DNA of 64,000 bases, from positions 3,627-67,626 of the IMG/VR virus record IMGVR_UViG_3300033463_000105; one strand, written 5' to 3'. Position 1 is the stretch's first letter, and each line of letters starts with the position of its first letter. The notes below the pieces were generated by a model, which saw nothing but the letters and a program-made list of their open reading frames with translations, searched no databases and was not told the DNA's origin. The translations under genes and the position numbers were made by a program. This document shows, one piece after another, positions 1 through 64,000 of the stretch. The stretch comes from a virus.

Positions 1-2362
1 TAATCGTGAGACCGTTGTCATCAAAGGTGTACCCCTTACCGGTGCGAACCTGATTAACACCGTTCTCATAAATATCACTAACGACGATGCTGATATTATC
101 AGCCGTCTGTTCCATCGACGTCATTCTGGAAGTAATGTTATCAAGTGACGCGTCGGTCTCATCTCTGAGAGCGCCGACCTGCTCACTTACTTGAGAAGAA
201 ATCTTGTTATCAACAATAGAGAAAATGTCCTGCGCGTTACCTTGTGCATCAGTTCCAAGAATCCTTATATTGTCGCCAATAATCATATCGCCGACAATCA
301 TCTGCGCATTAATACCGTAAGATGTATTTTCCGGATGCTCAGGGTCAAGAATCAATTCGCCGATTGCGGTCTTGCTCGTCTCCCACGCATCGTCAGTAAA
401 GACAATATTTCTGCCCGTAATCTTAATCTGACGCGGGTCATACTCTCCGGTGTCAGTAACCTCTCGGCCAGTATATCCAGAAGCATCAATGACAACTTCC
501 TGATTATCTGAGGCAAGAGCCGCGCCCATTGTCAGATCCCTCGACCTCTGTAGTGTTTCTTTTACGATGTCAAGCTCTCCAGACTTAATGGGGTAGAGGA
601 CATCTTTTACATAGTTCAGTGTGTTAGCGGACTTGCTCACATTACCCAAAACGTCTTCAAATAATGCTTTTGGGTCAAACCTATTGAACCTGTTTCCAAA
701 CGTCATGCTTAACGCGTGGTCATCATAGTTGATCGTTATATTAGAGAGAAACAGCTTTGCAATATCCTCTACGTCAAGTTCAACGCTGATAAGGCAACCC
801 GTCTCTAAATCCTCACTCCACTGTTCAAAGTCCTTTGCAAAGACAAAGTTCTCAACGTCAATACTGAACTCCTGAGTGGGCTGAGATACTTTCACAAGCT
901 GCTGTTTGGCACGATTGTACATCGTAATCATCTGCTCGAACTGCTGTGCGTAAGACATGCTGTCGGTAACAACAACATACTCATCTGTATAACTGCCCTC
1001 AAAAATGTAATTCTGAAGCTCGTCCATGTAGTTGAACTGGACATCAACGCCGCTCGTAGATGTAACGCCAACGAAATAGTTTTCCATTGACAAGGCGGAA
1101 ATGATGCTGTTCATTTTTTCCCTGTATGATTCCGTTGTGGCATGGATTGCGTCGTAGTTGCGCTGATGATTATTTATCTCTAGCTGACACTCAGCAATCC
1201 GCTCATCTATTTCATCTTTAACATCTTCAATCTGCTGGTTAATATTGATTGGTTCGCCGCCGGCATTAGAAATCGCCGTATTGTATTGAGATACATATGC
1301 TGTACCGTTACTGGCAGTGATGTTATCCTTACACCTCTGATAAAGAGTCATTTGAGTCTTATATCTTTCAATCTCAAATTGCTCAATAGACGCCTCGGAT
1401 AATTTCTCATAATATGTTTGGCTGGCCTCCTGATAGACAGGTTCTGAGTCAGATATATCTTTCTTCCACTGGATAACCTTTTCCTTGAGCTCTGGAGTCA
1501 TCCAGTCAAGATAATAGGTGAAATCATAAATAGTGTTTGTTCCTATTGGATTAACTGCGGCAATAGTAATACTGTCATCTCCGCCGGTAGCGGTGATGGC
1601 AGTATAAACATCGTCAGCAGACTCCTGAATCTCAAGAGAATCAATTACATCGTCATTGGTAATATGGATTCGCGTCTCCCTAACATAGTCATTCTGGTCA
1701 TATACATTGATGATTCTGTGAACAGGGTCAAAGAGAACAATACACTCATATGCATCCTGAATATTCTCAAGCAGAAAAGACAGGCAGTTTAAAGTAACAT
1801 CAACATCCTCGAATGTTCTCCACTTTTCTGCAACAGTACTATCAACGTGCCCAATCAACCATCCCGGTATAACCTCAACTAGTTTGTTAAGTATACCAAC
1901 GTTCTGCTGTAGCACGTCAGTCTCAAACCTGTATGTATCATCAGCAATGTATGGAATCATTTTCTGCTGTAATTCGATATCTATTGACTGTGCGCTGACA
2001 TCCTTATAGTTATTGTGCCCGTCGTATCCTTCTGTCACACTTGTAATCATGAAATATCCAATATCTTCCACAAATACAAGCCGCCTATTCAGGATGCCTT
2101 TGTAAATCCGGTCAATGTCTTTGTACATATCTATCTCGGCCTCAGTGAGCACCGCATCTTCTTTTCTGTAGTCATGCAACCTGTTTACCCTAAAATTAAG
2201 CTCGGAAACTGCATTGAAATTAAATACGATCTCTTCAGCTTCATGGTCACAAAGGACGCCGACCGTGTTAGTTAACACCCCATCTACATATTTACTACCG
2301 GGATTGCACAGCGTCATCTTAGGAGTCTCAAGTCTGTTCAATGAATCGTACCTGACTATCAT
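1..2362 (-). CDS. Phage tail protein (Tal/tail-spike-like), truncated at window edge
   Basis: Not in the ORF track because it runs off the edge. Its ATG overlaps the stop of the Dit gene (TAATG) and the N-terminus reads MIVRYDSLNRLETPKMTLCNPG...FVEDIGYFMITSV. It follows TMP-Dit. Confidence 0.7.
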   Translation of the reverse strand, partial: MIVRYDSLNRLETPKMTLCNPGSKYVDGVLTNTVGVLCDHEAEEIVFNFNAVSELNFRVNRLHDYRKEDAVLTEAEIDMYKDIDRIYKGILNRRLVFVEDIGYFMITSVTEGYDGHNNYKDVSAQSIDIELQQKMIPYIADDTYRFETDVLQQNVGILNKLVEVIPGWLIGHVDSTVAEKWRTFEDVDVTLNCLSFLLENIQDAYECIVLFDPVHRIINVYDQNDYVRETRIHITNDDVIDSLEIQESADDVYTAITATGGDDSITIAAVNPIGTNTIYDFTYYLDWMTPELKEKVIQWKKDISDSEPVYQEASQTYYEKLSEASIEQFEIERYKTQMTLYQRCKDNITASNGTAYVSQYNTAISNAGGEPININQQIEDVKDEIDERIAECQLEINNHQRNYDAIHATTESYREKMNSIISALSMENYFVGVTSTSGVDVQFNYMDELQNYIFEGSYTDEYVVVTDSMSYAQQFEQMITMYNRAKQQLVKVSQPTQEFSIDVENFVFAKDFEQWSEDLETGCLISVELDVEDIAKLFLSNITINYDDHALSMTFGNRFNRFDPKALFEDVLGNVSKSANTLNYVKDVLYPIKSGELDIVKETLQRSRDLTMGAALASDNQEVVIDASGYTGREVTDTGEYDPRQIKITGRNIVFTDDAWETSKTAIGELILDPEHPENTSYGINAQMIVGDMIIGDNIRILGTDAQGNAQDIFSIVDNKISSQVSEQVGALRDETDASLDNITSRMTSMEQTADNISIVVSDIYENGVNQVRTGKGYTFDDNGLTI

Positions 2363-4332
2363 TACAGATTCCTCCTGTTTTCTACTTCAAAGATGATTGT
2401 GTTCACCGGCCCGTTCAATGTAAATGTATTTGTTCTGAACGGTAGTATCCTCGGGAAGTGTCTGCTCCCAAGAATCTTATAATAATCACCGCTCACATAA
2501 TTTGTTTCTCCATCAAGGACTATAGTTGTACTAATCGGCATATCAGTGAGTTCCGTCTTTCTTGCAGCATTATCTGTCTGATTGATAATAAGTATCGTTC
2601 CAGAGCCCAGATTAGTCCATCCGGATGTGCCGTTAGAAGAAACCTGCCACTGGTAAGTTAAACCATCACCCTGAGCCTCAACAGACAAATCTACGGTTCC
2701 ATTAAGAACAGTATACGTTGATGTTGGCTGCGACGTAATAATCGGAGCGCCATTTGTGACAACTGTTAAAGTTGCGGCAGACGATGTGAATGTTTTATCA
2801 ATCTGAGCATCCTCGGGACTCTCGCCGGGATCTACTGATGGAATCATGTAATGAATAGTTCCAGAAACAACACATCTGAATTGCCATCCGTCATTCCCGC
2901 TTACAGCCTCAAAACCATAGATTATATTATTGTTGCCCTCACCAGTACAATTTTTCCACGTACTTCCGTTATCTTTGCTAACCTGCCATTGATATGTGAT
3001 GTCTTCACCATAAGCCTCTACAGAGAAGCTAACCCTGTCGCCAGGTTTTGCCGTGATATTCTGCGGATTAGTCCTAATAATAGATGTACCGTCCGAAGAC
3101 GTTTCACCAACAGTGTTGGCGTCCAGTGTAACAGTATTGGAGTTGACTGAGTGGTCGTTTATATCAGTTACAACACACTTAATATGGCTTACATCATACG
3201 CAGAAGTCATGTTAAATGTTACTTCCGGCAAAGTATCTCCGTTAACTCCAAGATTCTCCCATGTGCTTGAAGTACGTTTCTTCTTCATCCACTGATAGCT
3301 CAGACCGTTACCAACGGCCTCGATACTGAACGAAACAGGATATCCAATAAAGCCTATCGTATTAACTGGCTGTTTCACAACCGTAACATATGGAGAGGAT
3401 GACACATTATATCCTCTAACAAGAGCTGCGTCAGAAGTAGTACTGACCCCGTTTCTTGTTACTATGCACCTATAGTACTTATTGCTGGATGTAGCAACGG
3501 GGGAGAGCGTCCTCCCGTTTGCTCCATCAGTGAACCCGCCGGACGAGCCGGACGTAATCGTTACCCTAGGATAAATGTAGGTGTCGGAATCCGTATTTGG
3601 AGTCAGGCTGATGTTTGATGTAGCGCCAGCAGACTGATTCACAGAGTATGTATATGTAACCGGATCTTGAAGCCACCATCCGGTGTCTGCCTCAAGTGTA
3701 ACTCTATATCCGACAATGCCGCCGTTATACTCAAGCTTTGTCGGGTTGATGAATCTGCATCTTAAAAATCTGCGGTGTGCGATAACAGTGTTGCCGCTCC
3801 TGCTGAATGTGGATGTAATAGTAGGGGAGCCGGTTGCCTCAGTCATTGTCGTTCCGCTTAGAGTAACGTTAGACATATCCTCATACGCCGTACCATTCCA
3901 TCTCTTGGCAGTATATGTAGTGCCGCTAGAAAGAACGAGGTACACAACTCCAACCTCCTGGCCAGTATTAGGTCTGGAAGTAACTATCTGATATTTGTCA
4001 TACGTCCCGAAATCATAATCATCATCCGGGTCAATATATAGTTTCATGTTCTTCGCTCGGTTGAAGAGCCACCTTTCAACCTCTTCTTGTTCGAGCTTGT
4101 TAAGGGTGCGCTCATCGTCCGTCACGATATCAATGTCATATGAAACGGGGGAGGAGGTATAGTCTGTATCAATAAGGTAGTTTCTCTTGCTTCTCTTATT
4201 GAAAATGTTCACTCCAGATATCTGCCCTTGAACATTAATAAATCTGTCCGTCTCTACATTTACAAAGTGAAGACCGTGCGTCCTAGATGAGATGCCGCCG
4301 TATTCAAAATGACAACAGTAGATATCAGCCAC
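2362..4332 (-). CDS. Distal tail (Dit)-like protein with inserted Ig-like repeats
   Basis: Dit-like N-terminus (FEYGGISS...WLF) and YPRVTI motif. About three Ig-like units (QP...SVEA.G..LTYQWQ....W). Lies after the tape measure gene. Confidence 0.7.
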   Translation of the reverse strand: MADIYCCHFEYGGISSRTHGLHFVNVETDRFINVQGQISGVNIFNKRSKRNYLIDTDYTSSPVSYDIDIVTDDERTLNKLEQEEVERWLFNRAKNMKLYIDPDDDYDFGTYDKYQIVTSRPNTGQEVGVVYLVLSSGTTYTAKRWNGTAYEDMSNVTLSGTTMTEATGSPTITSTFSRSGNTVIAHRRFLRCRFINPTKLEYNGGIVGYRVTLEADTGWWLQDPVTYTYSVNQSAGATSNISLTPNTDSDTYIYPRVTITSGSSGGFTDGANGRTLSPVATSSNKYYRCIVTRNGVSTTSDAALVRGYNVSSSPYVTVVKQPVNTIGFIGYPVSFSIEAVGNGLSYQWMKKKRTSSTWENLGVNGDTLPEVTFNMTSAYDVSHIKCVVTDINDHSVNSNTVTLDANTVGETSSDGTSIIRTNPQNITAKPGDRVSFSVEAYGEDITYQWQVSKDNGSTWKNCTGEGNNNIIYGFEAVSGNDGWQFRCVVSGTIHYMIPSVDPGESPEDAQIDKTFTSSAATLTVVTNGAPIITSQPTSTYTVLNGTVDLSVEAQGDGLTYQWQVSSNGTSGWTNLGSGTILIINQTDNAARKTELTDMPISTTIVLDGETNYVSGDYYKILGSRHFPRILPFRTNTFTLNGPVNTIIFEVENRRNL

Positions 4333-4445
4333 TTGACTTTCACGCTCCTTTCTTTTGCTAAATTAGCACAGAAGTAAAATTGATTTATTTAATTGATTGG
4401 TAAGCATAGGACCTGCCGTCAATTAAGGTCACGGAGAATCACCTC

Positions 4446-5096
4446 TTACGTTACAACGAGTACCGGGTAAGCATCGGCGCTTTCTCTCGTTTCAAAATCG
4501 ATTTGCATTGTGCCCACCGCAAAGACCACCGACCATATGTCCCCAATGTCTATTTCGTTGTAGTGGCCGATAAACGCTAAATAGGACATAGAGTCATCCC
4601 CTTCGTAATCCATAAACAGAAAAACCGGGATTCCGCTATCGTATGCGGTCTTGAGTTCGTTCCACGTCTTGTTTAGACGCAACTCGTTCACGCTCACGGA
4701 GATGAAGCCGCCGCCACCGCTCGGCGCAGATGCTACCCATTCCGCTTCCGTGCTGTCGTAGGTCAGCACGTCGCCGTTACTGGGGCTATCCGGTGCGGGT
4801 ATCCCGGGCGCGGACGGATTTGCCGCCGCCCACGCTCCGTCTTCGTTAACTGTAAGGACTTTTCCAGCATCAGTCGTGCCAACTTCCGGGAGAGTGGCGT
4901 CCTTAATATTGCCAATTCTATCAGCAATCTCGGAAAGCAGTTCTTCCTGCTCGTTAATAGGAACCTGAGGCATGAGAGTTTCTATATCAACATTTCTTCC
5001 GGCAATCTTGGCAAGATAGTGTCCAATACGAGATCTGATGTTCGTGTATTTACTCATTCTGTAGACCCTCCTTATATGTTGCGGGAGAGTATACAC
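4446..5096 (-). CDS. Tail-associated hypothetical protein
   Basis: Fibre-like motifs DAGKVLTVNEDGAW and SNGDVLTYD; lies between TMP and Dit. True start may be the downstream MSKY. Confidence 0.5.
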   Translation of the reverse strand: MYTLPQHIRRVYRMSKYTNIRSRIGHYLAKIAGRNVDIETLMPQVPINEQEELLSEIADRIGNIKDATLPEVGTTDAGKVLTVNEDGAWAAANPSAPGIPAPDSPSNGDVLTYDSTEAEWVASAPSGGGGFISVSVNELRLNKTWNELKTAYDSGIPVFLFMDYEGDDSMSYLAFIGHYNEIDIGDIWSVVFAVGTMQIDFETRESADAYPVLVVT

Positions 5097-5114
5097 ATAC
5101 CCTCCCGCATATCA

Positions 5115-8100
5115 TTATTTATTAAGCCTGTTAAATTCCTTGAGAACCATCTCAATAGATTCTCTCTGCGCACGCCTGATTTCAGAAACCGTAGCTTTAT
5201 CAGCGTTGCCATTAATGATGATGTCACCAGTGGCAAGCTGAACATTGTTCTGAATATGACGGATGGCACCAAGCCCGCCGCCGCTCACAGCATTCATCAG
5301 TTTCTGAAGGATCTGCTGGCCGTTATTAGCAAAGTCGTATAAGAAGTTTGTAGCCCTGGAGGTGAGAACTTTCTCGCCGCCATTGAAGAGACGATAGCGA
5401 CTGCCATCAGAAGACTGGAAGACATACTCGTCACCGCGCTCATCGACAGAATGGATGCCCGGGATCGCGCTGCGTGTGCCAGCCGCATAGCCGACAATGT
5501 CTGTCTTCTTTACCCAGCCAAGGCCATCAATGTTATACGGGTGAGTGCCATTGAGATTGATGTACTTGATTTTGCCGCCCTTTGCGGTTCCAGACCTTCC
5601 TCCGCCGTAAGAGTTGGCATACCACTTTGTTCCTGACTTAACAGAAACAGTGGAACCTACTTCAAGGGCTGGCGCCGCTGGCGTACTCTTCTTCTCCTCG
5701 GCAGGAGTTGCCGCACTAGAAGAGCTGGAAGAACTGGATGAACTGGAAGAGCTGGACGAGCCAGCAGAGCCGGAACCACTGCCGGCAATCTTCGAGTTGT
5801 TATACGGACCGTTTTCCGGAGTGTACCCAGTAGCATTCGCAAGGTTAACACCATTGAACGTTTCGTCATAAAGCGTCTTATATTCCTCAAGAGCTTTGTA
5901 CGCTTCCTCCCACGCGTCCTTGATTGTATCTTCTATGCCGTCGCCGTATACCTCGTTCCACTTAATCATCTCGTTATAGAGGTCGATGGAACCGTTCTTG
6001 ATATCCTCAAGAGCCTGGTCGTAAAGCGCCTTGGAGTCTTTCTCTTTCTCGTCAAGTAGGTCAAGTTCATCCTGAAGCTCTTTCTCCTGCATCTCGTATA
6101 GGCGGTCAAGCTCGTCCTGCGCCACCTCAAGAGCGTGGTCTTTCTCAAAGTCGTCGAGCTCTTTCTGAGCGTCGGCGAGCTCTTGAGCGAGTTCGAGTTT
6201 GCGTTTCTGCGCCCATGCCGAGTTGTCGTACTCAAGGCGGTTAAGTTCTTCCTGAATTTTTGTTACTTCTCTACGCTTCTCCGCCTGTTCTTCGAGGTAC
6301 TTCTCCTCGTCATACTGGTCTTGCAGTAAGTCCTTCTGCTTGTCGTAAAAGTCCTTGAGCATGTCGAGCTGCTTGTCGAGTGCGTCTTTGCGGTCAGAGA
6401 TTTCCTGCTTGAGCATCTTGACGCGGATTTCAACAAGGTCATCAACGGCGTCTTTGGCATTGTCGCGAACCTCATCCTGAAGCTTCTTGAGGTTTTCAGT
6501 GTAAGAAATCCATTTCTTCTGGAGCTCCTGAATGTAGTCGTCTGTATCATTAAGACCAAGTTCTCTAGCGATAGATATCTCTTTCTCTACTTCTTGAATG
6601 AGATTGGTATATAGGTTTGCTATATTCTTCGTCTCATTATCAAAGTGACTACGAACCTCTATCTCATGCTCAATATTCTTTAAATATTCTTTAAAAGCGT
6701 CCTGCTGTTCTTTGAGGTAGTCAACTTCATCTTCTTTAGATCCGCTTCCACCACCGCCGCCAGACCCACTCTTATTTTTATTACTACTGCGGAAGTCCTC
6801 TAGATTCTTAGCACGAAGCGCTTCTAAAACCGCAATCTGCCCATCTATTGCAGACATTGCCTGCCCAATTTCGTTTATCTTATTTTGAAGCTCGCTAAGT
6901 CTTGTGGCTCCAGCTCCTTTATTTGCATAGTATCCATAATCTGTCGGATTGAAAGAGCTATTCATCCACTTAAATGCGGAACCGCCAAGCGAACCATATG
7001 TAACAGCAAATTGAGTAATTGTAGATGTCGCCCCAGATACAATGCCAGACACAGCATTCCTAACATTGTTGGCAAGTGTACCAATCGCTCTTGATGTATT
7101 ATTTGCCTGAAGTCCAACGTTCCTGATGCTGGACATCATGGCAGAAGAGTTGATTGCTACAGTATCTGCAGCAGTCTTGGCGGCATTACCAAGATTAACA
7201 GCCATATTCTTTGCAGCTTCTCTGGTGACCTCGTCAAACGACTGGGTGTCCATGCTCATTACTCTGAGGGCTTCTTCATACGCCTCAGCTATATTGCCGT
7301 CATTCTTGATTTCGTTTTCAAGCAACTGATCAGCATACTTTATTCTTCTATCTATCTCTTCCCAAGAAAGCTCAAGCTCGTTCTGCGTCTTATCATAAAC
7401 AAGCTGATATTCCGCTTTCGCAAGCTCTTGTTTTGCAGACAATCCCTCTCGCTCGGCTTGTAACTGCGCGATTTGAGAGTCGACAGTCGCGTCAAGCTGT
7501 GCCTTCTTGCCGTCGATGAATGCATTGACAACATCCTTGTTGAGTGTGATTTCTCCGTTTGCGGCGGCTGTAGCACCATCAAGAATTTCAGGATATACCT
7601 TTGCAAACTCCAGCGCCTTGTCGATCGACATTGTGAAGCTATCTGCAACCTGTTCCTGAATGTCGGCAAGAGTCTGGAATGAACTCGTAATGCCGGTGAT
7701 AGTATCGTTAAGACTGTTGAAACCATCAAGTCTCTGTGCATGATATGACTGATTGAACGCAGATTCAAAAATTGATTTATAGTTCTCAAGTCTTGATAAC
7801 TGATTTTCATACTCCTGTAAGTCGTCAATTGCTTCGGCACACATAGACGCATTTTCTTCAGAAACAAGACCTATAGAATCTGCAAGTTCATAGTGCTCGT
7901 TTTTAATCTCTGAAAGCTTTTCCTCCAATGGCCCCCAATAAGATTCGTCATACTCGCCCTGCTGAACATTGACGACCAACTTATACTCATCAGACTCCAG
8001 CAAGCCCTCAACACCGTTGTTCGTAACCAACCGTCCAATGTATTCATCGAGCGCCTCTGGGGAGAGAACGGTCCCATCCTCCATAATTGGAGTAATGTCG

Positions 8101-11100
8101 ACAACGTATTTATAGTCTCCCTCTCCGATGGTTACACCCTGCGTGTATGTTGTAGCTATCATCTGATTCTTGTCTACTGCAAATGGCGCAGTAAACATCT
8201 GCATAAATTCTTCCCAACCTGCAGACGCCATTGCATTAGATGTGACATACGGGCGTTTGTTATAGTCTACATTGCCATTGACTAAACTATTATATTCGTC
8301 CCCAAGTTGTTTGACGGTTCTGATTATTTTCTTGTATGCGGAGTCCTCATCCTCAAGGCGGTCAATCTCTTTATCTATACCGTCAATTACGCCGGATCGC
8401 TTCTGCTCAATATACTCTTTCCACGCTTCCGTGTTGAGCTTTACCAAGCCGTTTTCTTCATATAAGTAGTTGATATAATCATCGGTCGCTTCAGAAATAG
8501 ATTTGATTGTGCTTTGTGAAAGACCTCCTTCGAGCATCTCTTTTTCTGCAGTTTTTAGGAGATCTTCTGCGGATTTTATATCCTCTATACTTTTTACAAC
8601 AGTCTCTGATATTTCTTTTATCTTTTCTTCGCTAACGTATAAATGTCCTGCGGATATAGCCTCCTCAGAGTCTTTGCTAATAAGGCCATTCGTGACATTA
8701 TTTAGCTTTTCCTGCAAGTCAGTTTCTGTTTCTAGTGAACTATTGTAGTTATCTATTGACTCTTTTAGCCAATCTGTTGCACTTACTAATCTTTTATATT
8801 CTTCTGTCTCCGTCTTGTGTGCAAGGAATAACTGCTTCTTCCTAGTAAGCATCTGATCATATGCACTAGTGAGCCATTTCATTCTATCTGCAAGGTCAAC
8901 ATTATTCCATAAATCACGGTCGAGTACTTTACGCCCGCTCTCACCCATCTCTGCAAATACGTCAGGAAGATACTCTAAAACAGTCAGCTTATTTGCTGCA
9001 GTTTTATTGTCGTGATCAGACATCATGCTAGACAAAACCTGAGCCGCGGCATCTCTTGCCATTCCCGCATCAACAATTGCAGACTGTAGTTGCGTTCTAG
9101 TCATATGTAAATAACTATCGCTCAACCCTTCTGCCGCACTTTTCTCTTTCCCGAGAGCTTCTGCAAGATTCTCCGAAGCTTCCGTTAAATCCTCTTTTCC
9201 TTTTATACCGGCTTCTACTTCTGAATTGACAAGGACATACGCTTCATACGCATCATATAAACTCTGAGCCTCTTTAGCCACTTCCGACTTTTCTTGGAAT
9301 GATGTCTCAAACGCGGAACGCTCTTCTTGTTCTTTTTTGACTAATTTGCTATATGCTAGGACAACTGCTCCTATTGCCGCGGCAAGACCGAGAAACGCCA
9401 CCTTTGACCAGTTGACACTTATTTCAAGTAGTTCAAATGCCCCTGAGAGCCTTGTCACACCTGTTGCTGTATTCTTTGTTAATTGCAACGCAGCCCTCAT
9501 ATCAGCAATGAACTGTAGAGCCCTTAGTTTCTTGATTGCGCTTATGATGCTTTCAATCTTCATTGTGGCCACTATAGTTCCAATACTGAACAGTATTGTT
9601 TTAAGCCCGCCTAGTTTCGATATTAGCTTACCTACTCCGTTTAATATTTTCAGCAATCCAGCGCCAATACTAACTACCCATTTGATAAAGTCTGACCCTA
9701 TTATATTTTGAGCCAGTTCGCTAAAAGCTACTTTAAGCTGATTAAGTCTTGCTTGAATCGTGTCCATATAGATGCTGTTTGCTTTCGTCGCAACACCTGC
9801 AGAGTCCATTGCCGTCGCGTATGCATCAGCCGCATCAGACCAGTTATTAATGATAGAAGAAATGACCTGGAGCTGTCTAGTACCACCAAGGATTTCTGAT
9901 ACTCGCGCCTGCTGAGTATCAGACAATTTATCCCATACTTTAGAAATACCATTAAAGATATCATATATATCCTTAAACTGATCGGTGGTTCCCTCTACCA
10001 TAATATTAAACCCTGTAAGGGCCTTTATTTCTTTCGCGTACTTCGAGAACCCGTCCGCCAAATCCTCTGCATCTTCCCCGAGTTCCTCCATATCTGTCTT
10101 GGACCCGCGGATTCTAGCGGATACCGTCTTCAAGGCCGTACCAACAACCGAGGAGTTCTGCACTGCGGCGTTAGCCGCCGCAATTAAGCCGGCAGATTTT
10201 TCAAAAGATGTATTCGTTGCCGCAAGAGCAGCGCCTGACTTTTCGTACGCCTCCATCATTTCTGATGCAGATACGGCGTATTTCTGACCGACATTTACAA
10301 GAACATCAGAAATATGTTCTGCATCCTCAACATTCAAGCTATAGCCCTTGATAATAGCCGTCAGACCAGTTGTTGCCTCCTCGTTGCTTACAGCCGCAAC
10401 ATTAGCCAATATTGTTGCAAACTCTGCAAGCTTAGAAGCGTCAGGAAGACTATATCCAAGTCTAGAGAATGTCTCTATAGACTTAGTTACATCTGCAACA
10501 GACTGACCGAGGTTTTTAGAGATTTCAAATGCAGTGTCTGCAAATTTTTGCATCTCTGTGTCTGTTGCGTTTGTAATAATTTTCAGCTGGGCAAACGCAC
10601 TATCAAGCTCTTTAACGGACGTTACCATCTGTTTGATGCCGCGTATAATCGTCATGATAATACGCATCGAGCTAAACCAATACGAGAACTTCTTGGCGAG
10701 AGCTCCGATACGCTGAGCCATGCTCATACCGACGTCGCCGTTCCTGCGCATGATGTTCATTTGCTCAAGGAATGTTGCGTTAGATTGTTTTACTGTCTTG
10801 TCCAAATCAGCATATGTTGCTTCATTTCTTTGAACGGCTGCGTGGTTCTGCTCTAGGGACGCCTTCTCCTGTTCGAGCGTAGCATATGCCTGTCTGCTAG
10901 ACTCGTTGTTGCTATTCTTTGCTTTTGTATTTCGTATTAATGCAGACTCTATTTTGCCAAGAGTTTTCTGGTAGTTCATTTCAATACGGGCTACGTCGTT
11001 TTGCCTTTCATATAACATCCTCTGATTTTCTGCAAATACTTCCTGAGCCCTCTTTACACGATTAAGACCAGACTCCTCCTGTCTGTATAGTTGTTCTCTC

Positions 11101-13766
11101 TTTCCAATCGGCAGCGCATCAATAGCATCCTTAAGAGCCCTATATTTATCTAATAAATCATTAATATCGCTTACTAGCCCTTGATTTGCCCCAGACTCAG
11201 ACATAATTTTTCCAGTAATGCTATCAAAATGAATGTCATCAGTTCTTGACGCCAATATAGCGAGACTATTGGTCAGCTCCTTAATAACATAATTTGCTTC
11301 CTGGTATGTTCTTACCTGTTCTTGCTTAGCATTTGACTCCGCGACAACCGTATCATGTTTAACAATTGCGTTATCTAATCTCTGTATTGCTTCTGTTTGC
11401 TCGTCGAAAATCATTGCACGCAGAGTTGGGTCTCCCTGAGTTCCCTCAATATAATTACCCTGGTCGTCAGCAAGCTTCGCCTGTAATCCTTCGTATGCTT
11501 CTGTTGCGTTATTTAAAGAAGTCGCCAAAGCATCAAACTTTCCGCTCTCGCTATAGAACTTATTATTATAAGTTCCCATAGTGATGTCGTTTTCTGTTGT
11601 GGCTACAAGTTGCAACACATCATAATACTGCTTTATTATAGCCGCGGCTTCTTTAAAATGCTCAGCCCGTCTCTTTTCTTCATCAGACATGTTTGCGGCA
11701 TTATTATACGACTGCGTCGCTGCCGTTAGTCTTAACATGCTATTGGTTTCATAATCGATTAACTTCGCCAGGTTTGTACCAGATAATTTCGACTTAATCT
11801 CGTCAAGTTTCTGGTATGCATCATATGCCCTTTGTGCTCTTTCAGCTAAACCAGAGAAGCTTCCTGATTCGCTTTCGAATTTGCCAAAGTCTTTTTCACT
11901 TACATCATTTTCTGTTGTCCTGACTTCTCTGAGAACGGAAACATATTCGCTAATTATACCTTTTGCTTGATTATAGAGCTCGTTCTGCCGCTTAATGTAT
12001 TCAGAAGTTTCTCCTATGGTTGCTGTTTGTTTGCTTACAAGCTTCCATCCTTCGGCCCGTGCCGCGTTTTCCTCTTCCTCTGTTTTGGCTAACTTTAATT
12101 TTTCAGCGATGTTGTCTTGCGTTGCCTTTGAATTATCTCTAATGAGAGAAGTTGTTCTTGTAATTTTCTCTCCGCTCGAGCCAATAGCGTTTGTTGTAAC
12201 CTCAATTGCTTGCGTCCCTTCTTTTGCACTTTCTTTTACAGACGCAGTTATTGTAGTTATCGACCCCTCAAGGTTGCCAAGGTCGTCAGCTATTCTCCCA
12301 GCCAATGTCTGGTCAATTCCCTGAGCGGACAACAAACCTCTTATAGTATTAATGCGATCTTCGCCAAAAGATGTCTTTAGGATTTCGCCATTTAATTCAA
12401 TTATTTTATCCTTTAAAAGCGATACCTTTTCTCCTGCAGCTTCAATTCCAGAACTGTTAATTTTAATTTCGCCATTAGCACCAGAGAACGCAAGCTGTTT
12501 TGTTTCATTTAGTATTCTTAGAGCCTCTATTAGATTCGCAATAGCCTCCATTGAGCCCTTGCTAACCCTGATGTTGTTAAATGGTGTAAAATCTACAGAG
12601 GCAACTGCTTCAAGTTTTGCAGCATCTGCATCCGCGATTTTAGGAAGGTAGGTGGCAAGATTGTTGAGAGATGTCTTCTTAATTGATAACCCTTCAAGAC
12701 TCTTTAAACCAGTGAAGTCAAATTTTAACGGCGTACCATTTAAACGCAACGCCGCTGCAGATATGTCTCCCATAAACTGCACAACACTGTTTAGCTGTTT
12801 CTTTGAAAAATCAACACGACCAGCATAAGCCAAAGCATTGAGAGCAGAAGCTAGCGCTTCGATTTTCCCAGTATCTACATCCTGTGATACGGAAACTATC
12901 TCCGCTGCTAAATTATGTGTAGCAGTCGCCGCTTCGTTCGACTTCTCAGCTGACTGCGCAACGGCTTCCGTGTACTCTTTTATTGGTTCGGTATCTAATT
13001 TTTCTGTTTGACCATTGGCGACAACTTTGACGCCTTCAGTCTTTATAGTATCTAGTTTGCTCTGTACGTCTTCTAGCTGTTCACTGACGTGAGCTAGATC
13101 TGATATTATTTTTGTGATAGCAGATGTATCTACGTTCCCGCCTTCAGACATCTCGCTTATCAGAGAACCATATTCGTTTTTAATCGTATAGATTGCTTCG
13201 TTGACAGTCATCTCTCCATTACTAATCTTGCTTGTCAACTCTTCAATTTTTGCCCCAACGTCAGAAAGAAAGCTGGTGTAGCCGGTTCCCCACGAGTCGC
13301 CCCCAGAAGATAATAGATGCATCGTCTGCATTGCTGCCCTAAAATCTTGCACGGATTTTTGGTACATTTCGTTTGCAGTTGCTACCTGTTCCTGCAACTT
13401 ACTTGTGTACTCATCGTCACCAAGCTCGGCTAGCTCATTGCGTAGCCTTGCAATAGTATTTGCCTGAGAATCAATTTTATTCTGAGCTTCTTGGAGTTGA
13501 GAAACTAATTTTTCGTTTTTAATGGTAAGAAGCTCAAGATCTTTGGATAGAGCCTCTACAGCGGCGGCAAATTTTTCAATCTCGTCAACCTCACCCATCT
13601 TGGTTACAATCTGATTGAGTTTTTTAAACATTGCGCCTAATTCTCCGCCAAGTTCTATGGACTCCTCCATTGCTTTATTTCCAGATGTATCGCCAGCTTT
13701 TGAGTTATACACGCCATCGATTTCAAAATTAAACTTAGAGCTAGACATCAACTCACCACCCTTCAT
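5115..13766 (-). CDS. Tape measure protein (TP901-type core; SH3-like C-terminal region)
   Basis: 2883 aa, coiled-coil and Ala-rich. Core motifs LDSAFAQLKIIT and VGTALKTVSARIRG; C-terminal HPYNIDGLGWV. Confidence 0.9.
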   Translation of the reverse strand: MKGGELMSSSKFNFEIDGVYNSKAGDTSGNKAMEESIELGGELGAMFKKLNQIVTKMGEVDEIEKFAAAVEALSKDLELLTIKNEKLVSQLQEAQNKIDSQANTIARLRNELAELGDDEYTSKLQEQVATANEMYQKSVQDFRAAMQTMHLLSSGGDSWGTGYTSFLSDVGAKIEELTSKISNGEMTVNEAIYTIKNEYGSLISEMSEGGNVDTSAITKIISDLAHVSEQLEDVQSKLDTIKTEGVKVVANGQTEKLDTEPIKEYTEAVAQSAEKSNEAATATHNLAAEIVSVSQDVDTGKIEALASALNALAYAGRVDFSKKQLNSVVQFMGDISAAALRLNGTPLKFDFTGLKSLEGLSIKKTSLNNLATYLPKIADADAAKLEAVASVDFTPFNNIRVSKGSMEAIANLIEALRILNETKQLAFSGANGEIKINSSGIEAAGEKVSLLKDKIIELNGEILKTSFGEDRINTIRGLLSAQGIDQTLAGRIADDLGNLEGSITTITASVKESAKEGTQAIEVTTNAIGSSGEKITRTTSLIRDNSKATQDNIAEKLKLAKTEEEENAARAEGWKLVSKQTATIGETSEYIKRQNELYNQAKGIISEYVSVLREVRTTENDVSEKDFGKFESESGSFSGLAERAQRAYDAYQKLDEIKSKLSGTNLAKLIDYETNSMLRLTAATQSYNNAANMSDEEKRRAEHFKEAAAIIKQYYDVLQLVATTENDITMGTYNNKFYSESGKFDALATSLNNATEAYEGLQAKLADDQGNYIEGTQGDPTLRAMIFDEQTEAIQRLDNAIVKHDTVVAESNAKQEQVRTYQEANYVIKELTNSLAILASRTDDIHFDSITGKIMSESGANQGLVSDINDLLDKYRALKDAIDALPIGKREQLYRQEESGLNRVKRAQEVFAENQRMLYERQNDVARIEMNYQKTLGKIESALIRNTKAKNSNNESSRQAYATLEQEKASLEQNHAAVQRNEATYADLDKTVKQSNATFLEQMNIMRRNGDVGMSMAQRIGALAKKFSYWFSSMRIIMTIIRGIKQMVTSVKELDSAFAQLKIITNATDTEMQKFADTAFEISKNLGQSVADVTKSIETFSRLGYSLPDASKLAEFATILANVAAVSNEEATTGLTAIIKGYSLNVEDAEHISDVLVNVGQKYAVSASEMMEAYEKSGAALAATNTSFEKSAGLIAAANAAVQNSSVVGTALKTVSARIRGSKTDMEELGEDAEDLADGFSKYAKEIKALTGFNIMVEGTTDQFKDIYDIFNGISKVWDKLSDTQQARVSEILGGTRQLQVISSIINNWSDAADAYATAMDSAGVATKANSIYMDTIQARLNQLKVAFSELAQNIIGSDFIKWVVSIGAGLLKILNGVGKLISKLGGLKTILFSIGTIVATMKIESIISAIKKLRALQFIADMRAALQLTKNTATGVTRLSGAFELLEISVNWSKVAFLGLAAAIGAVVLAYSKLVKKEQEERSAFETSFQEKSEVAKEAQSLYDAYEAYVLVNSEVEAGIKGKEDLTEASENLAEALGKEKSAAEGLSDSYLHMTRTQLQSAIVDAGMARDAAAQVLSSMMSDHDNKTAANKLTVLEYLPDVFAEMGESGRKVLDRDLWNNVDLADRMKWLTSAYDQMLTRKKQLFLAHKTETEEYKRLVSATDWLKESIDNYNSSLETETDLQEKLNNVTNGLISKDSEEAISAGHLYVSEEKIKEISETVVKSIEDIKSAEDLLKTAEKEMLEGGLSQSTIKSISEATDDYINYLYEENGLVKLNTEAWKEYIEQKRSGVIDGIDKEIDRLEDEDSAYKKIIRTVKQLGDEYNSLVNGNVDYNKRPYVTSNAMASAGWEEFMQMFTAPFAVDKNQMIATTYTQGVTIGEGDYKYVVDITPIMEDGTVLSPEALDEYIGRLVTNNGVEGLLESDEYKLVVNVQQGEYDESYWGPLEEKLSEIKNEHYELADSIGLVSEENASMCAEAIDDLQEYENQLSRLENYKSIFESAFNQSYHAQRLDGFNSLNDTITGITSSFQTLADIQEQVADSFTMSIDKALEFAKVYPEILDGATAAANGEITLNKDVVNAFIDGKKAQLDATVDSQIAQLQAEREGLSAKQELAKAEYQLVYDKTQNELELSWEEIDRRIKYADQLLENEIKNDGNIAEAYEEALRVMSMDTQSFDEVTREAAKNMAVNLGNAAKTAADTVAINSSAMMSSIRNVGLQANNTSRAIGTLANNVRNAVSGIVSGATSTITQFAVTYGSLGGSAFKWMNSSFNPTDYGYYANKGAGATRLSELQNKINEIGQAMSAIDGQIAVLEALRAKNLEDFRSSNKNKSGSGGGGGSGSKEDEVDYLKEQQDAFKEYLKNIEHEIEVRSHFDNETKNIANLYTNLIQEVEKEISIARELGLNDTDDYIQELQKKWISYTENLKKLQDEVRDNAKDAVDDLVEIRVKMLKQEISDRKDALDKQLDMLKDFYDKQKDLLQDQYDEEKYLEEQAEKRREVTKIQEELNRLEYDNSAWAQKRKLELAQELADAQKELDDFEKDHALEVAQDELDRLYEMQEKELQDELDLLDEKEKDSKALYDQALEDIKNGSIDLYNEMIKWNEVYGDGIEDTIKDAWEEAYKALEEYKTLYDETFNGVNLANATGYTPENGPYNNSKIAGSGSGSAGSSSSSSSSSSSSSSSAATPAEEKKSTPAAPALEVGSTVSVKSGTKWYANSYGGGRSGTAKGGKIKYINLNGTHPYNIDGLGWVKKTDIVGYAAGTRSAIPGIHSVDERGDEYVFQSSDGSRYRLFNGGEKVLTSRATNFLYDFANNGQQILQKLMNAVSGGGLGAIRHIQNNVQLATGDIIINGNADKATVSEIRRAQRESIEMVLKEFNRLNK

Positions 13767-13776
13767 TTTTTACTAA

Positions 13777-14550
13777 TCATTGAAATTTTTCTAAAATAGA
13801 GTTTACTCCTCTTATTATTTCTTTTCTCGTAAAATCAGCTAAATATTCATCGCATACATCATCTCTGATGGCGTTAAATATAGGCATCATTCTCTCGTCT
13901 TCCGCTTTATCAAGTAAATCAGCATAATAAGTATACGGACTTTTTCCATTGTGGGTATCTGCAAAATTCGGAGCAGGTTCTTCGTACCATGCGCCCCACC
14001 TGTGAAGCACACCGTTAGGTGTTACTCCCTTCTTTCTCCAGTAAGCAGCCCTGCCTGGTGCTGGGTGCTCCCACCAATCTTCTGCCGCTTCGCCACTAAT
14101 TGTCATAGCGCCGCCATGCCATCCGCCCACAAACATCTGGTTAAAGAAAAATCCACCAGCATTACTTCCGCTTCTAGTGACCGTCATAGCATTTTTAGGG
14201 TCTAATAAGTCTGCCGCGGAGTCATATTGTAAACTACCGTATTGATTTAACTCCTGCTCTAATTCGTATTTCCATCCAGAATACAGGGTGCCCGTATGTG
14301 TTCCATACGACCTTCTCCTGTATTTTTGTGGACTATAGTCCGCATAGAACGCATCTACAGCCTTATCAAATTGTTCGCGAGCAATGCGCCTCTGTTCAGG
14401 AAGAAATCTTTGATGGACAGTCTTTTTTATTTTTGGAGCTTCATTCTGCGCTTTTACAATAATGTTCTGCGCAATTGATGCCAATCCTTCCTTGATTATC
14501 CTTGTCGTCTTGACGTATTCTTGCAGTTTATCCAGTCCAGTAACTTCCAT
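13777..14550 (-). CDS. Hypothetical tail-module protein
   Basis: 257-aa ORF translationally coupled within the tail operon. Confidence 0.55.
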   Translation of the reverse strand: MEVTGLDKLQEYVKTTRIIKEGLASIAQNIIVKAQNEAPKIKKTVHQRFLPEQRRIAREQFDKAVDAFYADYSPQKYRRRSYGTHTGTLYSGWKYELEQELNQYGSLQYDSAADLLDPKNAMTVTRSGSNAGGFFFNQMFVGGWHGGAMTISGEAAEDWWEHPAPGRAAYWRKKGVTPNGVLHRWGAWYEEPAPNFADTHNGKSPYTYYADLLDKAEDERMMPIFNAIRDDVCDEYLADFTRKEIIRGVNSILEKFQ

Positions 14551-14946
14551 TTATACATCACCACATTCGCTATATATCATTCTCTCAGCGGATCGTCTGA
14601 TTGCATTCAATTGCGCGCTATTCACATTTTCGCATATAAAATCATACAAATCAGAAGAGTACATCAAATAATATAAATCCTCTAATTCTTCCGGAAGCGA
14701 AACATACGCATACGCATTGACAATGTTTACTCTAAATGAAAAATCCAACAACTCTATGGACACACTGCCGTCGTCCCTCTGACAACTGTTAATAATGCTC
14801 ATAACAGTATCAACATATTCCTCCATTGTAAGAAGCTTTTTAATTGAAATACTGCAGTTGTGCCATCTTAAAACCCTGATATGTTTATCTTGTTCACCGG
14901 CGGCATGCATTAATTCTGCCGGAGATAGAGATCTAGGTTCGCCCAT
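14551..14946 (-). CDS. Putative tail assembly chaperone-like protein
   Basis: Resembles the upstream 196-aa ORF (W...I.I.K/R; I..AY..V.LP; LYD.I..NVN.AQ). Confidence 0.45.
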   Translation of the reverse strand: MGEPRSLSPAELMHAAGEQDKHIRVLRWHNCSISIKKLLTMEEYVDTVMSIINSCQRDDGSVSIELLDFSFRVNIVNAYAYVSLPEELEDLYYLMYSSDLYDFICENVNSAQLNAIRRSAERMIYSECGDV

Positions 14947-14990
14947 ATCATTCGCGCAACGTTGCGCACGCCACCCCTTTCTATTTTTAA

Positions 14991-15581
14991 TTATTCTTTA
15001 TATGTATCTAAATACGCCTTTACTACTTTATCCTCGTCAAGCGCACCATTATTCACAGCGCTGATCAACTTCTTTAAATCATCAGAGCCAACTCCGGAAA
15101 GAACGTCGGACAGTCCGCTGTCTAAATTTTCCAGGTAGCTATGGATATCGGACATCTCTTTGCTGATGGCAGAAGTCTTGGAATCAACAGCCGCCTTGAC
15201 CATTTCAATGGTGGCGCTGATAATATCGTCAATCTGTGCTCCGTTCACGTTGGCAAGAATCTTATCGTACAGTCCGTCCGCATATGCAAACGCGTATATT
15301 TTCTCAGGGTTAGACGGCATGGTAATATTTGTATACGCCTCAATGATTCCAGCCCTAAGAGCAGGCCACAGAACGTACGGCATGTACGAAGAATCCTCGT
15401 TTGCAAAACATGCCGCAGCCGCGTTCTCAATAAGGACAACAGCTTCATTAAACGGAATCATTCTTGTAACTTCTATCTCAAGACCGCACCATTCAATAGT
15501 TGTTACCCTGGCGATGTTCTCACTAATAGCTTTATCCATAGCGGTGATAGAAACCTTTTTTGTTTTAGTAGCCATAATCAA
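14991..15581 (-). CDS. Putative tail assembly chaperone
   Basis: Helical acidic protein between the major tail and TMP genes. Confidence 0.5.
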   Translation of the reverse strand: MIMATKTKKVSITAMDKAISENIARVTTIEWCGLEIEVTRMIPFNEAVVLIENAAAACFANEDSSYMPYVLWPALRAGIIEAYTNITMPSNPEKIYAFAYADGLYDKILANVNGAQIDDIISATIEMVKAAVDSKTSAISKEMSDIHSYLENLDSGLSDVLSGVGSDDLKKLISAVNNGALDEDKVVKAYLDTYKE

Positions 15582-15588
15582 ATCTCCT

Positions 15589-16050
15589 TTATTTCATTAG
15601 TGTAATGAGTAGTTCAGTGCGAGGATTGTCTGTATCAACATCGCACTCAAGAATCAATTTAGTTACATGCAGGCTGTCATCATCAACAATCATTCCACTC
15701 TCAACCAGTCCGTCCAAAATGAACTTCGGCGTACTATTGTCGACATCATGCCTGCGATGATTTGGATAATATATCTTCTGACTTATTTCACATTTTTCAA
15801 TGTGCAGGTTAGAATAACCTTGTTCTTCAACGAACCATTTAATAAAGTCCTTCCATTTTTGTTTCAACGCGTTCATCATTGCGCGCTTCATTACCATCCA
15901 CTGATTGATAGATTCATGATACGGATTTTTGATTGGTTTATTCTTTGCGCGTGTATGTATTGAAAAATAATATTCTGCGTATTTGTCAATCACTTCATTA
16001 TCTATCGTCATAGTAATGGCATGTTCATTTGGCATCTGACCACCACCCAT
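15589..16050 (-). CDS. RusA-like Holliday junction resolvase
   Basis: Motif RRHDVDN..PKFILDGL...GMIVDDDS..V. Confidence 0.75.
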   Translation of the reverse strand: MGGGQMPNEHAITMTIDNEVIDKYAEYYFSIHTRAKNKPIKNPYHESINQWMVMKRAMMNALKQKWKDFIKWFVEEQGYSNLHIEKCEISQKIYYPNHRRHDVDNSTPKFILDGLVESGMIVDDDSLHVTKLILECDVDTDNPRTELLITLMK

Positions 16051-16057
16051 GATTAGT

Positions 16058-16090
16058 AAAAATAAGGAGACAGCTCACGCTGTCTCCTTA
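16058..16090 (-). terminator. Intrinsic terminator
   Basis: 12-bp stem TAAGGAGACAGC/GCTGTCTCCTTA followed by a T-run on the minus strand. Confidence 0.65.
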
Positions 16091-16390
16091 TTAGTCTTTT
16101 TCTTCAGACTCACTGTTTTCAATTACATCATTAATCTGCTTCTGCGGACGTGCCGTCTTCTTAGACTTCTGAGATTCAGGTTTCTTTTCTGCGTCAGATT
16201 TGTTAAGAACCTGATAGTCAACATTTGCCTTTGCGCCACTGTTGCCAAGAACTTCGGCAAAATACTGAGCACCATGCTCTGGGCAGCACGCAATATCCTG
16301 CCACCTATTAATACCATCCCATGTCTTAACGGAATGGCAGTACTCATACTCTTTTCCGCACACCCTGCAGATTCTAGTGCCTTTCGCCAT
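16091..16390 (-). CDS. Small Zn-finger protein
   Basis: CRVCG...YC and CCPEH motifs. Confidence 0.6.
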   Translation of the reverse strand: MAKGTRICRVCGKEYEYCHSVKTWDGINRWQDIACCPEHGAQYFAEVLGNSGAKANVDYQVLNKSDAEKKPESQKSKKTARPQKQINDVIENSESEEKD

Positions 16391-16414
16391 AACGGCCTCC
16401 TTCGTCTCAATAAT

Positions 16415-16443
16415 ACGGAGGAGGGTGTCTTACCCTCCTCCGT
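16415..16443 (-). terminator. Hairpin downstream of the major tail gene
   Basis: 12-bp stem ACGGAGGAGGGT/ACCCTCCTCCGT. Confidence 0.55.
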
Positions 16444-16510
16444 TAAAAGTCCCAGACGTGGTCCGCGTCGATGAGAGGCGTGCTGGGCTCTGTTCTATTA
16501 TCCTATCCGA

Positions 16511-17314
16511 TTAGGAAACGGGAGTGTCAGCGGTGTTGGCACCAAAGATGGTGTAAGTCCACAGAGCGCCGCCAGCTCCGCAAGCGCCAGCCAGACCCTC
16601 GGCCTCGAAGGAGTGAATGGTCTGGTTGTCGCCCATATCGAAGGTGAACTCGCCGGAGAAGTCAGCCTTGGGGATGTAGAACTGCACGCGATACACGTTG
16701 GCGCAGCGGTCCTCGCCCAGAGCGTCGATATACAGAGAGCACTTCTTGGAGTACTTGTCGCTCTCGTTGGCAAGCACGTCGGCGGTGATGTGTCTCTTGT
16801 AGAACACAACGACCTCAGTACCGGCAGCGACGTCGGTATGGAACTGCAGTTTCTTGGTGTTGGCGGTATACGAGAACTTGCCAGCGGCAGCGGTGGTATC
16901 CTGCGTCAGCTCGGTGCCGAGCGTACCATCAGTGTTCTTGATGTAGCACTCGATAATTTCAGAACCAGCAGTGCCGATAGCCTTGTAAGACGTGGTGGCG
17001 GCGTTGGTGTTGTCGACCGTCAGATAATCAGTCCACATGACGTCGGTAGCCTTGTTGGCAAACGTGCCGCCCGTCTGCATCTCGAGCAGACCAGCGGAGA
17101 CCATACCATTCTCGCCACTGACCGTAACGGTCTTATTACGCTTCATGCTGGACAGTTTACGACCCTGCTTACCGGTGATCTCGGCGGTCTCCTGGCCGTT
17201 CGCGAGGGAAGCGCTCTGGAGCTCATCAATGGTAAACAGGTAATTACCAGTCGTGATATCAAACGCAGAAATGGTTTCAAGACTCGTAATTACAATATCC
17301 TGAACATTAATCAT
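16511..17314 (-). CDS. Major tail (tube) protein
   Basis: Synteny, beta-rich sequence and strong high-expression codon bias. Confidence 0.75.
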   Translation of the reverse strand: MINVQDIVITSLETISAFDITTGNYLFTIDELQSASLANGQETAEITGKQGRKLSSMKRNKTVTVSGENGMVSAGLLEMQTGGTFANKATDVMWTDYLTVDNTNAATTSYKAIGTAGSEIIECYIKNTDGTLGTELTQDTTAAAGKFSYTANTKKLQFHTDVAAGTEVVVFYKRHITADVLANESDKYSKKCSLYIDALGEDRCANVYRVQFYIPKADFSGEFTFDMGDNQTIHSFEAEGLAGACGAGGALWTYTIFGANTADTPVS

Positions 17315-17335
17315 TACTATCTTCCTCCTTATTTA

Positions 17336-18049
17336 TTATTGAACAAGCCAGTTTAGATCATCCCGGCTAAGTTCTTTGGTGCTTACCGTTCCGGCATACA
17401 CACCAATCATTCGGTTGTCGTATGCAACCTTTCTCATAATCTGTTTAACACATTCATTGAACTGGTATATTGATAAATCCAACGTACTGTTGAAATCATA
17501 TTTATACTGTTCTGTGCAAACCATAGATATAATCAATGGCTCGAGCTGAGATTTCTTCGCCTTGTTTTTATTTCGCTTCATTTTCGCCCGAGCACGTTCA
17601 AGCATATAGCTCTTAGCCTGCGCATTAGCAGGCTTCCTATTGTCTTTTTCAATGCCGTGTATGTTTCTTAAAATGGTAGAAATCTTGTCGTATATAGCTT
17701 TATCGATAATAATATCGTGTTGTCTATCCAACATTATCAACTTACCATTTTCTTCATTGATTGCCATCTCAAACTTGCTTAAATCAAGATCGCCAAATAT
17801 AAGAGACGTGTCCTGATCTTTTAGTCCCTGAAACAATAGCAAGAATAATTCATACGCATCTATTGTCGTAAAGTCAATGCCGATGTCGTCCAGTTGACAC
17901 ATCATATCGATCGGCATAGCGGTCAGACAACTTACCATCGCGTAATAACCGTCCTCGTCTTTTAAAATATCACGAACCGACGGAATAATTATTTTAACAT
18001 TGTCGTTAATAGGGATTTCGGCTTTATAAAGAAGATTAACAGTAGACAA
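17336..18049 (-). CDS. Virion morphogenesis protein
   Basis: Conserved-looking LDLSIYQF...YAG motif; synteny. Confidence 0.55.
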   Translation of the reverse strand: MSTVNLLYKAEIPINDNVKIIIPSVRDILKDEDGYYAMVSCLTAMPIDMMCQLDDIGIDFTTIDAYELFLLLFQGLKDQDTSLIFGDLDLSKFEMAINEENGKLIMLDRQHDIIIDKAIYDKISTILRNIHGIEKDNRKPANAQAKSYMLERARAKMKRNKNKAKKSQLEPLIISMVCTEQYKYDFNSTLDLSIYQFNECVKQIMRKVAYDNRMIGVYAGTVSTKELSRDDLNWLVQ

Positions 18050-18559
18050 TCATACGCCAGCTTTCCTGTTAGACGGAATTATTTTTCCGGTCGGATGTGC
18101 CCTGTTAAAGTCTGAAGCAATGAATGTCATTACCTTTCCCTGAAAGTCCGTCATTGGAGCAAATCTCTTGACAGAATATATGTTCAACTCACCAAGACCA
18201 TACATCCTGCTCCCGTTAATCAGCCTGCAAACTGCGGAGCACAAAGCATCAATACGTACGCCGCCCTCCGGCAATCTCATTTCTGTTTTGTGAGTAAAAA
18301 CCCACACATGAATAACAGGGGAGAGAAACGTCTTGCTATCAACAGACTGAATATCAACATCTATACATACGAAAGTCTTTCCATCCTCGACGGTCTCCGG
18401 AAGATACTCATACGGAAATACTCTGGAATACGCGAGCGCTTTCGCATTCTCCATATCTATCGAGTCTTCTATAAGATGTACAACTTCCTCGTCGGTAAGG
18501 ATATCCTCCATGATTTGATTCTTGTAATCGTAAAATTCCTGTAAATACATTACAACCAA
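18050..18559 (-). CDS. Putative tail completion/terminator protein
   Basis: VFPYEY.P...RID motif; lies upstream of the tail tube gene. Confidence 0.55.
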   Translation of the reverse strand: MVVMYLQEFYDYKNQIMEDILTDEEVVHLIEDSIDMENAKALAYSRVFPYEYLPETVEDGKTFVCIDVDIQSVDSKTFLSPVIHVWVFTHKTEMRLPEGGVRIDALCSAVCRLINGSRMYGLGELNIYSVKRFAPMTDFQGKVMTFIASDFNRAHPTGKIIPSNRKAGV

Positions 18560-19386
18560 ACCTTCCTTCCGGTATCCTCATCAATGTTGTGTTCTGGATC
18601 AATAAGCTCGTCTGTAGACGTATTGATGTTCTTACTTCCGGGCGGTCTGTCATAATACTTATAATAGTCCGCCACTCTAATTTCTGGATTATCATCGTCT
18701 GTCATTACGACTTCTTGTAAGACAAACTTATATACACCGTCTTCTCCGTATGTAGCTCCGAGCTTCAGCGGCTTTGTCAGAGAGTATGCCATCATATGCT
18801 CTGTGAAAGTAGGCTCATCAACAAGGAACCTGCAGTCTCTCCTCATAATAGATGTATGCGCGTTTCTTGGTAACGTGATTGAAATTCTCGAGTCGCCGCG
18901 AGTTGTTACAAAATAACGATCCTCATATTCACCGGTCAGATACTTTGTGCCATCCTCAACAATACACCACTCCTCAAACATCTCTCCGTTATCATCAATC
19001 CATCTGAGCAGGTAATTGCACTGTTGCATTACACACTTCGTGTATAGCTCAGTATTGTAGTCCTTTTCGATAATCAACCAATACTGATCCATCCAAAAAA
19101 CAATATCTCCGTGTCTTAGCGTCTCACCCGGAAGCGATATAATCGTCTTCTTGTCTAGGTTGTCAGTGTTTATAATGGCAACATTTTGGTCTGATATTTC
19201 ACACGGGCAATACTTCCTGTCGATACCCGGCATTAGCTGTCGGCTATCGATAATGGATGCCGTATGATAAGAGAGGCTCTCCGGAATGTGCCTGTTCAGA
19301 TACCTCTGTTCTCTTATCTTGGTAGACTCTCGTCTAGTTGTTCCTCTAACGGCAGCCCTCGCCATATAAGAATCCCATGCGCTCAT
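18550..19386 (-). CDS. Putative head-tail joining protein
   Basis: GDIVFW...WLI...CNY.L.W pattern; synteny. Confidence 0.55.
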   Translation of the reverse strand: MSAWDSYMARAAVRGTTRRESTKIREQRYLNRHIPESLSYHTASIIDSRQLMPGIDRKYCPCEISDQNVAIINTDNLDKKTIISLPGETLRHGDIVFWMDQYWLIIEKDYNTELYTKCVMQQCNYLLRWIDDNGEMFEEWCIVEDGTKYLTGEYEDRYFVTTRGDSRISITLPRNAHTSIMRRDCRFLVDEPTFTEHMMAYSLTKPLKLGATYGEDGVYKFVLQEVVMTDDDNPEIRVADYYKYYDRPPGSKNINTSTDELIDPEHNIDEDTGRKVWL

Positions 19387-19730
19387 TCCGACACCCCCTT
19401 GCTCTTTCCGTACAGTGACTTCATCTTATTGCAGATAGAAATCGCGTGAAAAACCTCTCGTCTGACATCAGGAACTGAACATTCCGGATAGTCAATCAGA
19501 TACTGCAGGATACTTACCAGTGAAAGAATTCTGGAATCGTTGTTCAATACTATTATCAGATTCTTACAACCGAGGAGTTCAACCTGAAGCGTGCGCAGAT
19601 ATACGTCCAGCGTCTCCTCTTCCTTCTCTTTCATCGGAAGTATTTTAAAAAAGAGATTCACAAGATTACTGAAATACTTATTCAGAATCTCGTCAGTTAT
19701 CTCCACCCCTGCAACGGTCTCTATAATCAT
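19383..19730 (-). CDS. Hypothetical virion-module protein
   Basis: Coupled ORF containing FKILPM.E. Confidence 0.55.
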   Translation of the reverse strand: MIIETVAGVEITDEILNKYFSNLVNLFFKILPMKEKEEETLDVYLRTLQVELLGCKNLIIVLNNDSRILSLVSILQYLIDYPECSVPDVRREVFHAISICNKMKSLYGKSKGVSE

Positions 19731-20194
19731 ATATGGAGTACCGTAAGGTCTCCGTGATTATAGCTATACTCTCTAACCATCTGAGTATAGTCTTTCTGCG
19801 CCTGTCTGTACGCATTCCCGACGCGAAGCAGAAGCTCCGCAGGAGAATACGTCGTGAAGTCCCTCGTGTTTAAAACATTCTGAAGGTTCTCCTGTTGATA
19901 TACAAAAGGCTTCATCCACTGGACTACCATACCCTCAGAAATAATATCAACGATTTCATCAACATCTTCGTCCGCCATGTCAATATCAAACTCGCGTGTG
20001 GCATCATCAGCCGTTGACGTCAGGTCGTACTGACAAACATTCTTAAATGCTGATATGGCGCGTTTCATATAGCCATCGACTATCTCAGACGGGTCACCAT
20101 CTGAAAGATTTGTGAGCATGTTGGCGAAGTCATACTCCGTAATCTTGGATAAGAAAGCGCCAGTAAAAATATCGTATGAGAGGCCCATGGCCAC
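19727..20194 (-). CDS. Putative head-tail adaptor
   Basis: FLSKIT.Y and DF..YSPA motifs; synteny. Confidence 0.55.
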   Translation of the reverse strand: MAMGLSYDIFTGAFLSKITEYDFANMLTNLSDGDPSEIVDGYMKRAISAFKNVCQYDLTSTADDATREFDIDMADEDVDEIVDIISEGMVVQWMKPFVYQQENLQNVLNTRDFTTYSPAELLLRVGNAYRQAQKDYTQMVREYSYNHGDLTVLHI

Positions 20195-20200
20195 GCCTCC

Positions 20201-20725
20201 TTATCTTTCAACCAGCTCGATTTTTAAAGCCCTTTCGAGAGCAGTGATTACCTTATTGGAGTCGATCTCTCCATCAGCAATCATCTGACGAGCCTTGTAA
20301 GCCACAGACTTCTTCTGTCCTTCGGACAGTTTGGAAATAATTTTCTCAACCTCTGCCGGAGTCTTGGTGAACAGCGTGTCAAAATCTTCCACATTCAGAG
20401 CATTCTTATAGAAATTCTTAAGTCCAAGATAGTCAATGACCCACATGTAATCTTTGTCGAAGACAAACCAGTTATTGGTAAAGAATTTCTTCGCGGCGCT
20501 CTTTGCGCTCTTGAGCTCTCGCAGTTCCATCTCCTGTTCGTCCCCAAAACTATCCCACACAAACTTTTCATTTGTGCGTGGACTCTTGTAAATCAGTTTG
20601 CCCTGAAAACCATTCCTGACAGGAATCAGCTGAGATAAATCCATCTCCTTGACAACAAGCTTCACAGGCTCTTCCGTTACGGTCTCTTCAGTTTCTTTTG
20701 GTTTACTGGTTGTAGTATTTGCCAT
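20201..20725 (-). CDS. Hypothetical protein downstream of major capsid
   Basis: 174-aa ORF with RBS. Confidence 0.6.
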   Translation of the reverse strand: MANTTTSKPKETEETVTEEPVKLVVKEMDLSQLIPVRNGFQGKLIYKSPRTNEKFVWDSFGDEQEMELRELKSAKSAAKKFFTNNWFVFDKDYMWVIDYLGLKNFYKNALNVEDFDTLFTKTPAEVEKIISKLSEGQKKSVAYKARQMIADGEIDSNKVITALERALKIELVER

Positions 20726-20750
20726 ATTTTTATTATCTCCTTTTTCTCCT

Positions 20751-20773
20751 GCGGACGGGAATAACCCGTCCGC
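20751..20773 (-). terminator. Hairpin after the major capsid gene
   Basis: GCGGACGGG/CCCGTCCGC stem. Confidence 0.5.
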
Positions 20774-20792
20774 TTAATTTGTATTCAATTAA

Positions 20793-21803
20793 TTAGAACT
20801 CGTACCGACCGATACCAGCGTTGCCGCCAGCCAGAACGATACCGGCACCGTACTTGACACCGTACACATATTCCTGAGTCAGGTCAGCATTCAGGAACGG
20901 ATCGCGAGCGATGACCAGCGGGTCGCCCTCATAGACAACCTTGATGGGCTTGTCGTCGCCGGCAATAATCGTCAGGATGTCATCCGGGAACACGAAGTTC
21001 GTGGTGCCAATCTGATGACGCTGCGGGATGGTCACGACTGGCGTTCCATAGAACTTGCCATAGTAACCCATGTTGTGCAGCTCCTCACGAGCCTCCTCGG
21101 CCATGATGGAGGGAGCCAGCACGCGGCAAGCCTTCTTGGTGCCAATGATGGTGGCGGGACGTCCGCCAGCAGCCGCTTCGACATGAGCAATCAGGTCAAG
21201 CAGGTCGTCCTCATCATAGGTGCCAGCGGCGGGGAAGTAGGTGGTGCCACCAAAGTCGGCGGCGGTAGCATTAGCCCACAGGCTGTAAATGTCGTTCAGC
21301 AGCTTCTGCTCGAAGGACTTGGACACTTTGTCGATGAACTGGTTGAAGTCCACACGACCGGACAGAATGCGGTTCAGCTCTTCATAGATGCGAACCATCT
21401 TCATGCTCGTCGGGATGGAGACCTCGTTCACGCCGCCAAGGCGCTGACGACGAATAGCCTGCGTTCCGTCCGCAACTTCGGAAACGACAAACAGGTCGCT
21501 ATCCTCTACGAGGAACACGTTCTTGTCGCCTTCAGCAACATTGCGGAAGTCAACGATGGAATTAAAGAAGTCGTCGGAGGACAGACCCTCGACGACGGTG
21601 CGGCTCAGAATCTCTTCAACAAGAGCAAACAGACCGGCGCACTGACCGTCCCTGATTTTACGATAGTCCAGAGTAGTGCTGCCGCCATTAGCGTCAATCA
21701 GAGCCTGACGCAGCGTCTCCATGGACTGAGCCATGGAATACTTCTCAACGTTGCCGCTATGAGCGTCAACTGCGAGCTTAACAATATCTTTGATTTCAGG
21801 CAT
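20793..21803 (-). CDS. Major capsid protein
   Basis: 336 aa, strong codon bias, follows the protease/scaffold and decoration genes. Confidence 0.8.
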   Translation of the reverse strand: MPEIKDIVKLAVDAHSGNVEKYSMAQSMETLRQALIDANGGSTTLDYRKIRDGQCAGLFALVEEILSRTVVEGLSSDDFFNSIVDFRNVAEGDKNVFLVEDSDLFVVSEVADGTQAIRRQRLGGVNEVSIPTSMKMVRIYEELNRILSGRVDFNQFIDKVSKSFEQKLLNDIYSLWANATAADFGGTTYFPAAGTYDEDDLLDLIAHVEAAAGGRPATIIGTKKACRVLAPSIMAEEAREELHNMGYYGKFYGTPVVTIPQRHQIGTTNFVFPDDILTIIAGDDKPIKVVYEGDPLVIARDPFLNADLTQEYVYGVKYGAGIVLAGGNAGIGRYEF

Positions 21804-21831
21804 TGTAATTTCCTCCTTCTTTCAGTATTGA

Positions 21832-22338
21832 TTAGTCTACTTTGATGACGTAGAACAGATAACGGCCAGCCTGCTCGATAGCCAGAATTGTACCAATCTG
21901 GGTGGAACCACTGGTCAGGGAAGCGGCAACGTTCATCTTGGTGCCAGCCTTCAGCTCAACAATGTCGCCAACCTCAGGCTCGGACTTGCCGTCCAGAGCG
22001 TCCTTGGTAACACTGAAGGTATCATTTCTGTGGAAATGAGAGCCACGGGCGGGCTTGCCAGCCACGTTGTACCACTCGTCGAGATTGCGCAGGCGCTCGT
22101 CATACATGACCTCGGGAGTAGTAATGATAACAACATCTTCAATGGGAGAATTAGCCGCGGGAGTAACACCCACATAAATTTCGCGCTCGCCGTCTTCCAG
22201 ACCGCTCAGCAGAACAACGTTACCGTTGTCGATTTCAGTCATCGTATCAGAAGGCTGATAGCGAACCGAGACAAGGTCCTCGCCACCGCGCACGTCGGTG
22301 GAAGCAAGATTGTCCGTGCGTACAACTGCATGTGCCAT
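21832..22338 (-). CDS. Head decoration/capsid-associated protein
   Basis: EIDNGNVV motif, strong codon bias, directly upstream of MCP. Confidence 0.6.
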   Translation of the reverse strand: MAHAVVRTDNLASTDVRGGEDLVSVRYQPSDTMTEIDNGNVVLLSGLEDGEREIYVGVTPAANSPIEDVVIITTPEVMYDERLRNLDEWYNVAGKPARGSHFHRNDTFSVTKDALDGKSEPEVGDIVELKAGTKMNVAASLTSGSTQIGTILAIEQAGRYLFYVIKVD

Positions 22339-22352
22339 AATTGTTTTCCTCC

Positions 22353-24020
22353 TTAATTATTAAATGTTTTGGACTCATAGTATTCGACAATGCCGCCATA
22401 GGGAGCGGCGCTGTCGTCGGAGTCTCTGTTGTCTCCAGACGCCACAATGATTTTCGGCATCTTGGGCTCATAAGAGAATTTTACAGACGTGTTGTTTCTG
22501 CCACGGATGGCAAAACACTTTTCCTCGAGAGTTTCGATATCGAATTCTTCCGCATGTTCCTTGATAGACTCGAACGCCTCTACGCCTTCCAAATCATTGA
22601 ACTGACTCAGAACTTCCTCGATTTTTGCAAGAGCATAGGCGTGCTCAACATCAGCCTTGTACTGTCTGAGACCGGCAACCTCCTCGGACAAAGCATCCAT
22701 CTCGGCGCTCATGTCTTCATACTTGGCAGCAAGGCTTTCTTTGTTCTCAAACAGTTCGTCATAACTTGCGCTGACTTCATTGATTTTTGCAGAAGCCCTC
22801 TCGAACATACCAGAGAAGGGGAGTGGCTGTTCTCCTTCATCGTATTCGGCAATAGCCCATTTAACGCGAGCCTTGCTATCAACATCGATAACAATTGCGT
22901 CGCCGTTGGCGGAATAATTGAAGCCGTACATCCGCCAGTCAGCCGTATCAAATACGTAGACCTTAGACGCGTCAGCATCAAAATCGATGATGCTATATTT
23001 GGGCTCCGGACCCCATGGCGTATCAATGTTGCCAAGACCATACACAGCCTCGCACAGATATTCCATTACATTTCCGTTCAGTTCATAGTTCTGTTCTTCT
23101 GTGCCTTCCGCCGTTTCAGGCTCCTCCGCCTTAGCCTTCTCCGCTGCAAGTAATTCAAACTTTTCTTTAAGCTCATCAATGCTCAAATCATCGAGCGTAA
23201 AATCAAGCTCGTCGACGTCAAGTCCATACTCAGCAAGTAACGCTAATTTTTCTTCCAATACCGTTTCTCCTCCTTCCTCCTCTGATTGATACTTTTCTAT
23301 ATTCAGTTTTTCTATATCAAGCGGCTGCGAATCCGCATCCGCGTTGATTGCGCTGAAAAGATTCTTAATCTCTTTTAATTCAGCCGCCATCTGCTTCATC
23401 TGCTCTTCTATGCTTTCTATTGAGAACAACTGAAGCGCACTGCCCTGGAAACATGGAGTAACATTCTCAAGCAAACAGAGAGCAGTAAACTCAAAATCAT
23501 CAATCGTATATAATCCTCGTTTTGAGTCAAAGTCTCCTGACTTGACATTGATTTCCATAGAGTGAGATATGTGTCCATCCAAATCATTCACGATGTGACT
23601 ATAGGCATCCTGTCTCTTCCACAGGATGACATTGTCTGCAATGAGATACTCGTGCTCCGTTCCATTTTCGTCTGGGCTCGTTTCAAACCTGAACTTCGCA
23701 GCCTCAGGCACAACACCAATCGGAGACGTAAGATTCCTGATTGTAAGCTTTCCGTCAGGAGAAGCAACCGCCTCAACATCATGCCCGCCAATTTCGTTTT
23801 CTTCATAATCATAATGGCAGACAATCGGCACGTTCTTTAAAGAGGGAAGCGCCCTCTGGACACTTTCCTTGGAAAAGAAAGAGCCGTTTCTGTTCGGACC
23901 GGTATACAGAATTTTGATACTGCCAAGAGCAAACGAGGAGTTTAAATCTCTGACATTGTATATAGACGAACACTCATCAAGCTCATATGGAATACTCATC
24001 ATGATTCCCATCTCAACCAC
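22353..24020 (-). CDS. Prohead protease/scaffold fusion
   Basis: N-terminal NRNGS..., HSMEI and ALCLL....PCF motifs; acidic coiled-coil C-terminus. Confidence 0.7.
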   Translation of the reverse strand: MVEMGIMMSIPYELDECSSIYNVRDLNSSFALGSIKILYTGPNRNGSFFSKESVQRALPSLKNVPIVCHYDYEENEIGGHDVEAVASPDGKLTIRNLTSPIGVVPEAAKFRFETSPDENGTEHEYLIADNVILWKRQDAYSHIVNDLDGHISHSMEINVKSGDFDSKRGLYTIDDFEFTALCLLENVTPCFQGSALQLFSIESIEEQMKQMAAELKEIKNLFSAINADADSQPLDIEKLNIEKYQSEEEGGETVLEEKLALLAEYGLDVDELDFTLDDLSIDELKEKFELLAAEKAKAEEPETAEGTEEQNYELNGNVMEYLCEAVYGLGNIDTPWGPEPKYSIIDFDADASKVYVFDTADWRMYGFNYSANGDAIVIDVDSKARVKWAIAEYDEGEQPLPFSGMFERASAKINEVSASYDELFENKESLAAKYEDMSAEMDALSEEVAGLRQYKADVEHAYALAKIEEVLSQFNDLEGVEAFESIKEHAEEFDIETLEEKCFAIRGRNNTSVKFSYEPKMPKIIVASGDNRDSDDSAAPYGGIVEYYESKTFNN

Positions 24021-24049
24021 CTCCTATCTTTGTAATTACGACACATATA

Positions 24050-24226
24050 TCAGAATGTCAGCGTGTCGTTTTCAATATAGCTAAACTCAGCTAACGCATA
24101 TGAAGATTTGTCCTGGTTCATGAAGATATAAACATTTCCGCGTTCATCTTCTTTCAAAAGCTTGAATCCAGCTTTCAGAAGTGCGTCGCGGGCGTCCTTG
24201 TCAAACACGTATATGAACTTTTTCAA
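24050..24226 (-). CDS. Small 58-aa hypothetical protein (TTG start)
   Basis: Read manually: MKKFIYVFDKDARDALLKAGFKLLK...DTLTF. Fills the portal-protease gap. Confidence 0.6.
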   Translation of the reverse strand: MKKFIYVFDKDARDALLKAGFKLLKEDERGNVYIFMNQDKSSYALAEFSYIENDTLTF

Positions 24227-24232
24227 TTCCTA

Positions 24233-25798
24233 TTACCCCCAGTCAGAACTGTCTTCTCTGGACTCCTCGCCGGAATCCGTAAGGTCAGTCCCTTCCATCT
24301 GAGGTCTTCCGCCCGTTTCCGGGTTGGAACCATTGTTGACCGCTTCATTATTTACACTAACTTCTTCAGCGCTTAACTGAGTCGAACTAATAAGAGGCTT
24401 AAATATTTTCTGCAATTCAAGAACATCCGTCTCGAGGAAGCTCATACTGTCAAGCTCAGCCTGACTAAGTCCCTGAGATGCAGCATACATTGAAATCGTA
24501 GGCAGACCGTAAGACGCGGCTTTAAGATACGCGTCTCCGGCTTCTTTTCTGTTAAACGTGCTTACGTCAAGGAATGTTACCTTGAAGTTCTTGCCATAGT
24601 TCTGATACTGGATATATCTGTTGAGCATGTCTTCAATGCTCTTTACGATGCTGAACGTAAGCTCCTGGTCTACCTTGATGGAGAGGAGCAATGCGTTGGC
24701 GCTTGCCCTCGTATTGTTGAACAGAAGCGAAGACACACCGGCGGCAGAGAATAGGTTATCCTCCGCCTCAACCACCGTGTCAGTGTCACCGTCATGAGAA
24801 CGCTCGAAACTGATTTTGTCTATATCCATAGGAGACAGGATTGATCCCACCTCAGGCGGCATTACAGCATCGAGGTTCCTCCAGAACTCTTCCGCCTTTT
24901 TGTAGTCAAGCAACCAGTTGCCCTCGTCATCCATCGGAAGCTTCATGGCAAGCATGGCGTAGTTCTCGATTTCCTCACGTGCCTTTTTCAGCAGTTTGTA
25001 GTCATCTATATCATATATATCCCTGAGCAGACCGGCGAACGGGGGAATGGCGTACTCAAGAATGTCTGAGTTGTATTTGATAGCAAATGACGTAGGCGCG
25101 TCAAGCTCAATCCATCTTTGAAGCAACTTGTTTTTCTGATAAACCTGTTCATACTTTCTCCTGAATTCTTCAGGATAGTAGTCAAGCATATCCTCTCTCG
25201 TTACAAAATAAGAGAAATCAAAAGCTACATTCAGTACGTTTCCCTCAATAGACAATATCTTACAGTAGTCAGAAGGCAACTGCTGAATCGTGATGCTGTC
25301 AGGAGTTACCCACATCGTTCCGTAAAATACATCATCTCTGAGACAAACTGTAATGATTTTCGGAAACTGAGTCTTGATACTCATCGAAGAAAGCGTATTA
25401 AGAACCTTCCTATAGTTTCTGTTTACGCTCTTTTTGTTTATAGTCTTAGGGTCGGTAACTTTGTATGGAGATACAATATACGCGAGGTCCGTCAGACTAG
25501 TGAAATACTGAATAAGTCTTCTGAAGTGCGGAGAAGCACCATAGATATAGGCAATTGCCCTGCGTAACTTCTTCTCATACTTATATGGGTTAGACAGGAA
25601 CATGTTGATATGTTCTTTAGTGTATAAGAAAAATGAAGGGCCGTATGTTGCCCTGCCGTAATTATTCAAATCCCTTGTAATGAGTTTGTTAATAAGCGCG
25701 AACTTTGGAGAAATACCGATATTCCATTCACGCCCTTCCGACAAAAGAGACTCTTCTCTTTTAATCTCTTCTTTCACTTCTTCCATTAATTCTTCCAA
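24233..25798 (-). CDS. Portal protein
   Basis: 521 aa immediately after TerL; AGVSSLLFN and C-terminal GGRP motifs. Confidence 0.8.
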   Translation of the reverse strand: MEELMEEVKEEIKREESLLSEGREWNIGISPKFALINKLITRDLNNYGRATYGPSFFLYTKEHINMFLSNPYKYEKKLRRAIAYIYGASPHFRRLIQYFTSLTDLAYIVSPYKVTDPKTINKKSVNRNYRKVLNTLSSMSIKTQFPKIITVCLRDDVFYGTMWVTPDSITIQQLPSDYCKILSIEGNVLNVAFDFSYFVTREDMLDYYPEEFRRKYEQVYQKNKLLQRWIELDAPTSFAIKYNSDILEYAIPPFAGLLRDIYDIDDYKLLKKAREEIENYAMLAMKLPMDDEGNWLLDYKKAEEFWRNLDAVMPPEVGSILSPMDIDKISFERSHDGDTDTVVEAEDNLFSAAGVSSLLFNNTRASANALLLSIKVDQELTFSIVKSIEDMLNRYIQYQNYGKNFKVTFLDVSTFNRKEAGDAYLKAASYGLPTISMYAASQGLSQAELDSMSFLETDVLELQKIFKPLISSTQLSAEEVSVNNEAVNNGSNPETGGRPQMEGTDLTDSGEESREDSSDWG

Positions 25799-25807
25799 TT
25801 GAGTACC

Positions 25808-27553
25808 TCACCGCCTTCCTTTATAATTTGGTGCCTTAATGATAAAGTACTTCACATCATCATTATTTAAGGCATTCCTTTTGCTCATCTTTGCTTCCAG
25901 CTGCGTCGAAATATAATAGTTATACGACAGGCTCGAGTATCTATCCTTACGCATTCCGGACCTCTCGTGTATCTTAATCTTGCCTCCGGACTCTTCGTGC
26001 TTCAGATTCACGAGTTCGTCAATCAGAAGTGTCGTGTGTATGTATGGCATCTGCAACGCAATCTTGTCCGCCTGACTCAGAGAATTATATCCTCGTATTT
26101 CAGACAGCAATACTTCTGCGTCAAACTCAGAAACAAGAAGTCGTATCTTCCCGCTCCTGAACCCCTCTCTAAGCAAAAACGCACAGTCTGAATTCATCTG
26201 TGCGCTCGCCTTGATAGACCATATTACCTTGTCCGCGCCGGCGACCGTACAACGCTCCGCCATAGTTTTATCATTGACACAGGAAAGAGCCGGATAAATC
26301 AATCCGCTTTCCGGATCAACCATATCTCTGGCGAGGCAATCATATACGCCAAGACCGACACCGTTAGTATCAAGCACTATATAGTCGCACGCGTACTCGT
26401 CATACAGCGAGCGAATCTTCAACGCTTGGTCTTCTGTGCGCATTCCTTCATCCGTGTCGCAGTACACTATATTATTAATGTACCTGCTTCCTTTGACCGG
26501 CAACATCTGGTTAATGAAAATTGCACTCGCGTCGTTGTTATTCCTGCGGCTTGACATTAAGGCGATATCAGCAGAGAGGACTCTGATTTCCCCGTTTTGT
26601 TTCGGAGGAATCTTTACGTGGTGACTATTTCCAAGCTTTATTGCCAAACGGTCGGGTAGCATCGGATATTTTATTCGCCTGTTCTTTGATATCGAATTAA
26701 AGTCAAAGAACGCCCCGTCAGCAGAACCATAGAACAATGCCTCATACTCCATACTGAACTTTACTTCATTAAAGTCAGACTCGGACAATTCGTCTAACAC
26801 CTTATCCTCATACAGCAGTCCCTCTTTGATGGATAGCTGGTAGGGAAGACCGCACACAAACTGATGCCGCGTATCATTCAGCATGTTTTTGAATGTATCC
26901 TTACATTTCATATAAGACCAGTGGTCCGCCCAATATGCAGAGCTCAAGTACATTATCATATTCTTTTCAGCCGCATATTCTTTTTTGCGCTCTTCCTCAG
27001 TCAGAGAACTATACAGCGGCATCCTGTGCTGTGTTAAGAACTTGCTGAGAATGGTATCTATAACATCTTTCGATATCATTCTGAACTCATCTAGCAGTAA
27101 GATATTGGCTCGATTACCTCGAGCAGTATCAGACGCGGTAACTACCTTAATATATGAACCGTTCTTAAATACTATCTGGGCGTTCGTTCCGTTTATGGTT
27201 GATTGTTTCTCGTCCATCTCCGCCGTGAGTTCTCTGGAGTTGATTTTTAGTTCGAGCAGTATCTTTTGAAGAACGTTGATACTCTGTCCTCTTGTACCGG
27301 AAGCAATACATATCTTTGTTCCCGGGTATAGAATGCATCGCATGACACAAAAGATGGCGCTCAAATATGTTTTGCCTATACCTCTCGCCGCTATAAAAAC
27401 AAACGTAGAGGTCATATTCATCATGATTATCAATATCTTTTGAAAAAGCTTCAGTTCTATATGAAGATAATCAGCGACGAAGCGGTGCGGGTTAGCCCTA
27501 TAATATGCACAATACCGCGCCGCTCCCTCCATGATTTTGTCGTGGCGCGTCAT
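25808..27553 (-). CDS. terL: Terminase large subunit
   Basis: Walker A ARGIGKT, Walker B LLDE, nuclease motifs SADIA and KDRYSS. Confidence 0.9.
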   Translation of the reverse strand: MTRHDKIMEGAARYCAYYRANPHRFVADYLHIELKLFQKILIIMMNMTSTFVFIAARGIGKTYLSAIFCVMRCILYPGTKICIASGTRGQSINVLQKILLELKINSRELTAEMDEKQSTINGTNAQIVFKNGSYIKVVTASDTARGNRANILLLDEFRMISKDVIDTILSKFLTQHRMPLYSSLTEEERKKEYAAEKNMIMYLSSAYWADHWSYMKCKDTFKNMLNDTRHQFVCGLPYQLSIKEGLLYEDKVLDELSESDFNEVKFSMEYEALFYGSADGAFFDFNSISKNRRIKYPMLPDRLAIKLGNSHHVKIPPKQNGEIRVLSADIALMSSRRNNNDASAIFINQMLPVKGSRYINNIVYCDTDEGMRTEDQALKIRSLYDEYACDYIVLDTNGVGLGVYDCLARDMVDPESGLIYPALSCVNDKTMAERCTVAGADKVIWSIKASAQMNSDCAFLLREGFRSGKIRLLVSEFDAEVLLSEIRGYNSLSQADKIALQMPYIHTTLLIDELVNLKHEESGGKIKIHERSGMRKDRYSSLSYNYYISTQLEAKMSKRNALNNDDVKYFIIKAPNYKGRR

Positions 27554-27569
27554 TGTGCATCACCGCCAA

Positions 27570-28580
27570 TCAATCATTGTCTGATTCAGAGAACACATCG
27601 TAGATAAACGCTTCGTCGTCCTCGTCGTCAAATTCCGGCTTTTCTACTCTCATCTCCGCTATGGCTTCATCATATAGCCTTGAATACGAATTCTTTATCC
27701 CAAGCATTTTGCACAAATGTCCGTGCAACCACGTGAATATATATTTTTTGACTCCATCGACATCCTCAAGCTGAGTGTCTGGTGCCGGAATCGGCTTACC
27801 GTCTTCCCATCTTTTTATCCAAACACCAAACGGAGTGTTGTCTATTGCGGCATCCGCTTCATCTTTTTTCTGGGCCGGTTTTAGCATCGCAGAGCCAAGA
27901 AGCGTATTGAGACTGTTTACCGCCTTGTCTGTTGATTTGCCGGCAGCCCTGAGCTTATTCAACTCTATTTCCACACTACATATCTGTCGCAGCAACGCCT
28001 GAACACCGATGTCATCTATATTGACACCGGCAGGGAGATGTTCCTTCCAATACAAATATCGCTGCTGTAGCTCCTGATACATCTTTGGTGTGTTGCCAGG
28101 TCCCCAGAATGCCATTATCTCTGGGTCTACCTCAATATTGTTATCCTCTTCATCTTCTTGCACAGTATCTGTGACAGGGGCGCTGATTTCATCATAATGA
28201 CGAGGCCATACCCACAAAGCATTCTCCTCACGCAATGTATCATCGTAACACTTGCCGACGATGCGAGAAGAATTTGTCTTCGCAATATAGCTTCGCATCA
28301 CAGACCTGCTCGCGCTCATCTTTTCAGAATCTGTGAACAGCTTCTCGTTCCAATATATGTCAAGCTTCCTGCACATCTGCCTGACGGTATCCGCCGGGCT
28401 GTACCCCTCTGACAAAAATGAATCATACATCTCGTCAATGCAACTGTTGCAGTACGGAAGATACCCTGTACCCTTATATAAACCGGAGTAACAAACAGGG
28501 AAGTAGCCTTTCAACCTTGAATAGGCAGTCCCGCATTTTCTGCACACGGTTGGTGATGCTGTTGAATCTACTATACTCAC
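27570..28580 (-). CDS. Zn-finger protein, possible terminase small subunit
   Basis: CRKC...PYCNSC; directly upstream of TerL. Confidence 0.5.
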   Translation of the reverse strand: MSIVDSTASPTVCRKCGTAYSRLKGYFPVCYSGLYKGTGYLPYCNSCIDEMYDSFLSEGYSPADTVRQMCRKLDIYWNEKLFTDSEKMSASRSVMRSYIAKTNSSRIVGKCYDDTLREENALWVWPRHYDEISAPVTDTVQEDEEDNNIEVDPEIMAFWGPGNTPKMYQELQQRYLYWKEHLPAGVNIDDIGVQALLRQICSVEIELNKLRAAGKSTDKAVNSLNTLLGSAMLKPAQKKDEADAAIDNTPFGVWIKRWEDGKPIPAPDTQLEDVDGVKKYIFTWLHGHLCKMLGIKNSYSRLYDEAIAEMRVEKPEFDDEDDEAFIYDVFSESDND

Positions 28581-29041
28581 ATTAAATCATCTTCCAAATA
28601 GTCCGGCTCCGGTTCCTTTTTCTTCTTTTCTTCATTCTCTTTTAAAGAAAGCTCGTATATTTTTGCCGCGATTCTCAGGCTCTGGCCGTACTGAAACTTC
28701 GGGACATATGTCGGAGGAATGTCGCACCAATTCTCCGTCCCTGGAATCTTTACTCTAGTCGCTTTCCGCTGCTGAACACCGAGAGTGCCGAACCCCTTAA
28801 TCTGTATATTTTCTCCAGTCTTCAGGAGATTCTCTGCCACCTCAATACACGCATCCAGTATCTTTGTGACATCTTCAGCAGTATACGGAACTTCCTTGTC
28901 TTTCTGCTTGACATCAAAGTGAACCTGCTTGCCCTCAGAATCACTGACATATAGTCTGTACTTTCCAAGAATAATGGGCTTCCTCATGTCATCCTCTCTG
29001 AGCTTGTTTGCTACAAGCGCAATGTAATCTCTTTTATGCAT
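28577..29041 (-). CDS. HU/IHF-like DNA-binding protein
   Basis: IQIKGFGTLGV..RKA....IPGT....IP...VPKF. Confidence 0.75.
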   Translation of the reverse strand: MHKRDYIALVANKLREDDMRKPIILGKYRLYVSDSEGKQVHFDVKQKDKEVPYTAEDVTKILDACIEVAENLLKTGENIQIKGFGTLGVQQRKATRVKIPGTENWCDIPPTYVPKFQYGQSLRIAAKIYELSLKENEEKKKKEPEPDYLEDDLM

Positions 29042-29067
29042 CCTTTTTCTCTTCCTCCGTTGTTTAG

Positions 29068-30294
29068 TTAAACCTTAAGCGGAACATCATACTGGCAAAT
29101 AATTCCAGTATCATCACATATACATATCATCTGCTCTGGCTCTCCATAGATCCTCTTATTCACACAGTACCTATCCACACCCTGGAACCCGCCAGCCATC
29201 ATTACACGTATACCCTGAACAACATCCATGGAATTGTGGTGCTTGTGTCCGCAGAATACTGCGTACAGCGGAACACGCGCCATAGTCTGAAGAGACTGCA
29301 CTCCAGACACAGATGGGTCGAAGTCTCCGTGGACAAGAAGATAATTTTTCCCGCGAACAGAGAACAATGCCATTGTCGCATCAATCCTCGTATCGTCATC
29401 TATAAAAACATTTTCATGATTCTGGAGTCTTGCCTTCAGGTACCAGCCAACGAGATCATCAAGACGTTCCTCAACAAGGCTGTCGTCCTTCTTCGGATTA
29501 ATTCTGCTGTGATTGCCAGAAACACATACGAAGTGCACCTCATTAAAATGAGAGCTGAGCGCAGATATAAATTCAGAAATAAGCTCAGACACGCCGATAA
29601 TCTGGTCAATGACATTCTCTTTATTTGTTACCGCAATTGAATAGTGAATATTGCCGCTGATAAAGTCGCCAGCCCCTGTGATAAAGCACCTCTCGCATTT
29701 GTGTGTTTCAGCGGCGGCAATAATTCTATCAAGATAGAGTCTGAACATTTCACGACATATATATGTATCATATACGCACCAATTGTTTGATATGGTAGCC
29801 CCGTAGTGTATGTCATTTAAAGACACTATCATATCTTTATCTGACACACGCTCACAGCACCCGCTATATTCGAGCGGCTCTATATCCGCACCAGCAATAG
29901 CGCTCGTGAGTATCTCATTCAGCTCTTCCTGTCTTGCCCTGTCCCTTACTACTTTATTAAATGCCGTACGCTGGTCGGTCAGCTTCTGCCTTTCTTTCTT
30001 CAGTTCATTTCTCTGACGCTCTATCTCATCAAGAACGCTCTTCGCAGAATCAGAACCGTCAGCGCCGCACGCGTCTCCTATGAAAGAATAGTTCTCGTCT
30101 TCAAGCGCTTCAATTGTCATGCGCGTGCCATACATCATTCTTCTGGCAACATCGCTTGCATAAGCTTTCCCATATAGTTTCTCTGCTATTTCCGAGTAGT
30201 CATAATCAGCGAGCGTCTTATCTACGAGCTTGCCGTACACAAGCCTCTTCTGATAATCGTACAGGCTCTCATTCTTCGCCCTGTCAAGCTGCAT
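29068..30294 (-). CDS. Calcineurin-like metallophosphoesterase
   Basis: DIHYG, GD, GNH, HGD and GHKH motifs. Confidence 0.8.
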   Translation of the reverse strand: MQLDRAKNESLYDYQKRLVYGKLVDKTLADYDYSEIAEKLYGKAYASDVARRMMYGTRMTIEALEDENYSFIGDACGADGSDSAKSVLDEIERQRNELKKERQKLTDQRTAFNKVVRDRARQEELNEILTSAIAGADIEPLEYSGCCERVSDKDMIVSLNDIHYGATISNNWCVYDTYICREMFRLYLDRIIAAAETHKCERCFITGAGDFISGNIHYSIAVTNKENVIDQIIGVSELISEFISALSSHFNEVHFVCVSGNHSRINPKKDDSLVEERLDDLVGWYLKARLQNHENVFIDDDTRIDATMALFSVRGKNYLLVHGDFDPSVSGVQSLQTMARVPLYAVFCGHKHHNSMDVVQGIRVMMAGGFQGVDRYCVNKRIYGEPEQMICICDDTGIICQYDVPLKV

Positions 30295-30295
30295 C

Positions 30296-30544
30296 TTAAT
30301 CAGAGCTCCTGTCGTTTCCGTTTCTTCTCACATTTCTATTCTGGTTATATTTATTTGATTTCTTGCGAGAAGACCTCGGTTCATTATATTCACCCCTGAG
30401 CTTCCTCAGTTCCTGCATGGCGTCACGGCGCTCCTCCATATAATATCTATGGCGTTTAGACTTCTGCCTAACCGTGCGCACAATTCCGATATCCGGATAC
30501 TTTTTAATAATTGAACTCTTTTCTTCTTTACTTATCTGGATCAT
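30296..30544 (-). CDS. Small basic hypothetical protein
   Basis: 82-aa ORF with RBS. Confidence 0.55.
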   Translation of the reverse strand: MIQISKEEKSSIIKKYPDIGIVRTVRQKSKRHRYYMEERRDAMQELRKLRGEYNEPRSSRKKSNKYNQNRNVRRNGNDRSSD

Positions 30545-30741
30545 TAAGTATGATCATTCCCCTTTTTCTATTTATTAGCAAAGAGCATTTTATCCTGTGC
30601 AACTCCGTGTTTATGGGACATATACATATTGTTGCAAAAATACACACGAATACTCATTACCATTTATTACAAAACATCAAAATAGATGTAACCCGTTGTG
30701 TTGCAACGGGTTACGGACTCTATTTTTTCAATACGTGGCGA

Positions 30742-31893
30742 TTAGCAGACCATTTTACCGTGATTATCCAGCATAACCGGGGTAAGCCTTGTAACCCCAA
30801 TATCAACGGGTTTACAGGCCAAATCTTTATTAATAATATTTGTAAACGCCCGGTTATACCCATATTCAGGCATATACGTTTTGTATAATCTGATTGCCTC
30901 TATCCACTTCTCGTACGCTTGTTCCTTTGTTAGATTCTCAAACAGCAGGTAGTGCCGCACGGAATCCCATCCGTACTTTGCTATAGCCATAGACACATCC
31001 GGCTGGTCATCATACCCGTGACCGTTGCCCCATCTTCTCGTCAGCGGCTGCCCGGTCATTCCTATGTATTTCTTACCGTCAGGGAACTCGTGCATATAGA
31101 CAACGTATGGATTGTCCTTTCCGTTGACATATTTTCTTCTGTTCATTACAGAGTTAACACTCTGGGCTGTTTTTACTTTCACAGAACATTCAACGCAATA
31201 CTTTCGCTTTCTTCCTTTTGTTTTCCCGTCAGACTCTTTACATACAAGTCCACATCTTTCACATTCATAATACTGCTGGCTCGTCCTCATCATATATCTA
31301 TATCCAAGATTTCTGAAATCCCTGACATAGAGTTCTGGCGTTCCGGATTCTGAGGCAAAGAGAACCTGTATGCTAAGATTATCAACACGCTTTGAAAATC
31401 TGATCAGCCCTTCGTCTCTCAGTTGCCCGTACATAAGACTCTGTCTTTTTACGGACGTGTTGATGTTTGCCATGCGCATCACATCTCTGTCCGGCGTATT
31501 GACCCAGTAGTCAATGTCACCATTAATTGCGTTCATGTATTTTGATACGCAGAGCAGTGTGAACGCAAGACGTCTCAGTTGTGTGCCATGCAACTCATCT
31601 ATTATAGAAAGCTCCTCCGCTGTAATAATTACACTGTCTATCTTGACCGGCTTAAACTTTGCGCCGTACCTCATAGAACGATCAAGCGTCTTCTCCCACA
31701 TGACCTTTGATGCGGTCGGTTCGCACGCCAAGAGGAAGTTTTCCAGTTCGACCCTGGCTTTTGTCTGAGACAATCCTTTCTCGTGTATAAAGTACTTGGC
31801 AACTCTGCCGAGAGTCTCACTCGGATGCTTTCCGAGTGATTTTTCTATCAGGGCGTTTTCAGCCCACGCAACTTCATTTAATACAATATCCAT
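30742..31893 (-). CDS. Zn-ribbon protein with C-terminal GIY-YIG domain
   Basis: CERCG...YCVEC followed by YVVYMH...KKYIGMT....RRW...GYN. Confidence 0.7.
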   Translation of the reverse strand: MDIVLNEVAWAENALIEKSLGKHPSETLGRVAKYFIHEKGLSQTKARVELENFLLACEPTASKVMWEKTLDRSMRYGAKFKPVKIDSVIITAEELSIIDELHGTQLRRLAFTLLCVSKYMNAINGDIDYWVNTPDRDVMRMANINTSVKRQSLMYGQLRDEGLIRFSKRVDNLSIQVLFASESGTPELYVRDFRNLGYRYMMRTSQQYYECERCGLVCKESDGKTKGRKRKYCVECSVKVKTAQSVNSVMNRRKYVNGKDNPYVVYMHEFPDGKKYIGMTGQPLTRRWGNGHGYDDQPDVSMAIAKYGWDSVRHYLLFENLTKEQAYEKWIEAIRLYKTYMPEYGYNRAFTNIINKDLACKPVDIGVTRLTPVMLDNHGKMVC

Positions 31894-34637
31894 CAGCAGG
31901 CCTCCGATAAAATATCAGTCTCCATTATTGAAAACCTTTCTCCGCCGTATACTATATCCCCATCCGGATCTCTGTGAGGGAATCTTGCTACGCCATTATT
32001 GCGAGAAAGAAGATTTGAGATGATGACATCAGCAAACATTTCCCACACAAACTTCTTCGTTGATTTCTTCTTGTAACAAACATCCACCATAATATCGCAT
32101 AGTGTAACGCGGTCAGAGCACACGGCAAGGCAATCTCTGATGAATGATTCCTTTATCCCGCCGACCCCAATGCCGTATGACTCCTCATCCAGGCGCTCAT
32201 ACTTTGAAAAGATGGTGTAGTTCTTAAGGTCTGCGTTATATTCCTTGAGAAGCTTGGCTACTGCAGAGTACTGACCCGGAGAATACGGATTACCAGACTT
32301 CAGAATCGAATAATCAAACTCCTCGTCTACAGCCACCACGGATTGCGCACCGTCAAACTGCTTCTCTATTTTTCGGCATATCATATTCATGACACAGTCT
32401 CTGACGCCTACCGGCATCAGTATGTCATAGTATCTTAGGAATTCCTTCTGCGCGTCAGTGAGTGCTCCGTACGGCACTTCCTTCATTTCTTCTACGGTCA
32501 TGCCAAATTCCCTGAGGGCGTTTCTCTTTGTGTTGTTCTGATATGTATTGTACTGGCGCATAAGGTCAGGATATATATACCGCATAAAGTACGGCTTCCT
32601 GTCGGCAAGAATGCTCTTGTACAGTGCGCGCATGTCATCGTCTTCCATCTGATTCACCGCGTGCCTGTCATACCATGCGCGGGGCATAGGCTTTGCCACT
32701 ATGCCCTTTGACTTGTCTATAACATTCTGCTGTATCAGCTGCCCGCATTTTATTCTATAGTCAAGAATCTTGTATTCTTTTGAATCCGGAGAATATCCGG
32801 ACCTCACCTCAAACATTGAGGTCACCCTGTTTGTGACCTTGCCTATGTCGTTTCCGAAACTATCCAGATTAGACCTGACTATATCAGGCTCAGAAACGAT
32901 TTTCTTTACAGCCTTTCTCTGAACACACATGACTGCCGGAGTTTCTTCAAGTCTCCTGACAAGAACCGGATTGTCCGTAAGCATCACAAGGTCTCCGTCG
33001 AAGTCACACCCATTGAGTGCTATGGTCGCGGTATCCCACGCATTAAATATGGTGCATGCATCCATATATTGATACCACTCTCTGGCGGCGCTGTTTTTAA
33101 TTGGTCTCACCATGCGGATATTATTGTAACAAGACATTGGAGCCCTGAAGCATGCAAGACGGTCGGCGGTACTGTCAGCCCAGTACGCGTTGTATATCTC
33201 TCCAGCCTTGAGCAGCCCTGTCAGTTCCAGACCAAAGATGCTCTGGCACAATATGTATGGGTCACCTGATACTATAGAGTAATTGCCGTGGACTTTTATC
33301 ACGCCCACCTTGGCTTCGTTGATTTTATTTTTAAGTAGGTACCAGACCTTATCCCTGATATACTTATCGCCCATAATGCCCGGTTCTATCATCAGAGCTT
33401 TGGCGAAATTGTTTTCCATGGGCGGCAGGGAGGATTCAGTCAGTCCCTTTCCGCACAGGAACAGCAGCGTTTTTCTCCAGTCTCCGCCAAGGACATCCTT
33501 GAACTCATTTATCGTAGGAGCTATCAGTTCGTCTATATCATCTTCCGAAAGGTCATAGCTCTGGATGAACTGATAGTTCAGATTCCTCTCGCTCTCCAGA
33601 TATTTTGGGCATGTCTTTGTGATTCCTATCTGATAGCCGTTGGCAATGCAGTTATTCAGATAATCATCAACGCTCTTATAGCTATCCCACAGTTTGAGCA
33701 TGCTCTCCGTAAGGATAAGCTCAACGTTCCTGATATCCACAGGATTACCCCATACATCAGGCACTATATATTTACCGGCGACATCCTCGGCAAACTTCAA
33801 GAAGTCAAACGTGAACACCATACCCTTCTCAAATGAGAATCTGGTATTGACACCGGCAACCGTATAATCCAGCCCGAGCTCTTCGCTCCATCTCTTGGCG
33901 AGAGACGGGAGCATGATACCAAACCCGTCCGTGCAGTCCATGGTAATGGGCGTGTCCTTTCTGAATTCCATTTCCGGCTCGCCGTCGCACTCATCATTCA
34001 GATAAATGGTATCAGCGGTGAAATGAGTCTCGGCATCATGGACAACAAGGATTCCGTGCGGCATTGATACCGGAATGGAGGCGCTGCAGGAAAGTGCGCG
34101 GTACGCTTCCAGCTTTGCCGGAACCATCTCCTTGGTCATGTCACGCCCGTTCTCTATTCTGGACATCAGGATGTCATGCAGCCTTTCACTTACAAAAACT
34201 ATGGTGCCGGTCTTCATTCCTCCAACAGTGGACACAAGGCGTCGGTAGGTGATGCCGTTTATGGAGAACCCCTTCATGGCGCGGTAATAGTCCTTTTCCT
34301 TATCTATTACCAGAGACATGTAGTCCGGCTTGAACTGTATCCTGTCCAGCTCATCATAGAGCTTCCGTATTTCCTTGCGGTTATTCTTACTGTCCTTTTC
34401 ATTTTTCAGATGCCGTATCTGCCGGCGTATCTCCCTCGCTGAAGCGTCAGCTTCAGTCAGGCCGTTTAACTCGTCTATCCAGCGCAGAACCTGTGACGAG
34501 CCCATGGAAATGATCTCGTTGTTCTTCCTCGCTTCAGTGAGAGACAGCGTGAGATTCCACTTGCTCTTTCTGAGCCTGGAGGAATGTATTTTGAAGATAT
34601 ATCTCTGTAACTCTTTTTGCTTACTTATATACATCAC
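31893..34637 (-). CDS. YonO-like single-subunit (two-barrel) phage RNA polymerase
   Basis: Catalytic NGCDFDGDLV plus TDGFG, KGM and FRAP motifs; upstream of late genes as in SPbeta. Confidence 0.85.
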   Translation of the reverse strand: MMYISKQKELQRYIFKIHSSRLRKSKWNLTLSLTEARKNNEIISMGSSQVLRWIDELNGLTEADASAREIRRQIRHLKNEKDSKNNRKEIRKLYDELDRIQFKPDYMSLVIDKEKDYYRAMKGFSINGITYRRLVSTVGGMKTGTIVFVSERLHDILMSRIENGRDMTKEMVPAKLEAYRALSCSASIPVSMPHGILVVHDAETHFTADTIYLNDECDGEPEMEFRKDTPITMDCTDGFGIMLPSLAKRWSEELGLDYTVAGVNTRFSFEKGMVFTFDFLKFAEDVAGKYIVPDVWGNPVDIRNVELILTESMLKLWDSYKSVDDYLNNCIANGYQIGITKTCPKYLESERNLNYQFIQSYDLSEDDIDELIAPTINEFKDVLGGDWRKTLLFLCGKGLTESSLPPMENNFAKALMIEPGIMGDKYIRDKVWYLLKNKINEAKVGVIKVHGNYSIVSGDPYILCQSIFGLELTGLLKAGEIYNAYWADSTADRLACFRAPMSCYNNIRMVRPIKNSAAREWYQYMDACTIFNAWDTATIALNGCDFDGDLVMLTDNPVLVRRLEETPAVMCVQRKAVKKIVSEPDIVRSNLDSFGNDIGKVTNRVTSMFEVRSGYSPDSKEYKILDYRIKCGQLIQQNVIDKSKGIVAKPMPRAWYDRHAVNQMEDDDMRALYKSILADRKPYFMRYIYPDLMRQYNTYQNNTKRNALREFGMTVEEMKEVPYGALTDAQKEFLRYYDILMPVGVRDCVMNMICRKIEKQFDGAQSVVAVDEEFDYSILKSGNPYSPGQYSAVAKLLKEYNADLKNYTIFSKYERLDEESYGIGVGGIKESFIRDCLAVCSDRVTLCDIMVDVCYKKKSTKKFVWEMFADVIISNLLSRNNGVARFPHRDPDGDIVYGGERFSIMETDILSEAC

Positions 34638-34678
34638 CGCCCGGAGTTGACAAAATTAGGTCGATACAATAAACACAA

Positions 34679-34900
34679 TTACACATAATAAAGGTCGTCA
34701 TCATACTCTGAAATGTAACCAATGAATTCGTCATAGAACTCTCTTCTGTCATCATACAAATACTCGTCCTTAATATAATCAGCGTCTTCTTCATAAACCG
34801 GATAGAACCACTTACACGCACGCCCTCTGTCCCTGTACGGACAGATACCGTACTGGCACATATTACAGGCTGTTGATTTATTTTCATAGTCACCGATCAT
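34679..34900 (-). CDS. Small Cys-containing acidic protein
   Basis: Start MIGDY overlaps the upstream stop; CNMC..C...C. Confidence 0.5.
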   Translation of the reverse strand: MIGDYENKSTACNMCQYGICPYRDRGRACKWFYPVYEEDADYIKDEYLYDDRREFYDEFIGYISEYDDDLYYV

Positions 34901-36113
34901 CAGCGTCACCCCCTTCACTGTTCTTATCCATCCACTTGAGGAGGAGGGTGCGCATGCGCTTGCTCGGTATGTACAGGATGATCTGATGCCCGTCACGTAT
35001 GGCGCTCCGCCATATGAACTGGAGCATCTCACCCAAAGCAAACTCATCCTCGTCTATTGACACGCCGCGCTGCTCGAAGAACTTGCTCACGTTGGGATCT
35101 ATGAACCTGTTGATGAGATAGGCAACGGCAGTCTTCTTTCTGTACTCGTTGGTGGCTCTGGCGGTCGGCTGGAGATACGCGTCATGGTATCTGCCGGTAG
35201 ACCCCTCTATCTTATATCTGTCAGATTTGAAGCTCGTCCACAGCTGCTTGTCTGTTCCAACGGAGCACCTGCGCCGGAAGAACGTGTTCAGGTTATTGCG
35301 CAGTTTGCGTATATCCTCATTCTCCGCGCCCCTGCGGTCATACCATGTTTTGGACAGGGCGTACCTGTAGTCTCCCACTGCGTTGAGCTTGTCCTCATCA
35401 ACGACAAGAACCAGAGATTTGTAGTCCACTGGGGGAGGGGCGTCCGGCTCGTCTGTAAACCGGAACCCGTCCGTGTTATCTATACCGCACACGCGATAGG
35501 GGAATCCAAAGAAGTCAAGGTAGGCTTTCTGGTACTGCCCGCCAAACAGATAGGTCATCATGATAACGTCCTCGAACGCCATCAGCATCTCCGGCTTCAT
35601 GACGCACAGCAGGGAACGGTCAAGCACATAGAGCGAGCCGCTGTCAGCCATATCCTTGTACCCGCCGAACTTGCCGTCATACTCGGGGTCATTCCAGTGA
35701 AGGAACCCGTCGTCATCCAGCGTAGCAAAGTTACTGACCAGGATATCAAAGTCCTTGGACGTTATCGGCACGCGCCGGACAGTTTCAATAGACTCGTCTA
35801 TTATCAGCGTATACCGCTTCTGCCTCACGAGTTCCAGCGCCTCGTCATCCAGCAGATAGAACAGGGAGTGCGTAGACGCTATGTTCTGACCGTGGTGCAT
35901 CATGGCCTTCAGGTCGGTCAGCTTGGCATGGCGGTCGGAGTCTGGCTGCTCAAAGTCACACGACACGCAGATGCGCTCCACTTCCGTAAGGTACGGAGTG
36001 ATGTACAGGAACCGCCTCTGGTCGCCGCACGCCGTCATGTACGCCTCTGCCGCGGACGTCTTGCCTCGACCCATGCGTGCGTCCACGACACGTATCTCAT
36101 TCAAATGCATCAC
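34890..36113 (-). CDS. SF2 helicase-like P-loop protein
   Basis: DARMGRGKT, LIIDE and Q..WRSAIR motifs. Confidence 0.7.
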   Translation of the reverse strand: MMHLNEIRVVDARMGRGKTSAAEAYMTACGDQRRFLYITPYLTEVERICVSCDFEQPDSDRHAKLTDLKAMMHHGQNIASTHSLFYLLDDEALELVRQKRYTLIIDESIETVRRVPITSKDFDILVSNFATLDDDGFLHWNDPEYDGKFGGYKDMADSGSLYVLDRSLLCVMKPEMLMAFEDVIMMTYLFGGQYQKAYLDFFGFPYRVCGIDNTDGFRFTDEPDAPPPVDYKSLVLVVDEDKLNAVGDYRYALSKTWYDRRGAENEDIRKLRNNLNTFFRRRCSVGTDKQLWTSFKSDRYKIEGSTGRYHDAYLQPTARATNEYRKKTAVAYLINRFIDPNVSKFFEQRGVSIDEDEFALGEMLQFIWRSAIRDGHQIILYIPSKRMRTLLLKWMDKNSEGGDADDR

Positions 36114-36554
36114 CTCTTATTATGAAAAATAATAGTAAAATTACAGATAATCAACAAATAGTAATAGGAAATCACAGTAAAACAATAAATAATATAACAA
36201 AATGTATATATAATGAAATAAGTTTACATAAACCGTGCAGAGAATTTCGGGGACTGTCATTCAATTTACAGCAATAGCCTGCAGCATACGCTCATTGAAG
36301 CAGGAAACCCCTCTGCTCAAAAGATAATTAATATCCAGAGAAATAGCTATGAGAATTTACCACTGAATAATTCTATATATACTTTATAGGGACGAGCCTG
36401 CAAACCCGCATAGAATAAGGACTTTTTTTCAATTTTGTGCACAGGAAGTGTGACAAAACTGGTGTTGAGATTAAATGTGTGGCGGGCGAGTTGGAGATAA
36501 ATCAGTGGTCATCTGCAGTGAAATCCCAGTAATACCAGAAGCGGTGGGGAAGTG

Positions 36555-37373
36555 TCATACAATTAACTGCTCGGTTTCCATGAATCCGGAGTTCAGATAA
36601 TTATATTTTTCACTGCCGAGATTCAGATTCTTATATGCTTCTTCAATCTCTTCTTCTGTTATTCCAATATAATCCAAAGTAATTGTAACGGAAGAGTGAC
36701 CCATCATCTTGGATAACAGGATGAGTTTACGGGGATCATTGTTGGACATTACCATCTGGTGGTAAGCCCAGGTCTTTCTCAATGTGTGAGTGGATACCCT
36801 CATGTTCAGTCCGAGGTCATCCGCTATTCCCTTAAGAATACGGTCTACAGACTTTCTGTTAAGAGGAACGTTCTTGTTTCCACTGTTAATGGATTCAGAA
36901 CGGAACAGGTAATTGTCCAGTGTGATTCCAGGCGTATGCTCCAGATACAAAGTGACGGCTTCAATCACTGCGGTATTAATAGTGATATATCTGTTCTTCT
37001 TGTGCTTCCTCGTATTCCTGGTCTTCTTCTCAAACACAGGGAAGGTGGTCTTGAACGTGAAGTTATTATTGATGAGATGACAGAACCTGAGTTCAAGCAG
37101 GTCACTTACTCTGAGTCCAAAGTTGATTCCTACAATAAACAGCATGTTATCCCGGTACCTAGCGTTCATAATCAGATATCTGGATATCTTCATGATGTCA
37201 TCCATGCTCTTGATGGGTTCAGCAGAATGTTCAGGCGCAAGCTCCTCTTCATAAGTGGAAGCTGCCGGAAGAATCAGACCTGCTTTGAGTCGTACACTGT
37301 TAGACCTCAAGGCATTGATGTCAATGGTGTTAGCGTTGGGATTGAACTGAATGATATTGGATCTTGTCTCCAT
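36555..37373 (-). CDS. Tyrosine recombinase/integrase
   Basis: GLRVSDL, HTLRKT and GHSS...TLDY catalytic motifs; short, with no obvious arm-binding domain. Confidence 0.9.
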   Translation of the reverse strand: METRSNIIQFNPNANTIDINALRSNSVRLKAGLILPAASTYEEELAPEHSAEPIKSMDDIMKISRYLIMNARYRDNMLFIVGINFGLRVSDLLELRFCHLINNNFTFKTTFPVFEKKTRNTRKHKKNRYITINTAVIEAVTLYLEHTPGITLDNYLFRSESINSGNKNVPLNRKSVDRILKGIADDLGLNMRVSTHTLRKTWAYHQMVMSNNDPRKLILLSKMMGHSSVTITLDYIGITEEEIEEAYKNLNLGSEKYNYLNSGFMETEQLIV

Positions 37374-37443
37374 AACTGTCTCCTTACCAGTTAATAATAT
37401 TAATTTGGAAAATGCTTAAAATAAGAGGTCTCCCCCTATTTTC

Positions 37444-37473
37444 ATTATATCAAAATGAGACGTCCCGTGTCAA
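37444..37473 (-). promoter_or_regulatory. SigA-type promoter of the recombinase
   Basis: TTGACA-18-TATAAT with a TGn extension on the minus strand. Confidence 0.7.
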
Positions 37474-37573
37474 CAGAGTTGGGGGTATGAGAGAAAAATA
37501 TTTTTCAGATCACGGTGACAAAACCCGGGTACCAGGTGCTTTTGGCTCTGGAACACAAAAACCACATGTCTCA

Positions 37574-37642
37574 ATAGTGGGTGAATGAAACCACTAAAAC
37601 TCAAGAAATGGAACGATAGTGGGGAATTAGAACCACTAAAAC
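37574..37642. promoter_or_regulatory. Two palindromic operator-like sites TAGTGG-N10-CCACTA
   Basis: Copies at 37575-37596 and 37617-37638, 42 bp apart, both followed by AAAC. Confidence 0.5.
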
Positions 37643-37791
37643 ACAGGATATAATGTGACGGTGGGGAGGGCGAAAGGTGAAAAAGAGGTCGGGTGTGGGA
37701 GGTGAAGTGCCTAACCCGGGCCGTGGGTCAACTCCTGGAATTATCCCATAACGGCGGGCGTTATGTCCTGCTATGTAGAAATGGGACTCAA

Positions 37792-37952
37792 GCCGGAAAG
37801 CCGGAAAGAATGACCGCCGGAAATATACCGCCGGAAAGATTGAAAACTTTTTTTCAAAAAGCCGTTGACAATGTTAATGCAATCCTTTATAATCCATAAT
37901 TGACAAAGGTCATTGACCTTTGATTAATTGAATAGGCTATCAAGCCGGAAAG
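37792..37952 (+). repeat. GCCGGAAA(G) direct repeats x5 around an early promoter
   Basis: Copies at 37792, 37800, 37816, 37830 and 37944. Confidence 0.7.
37865..37893 (+). promoter_or_regulatory. Consensus sigA promoter
   Basis: TTGACA-17-TATAAT, perfect match. Confidence 0.85.
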
Positions 37953-37962
37953 AGGTAAAACA

Positions 37963-38538
37963 ATGTTATACAATCAGAAAGTGGAAAAGAAAGCCACAAA
38001 GAAAGCAGACGGCACGCTAGTCATTTATGAGAATAAAATCACATTCTCAGCCAATGACGAGCAAGTTATTAACGAGTGGGAGAATGTCAACGGCTCTCTG
38101 ACTATCAATGATTGGAGAGATAACCAAGGGCACGGAAAAATGACCGTTGAACAGGCAGTCAATGGTATTCAGAAAGTCATATTTGAGCAGAGCGGTAGCC
38201 CTGCCACGGCTTGTAAGAATTTTATCCTTGCTTTGGTTGGCATTGAAAAGCAGGTCAAGAAAAGCGGCAATGCAAGCCGCACGGAAAGCGGTAGCAAGTC
38301 AAACAATGTGACTGAGATTGATAGGCTGACGGCTGAGAGAGCCAAAAAGGTTACAACCATTCTTAGCTTGATTTTTTCAATCTCCACTATTGATTCCAAG
38401 ATTGAAGACTTGAAAACCAAGGTTGAAGAACAGAACAAAAAAGAGCTTGATTCCAAGATTGAAACTGCAAAGGAACTGCCCTTTGAAGAACTGGAAAAGC
38501 TTTACAAGGCAATGTTAGAAAAGCAGAAGAAAGCATAA
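37963..38538 (+). CDS. Early hypothetical protein (coiled-coil C-terminus)
   Basis: Monocistronic unit with promoter, RBS and terminator. Confidence 0.75.
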   Translation: MLYNQKVEKKATKKADGTLVIYENKITFSANDEQVINEWENVNGSLTINDWRDNQGHGKMTVEQAVNGIQKVIFEQSGSPATACKNFILALVGIEKQVKKSGNASRTESGSKSNNVTEIDRLTAERAKKVTTILSLIFSISTIDSKIEDLKTKVEEQNKKELDSKIETAKELPFEELEKLYKAMLEKQKKA

Positions 38539-38546
38539 TCAATCCC

Positions 38547-38582
38547 AAAGAACGGCGGTCAATGACCGCCGTTCTTTTTTTT
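38547..38582 (+). terminator. Intrinsic terminator
   Basis: AAAGAACGGCGGTC/GACCGCCGTTCTTT plus T-run. Confidence 0.9.
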
Positions 38583-39058
38583 GTTTTCTAATCGTGCCTG
38601 GGATCAGATCCCGTCCAGGCCATCGCACCGCGTTCCGCATCTCTTTCCTTTTTCAAACCATCGGCGCCGGACCGGCGGGACGATGACGGACGACCTGGGA
38701 CATATGCATACATCGCACCCGCGATTCCAGGCGCCTGGAAGTCGCTCTGGCGATTCCTGGAGACCCCACCATCGCCGGACGATTCTCCCCACCGGACGCC
38801 TTCGCTCCCCACGATGTTCTTTCCTGGAGGTCGGGGCGGAACGATATATAGATATATATACGAATAGTATGTATATGTATATACATGATTCGTATATATA
38901 CGAACGAAGTATATATAACGATCAGCATAACGATGTCCAGGAGGTCCGGAGTCGGTCTGCGATTCCGGGAGAGCCTGGATTCGGAATAGCGACTACTGTC
39001 AAGTCTGATCAGAGGTACGATGTTTGAAAAAAAAATTACATCGGACTGTGGTCGTATG

Positions 39059-39143
39059 GTTGACAAAGTTAATCGGATGTAGTACCATATAACTATAGAA
39101 AGATGGTAGTAAGCCATCGTAATAAAGAAAGGAAGTATCGCAA
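39059..39143 (+). promoter_or_regulatory. Early promoter and leader, copy 1
   Basis: TTGACA(39060)-17-TACCAT; 34 bp identical to copy 2. Confidence 0.8.
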
Positions 39144-39794
39144 ATGTCAATGAAAGAAACCCCCAACTTCGTAGATGAATCCATCTACAACACCACCATC
39201 GACCTCTCCGCTGACGGCAGCCCGTACCGAATCGTGTTCCACGGCAGATGCTCCTACTCCTTCGCCCGCAGGTGGATTGCAGACCCCTCCGGCGGTACCC
39301 TTCGCGAGCTGATGAGGGATGGCGTCGTCACAATCGAGAAGCGGCTGATGGCTTGGGCCACCCTTCGCAAGTATGAGGATGTCACGGAAGAATTCGTATC
39401 CTCCCCCAGCGTCACGGTGAACTTCGTCAATGACTTTGCCGTGGAAGATATGTGGATCGCAAGACAGCACCTGGCTTCGGAGCACTTCGTATGGCAGATT
39501 TACGGATTGCCCATCAAATGGGCGGTGGATGAAGAATGGTACGCTTCGCGTCAGGTGGATATGGACATTCGCGAGTTCATCGTCGAGTGTACCAACGCAG
39601 CCATCCTTCGGTACTCGCAGACAGGTCAGATGGCGCACGATGAGCGTGACCTGCTGGAGTGCGGAATCGCCAAGCGGTGGCCTGAGGTGTGGAACGCAAT
39701 CGAAAAGTCCGGCATGAGGTCGGATGGTGACTATGAGTTCTACATCTTCGAGATTCTTGAAGCCTTGGGCGTGGACACTTCGTCCTGGATGTAA
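39144..39794 (+). CDS. Early hypothetical protein
   Basis: RBS GAAAGGAAG; has its own promoter and terminator. Confidence 0.75.
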   Translation: MSMKETPNFVDESIYNTTIDLSADGSPYRIVFHGRCSYSFARRWIADPSGGTLRELMRDGVVTIEKRLMAWATLRKYEDVTEEFVSSPSVTVNFVNDFAVEDMWIARQHLASEHFVWQIYGLPIKWAVDEEWYASRQVDMDIREFIVECTNAAILRYSQTGQMAHDERDLLECGIAKRWPEVWNAIEKSGMRSDGDYEFYIFEILEALGVDTSSWM

Positions 39795-39828
39795 TACCGC
39801 ATCAACTATCGCCACAGACGGCACACAG

Positions 39829-39857
39829 AGGAGCCCTTCGGGGCTCCTTTTTTTTTT
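39829..39857 (+). terminator. Intrinsic terminator
   Basis: AGGAGCCC-TTCG-GGGCTCCT plus T-run. Confidence 0.9.
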
Positions 39858-39966
39858 GACCAGTTTCCAGGTCGTCATGGTACGAAAATCATTTTAGGAA
39901 TCGGCAGTACGATGTCCAGGCTCCTGGACGAACTCACTGCATCAAAGCGGACAGATGAATAATCGC

Positions 39967-40112
39967 GGCTTGGTTTTTTAGATTTATGTAGATATATACC
40001 GATTGGTTTTTCAGTTTCATTTACATATGTGCCGATTGGTTTTTTGGATTTATATAGATGCGACCTGGTTTTTCAGATTTAAATACATGCCGATTGGTTT
40101 TCTAATTTAAAT
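39967..40112. repeat. Degenerate tandem repeat x5 (29-33 bp), iteron-like
   Basis: CCGATTGGTTTTT(C)AGATTT-like cores near 39971, 40004, 40037, 40066 and 40095. Confidence 0.7.
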
Positions 40113-40189
40113 TCGGACTGCGCGAAAATGGATTTCATTTCCTGGAATCGTGACCGCTAAAAAAAAGTTGCATCGGAGATCATTGAAAA

Positions 40190-40273
40190 GTTGACAAAGT
40201 TAATCGGATGTAGTACCATATAAGTATAGAAAGATAGGAGTATCCCTATCGCATATAGAAAGGAAGTATCGCA
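40190..40273 (+). promoter_or_regulatory. Early promoter and leader, copy 2
   Basis: TTGACA(40191)-17-TACCAT. Confidence 0.8.
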
Positions 40274-40441
40274 ATGGCAAACGCAGCAGATGCAAAGTAT
40301 CGGATGTACTGGTGGCTCGTGGACAACAGATGCGGGGACGACCAGGAAGCGGAGTCCGCCGATGAGTACGCTCGTGCGGAGTACAGGGAACAGTGGTTCG
40401 AGTTTGTTGATGAGAACATCGGCAACTGGGATTACAATTAA
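40274..40441 (+). CDS. Small acidic early protein (55 aa)
   Basis: Read manually: MANAADAKYRMYWWLVDNRCGDD...WDYN; strong RBS. Confidence 0.7.
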   Translation: MANAADAKYRMYWWLVDNRCGDDQEAESADEYARAEYREQWFEFVDENIGNWDYN

Positions 40442-40464
40442 GCAATAAGAAAGGAAGTACGATC

Positions 40465-41805
40465 ATGGCAAAGTTTAACATCGACAAGGTAGAGGAAGCG
40501 TGTGCGGATTTCCGCCTCGCGATGGCACTGGGAGAGTACGGATCGCCAGGAGAGAAACTGGCAGCCAATCGCAACACCAAACGCATAATCGAGGATGTCC
40601 TGGACATCGTGGAAAAGGCAAACCGCGATACCGTCCTCAACCGGCAGCTCCAGCGTATCGTAGAGTTGCAGAAAGAACGCCTGGCTTCGAGCCCCGGTTC
40701 GTGGGCATATGAGAAAGCCGATCTGGAAATGGGGCATCTGATGCTCTCCGTCGCCACCATCCTCGCTCACGGACGGCTGAAAGGGTACATTCGGAATGAC
40801 TCAAAGTTCAAGGATGTGCATCTTGACCTCAAGGCAAGCATCGTCCGGTGGTACAACAAGAACGGGCTGACGATGGACAGGTTGTTGGATAGTCTGGATC
40901 GCATCACGGTTATCGGCATCAACAAGGACCACGATTACATCACGGTCTGCTTGGATGAGAAACTGGAACGAAAGATCATGAAAGATATCGCAGACCTGGC
41001 ATCGACAGCGGATGCTCAGGCTCTGGTTTCGGAGTCCTATACGGAACTGATGCAGTGGGTCGCAGAGGTGGACGAGAACACCGATGTGATGCACCTGCTG
41101 ATGCCTAGGCCGAAGCTGATTGAAAAGGATTGTATGTATGCCGACGGAGAGCTGAAGGATCGGGCATTGTGGCAGTACGGATGCACCAACGCGATTCATG
41201 AGAGCGGAGCGGCGGTTGGTCGGTATCTGGAATCCTTGGTCAAGAGAACCAAGAATGACATCGCACTTGATGACACGGAGGTCGACATCTACGATCCGGT
41301 CACGGGGGAAGATGTGACCATTCGGAAGTACCGCAGGGTTTCCCAGTATGCGATGGATGGTGATGCGGATGATATGCCCCAGCCGAACCAGGAGATGCAG
41401 GGTTTGATTGATCGGGTTCTCAAGAATGTCGATTTCACCCCCAAGCAGAGGACGATCTTCTATGACAGGTTTGTGAGGTGCTGGTCGACAAGCCACATCG
41501 CGGACAGCCTTGGCATATCGGTGGACAATCTGGATAAGACCTGGAACGATAAGATGATGCCTAAACTCCGCAGGTATTTCGGTGCGGAAAAGATAGAGCG
41601 GGCGTTCGAGAAGAAGGCGATTAGGGCGTATGACCGAGCGGAATACGAACTGAAAGGAACCAACGCCGATGCTGTTGGGTACTGGGAGTCCATCGGTCAG
41701 GCATCGGCAGAAACTGGTGTGAGGAAATCTCATATATCGGAATGCGTAAGAGGAAAGCGGTATTCGGCAGGCGGATATGTCTGGATCGAGGTATCCGCAA
41801 AGTAA
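40465..41805 (+). CDS. Regulator with sigma region-4-like HTH and C-terminal NUMOD1-like domain
   Basis: FTPKQRTIF...STSHIADSLGIS and WESIGQASAETG...ISEC.RGKRYSAGGYVW. Confidence 0.6.
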   Translation: MAKFNIDKVEEACADFRLAMALGEYGSPGEKLAANRNTKRIIEDVLDIVEKANRDTVLNRQLQRIVELQKERLASSPGSWAYEKADLEMGHLMLSVATILAHGRLKGYIRNDSKFKDVHLDLKASIVRWYNKNGLTMDRLLDSLDRITVIGINKDHDYITVCLDEKLERKIMKDIADLASTADAQALVSESYTELMQWVAEVDENTDVMHLLMPRPKLIEKDCMYADGELKDRALWQYGCTNAIHESGAAVGRYLESLVKRTKNDIALDDTEVDIYDPVTGEDVTIRKYRRVSQYAMDGDADDMPQPNQEMQGLIDRVLKNVDFTPKQRTIFYDRFVRCWSTSHIADSLGISVDNLDKTWNDKMMPKLRRYFGAEKIERAFEKKAIRAYDRAEYELKGTNADAVGYWESIGQASAETGVRKSHISECVRGKRYSAGGYVWIEVSAK

Positions 41806-41830
41806 GCCTGGAATCGCACAACATATCGGA

Positions 41831-41863
41831 ACTGGGGTGGTCTTCGCCACCCCAGTTTTTTTT
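41831..41863 (+). terminator. Intrinsic terminator
   Basis: ACTGGGGTGG/CCACCCCAGT plus T-run. Confidence 0.85.
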
Positions 41864-41871
41864 ATTCCTAT

Positions 41872-42021
41872 GACGCATCGTCTGTCGATGCTGCGTGGGG
41901 TGTTCCCACTTGTATGGTGTGAGGGAATCACACCGACGCAGGTGCCACTCACGCAGGACGCATCGTCTGTCGATGCTGCGTGGGGTGTTCCCACTTGTAT
42001 GGTGTGAGGGAATCACACCGA
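41872..42021 (+). repeat. Perfect 65-bp direct repeat x2, each copy with three hairpins
   Basis: 41872-41936 equals 41957-42021. Confidence 0.9.
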
Positions 42022-42067
42022 TCATTAAAGGGTTTCCGCTCCCGAGAACAAAAGCGGTCGCCACAAG

Positions 42068-42853
42068 ATGTGGCAGAAAGGAATCGTTATGGCAGGAATC
42101 AGAATGTTCGACATGCCCCTGAGCGATCTCAGGAATCTCGCAGTCGAGACTCTCAACAAATGGGAATCGTCTGACAGCGTCGAGGAGCGGAAGCAGCTCA
42201 ACGCGACGCTGGAGCAGATTGTTGAGCAGTACGCGGTCGACGCCAAGGCGGCGTGCTATCGTGCGGCTGTGAACAGCGGTGATCCGATGCGGTACGCCTG
42301 TGACCGGTACTTCTACGACGCCATCAGGGTCAAGGAAACCAAGGATCGCGAGACCGGCGAGGTCATCCGCTCCATCGAGGACGCCCAGAAGTCTATCGAC
42401 CTGGCAAACCTGCACGACAAGACCAAGGGCGGCATCGGGCGTGACCACCTGTGGGTCGACCGCATCAAGGCGTTCAACTTCTACCTGACCCTTCGTGCCG
42501 CCGATCGCCTGGGTGACGGAACGATGGGCGAGCTTCTCCGGAAGTACCCCGATGTCTACAAGCTGAGCGAAGCCGCCAAGACTCTCCTCAAGGGCGAACT
42601 GACCGAGGAGTCCCTCATCGCCTCGATCGACGAGATCATCAAGGGCATGATCGGTGACGAGTACACGGCCGATGAGAAAGACCTGCACGAACTCCAGGAT
42701 AACTACATCAGCAACGACCGGAAGAGCAAGACCAATGTCAATGCGGCTAACCATCGCACGCTGGTCGAAATCTTCAAGAAGATGTGCTATCGGCACATCA
42801 ATGGGCTTCCCGGCTACGGGGTCGTCACCCGCGAGCTGAAGAAGCAGCAGTAA
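42068..42853 (+). CDS. Hypothetical protein (strong codon bias)
   Basis: RBS suggests a start near 42089 (MAGIR). Confidence 0.75.
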   Translation: MWQKGIVMAGIRMFDMPLSDLRNLAVETLNKWESSDSVEERKQLNATLEQIVEQYAVDAKAACYRAAVNSGDPMRYACDRYFYDAIRVKETKDRETGEVIRSIEDAQKSIDLANLHDKTKGGIGRDHLWVDRIKAFNFYLTLRAADRLGDGTMGELLRKYPDVYKLSEAAKTLLKGELTEESLIASIDEIIKGMIGDEYTADEKDLHELQDNYISNDRKSKTNVNAANHRTLVEIFKKMCYRHINGLPGYGVVTRELKKQQ

Positions 42854-42971
42854 TCCGCAATCGCGGGCATCCGCCCGCATAAACTCAGATCGAGCGGCCG
42901 AGCAATAGTTCGGCCGCTTTGTTGTGGGTTTATGCTCATAAATAATAAATCGGAAAGGGAGTAGTTTTTCA

Positions 42972-43328
42972 ATGGCAGTATCGTTTCTGGGAGAATGGGA
43001 CTATAAGCCCGATCAGCTCCGTACATTCGTAATCGCCATCAATGGGCAGGATGCACAGGATCGCATTACCGCGATTCAGAATGATCTTATGGCTATTCGT
43101 CAGAAGATCTCGGATATCGCACTCCGTCTGACCGCAGACGACTGCTGGGTTTCCGAGGAATTTGCCGACCACGCTGGGTGGACTGGCAAGTTCGAGCGGT
43201 CCGATCCTGGTTTCAAGCATACCGGAGAATCGGTGCAACTCAAGGACGGATCGTGGCGGGAAATCTTTGACACGGTCGCCATGCTCGTGGCTGAGGTCGA
43301 CCCGGACAACACCTTCGTCGCCTTCTGA
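42972..43328 (+). CDS. Hypothetical protein
   Basis: ORF with RBS. Confidence 0.65.
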   Translation: MAVSFLGEWDYKPDQLRTFVIAINGQDAQDRITAIQNDLMAIRQKISDIALRLTADDCWVSEEFADHAGWTGKFERSDPGFKHTGESVQLKDGSWREIFDTVAMLVAEVDPDNTFVAF

Positions 43329-43330
43329 CT

Positions 43331-43780
43331 ATGGTAATCGACGCCGGAACCCGCCCGAATAGGTCGGGTTTTTTATATCACGACGAAAGGAGATGTGCGT
43401 CAGTGATCGAGAGAAACGGCATTACAATCGTTGACCTGCCAAACGGCGACCAGGTCACGATTAGTAAGTGTCATGTTCGCTCAAAGGATTATCTGGTCGG
43501 GTTGCGGAAACTCGGTATCGCGATAATCCTGAGAGCAATCGTAGACAAGAAGCTCTATACCGAAGAGCTGGAATCGTTGCCTGCGAGCCGTATCAAACGG
43601 ATAAGAAATCTCGAAAGGGAACTCGCAATAATCGACGAGTTCTTCGAGTCACCAGAGTTCGAGTTCTGGTGCGGGTCGTCGGAATCAGCGGAATTAATTC
43701 GCAACGGAATGGACACCGTTCCCGTCGAACGGGTTCTCAAAGGGTATGAAAACATCGTAGGGGGTTTCGCAAATGTGTAA
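43331..43780 (+). CDS. Hypothetical protein
   Basis: ORF; true start probably downstream of the AAGGAG near 43390. Confidence 0.55.
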   Translation: MVIDAGTRPNRSGFLYHDERRCASVIERNGITIVDLPNGDQVTISKCHVRSKDYLVGLRKLGIAIILRAIVDKKLYTEELESLPASRIKRIRNLERELAIIDEFFESPEFEFWCGSSESAELIRNGMDTVPVERVLKGYENIVGGFANV

Positions 43781-44114
43781 GAAGAAATCGGCGAGGTTTT
43801 TCACAATCCTCGTGTTCGCCCTGGTTTTAGTGGGGCTTGTCATAGTCGGATACTTTCATATCAGCACCGCAATTCGCCCAGCTGATCAGAATCTGTATCC
43901 TAGAGCGGGCGAGGTCGTAGGGGTTTTCTATAAAGCCGATACTGTCGTGTGGATCGACAGGGCTGGGAACTCCTGGTCGTTCACTGGGTGTGACGACTGG
44001 GAAATAGGAGATGAGATTGTGTGTGTCATGGATTCGATGGGCACTGATGAGATTTATGATGACGCGATTGTCAAGGCATACTATATGGAGCCGATGAAGA
44101 CTATCGGCAAATAA
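43773..44114 (+). CDS. Membrane-anchored hypothetical protein
   Basis: N-terminal TM helix; MDSMGTDEIYDD.I motif. Confidence 0.65.
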   Translation: MCKKKSARFFTILVFALVLVGLVIVGYFHISTAIRPADQNLYPRAGEVVGVFYKADTVVWIDRAGNSWSFTGCDDWEIGDEIVCVMDSMGTDEIYDDAIVKAYYMEPMKTIGK

Positions 44115-44461
44115 GAGAGGGATTTTTATGATGTTCTTCGTTGGGTTATTCGCCTGGGTTTTTGCCATCATCGCCGTTGGTGCGGCTATCTATGGCGTCG
44201 GAGTTCTTCTGTATCGGAACAGCAAGGGCTTTCGCGATAAATTGGAAGCGTATTACGAAACGCTTCCCCAGTATTGGGAGGACGATGAATGACTTACAAA
44301 ATCGAGAAGTGGTTTAATGGCGGCTGGCTTACGGTCGCCTCTGGTATGCCGTACTTTACGGCAGTCGACTGCGTGACGGTTTTTAGCCGCCGTGTTCCCG
44401 GTCGCTACCGGATGATCAACGAGAAGAACAACGATATCGAGTGGGAGACCACCGAATAAAT

Positions 44462-45050
44462 TAACATGGGAGCCGCACGAACTTCCTTTCTTTCCGACTT
44501 GTTCTACATCAACTCCTTTCTATTTCGGAATGTGCGGCTGCTTAATCGGGGTGGGGATTAAGCGAGGGCAAGTCCCGGGGCGTTTCGCCCAACGCAGAAC
44601 GGGCGGGGACTTTCGGCAAGACGCAGGGTGGGGTTTGCCGAGTTAATCAATCGGGGCGTGAGTTTTGGTGGTTTCTCACGCCCCGCCTTTCTGAAGCGAG
44701 GTTCGTGGACGGTAAAATTCCGTCGGGCTTTTGCCTAACGCTTATAACTCAGAAGGGGCTTGAGCGGAACCGATCACTCCGCGCTTCTCTTCTGGGCGTT
44801 GAGGACACTACGATAGTGTGCCCGAGGGAATGCTACCTCATCGGAAGTGCATCCTGCGTGTGGAGATGGATTCTGTCGCCTGCGACGGAACGGGTAAACA
44901 CGACGTACGAAAGATGTTGGTTCACTTAGGCCACCGAGCAGATGGGATGCGATTATAATCTATCCCATGGGTTTTAATCGTGCTGTTGGTTGGGCTGCTG
45001 GCTCGCCGTCGGTGGTCAAAGCGAGCAAACATCAAACAAAGGGGAGGAAT
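44462..45050 (+). ncRNA. Putative structured ncRNA region
   Basis: No credible ORF; dense series of GC-rich hairpins; anti-SD motifs in the first stem-loop. Confidence 0.45.
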
Positions 45051-45333
45051 TTGAAATGTTGGTTATCGTATTTCACGCAGACGGAACAGTCGAGGACTAC
45101 TATGAGGATATCCTCGAAGAGCAGGAAGAAGAGGCAGAAGAATGAGAATGACCACATACGAAAATGAAACAAACCTTGGTTTTTACAAGGTTACTTTCAT
45201 CAACGAACAGGGAATCCGCTTAGTCCGCGGATTCGACTCGCCGTATGAGGCGAGGAAATTCGTCCAGAAGATACGCAAAAGCAGCCGGTGTACGCTAGTT
45301 TCGTACACCGGTTTTTGAACGGAGGAATCAAAG

Positions 45334-45573
45334 ATGAGGCTAATCAACGCCGATGAAATTCGTTATGTGATGGGAAGTACAGATACAAGCGAACTGGACT
45401 ATGTAAGGAGATATGCTATAGACAGGATTCCGACTGTGGATGCAGTTCCTGTTGTACGATGCAGAAACTGCGCGTTTTCTGAAGAAAGCAAAAGTGAAAT
45501 CGAAAACAGGTGGTGCCATAAGCACGTCGAATATGTCCCAAATGACTACTACTGTGCGGGAGGAAAACGATGA
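45334..45573 (+). CDS. MRLIDAD/VVRCxxC family Zn-binding protein
   Basis: Paralog of the 61.9-64 kb genes. Confidence 0.7.
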   Translation: MRLINADEIRYVMGSTDTSELDYVRRYAIDRIPTVDAVPVVRCRNCAFSEESKSEIENRWCHKHVEYVPNDYYCAGGKR

Positions 45574-45770
45574 GAGACAAGAATCGCATTTACGAGTTCG
45601 TGATGAAGCTATGTATGCTCTGGATGAGGTATCCGGACACGAGGTTCGGGCAACTCGTAGCAGACATTGCCGCCTATGGCGACTACGAAGACCTCTTTTA
45701 TGTAGAGGACGGGGAAATACTCGGAGTCATTGAGGCGATACTCGAGGCATCTGCAGAGGAATCGAAATGA
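45570..45770 (+). CDS. Hypothetical protein
   Basis: W..YPD.RFGQL....DLFYVED motif; coupled. Confidence 0.65.
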   Translation: MRDKNRIYEFVMKLCMLWMRYPDTRFGQLVADIAAYGDYEDLFYVEDGEILGVIEAILEASAEESK

Positions 45771-45932
45771 AAGAGGTAACTCGATGGGTAATCAAGGCTG
45801 ACGGCAAAGTCGTCGGCTATGAATACAGCCTCAAAAAAGCGAACCGCTTTGCGGGAGACTACGCCGAAAAAGTGCATTGGCAAGACGACCCGTGGTTCCC
45901 AAAGATGACAGTAGAAAAGGAGACGATTTCTG

Positions 45933-46154
45933 ATGAATGATATCATAATCATTTTCCGCGATATTCACGGGAGAGTTTACTCCTATGACTTCGATTGTGC
46001 GGATACGGCACTGGATTTTATTTGCTGTGAGTTGGAAGACAGCTATGGCGAACTGGAAATTCTGTTTGTGAAGCACGACGGGTGTTGTGTGTACTCCGCT
46101 CTCGGGAGCGACAAGCCTCTCTGCTTCGAGGACTTAATCGGATATCTATGTTGA
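45933..46154 (+). CDS. Hypothetical protein
   Basis: ORF with RBS. Confidence 0.55.
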   Translation: MNDIIIIFRDIHGRVYSYDFDCADTALDFICCELEDSYGELEILFVKHDGCCVYSALGSDKPLCFEDLIGYLC

Positions 46155-46157
46155 GGA

Positions 46158-46481
46158 GTGATTCAAGTGACAAAAGGGACGATAGACTACCTGCTCTGGT
46201 GCGAAGACCGCAACGCAGGGCTTCACAAAATCCTCAGCCGGTGCTTAAAGGCACAGGACGAAACCGGAATTGAGATGTTTATGAACTGGCTTCCGCATAC
46301 AGAGGGGGTCGACATCTATGCCTACAACACCGAGTCCGATGGTAGATGGCACGGCGAAGACAGCGAATACAAAAGCGTGACACAGAAGTTTTTCACCTAC
46401 GATACACCGCCGGAAGTAACGGCGGATGAGATCGTCAGAAACATCCAGGAATTCCTTGATTCATTGGAGGCGATGAAATGA
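46158..46481 (+). CDS. Hypothetical protein
   Basis: ORF in operon. Confidence 0.55.
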   Translation: MIQVTKGTIDYLLWCEDRNAGLHKILSRCLKAQDETGIEMFMNWLPHTEGVDIYAYNTESDGRWHGEDSEYKSVTQKFFTYDTPPEVTADEIVRNIQEFLDSLEAMK

Positions 46482-46966
46482 AAGAGGTAAAACAGTATGT
46501 CGCGTTTGACGGAGAGGTTTTCGACTCAAAGGAAGAGTGCCTGAAGTACGAATTCACATTCAAGAGGATTCCGTCTTCCGTCCGGTTTTTCGACATAGAC
46601 AAGAACGAAATCCAGATTAATATCGATGACAACTGCAGTATAGACGATATTGACAAGATTATGGAGAGCGTTTATGACAAAGCGTTTTTCATGTTTCTCG
46701 TAGACACACCGAGTCTGCAGGACGACATCAATACCATGTATGAAAGATGGGGATTCCCCGATGAATTCAGATATGCATCCGACGAAGATAGAAGCTATCG
46801 CTTCTATGAACTCTCGGGTGGTGTTGCACCGGGCTTATATGAATACAGCAATGAGACATGGTGCGAATGGGTCAAAATCGATCTCAAGCGTGAGGAAGAA
46901 GACCTCGAAGCCGCAAGGCAGAGGATTCTTGGAATAAAAGAAATGCTAAAGGGGGCGAATCTGTGA
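46478..46966 (+). CDS. Hypothetical acidic protein
   Basis: YVAFDGEVFDSKEECLKYE N-terminus; coupled. Confidence 0.65.
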   Translation: MKEVKQYVAFDGEVFDSKEECLKYEFTFKRIPSSVRFFDIDKNEIQINIDDNCSIDDIDKIMESVYDKAFFMFLVDTPSLQDDINTMYERWGFPDEFRYASDEDRSYRFYELSGGVAPGLYEYSNETWCEWVKIDLKREEEDLEAARQRILGIKEMLKGANL

Positions 46967-47250
46967 AACCTACATTCAACAAAGATGAATTGATTACGAA
47001 AATCAACTCGGAATCCGGCTTTCCGAGCTGGGTTGTGAGGGCAGTCGTAGACCGTACGTTCAGTCTGATCGTATCTGCACTCGCACAGGGGCAGAAAGTG
47101 CAGATTAACAACTTCGGTTCCTTTGAAGCAAAGAGTCGGGCACCTAGAGTGGGGCGGAATCCACACACAGGGCAGGCAGTCCCGATTCCTGCAAGAGTAA
47201 CGCCGGTATTCAAGCCGGCTCCGGCGATGAAAGATAGGGTGGGAAAATGA
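46963..47250 (+). CDS. hup: HU family DNA-binding protein
   Basis: NKDELI...VQINNFGSF...RAPRVGRNPHTG..V.IPA...P.FKP. Confidence 0.9.
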   Translation: MKPTFNKDELITKINSESGFPSWVVRAVVDRTFSLIVSALAQGQKVQINNFGSFEAKSRAPRVGRNPHTGQAVPIPARVTPVFKPAPAMKDRVGK

Positions 47251-47585
47251 GTAAAGTCAAATCGTTTACCCCGTACTCAAAATATGTATTCAAGAAGTGT
47301 ATAGAGTGGCGTGTGGATTTTCCTAATCGTCGCACAGAGAGAGGCGATGTGGAATATGTGGCAAGTGAATTCTGCAATGATGGTTTGTATTATCCGTTCA
47401 ACTGCAACGATAGCGGTGAACACGACATCCCGTGGCATGAGCATTCGTTTCACAGGGTTGTAGAAAACGCGTTAGAATATCCGGACACGTTCAGTATCGA
47501 CGGCTTTGAAGAATACTATTCCGAACAAGAGCGAACTTTTTTAATCAATATCCGCAACAAGTATGCCAGTATCAGAGAGGGGTAA
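47247..47585 (+). CDS. Hypothetical protein
   Basis: Coupled ORF. Confidence 0.6.
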   Translation: MSKVKSFTPYSKYVFKKCIEWRVDFPNRRTERGDVEYVASEFCNDGLYYPFNCNDSGEHDIPWHEHSFHRVVENALEYPDTFSIDGFEEYYSEQERTFLINIRNKYASIREG

Positions 47586-47591
47586 TGAAAA

Positions 47592-48206
47592 GTGAACATT
47601 ATAAGCTGCCCGCCAAGCGACGTGTATGACCTCTTCTGTGAGGTCAAGGACGTCAACGATATGTTTGAGTTGGCTAGGAACGACTCGTACGGTGTGGTTA
47701 TCTACATCGGTCAAGCATATGGCGGACCGGAATTCATCGTGGAAATCGATGATGAGCCGGTGTACTCAGAATGCTACTGCGAGCGTGAGGGATATGAAGA
47801 CACCGAGGCTCCGATATGGTGCAGGGAACGGGCAATCAAGCTGTATGATACCTGCCTGTCAGCGTATGTCCTCGACCTGCTAGATGGCGAGGTTTCGCTG
47901 GAAGATGATGACGAGGAGCGGAACATAGAAGCCGAGATGGAAGACAGGGAATTTGAGTTGGATGACTCATTCGACACGGTGCTGTATATGGCACTGAGGA
48001 ATTCCGGTGTTTCACTTTCTATGGAAGATGAGGAGAAAATCAAAGACGACCTCAAGGAGCGATGTCTTGAGTATCTCGCTCGCCAGTACAAGATTCCCAT
48101 CTGGCGACCCATGCATCTCGTCGGAGAAGACGGCGAGGAGTTCCTTGAGGAATATCCGTACGAGCACATGATTTTCGACGAGAAAGATGTTAATAAGATT
48201 TTCTGA
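47592..48206 (+). CDS. Acidic hypothetical protein
   Basis: 204-aa ORF. Confidence 0.65.
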   Translation: MNIISCPPSDVYDLFCEVKDVNDMFELARNDSYGVVIYIGQAYGGPEFIVEIDDEPVYSECYCEREGYEDTEAPIWCRERAIKLYDTCLSAYVLDLLDGEVSLEDDDEERNIEAEMEDREFELDDSFDTVLYMALRNSGVSLSMEDEEKIKDDLKERCLEYLARQYKIPIWRPMHLVGEDGEEFLEEYPYEHMIFDEKDVNKIF

Positions 48207-48379
48207 TGGCACCCGATGCGGTGCATTTTTCATGCCTTCGGGGCTTTCCTCCCTTCTTCCCGAAGGCAATGCCACCCAACAGCACGGCTTCCGGACAATT
48301 CCTATGCCATAGGGAATCGCAGTCCAAGCGGGGGCGGGTAACGCTAACAGTGACTATAGAGTAAAAGGAGTAGAAAAGT

Positions 48380-48778
48380 ATGGCGAAAATCACGATTGCA
48401 GGCGAGGCGGTAGTTATCACTTCCGCACTCAAGAGGGAGGACATCGAGCTGCTCGAGAAGTACAGACCCGATGCGCTTATCCTGAAGGGCGGAGAGGACG
48501 GCAAGAAGCCCATCTTCCGCGTCGCCACAACTTCCGGCATGGGTGACATCAACAAGTTTGGTGCCGCTTTCGGCGGGGTAACCCATGACGGAGCCGGTCT
48601 CGCGACCATCACCCTTGTTGGTGGCGTTTCCGGTGAGGATGTCCGCGAAGCTGTTGCCGAGAAAGTCGGCACGGCTATCCTCAATCTCAACAAGCTCGAG
48701 GAGTCCCTCCCCGCAGTTCTTGAAGAGATTTCTGCGGAAAAGGCTGCGATTCTGGCCAACATCGAAGTGGCTCAGTAA
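48380..48778 (+). CDS. Hypothetical protein preceding the Ubl gene
   Basis: RBS AAGGAG and strong codon bias. Confidence 0.75.
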   Translation: MAKITIAGEAVVITSALKREDIELLEKYRPDALILKGGEDGKKPIFRVATTSGMGDINKFGAAFGGVTHDGAGLATITLVGGVSGEDVREAVAEKVGTAILNLNKLEESLPAVLEEISAEKAAILANIEVAQ

Positions 48779-48911
48779 GCAACCATCACCTCCATGGCTG
48801 TTCCCAATAAGCGATGAGCCGCAGCCAATCCCGCGGGATAACGAAAAGGGATAAACCGCGGTCAATCTACATCAAAATCTATAAAAAATATTTTTACAAA
48901 GGAGAATTATC

Positions 48912-49139
48912 ATGATTCAGGTATCCATCAGAACTAACGTAGAGCGTATCGAGCCCATCGTCTCCCCCGAGACCACTGTCCGTCAGCTCCTTGAGGAGTA
49001 TGAAATCGATTACACCCGCCAGATGATCACCATCGATGGTGTCAAGCTGGGTGTCGGTGATTTCGACAAGTCCTTCGGCGAGCTGGGCATCACCGAGCGG
49101 TGCTTCCTGTCCGGCGTAACGAAGACGGACAACGCCTAA
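48912..49139 (+). CDS. Ubiquitin-like (beta-grasp) protein
   Basis: 75 aa: VSPETTVRQLL...ITIDG..L...DKSFGELGI; near E2-like, JAB and E1 genes. Confidence 0.7.
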   Translation: MIQVSIRTNVERIEPIVSPETTVRQLLEEYEIDYTRQMITIDGVKLGVGDFDKSFGELGITERCFLSGVTKTDNA

Positions 49140-49170
49140 CACATTCGGGGCGGATTTTCCGCCCCATTAT

Positions 49171-49253
49171 GGGGGATTGATGAAATTGGCAGACATAGCA
49201 GACTTAAAATCTGCGGTTAATTCGTGCCGGTTCGAGTCCGGCATCCCCCACCA
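49171..49253 (+). tRNA. tRNA-Leu (anticodon TAA)
   Basis: Acceptor GGGGGAT/ATCCCCC, anticodon arm GCAGA-CTTAAAA-TCTGC, T arm GCCGG-TTCGAGT-CCGGC, encoded CCA. Confidence 0.9.
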
Positions 49254-49275
49254 CATTATAAGAGGGAGGAACTAT

Positions 49276-49680
49276 ATGAATAATAATTATAGGTACGAAC
49301 TTCTCGTTGGAGACAAGTTCGGAGTGAGATGCGTAACCGTTGGATTTGGCGGGAGAAATCAAAAGTTCTATCTGTGGAAGGTAGACAAGCTCGACGAAGA
49401 AAATATAGGGGTAAAATATACGGTTCTGAAAATCCCGAGACATAGCGATGAAAGGCTCTATTACCTCTATGAATTTGAAAAAACGCTCACTTTTGAGGAT
49501 GTGATGAAGTGCATCGGGTTTGAATATGTTGATGGCAGGACGGTTATTGATGGAGAGTTTATTCCAAAATCGTCTATCGGCAAAACACTACGGGAATTAG
49601 TGCCAACTCCGAACAGAAGACAACATGCGTTAATCAACTGTGATTCGCAACCGGAAAACACAACGGTAATTTTTATTTAA
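49276..49680 (+). CDS. Hypothetical protein
   Basis: Start reassigned to ATG 49276 (RBS GGAGG), downstream of the tRNA. Confidence 0.6.
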   Translation: MNNNYRYELLVGDKFGVRCVTVGFGGRNQKFYLWKVDKLDEENIGVKYTVLKIPRHSDERLYYLYEFEKTLTFEDVMKCIGFEYVDGRTVIDGEFIPKSSIGKTLRELVPTPNRRQHALINCDSQPENTTVIFI

Positions 49681-49692
49681 GGGAGGCAAAAT

Positions 49693-51114
49693 ATGTTTAA
49701 AACAGAGGTATATGCCACTCCGTTTACTTCGGAAGCCGCAAATGATATGTTTCAGCGGATTTCCAGCGGAGTTATTGGCAATGATGTGTCGTTGATATCG
49801 ACACTTAGGGCCTTAGTTGGTCCAAGAATGGGCGAGAATGATACGCTCATGGTTCGGTCGTACTCAAGGGTGCGTGATTTTGCATCACTGCTGAGTGATG
49901 TGCTGATGTATCGTGACCAGTTTGTCATCTTCAACTTCTGTTCGAGGTATTACAGCTCGGAAGATGAGATGATGGATTACATCCATCGTTGTGAGAAGAT
50001 GCTGGCGGACATGAAAGACCCGGTTTCGTGGACAAAGATTGAAAAGGTCACGGTGTTCTTCAACAAGCAGTTCTATGCGAGTTGTTTTGTGTGTCCGAAT
50101 GAGAAAGTAAGTGTCCTGCTCATCAAAGATATGGATGTCAAGGAGTTGCATTATCTCCAGTGTGGTATAATGGCATACTTCCCGTGGTATTTCAGCAAGG
50201 AAGTCGGCATCACAGAACTCGAAAAGAAATTGCTCGAGTCGCTGAGAGAAAAGACGGCAGACAACTACATGAAAACGCTGGAAAAAATGGCGGAACTGTA
50301 CGATTTCCGCAAGTACAAGATAGAAAAGTATCTGAGCGGGTTTGAAACGAACATTGAGGCGATAGAACTCCGCAAGTGTGAGGAAAAGTACAGTGAAATC
50401 ATGGAGTATCTCAATGATTTGAACAACAGAATCTCACAGAATCTTCGCGAGAAGCGTTCGCTTGATGCAAGGATAGCTGGTTTGCACGAAGCAATTGCAA
50501 AGAACGGCGGCAGGAACGACTTCATGGAGTTCTTCCTGAGAACAAAGTGTCTGGTCGTTGAGGGTGTAAGCGGAGATACCATTACATATGGCGTCAAAGC
50601 TTGTCTCGATGTCCCTGACAAGGATTTGGCGGCAAGCGTAATCAACAACAGAGATAGTGTTATCTATACGGGTCGCTACTTCTCCGCTGATGATATGAGG
50701 AATCTGTTCAATGCAATCTGCATTGACGAAAAGGTAAAGCTGAGGCTTTGTGCAATGTATCAGATTCGTCTCGGCGGAAACATCGGTGCAATAGCTCGTG
50801 CGACATACAGTCACGAGTATGACGGGTACACGCCGAATCCTCACATCCAGCAGCACCGATGCATGGGTGCGTATCTGAGTATCATCAATCAGATTATCGC
50901 TGAGACGGGGGATTATGTGCAGGCTGTTGCTCAGTCAATCGAGTCTTGCCGGTCTCTGAATCTGAATGAGTGGGCGTCGATGAGTCCGTTCATCAACCAT
51001 ATCAACAACGAGCCGGACACCAAGTGCATCGAGCTTCCGGATGGAAGTGTGGTTTCGTTCAAACAGGCAATCAAATATCTGAGAGGAGTGTATGCAAATG
51101 GCGAAGATAATTAA
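49693..51114 (+). CDS. Putative E2-like (ubiquitin-conjugating fold) protein with coiled coil
   Basis: C-terminal PNPHI....CMG motif typical of prokaryotic E2 families; operon context. Confidence 0.55.
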   Translation: MFKTEVYATPFTSEAANDMFQRISSGVIGNDVSLISTLRALVGPRMGENDTLMVRSYSRVRDFASLLSDVLMYRDQFVIFNFCSRYYSSEDEMMDYIHRCEKMLADMKDPVSWTKIEKVTVFFNKQFYASCFVCPNEKVSVLLIKDMDVKELHYLQCGIMAYFPWYFSKEVGITELEKKLLESLREKTADNYMKTLEKMAELYDFRKYKIEKYLSGFETNIEAIELRKCEEKYSEIMEYLNDLNNRISQNLREKRSLDARIAGLHEAIAKNGGRNDFMEFFLRTKCLVVEGVSGDTITYGVKACLDVPDKDLAASVINNRDSVIYTGRYFSADDMRNLFNAICIDEKVKLRLCAMYQIRLGGNIGAIARATYSHEYDGYTPNPHIQQHRCMGAYLSIINQIIAETGDYVQAVAQSIESCRSLNLNEWASMSPFINHINNEPDTKCIELPDGSVVSFKQAIKYLRGVYANGEDN

Positions 51115-51994
51115 GCTCACGCCTGATGAAATCGAGCAGGCAAGAAAAGAGTTTGAGGAATCTCTCGCGAGCCTCAAGCTGTCAGATGGAAAGATAAGTT
51201 TCACCAAGTCGTTTTCTTCTATCCAGAGGAAAGCGACTATTTATTTTACGGAGCTTGCGTGGCTGAAGATGCAGACTCTCGTAAGGGAGTTTGATAAAGA
51301 GGTCGCGTGGCACGGTGTTGCAACGAGGGGCGAAGACCCCGAGAAAGATGAGTATTTCATCACGGACATTCTGGTTTATCCGCAGAATGTTACGGGTGCA
51401 ACTGTCACGACCGTTCAGGAAGAGTACGAGGAATGGCTGAACAGTCTGGAAGACGATGTGTTCAACAATCTAAGAATGCAGGGGCACTCCCATGTGAATA
51501 TGGGAACGACGCCGTCTGGCGTAGACAACACGCTGTACGAAAGCATTCTCGGGCAGTTGAAGTCGTCTATGTTCTACATCTTTATGATTTGGAATAAGCG
51601 TGGAGAGAAGACGGTCAAGCTGTACGATATGGCAAAGAATGTGCTGTTCGAGACGGCGGATTGTTCCATTGAGATTCTCGATGATGGAACTGGGACTGAG
51701 GCGTTCCTGAAAGATGCAAAGACAAAAGTGAGGACGACTACTGTTACTCCGGTAACATATGCCGTTCAGACAAAGACTCCGGAAAAGCCGGCGGCTGTCG
51801 CTCCGGTAAAAACAAAGGAAGCAAATAAGCCAAGAATGGGGAAGCGTGTAAAGAAAGAGGAAAAGAAAGACGATAACAAAGACGTCAAGATGGCAAGCGG
51901 ATATGGATACGGTCATTACTACGAGGACGGATACTACAACGACGAATATGACCCGAGAGATCCGTTTAGTTGGTACGACGGACGCTGGTATTGA
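51092..51994 (+). CDS. JAB/MPN metallopeptidase
   Basis: EVAW...GHSHVNMGTTPSGVD (HxH-x7-S-x2-D). Confidence 0.85.
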   Translation: MQMAKIIKLTPDEIEQARKEFEESLASLKLSDGKISFTKSFSSIQRKATIYFTELAWLKMQTLVREFDKEVAWHGVATRGEDPEKDEYFITDILVYPQNVTGATVTTVQEEYEEWLNSLEDDVFNNLRMQGHSHVNMGTTPSGVDNTLYESILGQLKSSMFYIFMIWNKRGEKTVKLYDMAKNVLFETADCSIEILDDGTGTEAFLKDAKTKVRTTTVTPVTYAVQTKTPEKPAAVAPVKTKEANKPRMGKRVKKEEKKDDNKDVKMASGYGYGHYYEDGYYNDEYDPRDPFSWYDGRWY

Positions 51995-52008
51995 AAGGAG
52001 GATGAACG

Positions 52009-52554
52009 ATGGACTACGAAAACATGACGCTAGAGCAGTTCGATGAAGAAATCTGTGATTTCGGAGACTTGAAAGACTGGTGCTATGAACACGAATGTGA
52101 CATCTGCGAGGACATCTACAGCGAAGATGACATGAACTACCAGATTAACGAATCTCTGGTTGACTGGGCGCGTGAGTATGAGTGGCAGGAACTGTATCGG
52201 ATTCTGGACAACATCCCGTCCGGTGAAAACTGGTATCGCTGGAGTGACTACGGAGAATGGGTATATGCGGAGGGCGATTTCGATGAGTATAAAGAAGACG
52301 TCCGCCGGTGGGGTATTCGGAACGGCGAGTTCAACGAAAACTCGTTTGACGACGAGGACGAAGAGGAAGAGGTAGACCCGTATATCCTCGAGCCGACAGA
52401 GAAAGAGGACGTGGCGTTGGATGATATGTTCTCCAGCGACGAAATCCCAATGGTCGAGGTCAAAGAAGATGACCGTGAGTCTGAAGAAGAGCAGGAAGAG
52501 TTCTATGACGTCTTCGTTCCCGAGGATTCTGAGGACTTGGATTGGCTCGCATAA
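52009..52554 (+). CDS. Highly acidic protein
   Basis: Very D/E-rich, 181 aa, lies between JAB and E1. Confidence 0.7.
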   Translation: MDYENMTLEQFDEEICDFGDLKDWCYEHECDICEDIYSEDDMNYQINESLVDWAREYEWQELYRILDNIPSGENWYRWSDYGEWVYAEGDFDEYKEDVRRWGIRNGEFNENSFDDEDEEEEVDPYILEPTEKEDVALDDMFSSDEIPMVEVKEDDRESEEEQEEFYDVFVPEDSEDLDWLA

Positions 52555-52572
52555 ATGAATGGAGGTTAAACA

Positions 52573-53244
52573 ATGAATCTGACAAAATCATACGACTTTT
52601 TTCAGCCTGAAAAGGTAGACGGGAGAGTCCACATCATCGGTTGTGGCTCCGTCGGCTCCACTCTCGCAGAGAATCTTGCCCGTTGCGGCATCACGAAGAT
52701 GACTCTGTGGGATTTTGACACGGTTTCTGCCCACAACATCCACAATCAGATGTTCTTTGAGCAGGATATCGGCAAGCCAAAGGTGTATGCACTGCGGGAT
52801 AATCTGATGATGATTAATCCTGACATCGAGAAAGACCTCGTTCTGAAGCCGGATGGATGGAACGGCGAAAAGCTGAGCGGGTATATCTTCCTCGCAATGG
52901 ACTCCATCGAGATTCGCAAACAGATTTGCGAGACAAACATGAATAATATGAATATTCATGCAGTGTTCGACTTCCGCACGGAACTCACGGGTGCACAGCA
53001 CTATGCTGCGGATTGGATGGATTATAAGCAGAAGCAGAATCTGATGTCCACCATGGATTTCACGCACGAAGAAGCGGTTGCGGAAGCTCCGACCTCCGCC
53101 TGCGGAGTAACCCTGGGAGTGGTCACGACTGTGCGGCTGATTTGTGCCATCGGCGTGAACAATTTCATCAGGTTCATCAAGGGAGAGAAGCCGTGGAAGT
53201 TCTGTCAGGTCGATGGGTTCCGTGGATTCTGGGATTGTTTCTAA
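52573..53244 (+). CDS. ThiF/E1-like adenylyltransferase
   Basis: IIGCGSVGS, DFDTV..HN..NQ, IGKPKV and TSACG (candidate catalytic Cys). Confidence 0.9.
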   Translation: MNLTKSYDFFQPEKVDGRVHIIGCGSVGSTLAENLARCGITKMTLWDFDTVSAHNIHNQMFFEQDIGKPKVYALRDNLMMINPDIEKDLVLKPDGWNGEKLSGYIFLAMDSIEIRKQICETNMNNMNIHAVFDFRTELTGAQHYAADWMDYKQKQNLMSTMDFTHEEAVAEAPTSACGVTLGVVTTVRLICAIGVNNFIRFIKGEKPWKFCQVDGFRGFWDCF

Positions 53245-53266
53245 TGAAAGGAGTTGTGCAAGAAGT

Positions 53267-53548
53267 ATGAGCGAAGTTTGTGAGGAAGTGTACTGTCGCG
53301 GATGTGATGAAATCTCCACGCTTGACTATGGAGAACACCGAGATACTTGTCCAAGATGCGGAAGCTACAACATTGCAATCATGCGGTTTGTTGAGTGTGA
53401 CTGCGGTGATATCGTATATCTTGATGGGTTCACCAACGAGTGCTACAAATGCGGAGCATTATACAACGGTTTCGGACAGCAGCTGGCTCCGCCGGAAGAA
53501 TGGGATGAGGAAGACAGGTATGTCTGCTTCGGTCCGCAAAACTACTAA
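53267..53548 (+). CDS. Small Cys-rich Zn-ribbon protein
   Basis: CxxC/CxC pairs and YNGFGQQLAPPEEW; RBS GAAAGGAG. Confidence 0.7.
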   Translation: MSEVCEEVYCRGCDEISTLDYGEHRDTCPRCGSYNIAIMRFVECDCGDIVYLDGFTNECYKCGALYNGFGQQLAPPEEWDEEDRYVCFGPQNY

Positions 53549-53555
53549 ACAATAA

Positions 53556-53774
53556 TTGCTTACAATGCATACTGTTTAACAGGCTTCTGCCGATGGCGGA
53601 ATGTAACACATTGTTCGAGAAGAGGGGTGCCCGGGCGTGCCAAATTGTAGCAAGTTTAAACGCGTCAGGGTCCGAAGCCCGTTGCAATGCAACAGCCTCA
53701 ACTCGAATAAAATACTATAAACTCCAGAATGGACTGCGGCTTACCGTCGGGCATTCTACTTAGATTGTAAGCAA
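53556..53774 (+). ncRNA. Retron-like msr-msd unit 1
   Basis: Arms TTGCTTACAAT (53556-66) / ATTGTAAGCAA (53764-74); G53567; two hairpins; GTAACA. Confidence 0.8.
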
Positions 53775-53775
53775 A

Positions 53776-54002
53776 TCAGGTAATGCATAACTATGGCGAC
53801 ATAGTGCTCCTCGCGTTACGCAGGATGTAACAACTTGAAAGAAGAAGATGGGGGACGCTGGAAATGACGCCGCGGCAGCTGGTGCGGGCTTACAACTAGC
53901 CCATTGTTGTGCCACAACAGCTTCCGACAAATTTCCAAGCGTAATTGATCGCCGGCTGATCATGGCGCAGCCTTCCTTCGAGCTTCTCTTTTGATTACCT
54001 GA
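53776..54002 (+). ncRNA. Retron-like msr-msd unit 2
   Basis: Arms TCAGGTAAT (53776-84) / ATTACCTGA (53994-54002); G53785; hairpins ACTATG/CATAGT and TCCTcGCG/CGCAGGA; GTAACA. Confidence 0.8.
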
Positions 54003-54031
54003 AAAATAAAAAGGATTTATGGGGGTGTAAA

Positions 54032-54187
54032 ATGCTTATTCACAATGTAGGAGAGATGAAGAAATTTCTGGAAGACATTCCAGACGATGTGGAGATTGGT
54101 ATTCCGCTTGCATATTGCGATTGCTGTGTGAATGCGAGTTTCTATTACGATGAAGAGGACGGCAGTATTTCAATCATTGAAGAATAA
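54032..54187 (+). CDS. Small acidic 51-aa protein inside the ncRNA array
   Basis: Read manually: MLIHNVGEMKKFLEDIPDDVEIGIPLAYCDCCVNASFYYDEEDGSISIIEE. Confidence 0.6.
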   Translation: MLIHNVGEMKKFLEDIPDDVEIGIPLAYCDCCVNASFYYDEEDGSISIIEE

Positions 54188-54199
54188 ATAACATAAAAA

Positions 54200-54473
54200 T
54201 CTGCGATGCATTTATCTGTTTCAGATAGCTTCTGCCGACGGCGGAAGTAACACTTTGCTCCGAAAGAGGGAGACGGGCGGACGACTGGGAACCACGAGGT
54301 TCTCGGGCGCATAAGGCTCTGATGGGACTGTGTGCAGGCTGTAAGCCAAGGTCAACACCCAATAAGACACCTGTAACAGAAGTCCCACCACCTGAATTCA
54401 CCTGGATTTTACATTTATCCACAGCTCGCCACCTCCGAGTCCCTCGGATGGAAAATATACACTAGATCGCAGA
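54200..54473 (+). ncRNA. Retron-like msr-msd unit 3
   Basis: Arms TCTGCGAT (54200-07) / ATCGCAGA (54466-73); G54208; TATCTG/CAGATA and CTTCTGCC/GGCGGAAG; GTAACA. Confidence 0.8.
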
Positions 54474-54493
54474 ACAAAAGAATGGAGGTAATT

Positions 54494-55894
54494 ATGGTCT
54501 ATATCACGGTAAAACAGTCTCCGGTATACAAGCAGATGTCGTTTGAAGAGTTTCTGTTTGGAGACATCAAAGAGGGTTCGCTGATTGTGAATAATATCAC
54601 GAACACGCGGACTTATGAACAGGAGTTTCTGAGCGGCAGATTCAGTAACAAACTGTTCAAAATGTACGGGACGACCCCGTACGAAATGATTAAGAAACTA
54701 CATGATTTCAATGACTCCACGGCGGCTCTCCGTGCGGTTCCTCGTAAGGAATTGTACAGAGAGTTTTATATTCCGAAAAGAAGCGGCGGTCTGAGGAAGA
54801 TTGACGCTCCAAACGATGACCTGAAGCAGGCTCTTCGCAGGCTCAAGAAGATTTTCGAGGAAGATTTTCACTGCCTGTATTACACCACGGCTTTCGCATA
54901 TGTGAAAGGCAGAAGCACGGTGGACGCGGTTAAGCGTCATCAGGCGAATGAGAGCAAATGGTTTGCCAAGTTTGACCTGTCGAACTTCTTTGGAAGCACC
55001 ACGCTGGACTTTGTGATGAGGATGTTCTCAATGATATTCCCGTTCAGCGAAATCATTAACTATGGCGGAAAGAGGGAACTCGAAACTGCTTTGGAACTTG
55101 CGTTCCTTGACGGCGGTCTTCCGCAGGGTACGCCGATTTCTCCAACTATCACGAACATCATGATGATTCCGATTGATTACACCATCAACAAGCAGCTCAG
55201 GGGTGACAACATCGGGATGCCGTACATCAAGGTGGCAAAAGAGGAGTGGGTTTCTGGCAAGGCGTATAACCAAGGCGATATTGTGTGTCACGAGGGTAAG
55301 TCTTGGATAAGCGAGATTATCGGCAACACATATGAGCCTGGAGTTCCGGATGAATTCTTCGGAATGCAGTACTGGAAAGAGAAAAAGCAGTCGTTTGTGT
55401 ACACAAGATACGCAGACGACTTTTTGATTTCCAGTAAGTATGACTTCAGGGTCTTCGAGATGATGGGGTATATCTGCAGGGTTCTTGCGAAATTTGAAGC
55501 CCCGTTCACCATCAAACCATCCAAGACCAGGTATGGTTCGTCCGCAGGTTCTAACTGGAACCTAGGCGTAATGCTGAATAAGGACAACAAAATCACGGTG
55601 GGGCATAAGAAAAAGCGTCAGCTCCAGTCGATGCTTCACTCGTTCATCATGGACACGAAGAATGGGAAGCAGTGGGAACTGAACGACATTCAGGTAATGG
55701 CGGGGTATCACAGCTATTACAGAATGGTTGAGGCTGACGCAATCGACGGAATCATTAAGCACATCAACGAGAAGCATGGAGTCGATGTGCTGAAGATGAT
55801 AAAGGAACAGTTAAACGCAAATCACGGAGTGATTCAGTCTGAACACTATGAGCCTATTGACATAGAGGAAGACGAAGAACTGCCGTGGCATTAA
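54494..55894 (+). CDS. Retron-like reverse transcriptase with inserted CBM5/12-like domain
   Basis: IPKRSGGLRKIDAP, DAVKRH (region X-like), KFDLSNFF, LPQGTPISP, YTRYADD, NLGV. Start placed after GGAGG at 54494. Confidence 0.9.
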   Translation: MVYITVKQSPVYKQMSFEEFLFGDIKEGSLIVNNITNTRTYEQEFLSGRFSNKLFKMYGTTPYEMIKKLHDFNDSTAALRAVPRKELYREFYIPKRSGGLRKIDAPNDDLKQALRRLKKIFEEDFHCLYYTTAFAYVKGRSTVDAVKRHQANESKWFAKFDLSNFFGSTTLDFVMRMFSMIFPFSEIINYGGKRELETALELAFLDGGLPQGTPISPTITNIMMIPIDYTINKQLRGDNIGMPYIKVAKEEWVSGKAYNQGDIVCHEGKSWISEIIGNTYEPGVPDEFFGMQYWKEKKQSFVYTRYADDFLISSKYDFRVFEMMGYICRVLAKFEAPFTIKPSKTRYGSSAGSNWNLGVMLNKDNKITVGHKKKRQLQSMLHSFIMDTKNGKQWELNDIQVMAGYHSYYRMVEADAIDGIIKHINEKHGVDVLKMIKEQLNANHGVIQSEHYEPIDIEEDEELPWH

Positions 55895-55909
55895 GGAGTA
55901 GGTAGGCAG

Positions 55910-56228
55910 GGCGTTGTACAATGCATTGTTTTTTGAGTAATCAAAACGCTTCCCGCTAAGAGCGGAAGTAACAGTTTGACCGAGAGGAAGGAGACCCGGA
56001 AGGAGGACATGCACGGCCGGAGCGGCTTCGCTGTCAGAGATGCGCCAGTTCCAAGAACCGCAATCAAGCCGTTTGGACAGAAAGAACATCAGTAAAATCC
56101 TCATTAAGTCCGAACAAAGTCTTGACAAGGCGGTGGCAGCCGTGTAACCAGTCGCCGTAAGGAGGTCAAAGCAGCGTCTCCGGTGGCCTTCAGGATCCAA
56201 AAAGGTCTTATGTAGATTGTAGAGCGCC
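55910..56228 (+). ncRNA. Retron-like msr-msd unit 4
   Basis: Arms GGCGTTGTACAAT (55910-22) / ATTGTAGAGCGCC (56216-28); G55923; TTTTGA/TCAAAA and CTTCCcGCT/AGCGGAAG; GTAACA. Confidence 0.75.
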
Positions 56229-56380
56229 TACATCCTGAAGAATCGGAAAGGAGTCGAGTACAATGAAACATTGGTACTCAAAAGCACCGCCCTAACGCGG
56301 TGCTTGAAATTTGAAGAAGATTGTAAGCGGCAACCCCATGCCTAAAAAGGGTTATTACGGATAAAGGTATTTTCCCCAGC

Positions 56381-56589
56381 GACTTGCATGTAATTGGTTT
56401 TTACAGGAGGAACCGCTCATAGCCGAGTGCGTGAGTAACACAGCGACTATGTCTCTCTTGCAGATCGGGAAATTATCCAGATCCAGCTACGCCGGAATTG
56501 GATAATTTCACCTCACGGCAAGTTCACAGAGGCATTATATCAAAAAGCCACAACACTAGTCTTAGCTTTTTGATAAATGGATGCAAGTC
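56381..56589 (+). ncRNA. Retron-like msr-msd unit 5
   Basis: Arms GACTTGCAT (56381-89) / ATGCAAGTC (56581-89); G56390; two hairpins; GTAACA; two long downstream hairpins. Confidence 0.75.
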
Positions 56590-56615
56590 CAAACTAAAAC
56601 GAAGGAGGATTTCAA

Positions 56616-56774
56616 ATGACAGAAAGACAGAAAGAAATTTGGGACACGTTATGCGAATTGGATAGCGAAAGAGTTCTTGTATTGTTGACAGACTGGTACG
56701 GTTTGCAGCTTTTCGATGACGAGTTCTTCGATTTTCTTATTGATGAGGGGGTTCTTGATGAACAGGAAGTGTAG
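56616..56774 (+). CDS. Small acidic protein (52 aa)
   Basis: Read manually: MTERQKEIWDTLCELD...; RBS AAGGAGG. Confidence 0.6.
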   Translation: MTERQKEIWDTLCELDSERVLVLLTDWYGLQLFDDEFFDFLIDEGVLDEQEV

Positions 56775-57147
56775 CTTTGACAAGCTGTATGAAAGCGATG
56801 TCCTAAAGAGACCGATGACCCCGAGCAAATGGGTGACAAAAGATGTGTACTACCAGCCTATCACAAGAATCAAGATGAGTTGTGGTGGTGGCATCGGTGG
56901 AAGCACATGGTACGAGTACGTGGATAGAATTCCTCTGGAAGCACTTGCTGCTGTTGGAACCGGCGGGATGGTTTTCCATACATTTGATGGTAAAGATGTA
57001 CTTTTAAACATGGATTATATCGTGAAAGCAGAGCAATTCACTGTGGCATGCGCCGTGCTAAATAGCGAGAACCCAAATTTTCCAAAAGGATACTGGATGT
57101 TCTGCTACCTCGTTGAGGATGGGCACAAGATAACGCTGATAGATTGA
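56758..57147 (+). CDS. Hypothetical protein
   Basis: Start reassigned to MNRKC. Confidence 0.55.
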   Translation: MNRKCSFDKLYESDVLKRPMTPSKWVTKDVYYQPITRIKMSCGGGIGGSTWYEYVDRIPLEALAAVGTGGMVFHTFDGKDVLLNMDYIVKAEQFTVACAVLNSENPNFPKGYWMFCYLVEDGHKITLID

Positions 57148-57159
57148 GAGGAGAATACA

Positions 57160-57378
57160 ATGGAAGATAAATATTTCGGCATAGTAAGATGGTGTGATGA
57201 TGACATTGCAGCTCTACTATTCGCCAAAGGGATTGACGAGACTGAAGACAATATCTGTGCAGTTCGCGTAGCCTGCGAGAACAACCATCACTTCACAGAC
57301 GCGATGATTGAGGCTGGATGGGAGACTCTTGAGTATATGGTAGATGAGGTTTTTGACGAGGACGGGAATATAAGATGA
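57160..57378 (+). CDS. Hypothetical protein
   Basis: RBS GAGGAG. Confidence 0.65.
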   Translation: MEDKYFGIVRWCDDDIAALLFAKGIDETEDNICAVRVACENNHHFTDAMIEAGWETLEYMVDEVFDEDGNIR

Positions 57379-57662
57379 GTGATACTTTTGATTTGATTAT
57401 TCCGTTGCCGTCTGGCAACAATCTGGTAGTCTCTCAGAATAGAGACCAAGAATACGAAAATGAAATCTTCATTGGATTGGTAGATAATCGTGGCTGTTGG
57501 TTTCAAGATTTGGCGGTCGTCAGGAATGCTTATGACATTGACGAGAACTGGCGGGTTGTGTGGAAAAAAGGACAGATGGAAGTGCTGGTTTATGGCGACG
57601 AGTTTGATGAGGATTATACGCACAAATTCTATATAAATGAAAGAGAAGACGAGGAGCTGTAA
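57375..57662 (+). CDS. Hypothetical protein
   Basis: Coupled ORF. Confidence 0.65.
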   Translation: MSDTFDLIIPLPSGNNLVVSQNRDQEYENEIFIGLVDNRGCWFQDLAVVRNAYDIDENWRVVWKKGQMEVLVYGDEFDEDYTHKFYINEREDEEL

Positions 57663-57685
57663 TTGCCGTATGAGGAGGAGAGCCA

Positions 57686-58048
57686 ATGACTGACAGACAG
57701 ATACGTAAGGCAAGGGAATCTTTGCCGTCAATATGCAGGATTCCGTATAATGAATGGACTGACGAACAAAAGCAGTTGGACAAGGAGCTTTCTTGCCGTG
57801 AAATGATGAACTCGTGTCTCGCTTACGGAGGGATGAAGGAGTTTTGGCGTCGACATGATAGTCTGTTTACTCCAGGTGAAGTCAACTGCGGGTATGCTGA
57901 CAGCCACGTTGAGAAGCTTGGTCTCAAGAGAGTAAGGGAATTAGAGCGCGAACAGGAAGAGGACTTCGCCAAAGCGAAACTGTACAGAAATACGTTCACA
58001 GACAGCGAGGGAGTCACATACAACACTATCGTATGGGGGGATGAATGA
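57686..58048 (+). CDS. Hypothetical protein
   Basis: RBS; C-terminal TDSEGVTYN. Confidence 0.65.
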   Translation: MTDRQIRKARESLPSICRIPYNEWTDEQKQLDKELSCREMMNSCLAYGGMKEFWRRHDSLFTPGEVNCGYADSHVEKLGLKRVRELEREQEEDFAKAKLYRNTFTDSEGVTYNTIVWGDE

Positions 58049-58325
58049 GATGGCGGTGTGCGAAGCATGTAACAGAGAAATGCTTAAGGCAAATGGTTGC
58101 ACATTTAAATATGTGAGGACGTTTTCTGGAAAGTATTACAAACGGATGCTGGTTGGAGAAGAAGGATGGACGAATCCGGGAGAGCGTTGCGGTGATTGTG
58201 GTGCAAAATACGGCAACTATCACCATCCTGGATGCGATGTTGAAAGATGCCCAATATGCGGCGGGCAGGTTATAAGTTGTGATTGCGACATTGATGCGTT
58301 CACAACAACAAAGAGTGGAGGGTGA
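58041..58325 (+). CDS. Cys/His-rich Zn-binding protein
   Basis: CGDCG...HHPGCDVERCPICGGQ..SCDC. Confidence 0.7.
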   Translation: MNEMAVCEACNREMLKANGCTFKYVRTFSGKYYKRMLVGEEGWTNPGERCGDCGAKYGNYHHPGCDVERCPICGGQVISCDCDIDAFTTTKSGG

Positions 58326-58328
58326 CAG

Positions 58329-58733
58329 GTGAACAACGATAATCTGTATAACCAAATCTGCAGAGTGCTGACGAATTATGAGGAAATGTCAACAACCGGG
58401 AAGGATTTGGATACTGAGTGCAGTATGTACGCAATAGCGGCGTCAGATATGTATGACGTCCTTGTTAATTGTCAGCGCATGTTTGATAGCGATATGATTC
58501 CTGCGGATTATCACGACCAGTGCATGGAATCAGAGTCTACGAAGAGACTTGAGACAGAGAAGCGGGCTGGTTCGCTTGAGGATTTCTGCAAATTTGTTTC
58601 CGAATGTATCCTAGCTGAAAGCTTTGAGAGCGGAGCTGGTTTCTTTGCAGAGGTAGCGGCCAGAAAGCTGGAAAAGCTTGGGTTCATTAAGGCATCTGAC
58701 GACGGTTTGTGGTGGGTCTTAGATGAGAAATGA
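58329..58733 (+). CDS. Hypothetical protein
   Basis: ORF in operon. Confidence 0.55.
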   Translation: MNNDNLYNQICRVLTNYEEMSTTGKDLDTECSMYAIAASDMYDVLVNCQRMFDSDMIPADYHDQCMESESTKRLETEKRAGSLEDFCKFVSECILAESFESGAGFFAEVAARKLEKLGFIKASDDGLWWVLDEK

Positions 58734-59121
58734 TTCAGAACCCAATGTGTCGAACATACGAGCATACATTGGGATTGATGACGAGCCGCAGATAATCGTT
58801 GAGTGGGACGGCTGGATGAGCAAAGATAAGATGTGTTACATTATGTGGCATATGGACGGCATTGATTTTTGTAAAATCTCACTACGCACAGGGCATCCAA
58901 TATTTGCAAACATAACATCGGATGGCGTGCTATCAGCGAGAATAGAGGGTTATTGTGTTAGAGATTCTAGCGGGTATTATCTAGATTATGTAGCCACAAG
59001 TGTTCCTACTGGAAGAAAATGCTTTTTGCGTAGCATGCCAATCTTTGATACATATATAAAGAGCGACATTCAGCGGCTGTATAAGAAGTTTTCCGATGCG
59101 ATTGAAAAGGAGTTAATATGA
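58723..59121 (+). CDS. Hypothetical protein
   Basis: Coupled ORF. Confidence 0.55.
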   Translation: MRNDSEPNVSNIRAYIGIDDEPQIIVEWDGWMSKDKMCYIMWHMDGIDFCKISLRTGHPIFANITSDGVLSARIEGYCVRDSSGYYLDYVATSVPTGRKCFLRSMPIFDTYIKSDIQRLYKKFSDAIEKELI

Positions 59122-59288
59122 AGTATAGAGTTGTGTATACAATTACAACTGTAAAGGAAATCGATGTTGATGCGGCGTCTGTTGACGAGGCGCAGGCAAT
59201 GTGGGAAGACGAAGGTTATGACGGCGAGCTGTTCTTCATTGAGGATGAGAACGGCAATCAGGTAATCTATGATTGAGGAGAATCAATA

Positions 59289-59660
59289 ATGGAATACTAT
59301 ATCAATCCAAGCTGGTTTTATTGGATTAAAGTTATAGACGGAATCCAAACAGCTTTTATTGTTTTTGGCGTTGTATTTGGTATACTTGTGGTTTGTTTAA
59401 GCATAGCATATTTTGCTGAAAGGTCTTGTATATTTGATGAGGACGACGAACAAAATGTAGCGAGAATATTTCTTTTCTTAAGAATATCTATTGTTGTATT
59501 CATCGTCGCTGTTCTTGGAGCCGTTTTTTTTACTAATCGCAACACACTTATTGAAATACAAATTGCCAAATACGCCACGCGGGAAAATGTAGATACCACG
59601 GTCGAGTCTATTAAATCCATTATAGACTACGTCGTTGAGTCTATAGGCAGTCTGAAATAA
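59289..59660 (+). CDS. Two-TM membrane protein
   Basis: INPSWFYW start and two hydrophobic helices. Confidence 0.7.
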   Translation: MEYYINPSWFYWIKVIDGIQTAFIVFGVVFGILVVCLSIAYFAERSCIFDEDDEQNVARIFLFLRISIVVFIVAVLGAVFFTNRNTLIEIQIAKYATRENVDTTVESIKSIIDYVVESIGSLK

Positions 59661-59680
59661 CATAGAAAGGAGCTGACGCT

Positions 59681-59941
59681 ATGCGGTTAATCAATGCGGA
59701 TGATATTCCATGGACAAACACAAGCATAGGCGACCAGGTGGTTTTCAAAACTATCATTGACAATATGCCAACGGTAATGGCGGACAGAACTGAAATAATG
59801 TCAACGATTTTTGACACCGTAGAACGTTACGATAATTGCACAGTGGAAGTGCTGACAAATAGTGTGACTGGCGAGCAGTCGATTGGATGGTGGGACAATG
59901 AGTGCCCACCTGAATTTGTTTCTGGAGGTGATTTTGAATGA
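59681..59941 (+). CDS. MRLINAD-family hybrid protein
   Basis: Family N-terminus plus NCTVEVL.NSVTGE.SIGWW. Confidence 0.65.
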   Translation: MRLINADDIPWTNTSIGDQVVFKTIIDNMPTVMADRTEIMSTIFDTVERYDNCTVEVLTNSVTGEQSIGWWDNECPPEFVSGGDFE

Positions 59942-60258
59942 GCGGCGGAGCAATGGACTACGTTTATGGGCGCATTTATGATTTATCGTATCAGGAAAAT
60001 GATCCGATAATTAAGAAGCTGCTGATTGATTTATCGGAGTATCTGCACGCAGAGGAATGGTGGCTTTCCGGAGACACGTGTAAAGAAACGTATATGGAGG
60101 AAAGAAAAAAGTTCAAGGATAAGTGGATTAAGCTCGACAGCAAGGTCAATATCGATGAGTTTATTTCCGAGGAACTTGAGCGTGTGAAGAAAGAACTGTA
60201 CGAAGCTTTGGACGTGAAATGGTATGACGAAGACGGGGAGGAACACGACTATGCCTAA
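59938..60258 (+). CDS. Hypothetical protein (MSGG..DY type)
   Basis: EWWLSGD motif; coupled. Confidence 0.65.
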   Translation: MSGGAMDYVYGRIYDLSYQENDPIIKKLLIDLSEYLHAEEWWLSGDTCKETYMEERKKFKDKWIKLDSKVNIDEFISEELERVKKELYEALDVKWYDEDGEEHDYA

Positions 60259-60901
60259 CTGGTGCTTAACGCAGATTCATATCTCCGGCAAGAAAAAGAA
60301 TATCCAGGAACTGTACGAGCGGTTTTCTAATGTCATCGAGAGAGATGATGGTGGACAGAGAGTTGGAGAATACACGAGCAGCCTGAGTCGCTACGGAAAA
60401 CGCTGGCTGGGAAATCTTCTACTCGCCGTAGGAGAGAATGTGGAGACCACGAAGATAAGATGCAGGGGAACGGTAGAATACTATGAGCTTTCCGCCGATG
60501 GGGATGAAATCTCTATTCAGACAGAGACTGCGTGGGTTCCGATGCTCCAGTGCTTTGTCAAGTTTGTTAACAAATATGCTCCGGACGCAGAGATTACATA
60601 CTGTGCCGAGGAACCGGGATGTGAGTTGTACTGGAAGAATGACGATGCGTGGGAGGATTATTACGTGGATTTCTATGAAGAAGAAGCGGACGAAGAAACA
60701 GCACGCAGAATCAAGATGGCGTTTCACGCAGATGGAGCCACATATATGTACGCCGATGAACTGACGGCGTCTCTGGAAACGCTTCTTAACCGCAAGGGGA
60801 AGCTTCTGCCTGACCTTATCGCAGAGGCATTGAAAAAGTATGAGGATTCCGGCCTTAGGATTTACAAGTTTGAGAACATTGACTTGTGCGAGGTGGACTG
60901 A
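60251..60901 (+). CDS. YubB/DUF1281-like ferredoxin-fold protein
   Basis: MPNWC start, TETAWVP and EEPG motifs. Confidence 0.6.
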   Translation: MPNWCLTQIHISGKKKNIQELYERFSNVIERDDGGQRVGEYTSSLSRYGKRWLGNLLLAVGENVETTKIRCRGTVEYYELSADGDEISIQTETAWVPMLQCFVKFVNKYAPDAEITYCAEEPGCELYWKNDDAWEDYYVDFYEEEADEETARRIKMAFHADGATYMYADELTASLETLLNRKGKLLPDLIAEALKKYEDSGLRIYKFENIDLCEVD

Positions 60902-60903
60902 AA

Positions 60904-61215
60904 ATGAAAGATGAGTACTTCAATCCGGAAAAATATACAGACTTTATGTTCATGCTGGACTACATCGGCGAGGAGTGCTGGGATGAGATGGCATGGAATC
61001 ACATGCTCTGCCTGTGGACGGCATATTGTCTGCATTGGAACCTTTATGTGGGCACTGAAGAATATGAAAGCGAGATTCAGGAAATCTATCAAGCACTGAA
61101 AGGCAATGAGGATTGCGACGTTGATGATAGGGCGTGGTATGGCATCTGTGTTACTACGCCAAACGCGACCCCGTATGACATCTTTAAACTTTATATGAGT
61201 AAGTATCTAAGGTAA
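60904..61215 (+). CDS. Hypothetical protein
   Basis: LWTAYCLH motif. Confidence 0.6.
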   Translation: MKDEYFNPEKYTDFMFMLDYIGEECWDEMAWNHMLCLWTAYCLHWNLYVGTEEYESEIQEIYQALKGNEDCDVDDRAWYGICVTTPNATPYDIFKLYMSKYLR

Positions 61216-61226
61216 GGAGGGATTAT

Positions 61227-61739
61227 ATGCACGCATTACACAAGATTTTAGTCAAGGTAGACCAGAAGTCTAGGGACAGGGAAGAAATGGTTGAGACGGC
61301 TCGCCAGGACGCCGAGGATTTAACCAAAGGTTTCTATGACAGAGCGTTTGACTGGCGGGAAACAGATACGGCTGGCAGATGGAGTGAAGTATATCCAGAG
61401 AATGTGTTACTTTCCAAGGACGGTCTTGATGAGTTTATTAAGGAAATCGATGATGTGAGGAAATATCAGAAAGACCAGATTGCTATGTGCCTTGAAAGGG
61501 TGTCTGGAGTTAGTACGGACTTGAAAGAACTTGTGGAAAACAACATCGACAAGGTTCAGAACTTCGGTGCGCTGTTTGAGGTCAAGTTGATTGCAGAACT
61601 TCTGAGTGGGGATTATGTGTTTGACTCTGGGTTCTTCGATGGCAACTGGTATTCCGCGAAAGTTACGGATGAGACAATTGAGAGAATAAAAGAAGAGCCC
61701 GACGATTGGGCTCTTGTTATGTTTGACTACCATATTTGA
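61227..61739 (+). CDS. Hypothetical protein
   Basis: FDWR...AGRWS...DYH pattern; RBS. Confidence 0.65.
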   Translation: MHALHKILVKVDQKSRDREEMVETARQDAEDLTKGFYDRAFDWRETDTAGRWSEVYPENVLLSKDGLDEFIKEIDDVRKYQKDQIAMCLERVSGVSTDLKELVENNIDKVQNFGALFEVKLIAELLSGDYVFDSGFFDGNWYSAKVTDETIERIKEEPDDWALVMFDYHI

Positions 61740-61748
61740 GGTGATGAA

Positions 61749-61937
61749 ATGGTTTCCAGATACAGGATAATCAGAATCCTGCACAACTACATTAGCAACG
61801 ACCTCGATAGTGCAGACCCGTCATATGTCAGGGAAGTGCTTGTCAATGTTTGCGGTTGTACGGCGGAGGAAATCGTTGAACTTGAGCTTGATGGGCTGTG
61901 GCCGGACGGGGTGGTGAACTTAAATGAGACTGATTGA
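61749..61937 (+). CDS. Hypothetical protein
   Basis: RBS GAGGTG. Confidence 0.55.
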   Translation: MVSRYRIIRILHNYISNDLDSADPSYVREVLVNVCGCTAEEIVELELDGLWPDGVVNLNETD

Positions 61938-62343
61938 TGCGGATGCGCTGTATATACCGCCCGAAGAAATGAACGCAAAAATGGCTGTTGCTTATGCTCC
62001 AACCATCGATGCCGTCCCTGTGGTGCGGTGCAAGGATTGCAAGTGGTATGACGGTCAAGAAATTTGTGACAGGCACGGTCTATTTTTAATTGATTTGGCA
62101 TACTTTTGTGCAGACGGAGAAAGGAAAGCGATGATTGACTTTGGGGCAGACTTGCAGAGAGCGTATGATGACGGATACAGGGCGAGAGATGCCGAGATAG
62201 TGCGGTGCAAGGATTGCCGATGCTATTTGACGCCAGACCCAGATGGACACGCTACTGGTTACTGTATTCCTTGGGAAAAAGGCATAGAACCTATGAGTTT
62301 TTGCTCAGAGGCAGAAAGGAAATACGATGAGCAAATGCGATAA
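61924..62343 (+). CDS. MRLIDAD/VVRCKDC protein, two modules fused in frame
   Basis: Two VRCKDC...FC..GERK modules. Confidence 0.7.
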   Translation: MRLIDADALYIPPEEMNAKMAVAYAPTIDAVPVVRCKDCKWYDGQEICDRHGLFLIDLAYFCADGERKAMIDFGADLQRAYDDGYRARDAEIVRCKDCRCYLTPDPDGHATGYCIPWEKGIEPMSFCSEAERKYDEQMR

Positions 62344-62590
62344 ATGCAAATATCCGTATGATATTTGGGAATGGCCTTGTGAGGATTGTTTACAAGGAGA
62401 TAGGTTTGAGCCAAAGCCGCCGACCAATGCCGACCGCATCCGGGTTATGACAGATGAAGAACTGGCGGAACAACTGTATTTGCTACGGCTTGATGCGCTT
62501 CGTCTTGAGGGCTATGAGGGGTTCATCGAAACAAAAGACGAGGTTCTCGATTGGCTGAAAGAGGAGGTAGACGATGGAATGGATAGTTGA
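62327..62590 (+). CDS. Zn-binding protein with TNADRIR.MTDEELA motif
   Basis: Motif typical of small phage proteins. Confidence 0.65.
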   Translation: MSKCDKCKYPYDIWEWPCEDCLQGDRFEPKPPTNADRIRVMTDEELAEQLYLLRLDALRLEGYEGFIETKDEVLDWLKEEVDDGMDS

Positions 62591-62801
62591 AGCGGAGAGC
62601 AAAGGCGACCTTGTAGATGGGTGGGGCCTTATAGGGGAAGAGTTAGTACGGTGTGCTGATTGCCAATATGGTTATCATTGGGTTGACATACGAAATGGTA
62701 TTACGGATAGTTGGATAGAGTGCCGTAATCCGAACGGATTAAATCGTGATGTTCCGAATGACGGATTCTGCTATTTGGGGGAGAAAGACGATGGAACTTA
62801 A
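62574..62801 (+). CDS. VRCxxC-family protein
   Basis: LVRCADC...GFCYLGEK. Confidence 0.65.
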   Translation: MEWIVEAESKGDLVDGWGLIGEELVRCADCQYGYHWVDIRNGITDSWIECRNPNGLNRDVPNDGFCYLGEKDDGT

Positions 62802-63018
62802 ACCTTGCCCGTTTTGTGGGAGCGAAGACATTTACGAGACATATTCGCAAGAGTATTCATTCGGAACTAAAAACCATGAAATCTTCTGCAACAGTTGCAA
62901 GGCTATATTCTCAATTGAGGACGATAGCCCGTACATGAACTGTGACGAGGATTATGCCTACAGAAAAGCGAAGACGAAAGAAGCGTGGAACAGGAGGAAA
63001 GACGATGAGACTGATTGA
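62791..63018 (+). CDS. Lar-family restriction alleviation-like Zn protein
   Basis: MELKPCPFCG...CNSC...EAWNRR. Confidence 0.7.
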   Translation: MELKPCPFCGSEDIYETYSQEYSFGTKNHEIFCNSCKAIFSIEDDSPYMNCDEDYAYRKAKTKEAWNRRKDDETD

Positions 63019-63268
63019 TGCAGATGCGTTGATTGAAAGTGCGAACGAGTTTGAGGCATACGGATATGTATCTGCCTTTGAGATTTCACTCGCTCCTACT
63101 GTGGATGCTGTCCAAGTAGTGCGGTGCAAGGATTGCAGATACTGTGAGCGGTACAACGATTCCGACATCTATTACTGCACTTATTTCGAAAACAATTATA
63201 TGCTTATCCCCAAACCAGATTATGGGTACTGTTCAAGAGGAGAAAGGAAAGACGATGAGACTGATTGA
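63005..63268 (+). CDS. MRLIDAD/VVRCKDC protein
   Basis: Family motifs. Confidence 0.7.
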   Translation: MRLIDADALIESANEFEAYGYVSAFEISLAPTVDAVQVVRCKDCRYCERYNDSDIYYCTYFENNYMLIPKPDYGYCSRGERKDDETD

Positions 63269-63533
63269 TGCAGACCGCCTTGAAAGCCTATGGTTAACAG
63301 ACGAGGCAAGATGCGGAGATTATACCGCTTATCATTTTACCGAGAGCATCCAAAAAGAGCCGAGCATAGACGCAGTCACGGTGGTGCGCTGCAAGGATTG
63401 CAGAAACCATGATAGAACAAAGGAATTGAAAAACGAAGTGTGGTGTCCAGTGTTCGGCAAATATGGTGGTGGTTTTGTTGGCAAAGATTTTTACTGTGCT
63501 TGGGGAGAAAGGAAAGACGATGCTGTGGACTGA
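63255..63533 (+). CDS. MRLIDAD/VVRCKDC protein
   Basis: Family motifs. Confidence 0.7.
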   Translation: MRLIDADRLESLWLTDEARCGDYTAYHFTESIQKEPSIDAVTVVRCKDCRNHDRTKELKNEVWCPVFGKYGGGFVGKDFYCAWGERKDDAVD

Positions 63534-63750
63534 TAAAGATGAGCCGATAACAGGGAAGGAGACTACTACCACATCTACCGATTGGGTACAGGTAGTGCGG
63601 TGTCGGTTTTGCAAGCATTGGAAACCAAAAGGAAAGGAGAACCCCGCCTCAATTCCTGCGCTCGGATATTGTACGCAACGCTTTAAATGCGAGACCGCCT
63701 GTTGGGAATTCTGTTTTTTCGGAGAAAGGAAAGACAATGCGGCTGATTGA
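63520..63750 (+). CDS. VVRCxxC-family protein
   Basis: VVRCRFC...FCFFGERK. Confidence 0.65.
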   Translation: MLWTDKDEPITGKETTTTSTDWVQVVRCRFCKHWKPKGKENPASIPALGYCTQRFKCETACWEFCFFGERKDNAAD

Positions 63751-64000
63751 TGCAGATGAATTGAAAACTGATATTGAGGTACAAGTTGCTTTTATTGGGC
63801 TTTTATCAAGTGAACTTGCGAGCGTGGGCGAAGAAGTAAAAAAGGGCTTTTTTGACACGATAGACAGGCAGAAGACAAAAGACGCAGTACCAGTGGTGAG
63901 GTGCAAGGATTGCAGGCACTTTATCCTCACATCCGATTACTTAAGTCAACCTTATTATGACTGTGCGTTTCAAAACGGAATGGGATACATAGTATCCCCA
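63737..64000 (+). CDS. MRLIDAD/VVRCKDC protein (truncated at window edge)
   Basis: MRLIDADELK...DAVPVVRCKDC. Confidence 0.65.
   Translation, partial: MRLIDADELKTDIEVQVAFIGLLSSELASVGEEVKKGFFDTIDRQKTKDAVPVVRCKDCRHFILTSDYLSQPYYDCAFQNGMGYIVSP

Follow-up and report, generated by a model that had tools for sequence, protein, structure and literature searches.

The window analysed here, a stretch of 64,000 nucleotides of viral DNA, comes from an uncultured phage of the cattle gut and contains a gene for a retron-type reverse transcriptase (RT) whose catalytic palm is interrupted by some 60 residues resembling a carbohydrate-binding module. A foreign, independently folding domain at such a place is unusual, and our literature search found no paper pairing a carbohydrate-binding module with a retron-type RT. 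The locus raises the question of whether this insert is real, what it is and what it may do inside an intracellular enzyme.

The reverse transcriptase and the position of its insert

The RT gene occupies positions 54482..55894 of the plus strand, and its open reading frame, counted from the ATG at 54482, has 470 codons; residue numbers refer to this frame throughout. The true start is likely the ATG at 54494 (466 aa), which follows a GGAGG at 54484-54488 and fits both the homologs, which begin MVYITV, and the Atlas copy of the protein, which begins at residue 5. The frame matches Pfam RVT_1 (E 2.3e-18) and, in PADLOC, RT_II-A (E 2e-43). The Ec83 and Ec78 RTs are its top matches in a phmmer search of the PDB, and the top 11 rows returned by Foldseek are all retron RTs, with Eco7/Ec78, Ec83, Ec86 and Eco2 leading. 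The protein has the hallmark of a retron RT in that it carries RT motifs 1-7 with the catalytic YxDD and finds its best profile and fold matches among retron RTs. The NCBIfam family retron_St85_RT scored 161.3 bits on the protein, below its cut-off of 235, and the other named retron RT families scored lower. Retron RTs are also marked by a VTG triplet after motif 7, where HMMER alignments place 'wnlGvml' of the window RT against 'hvtGvtl' of Ec83 and 'hvtGiti' of Ec78, with only the G in common. The enzyme is a member of a very large retron-type RT family in big tailed gut phages (4,498 matches, usually of some 380 aa, on phage contigs of 40-190 kb). Among GenBank phages 18 records match the RT, the best of them (MT835544.1) being 35.9% identical and without the insert.

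Motif 4 (LPQGTPISP, 55118..55144, plus strand, aa 213-221) and the catalytic YADD of motif 5 (55409..55420, plus strand, aa 310-313, within a YTRYADD at residues 307-313) are invariant in 121 homologs. Motif 4 is followed in the model by helices at 220-227 and 229-240, the second ending at R240. The insert falls between this motif-4 helix and the YADD, leaving the catalytic motifs on both sides intact: it consists of 62 lineage-specific residues (aa 241-302; 55202..55387, plus strand) between the invariant R240 and Q303. Its first 13 residues, GDNIGMPYIKVAK (55202..55240, plus strand, aa 241-253), form an N-terminal linker, and residues 254-300 read EEWVSGKAYNQGDIVCHEGKSWISEIIGNTYEPGVPDEFFGMQYWKE.

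Loop lengths were counted in an alignment (A2) of 121 close homologs, drawn from the best 120 of the 4,498 family members. The spacing from R240 to Q303 is 4 residues in 115 of the 121, 62-64 residues in three, and 12, 20 and 37 residues in one each; in solved retron RTs about 2 residues take the place of the 62 of the window RT. Against the solved Ec83 RT, query residues 81-235 align to chain residues 18-169 and query residues 297-442 to chain residues 172-307, a gap at the insert that recurs against the solved Ec78 RT, and all 25 RT profiles listed by PADLOC match in 2-3 stretches broken at the insert. The preliminary description had placed about 60 extra residues between LPQGTPISP and YTRYADD, at 55200-55390, in a stretch that is short in retron RTs, and both statements hold.

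In a second study, contigs of two runs match the window at about 90% identity and are colinear with it across the insert, so the insert is not an assembly artefact. This confirms that it is real, as first noted. That it would nevertheless be absent from the mature enzyme, as an assembly chimera, an intein or an in-frame intron, is extremely improbable, given its colinearity in contigs of an independent study and its presence in two further protein clusters. An intein is rejected on size, 62 aa being far too small, and on its junctions (G241; K302 followed by Q303), which offer no Cys, Ser or Thr nucleophile; an intron is rejected by an insert that keeps the reading frame and shows protein homology along its whole length, and by a search of positions 50000-60000 that returned no Rfam match at E <= 1.

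The RT carries a second lineage-specific addition, an acidic C-terminal tail that ends EELPWH (55805..55891, plus strand, aa 442-470, pI 4.1); a tail of more than 12 aa occurs in just 3 of the 121 homologs. Around the gene lie five non-coding repeat units on the plus strand, three of them upstream at 53550..54480 (about 53550-53775, 53768-54010 and 54190-54480; repeat families D1, D2 and D7, alignment A4) and two of the same kind downstream at 55905..56600 (about 55905-56300 and 56372-56600). A 51-codon open reading frame lies among the upstream units (54032-54187). All five units share a 5′ ATGCAT...GCGGAAGTAACAC box and a 3′ GATT.TA, and they are presumed to be template RNAs of the RT; no Rfam family was matched at E <= 1 between positions 50000 and 60000. 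A relative in runs X3/X4 has the inner part of one unit (56021-56194) replaced by 169 unrelated letters with the flanks kept. The inner 'cargo' of an RNA unit thus changes fast.

A divergent CBM5/12 domain and its predicted fold

Residues 254-300 (55241..55381, plus strand) correspond to the CBM5/12 core, Pfam PF02839. The Pfam CBM_5_12 profile scores 27.4 bits on the isolated insert (E 3.6e-6), against a cut-off of 26.2, 27.1 bits at the insert in a six-frame scan of the phage record, and 24.0 bits, under the cut-off, when scored within the whole protein. The inserts of the two other carriers, protein clusters P0002 and P0003, reach 16.9 and 16.0 bits and so remain under the Pfam cut-off, which counts against reading the insert as a docking module. 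A phmmer search with the insert returned 146 matches at E <= 0.001 among 1.84 billion representatives, none of them an RT, and CBM_5_12 was present in all ten of the matches tested. Nine of these ten hit phrog_18593, four hit tail-fibre PHROGs and two contain collagen repeats. Furthermore, a profile built from a 30-sequence alignment (A3) matched 35 PDB sequences at E <= 0.01. Most of these are chitin-binding domains, and the chitin-binding domains (ChBDs) of chitinases lead the list (best E 4.4e-6). The invariant or near-invariant core columns of A3 give the fold-core residues as W256, Y262, G265-D266, V268, G272, W275, P286 and W298. A feature-based search of the ESM Atlas with aa 240-304 reached no more than 0.76, for a cluster without a name, which is under the level at which the tool is meaningful. 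The insert belongs to CBM5/12 as a true, though divergent, member; the signature recognised at the outset is borne out by these matches, and the PDB profile, PHROG and BFVD matches agree with the accompanying statement that such domains are found in chitinases and phage tail proteins.

An AlphaFold2 (AF2) model of the insert alone has a pLDDT of 81, with 92-95 in the core; the alignment behind it consisted of CBM5/12 homologs that sequence searches had found. Foldseek places the chitin-binding domains of SmChiB, MmChi60, ChiC and Pyrococcus at the top for this model (rmsd 1.5-2 A over about 46 columns), the best being 1E15 at an rmsd of 1.9 A over 46 columns (E 4e-3), with none at E <= 1e-3. 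A second look at the model with VIA gave Z up to 7.1. A wide VIA search independent of Foldseek gave just 30 of 48,161 chains at Z >= 2, with a top Z of 7.0, where a Z under 8 is not decisive by itself; most of these chains belong to CBM5/12/73 domains or to tail-fibre, tailspike, baseplate and T4 capsid proteins of phages. In BFVD the model matches 'ChiA1-BD' phage proteins. The small three-stranded beta fold of CBM5/12 is therefore predicted for the insert, both Foldseek and the wide VIA search returning CBM5/12 domains as its structural matches. The fold also matches the insertion domain of T4 gp24/gp23, N-terminal parts of tailspikes and baseplate proteins, versions of the fold that serve protein contacts. 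A full-length AF2 model with the 121 homologs is good over the RT body and has a pLDDT of 48-61 over the insert, so the placement of the domain away from the cleft rests on general RT architecture.

The surface of the domain differs from that of a chitin binder. PMC8449059 describes two conserved core aromatics, Y265 and W299 in CjCBM5, and chitin binding via a consecutive surface pair of aromatics, Y-W or W-W. The core pair has its counterparts in Y262, invariant in the 30 sequences of A3, and the terminal W298, kept in all three RT-borne copies, an equivalence drawn by pattern rather than by direct alignment to 6Z40. The W-W surface pair of the MmChi60 CBM5 aligns to I279-I280 (55316..55321, plus strand) in the window and in P0002, and to G-E in P0003; it is also absent from the nearest phage repeats. 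The aromatic signature quoted in the preliminary description is mostly fold core (W256, Y262, W275, W298), and because the canonical pair is Ile-Ile, ligand binding as in chitinases is unsupported.

The last loop carries an RT-specific extension, VPDEFFGMQY (55343..55372, plus strand, aa 288-297), which is identical in P0002 and reads xIDEYFGEVNGV in P0003, where ordinary repeats have 2-4 residues (EPGVYGW). An EPG-x-x-DE-[FY]-FG loop is kept in all three RT carriers, and ordinary repeats are without the DE[FY]FG. The window insert has 10 D+E versus 7 K+R (pI 4.9; 5.0-5.7 in its relatives) on an RT core of pI 9.3, and nine of its 62 residues are aromatic.

Distribution, retention and a permissive turn

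The insert occurs in just three protein clusters. The RTs of 71 IMG/VR and GenBank phage loci have loops of 1-21 residues (4 in 50 of the 71), none CBM-like, and ten further RT loci read by eye are all without the insert, as is L049, where query residues 105-446 are matched in 285 codons. With carriers numbering 3 of 121 close homologs and 0 of 82 phage loci, the insert is not a universal loop of this RT clade. A word-indexed search with the window insert found P0002 only, and with the P0003 insert found P0003 itself only; because the index needs shared 5-mers, this result is weak evidence of rarity.

Across the three carriers the insert is open, predicted to be folded and colinear, with RT cores that differ from the window by 5% and 19%. 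P0002 is identical to the window at 51 of 62 insert positions and 356 of 375 core positions, including an unbroken run of 25 residues from S277 to K301. P0003 is identical at 31 of 62 and 305 of 375 positions, respectively; it keeps all fold-core residues and has one 2-aa indel. A third relative, P0004, is as close to the window in its core (304 of 375) as P0003, yet its loop of 20 aa consists of the linker, with the N-GM-Y-K pattern, and lacks the domain core. As its RT looks intact at equal core identity, the domain is dispensable for an intact-looking RT. The insert diverges 2.5-3.5 times faster than the RT core, and 8 of the 11 insert differences between the window and P0002 fall within 16 residues of the first hairpin, a pattern that fits relaxed constraint and an evolving binding face alike.

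The same turn has received another domain. P0011 is identical to P0021 at 369 of 381 positions except for a 33-aa CxxC..CxxC insertion at this very turn; a zinc ribbon has entered the same RT loop independently in another lineage. Other lineage-specific insertions lie elsewhere in RTs of the family (L057, L074, L001 and L063). A second CBM_5_12 was not found in the record of the phage itself (67.6 kb, 57% complete, so that the missing 43% could hold one), nor in 5 near-complete related phages, and a donor of the insert was accordingly not found.

Even if both events were neutral, the turn has twice accepted 33-64 extra residues, the CBM unit and the zinc ribbon, beside intact catalytic motifs. 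Because it has accepted these two inserts naturally, the turn may be a candidate fusion site in retron-type editors, one that would spare the termini. A bolder and rather doubtful proposal is that this turn acts as a 'plug-in port', on which lineages would mount different small recognition domains such as the CBM5/12 unit or the P0011 zinc ribbon. Each would link the RT-RNA-DNA particle to a target of its own, cellular or viral, and the variable first CBM hairpin would be in an arms race with that target.

Possible roles of the insert and comparison with known systems

Our main reading, to which we give a probability of about 0.5, is that the insert is a docking module, accessory to the enzyme and retained on a permissive loop, and not a chitin binder. 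In a small sub-lineage, one CBM5/12-fold unit of ~47 residues with short linkers would have been spliced in frame into a surface turn of the RT, the one that lies between the motif-4 helix and the beta-strand running up to the YADD. The unit would be of a type found as tandem repeats in phage tail fibres and in small phage proteins without an assigned function. General RT architecture would place this turn on the outside of the palm, at its base and clear of the template-primer cleft, so that the domain would project from the enzyme and leave catalysis untouched. Because it lacks the aromatic pair, is acidic on a basic enzyme and carries a conserved RT-specific loop, it would most likely serve as a surface on which a partner protein docks, or else a further copy or component of the RT-RNA-DNA particle; such a use would parallel the frequent use of the fold by phage virion proteins. 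If functional, the domain would offer a handle on the cell targets of very common and unexplained phage RT-RNA systems, and it would be a virion-type module re-used inside an intracellular enzyme. Against docking stand P0004 with its intact-looking RT and no domain, the faster divergence of the insert, its low pLDDT in the full-length model and its confinement to three clusters; selection for a folded insert is, moreover, expected inside an essential enzyme even where the insert has no function.

The original proposal was of an accessory ligand-binding or sensing module, or else of a tolerated graft. Chitinase-type ligand binding is unsupported given the Ile-Ile pair; a tolerated graft is somewhat less likely than a docking module. 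A tail-fibre-type unit would then have entered a tolerant loop by illegitimate recombination and persisted for being self-folding and harmless. Such a history fits a loop that is a hot spot of length variation (1-21 aa in phage loci; 12, 20 and 37 aa in homologs) and that an unrelated zinc ribbon entered very recently, as it fits the existence of P0004 without the domain, an insert that is rare (three clusters) and evolves faster than the core, and the lineage-specific insertions at other sites of these RTs. It accords less well with the retention of frame, length and every fold-core residue over 19% core divergence, with the identity of S277-K301 to P0002 and with a DE[FY]FG loop in all three carriers. 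An unconstrained passenger would show less order than this, though selection for foldability alone may account for part of what is kept.

The insert is probably neither a chitin binder nor a nucleic-acid clamp. As a sensor of carbohydrate or GlcNAc type, the domain would recognise a sugar-carrying molecule of the cytoplasm, for instance a cell-wall precursor or DNA modified with sugars, and link it to the activity or location of the RT. This reading would draw on the homology to carbohydrate-binding modules and on the aromatic Y284, found where CBM12 and the phage repeats have a W before EPG; in the ChBD of Bacillus circulans ChiA1 this residue, Trp687, has a role in binding. It is improbable in view of the CBM5 aromatic pair being Ile-Ile, or Gly-Glu in P0003, where Y284 is also a Ser, and of the millimolar affinities for soluble oligomers reported for CBM5/12-type modules in PMC8449059; the cytoplasm of a rumen bacterium would moreover be without chitin. 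Still less credible is that an aromatic-rich beta-domain stacks on bases of the template RNA or single-stranded DNA and so alters processivity or product retention. The enzyme does handle structured RNA and single-stranded DNA, and the nine aromatics of the insert could serve such a clamp, but most of them belong to the fold core (A3, with the CBM5 sections of PMC8449059), the insert is acidic (pI 4.9, relatives 5.0-5.7) and its expected site at the palm base would be away from the cleft.

The docking module that we favour can be set beside several known systems. The CBM5/12 domains of chitinases (SmChiB 1E15, Moritella Chi60 4HMC, Streptomyces griseus ChiC 2D49 and Bacillus circulans ChiA1 1ED7) have the same small beta fold as that predicted for the insert, at an rmsd of 1.5-2 A over 45-49 residues and Z 5-7. 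By the CBM5 description cited above, they share with it the two core aromatics and a GD..V.H.G..W...EPG..W pattern. They differ in being appended to a secreted hydrolase, whereas the insert is nested in a cytoplasmic polymerase, has Ile-Ile for the surface pair described there, and has a last loop 8-10 residues longer with the conserved DE[FY]FG. The nearest sequence relatives are the CBM5/12-type repeat proteins of phages, namely phrog_18593 and phrog_30034 of unknown function, the tail-fibre PHROGs 9851 and 5073 and collagen-like tail fibres, at 35-59% identity over about 30-40 residues and with full-protein E values down to 8e-24 that are summed over up to 21 repeats. Like the insert they are phage-borne, have the 'N.[WY]EPG' form and lack the W-W pair; unlike the RT, which has one unit inside an enzyme, they carry 2-21 tandem units in virion or function-unassigned proteins.

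The RT body has its best sequence, profile and fold matches in bacterial retron RTs (Ec83, Ec78/Eco7, the St85 family, Ec86/Eco1 and Ec67/Eco2), with which it shares motif order and YADD, and in both cases non-coding units adjoin the gene, those of the window being putatively structured. In contrast to bacterial retrons, the window RT is phage-borne, has five RNA units and is accompanied by no recognised effector. The wider family of the window RT has the same GUAAC-box RNA units around the gene, and within that family the sub-lineage adds the CBM-type insert and the acidic C-terminal tail.

Extra polypeptide between RT motifs has precedents. The IFD of telomerase lies between motifs A and B', and group II intron and non-LTR RTs bear extra blocks such as 2a, 3a and 4a. 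Like the insert, these elements lie between RT motifs and leave catalysis intact. They are family-wide elaborations of the RT fold, whereas the insert is foreign, is predicted to fold independently and is confined to a few members of its family.

Placement of the insert in the reverse transcriptase

The phage is tailed, encoding a large terminase, a portal and a 2,882-aa tape-measure protein, and its IMG/VR record comprises 67,626 bases (57% complete according to CheckV), with near-identical public sequence found only in one bovine gut metagenome sample, probably the source of the phage, where two runs contain it. The reverse transcriptase (RT) ORF (54482..55894, plus strand, 470 aa) matched Pfam RVT_1 (E 2.3e-18), PADLOC retron RT profiles (E down to 2e-43) and PHROG 2825, and scored 161 bits with NCBIfam retron_St85_RT, under the cut-off of 235. 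The first structural matches of its full-length AF2 model (pLDDT 75.5, poor around the insert turn) were the solved retron RTs Eco7/Ec78, Ec83, Ec86 and Eco2. The true start is probably the ATG at 54494, giving a protein of 466 aa, because a GGAGG lies 5 nt upstream and homologs start with MVYITV; the annotated ATG 54482 overlaps this GGAGG (54484-54488). The 470-aa numbering is used here.

The preliminary description had pointed to extra residues, quoting a peptide that corresponds to aa 254-300, between LPQGTPISP (aa 213-221) and YTRYADD (aa 307-313), a stretch that is short in retron RTs. Loop-length comparison bore this out and placed the insert at 62 residues between invariant R240 and Q303 (nt 55202-55387, plus strand). 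We aligned the window protein with the best 120 of 4,498 database relatives, and found that this loop has 4 residues in 115 of the 121 sequences and 62-64 in three, namely the window RT and the protein clusters P0002 and P0003; P0004, P0005 and P0011 have 20, 12 and 37 residues, respectively. Among 71 RTs taken out of phage loci in IMG/VR and GenBank, the loop spans 1-21 residues, and the insert is absent from ten further phage loci read by eye and from locus L049, as judged by the tblastn span. A universal loop of this RT clade, the reading that would have undone the earlier claim, thus does not fit, with the long insert in three of 121 aligned sequences and in none of the phage loci examined. 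Furthermore, the alignment to the solved Ec83 RT breaks off at query 235/chain 169 and resumes at query 297/chain 172, and each of the 25 PADLOC RT profiles among the matches listed is split into two or three pieces on the window RT. Because of these loop counts, the Ec83 jump and the split profile matches, the stretch is a true insertion, whether compared with retron RTs or with the rest of its family.

Identity of the inserted domain

Pfam CBM_5_12 matched the isolated stretch with 27.4 bits (E 3.6e-6, cut-off 26.2), and scored 27.1 bits in a six-frame scan and 24.0 bits inside the whole RT protein. A phmmer search with a 69-residue stretch against 1.84 billion representatives returned 146 matches at E <= 0.001 (ten at E <= 1e-10), none of which is an RT; they carry 1-21 matched stretches per protein, nearly all of them several. 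CBM_5_12 was present in all ten matches tested (E 2.8e-6 to 1.7e-31), nine matched phrog_18593 (unknown function), four matched tail-fibre PHROGs and two contained collagen repeats. Against PDB sequences, the single stretch gave eight weak matches (best E 0.054), all to binding domains of chitinases or chitin deacetylases. A profile from A3, a 30-sequence alignment of the insert and its CBM5/12-type homologs, found 35 PDB sequences at E <= 0.01. Chitinase 60 (4.4e-6) ranks first, followed by the ChiA1 ChBD (7.2e-6) and ChiC; the few that are not carbohydrate enzymes are an intradiol dioxygenase, a contractile-injection baseplate protein and a DUF3472 protein. The chitinase domains and tail-fibre matches agree with the earlier statement that this family occurs in chitinases and phage tail proteins.

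An AF2 model of the insert (pLDDT 81, core blocks 92-95), built on A3 and hence on an alignment of CBM5/12 homologs, a caveat for the fold match, paired with chitin-binding domains in all of the best Foldseek PDB rows. The top row was 1E15 (rmsd 1.9 A over 46 columns, E 4e-3), and no row reached E <= 1e-3, which is usual for a domain so small. A second structural aligner gave Z scores of 7.1-5, where Z < 8 is not decisive alone. When 48,161 chains were scanned independently of Foldseek, only 30 had Z >= 2, mostly CBM5/12/73, phage tail-fibre, tailspike and baseplate domains, and the T4 capsid proteins gp24/gp23; BFVD matches were phage 'ChiA1-BD' proteins. Because this structural match list is specific and joins the sequence evidence, we regard the CBM5/12 identity, as first proposed, as firm.

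W256, Y262, V268 and P286 are invariant in A3, and G265, D266, G272 and W275 nearly so. A published study describes two aromatic residues of CBM5/12 as part of the hydrophobic core, chitin binding as dependent on two adjacent surface aromatics (Y-W or W-W), and a third aromatic residue as adding to binding (PMC8449059). In the profile alignment, the W-W pair of MmChi60 is replaced by I279-I280 in the window RT and P0002 and by G-E in P0003. The W that precedes EPG in CBM12 and in the phage repeats is Y284 in the window insert and Ser in P0003. In all three RT-borne copies the last loop is longer and reads EPG-x-x-DE-[FY]-FG...W, a form absent from ordinary repeats. Residue conservation and the lost surface pair together indicate that the CBM5/12 fold is retained without the classical face for sugar binding.

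History of the insert and its surroundings

In a tree of 45 RT family members, with insert columns left out, the window RT groups with P0002, P0003 and P0004 (SH-aLRT 99, inner order unresolved), and P0005 is sister to this clade (93). P0004 keeps the N-terminal linker pattern of the insert and has no domain; the domain may have been lost there, or may have entered a loop that had lengthened beforehand. Identity to the window is 51/62 in the insert and 356/375 in the core for P0002, and 31/62 and 305/375 for P0003. Eight of the 11 insert differences from P0002 fall within aa 257-271, and S277-K301 is identical. In another study, two runs (records 17 and 24) contain a phage of ~90% identity that stays colinear across the insert, and word searches with the window or P0003 insert gave no further carriers. 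There is no second CBM_5_12 in the phage record (57% complete) and none in five near-complete related phages of 107-137 kb, nor was a donor found in either.

At precisely this turn P0011 has 33 additional residues with a zinc-ribbon-like CxxC...CxxC pattern (Pfam Zn_ribbon_3, only E 0.037), which P0021 lacks; the two are otherwise identical at 369 of 381 aligned residues (12 substitutions). By this comparison it is a second, recent and independent event, and the turn has taken in a foreign domain on at least two occasions.

Lineage-specific insertions at other RT sites occur in the phage loci L057:3001-4368 (about 77 aa following PKxxG), L074:3001-4335 (an N-terminal addition of about 45 aa and another of about 11 aa ahead of the insert turn), L001:3001-4206 (about 18 aa after HQA) and L063:3001-4212. 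Additions seem to be tolerated unusually well in this family. The window RT ends in an acidic tail (aa 442-470, 55805-55891, plus strand; pI 4.1; EEDEELPWH), with similar tails only in P0002 (..DDGEELPWH) and P0005 (..DDVVDGEIPW), i.e. in 3/121 homologs. Such an ending may resemble the acidic [IL]-P-[FW] tip with which bacterial SSB proteins recruit partner enzymes.

Five non-coding units around the RT (about 53550-54480 and 55905-56600) share the box ATGCAT...GCGGAAGTAACAC. In the ~90% identical phage, the inner parts of two units (54287-54457 and 56021-56194) are swapped for unrelated sequence of similar length (169 letters). Because these interiors are replaced while unit flanks and RT stay alike, the 'cargo' of the presumed template RNAs changes fast. 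A 51-codon acidic putative ORF (MLIHNVGEMKKFLEDIPDD..., 54032-54187) between the second and third units had no Pfam match, and a Pfam scan of the ten ORFs flanking the RT recognised no effector gene. Just upstream of the array lies a ThiF/E1-like gene (52573-53244; Pfam ThiF, E 1.2e-22), which agrees with a proposed ubiquitin-like conjugation cluster there; the other genes of that cluster had no Pfam match at E <= 0.01.

Possible role and relation to known systems

Models and alignments show the insert to be a foreign domain of phage type that folds and sits within a turn of variable length, between catalytic motifs that are intact on both sides. Judging from general RT architecture, this turn, from the motif-4 helix to the YADD strand, would sit at the palm's outer base and clear of the template-primer cleft. 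There, the domain would offer a docking surface, with no part in catalysis, to which a protein partner binds or on which the RT-RNA-DNA particle assembles. We favour this reading, at a probability of about 0.5, because binding of chitin or nucleic acid is unlikely and phage structural proteins with a CBM5/12-type fold dominate the structural matches; some phage structural proteins use this fold for protein-protein contacts.

A harmless passenger ranks next, as a tentative alternative, and P0004 shows that the domain is dispensable for the RT. Chitin or nucleic-acid binding appears unlikely from the sequence, because the sugar-binding pair is gone and the net charge is negative. A sensor of sugar ligands is doubtful, with I279-I280, or G-E in P0003, in place of W-W, and a nucleic-acid clamp is the least probable of these readings, the insert having a pI of 4.9 (5.0-5.7 in relatives) against 9.3 for the RT body.

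The insert itself is a solid and mildly surprising observation, and gives a practical hint of an insertion-tolerant site in retron-type RTs. Abstract-level literature searches found no published account of a carbohydrate-binding module in a retron-type RT, and nothing on this family in the literature on phage-encoded RTs and retrons. The family reads NLG within an invariant SNWNLGVMLN block (aa 358-366, about 55553-55579), where the solved Ec83 and Ec78 RTs have VTG, a hallmark of retron RTs, suggesting a departure from that hallmark. Collectively, the parts, a retron-type RT and a CBM5/12 fold, are known, and their combination, in which the RT palm harbours a module of virion type, is rare and new.
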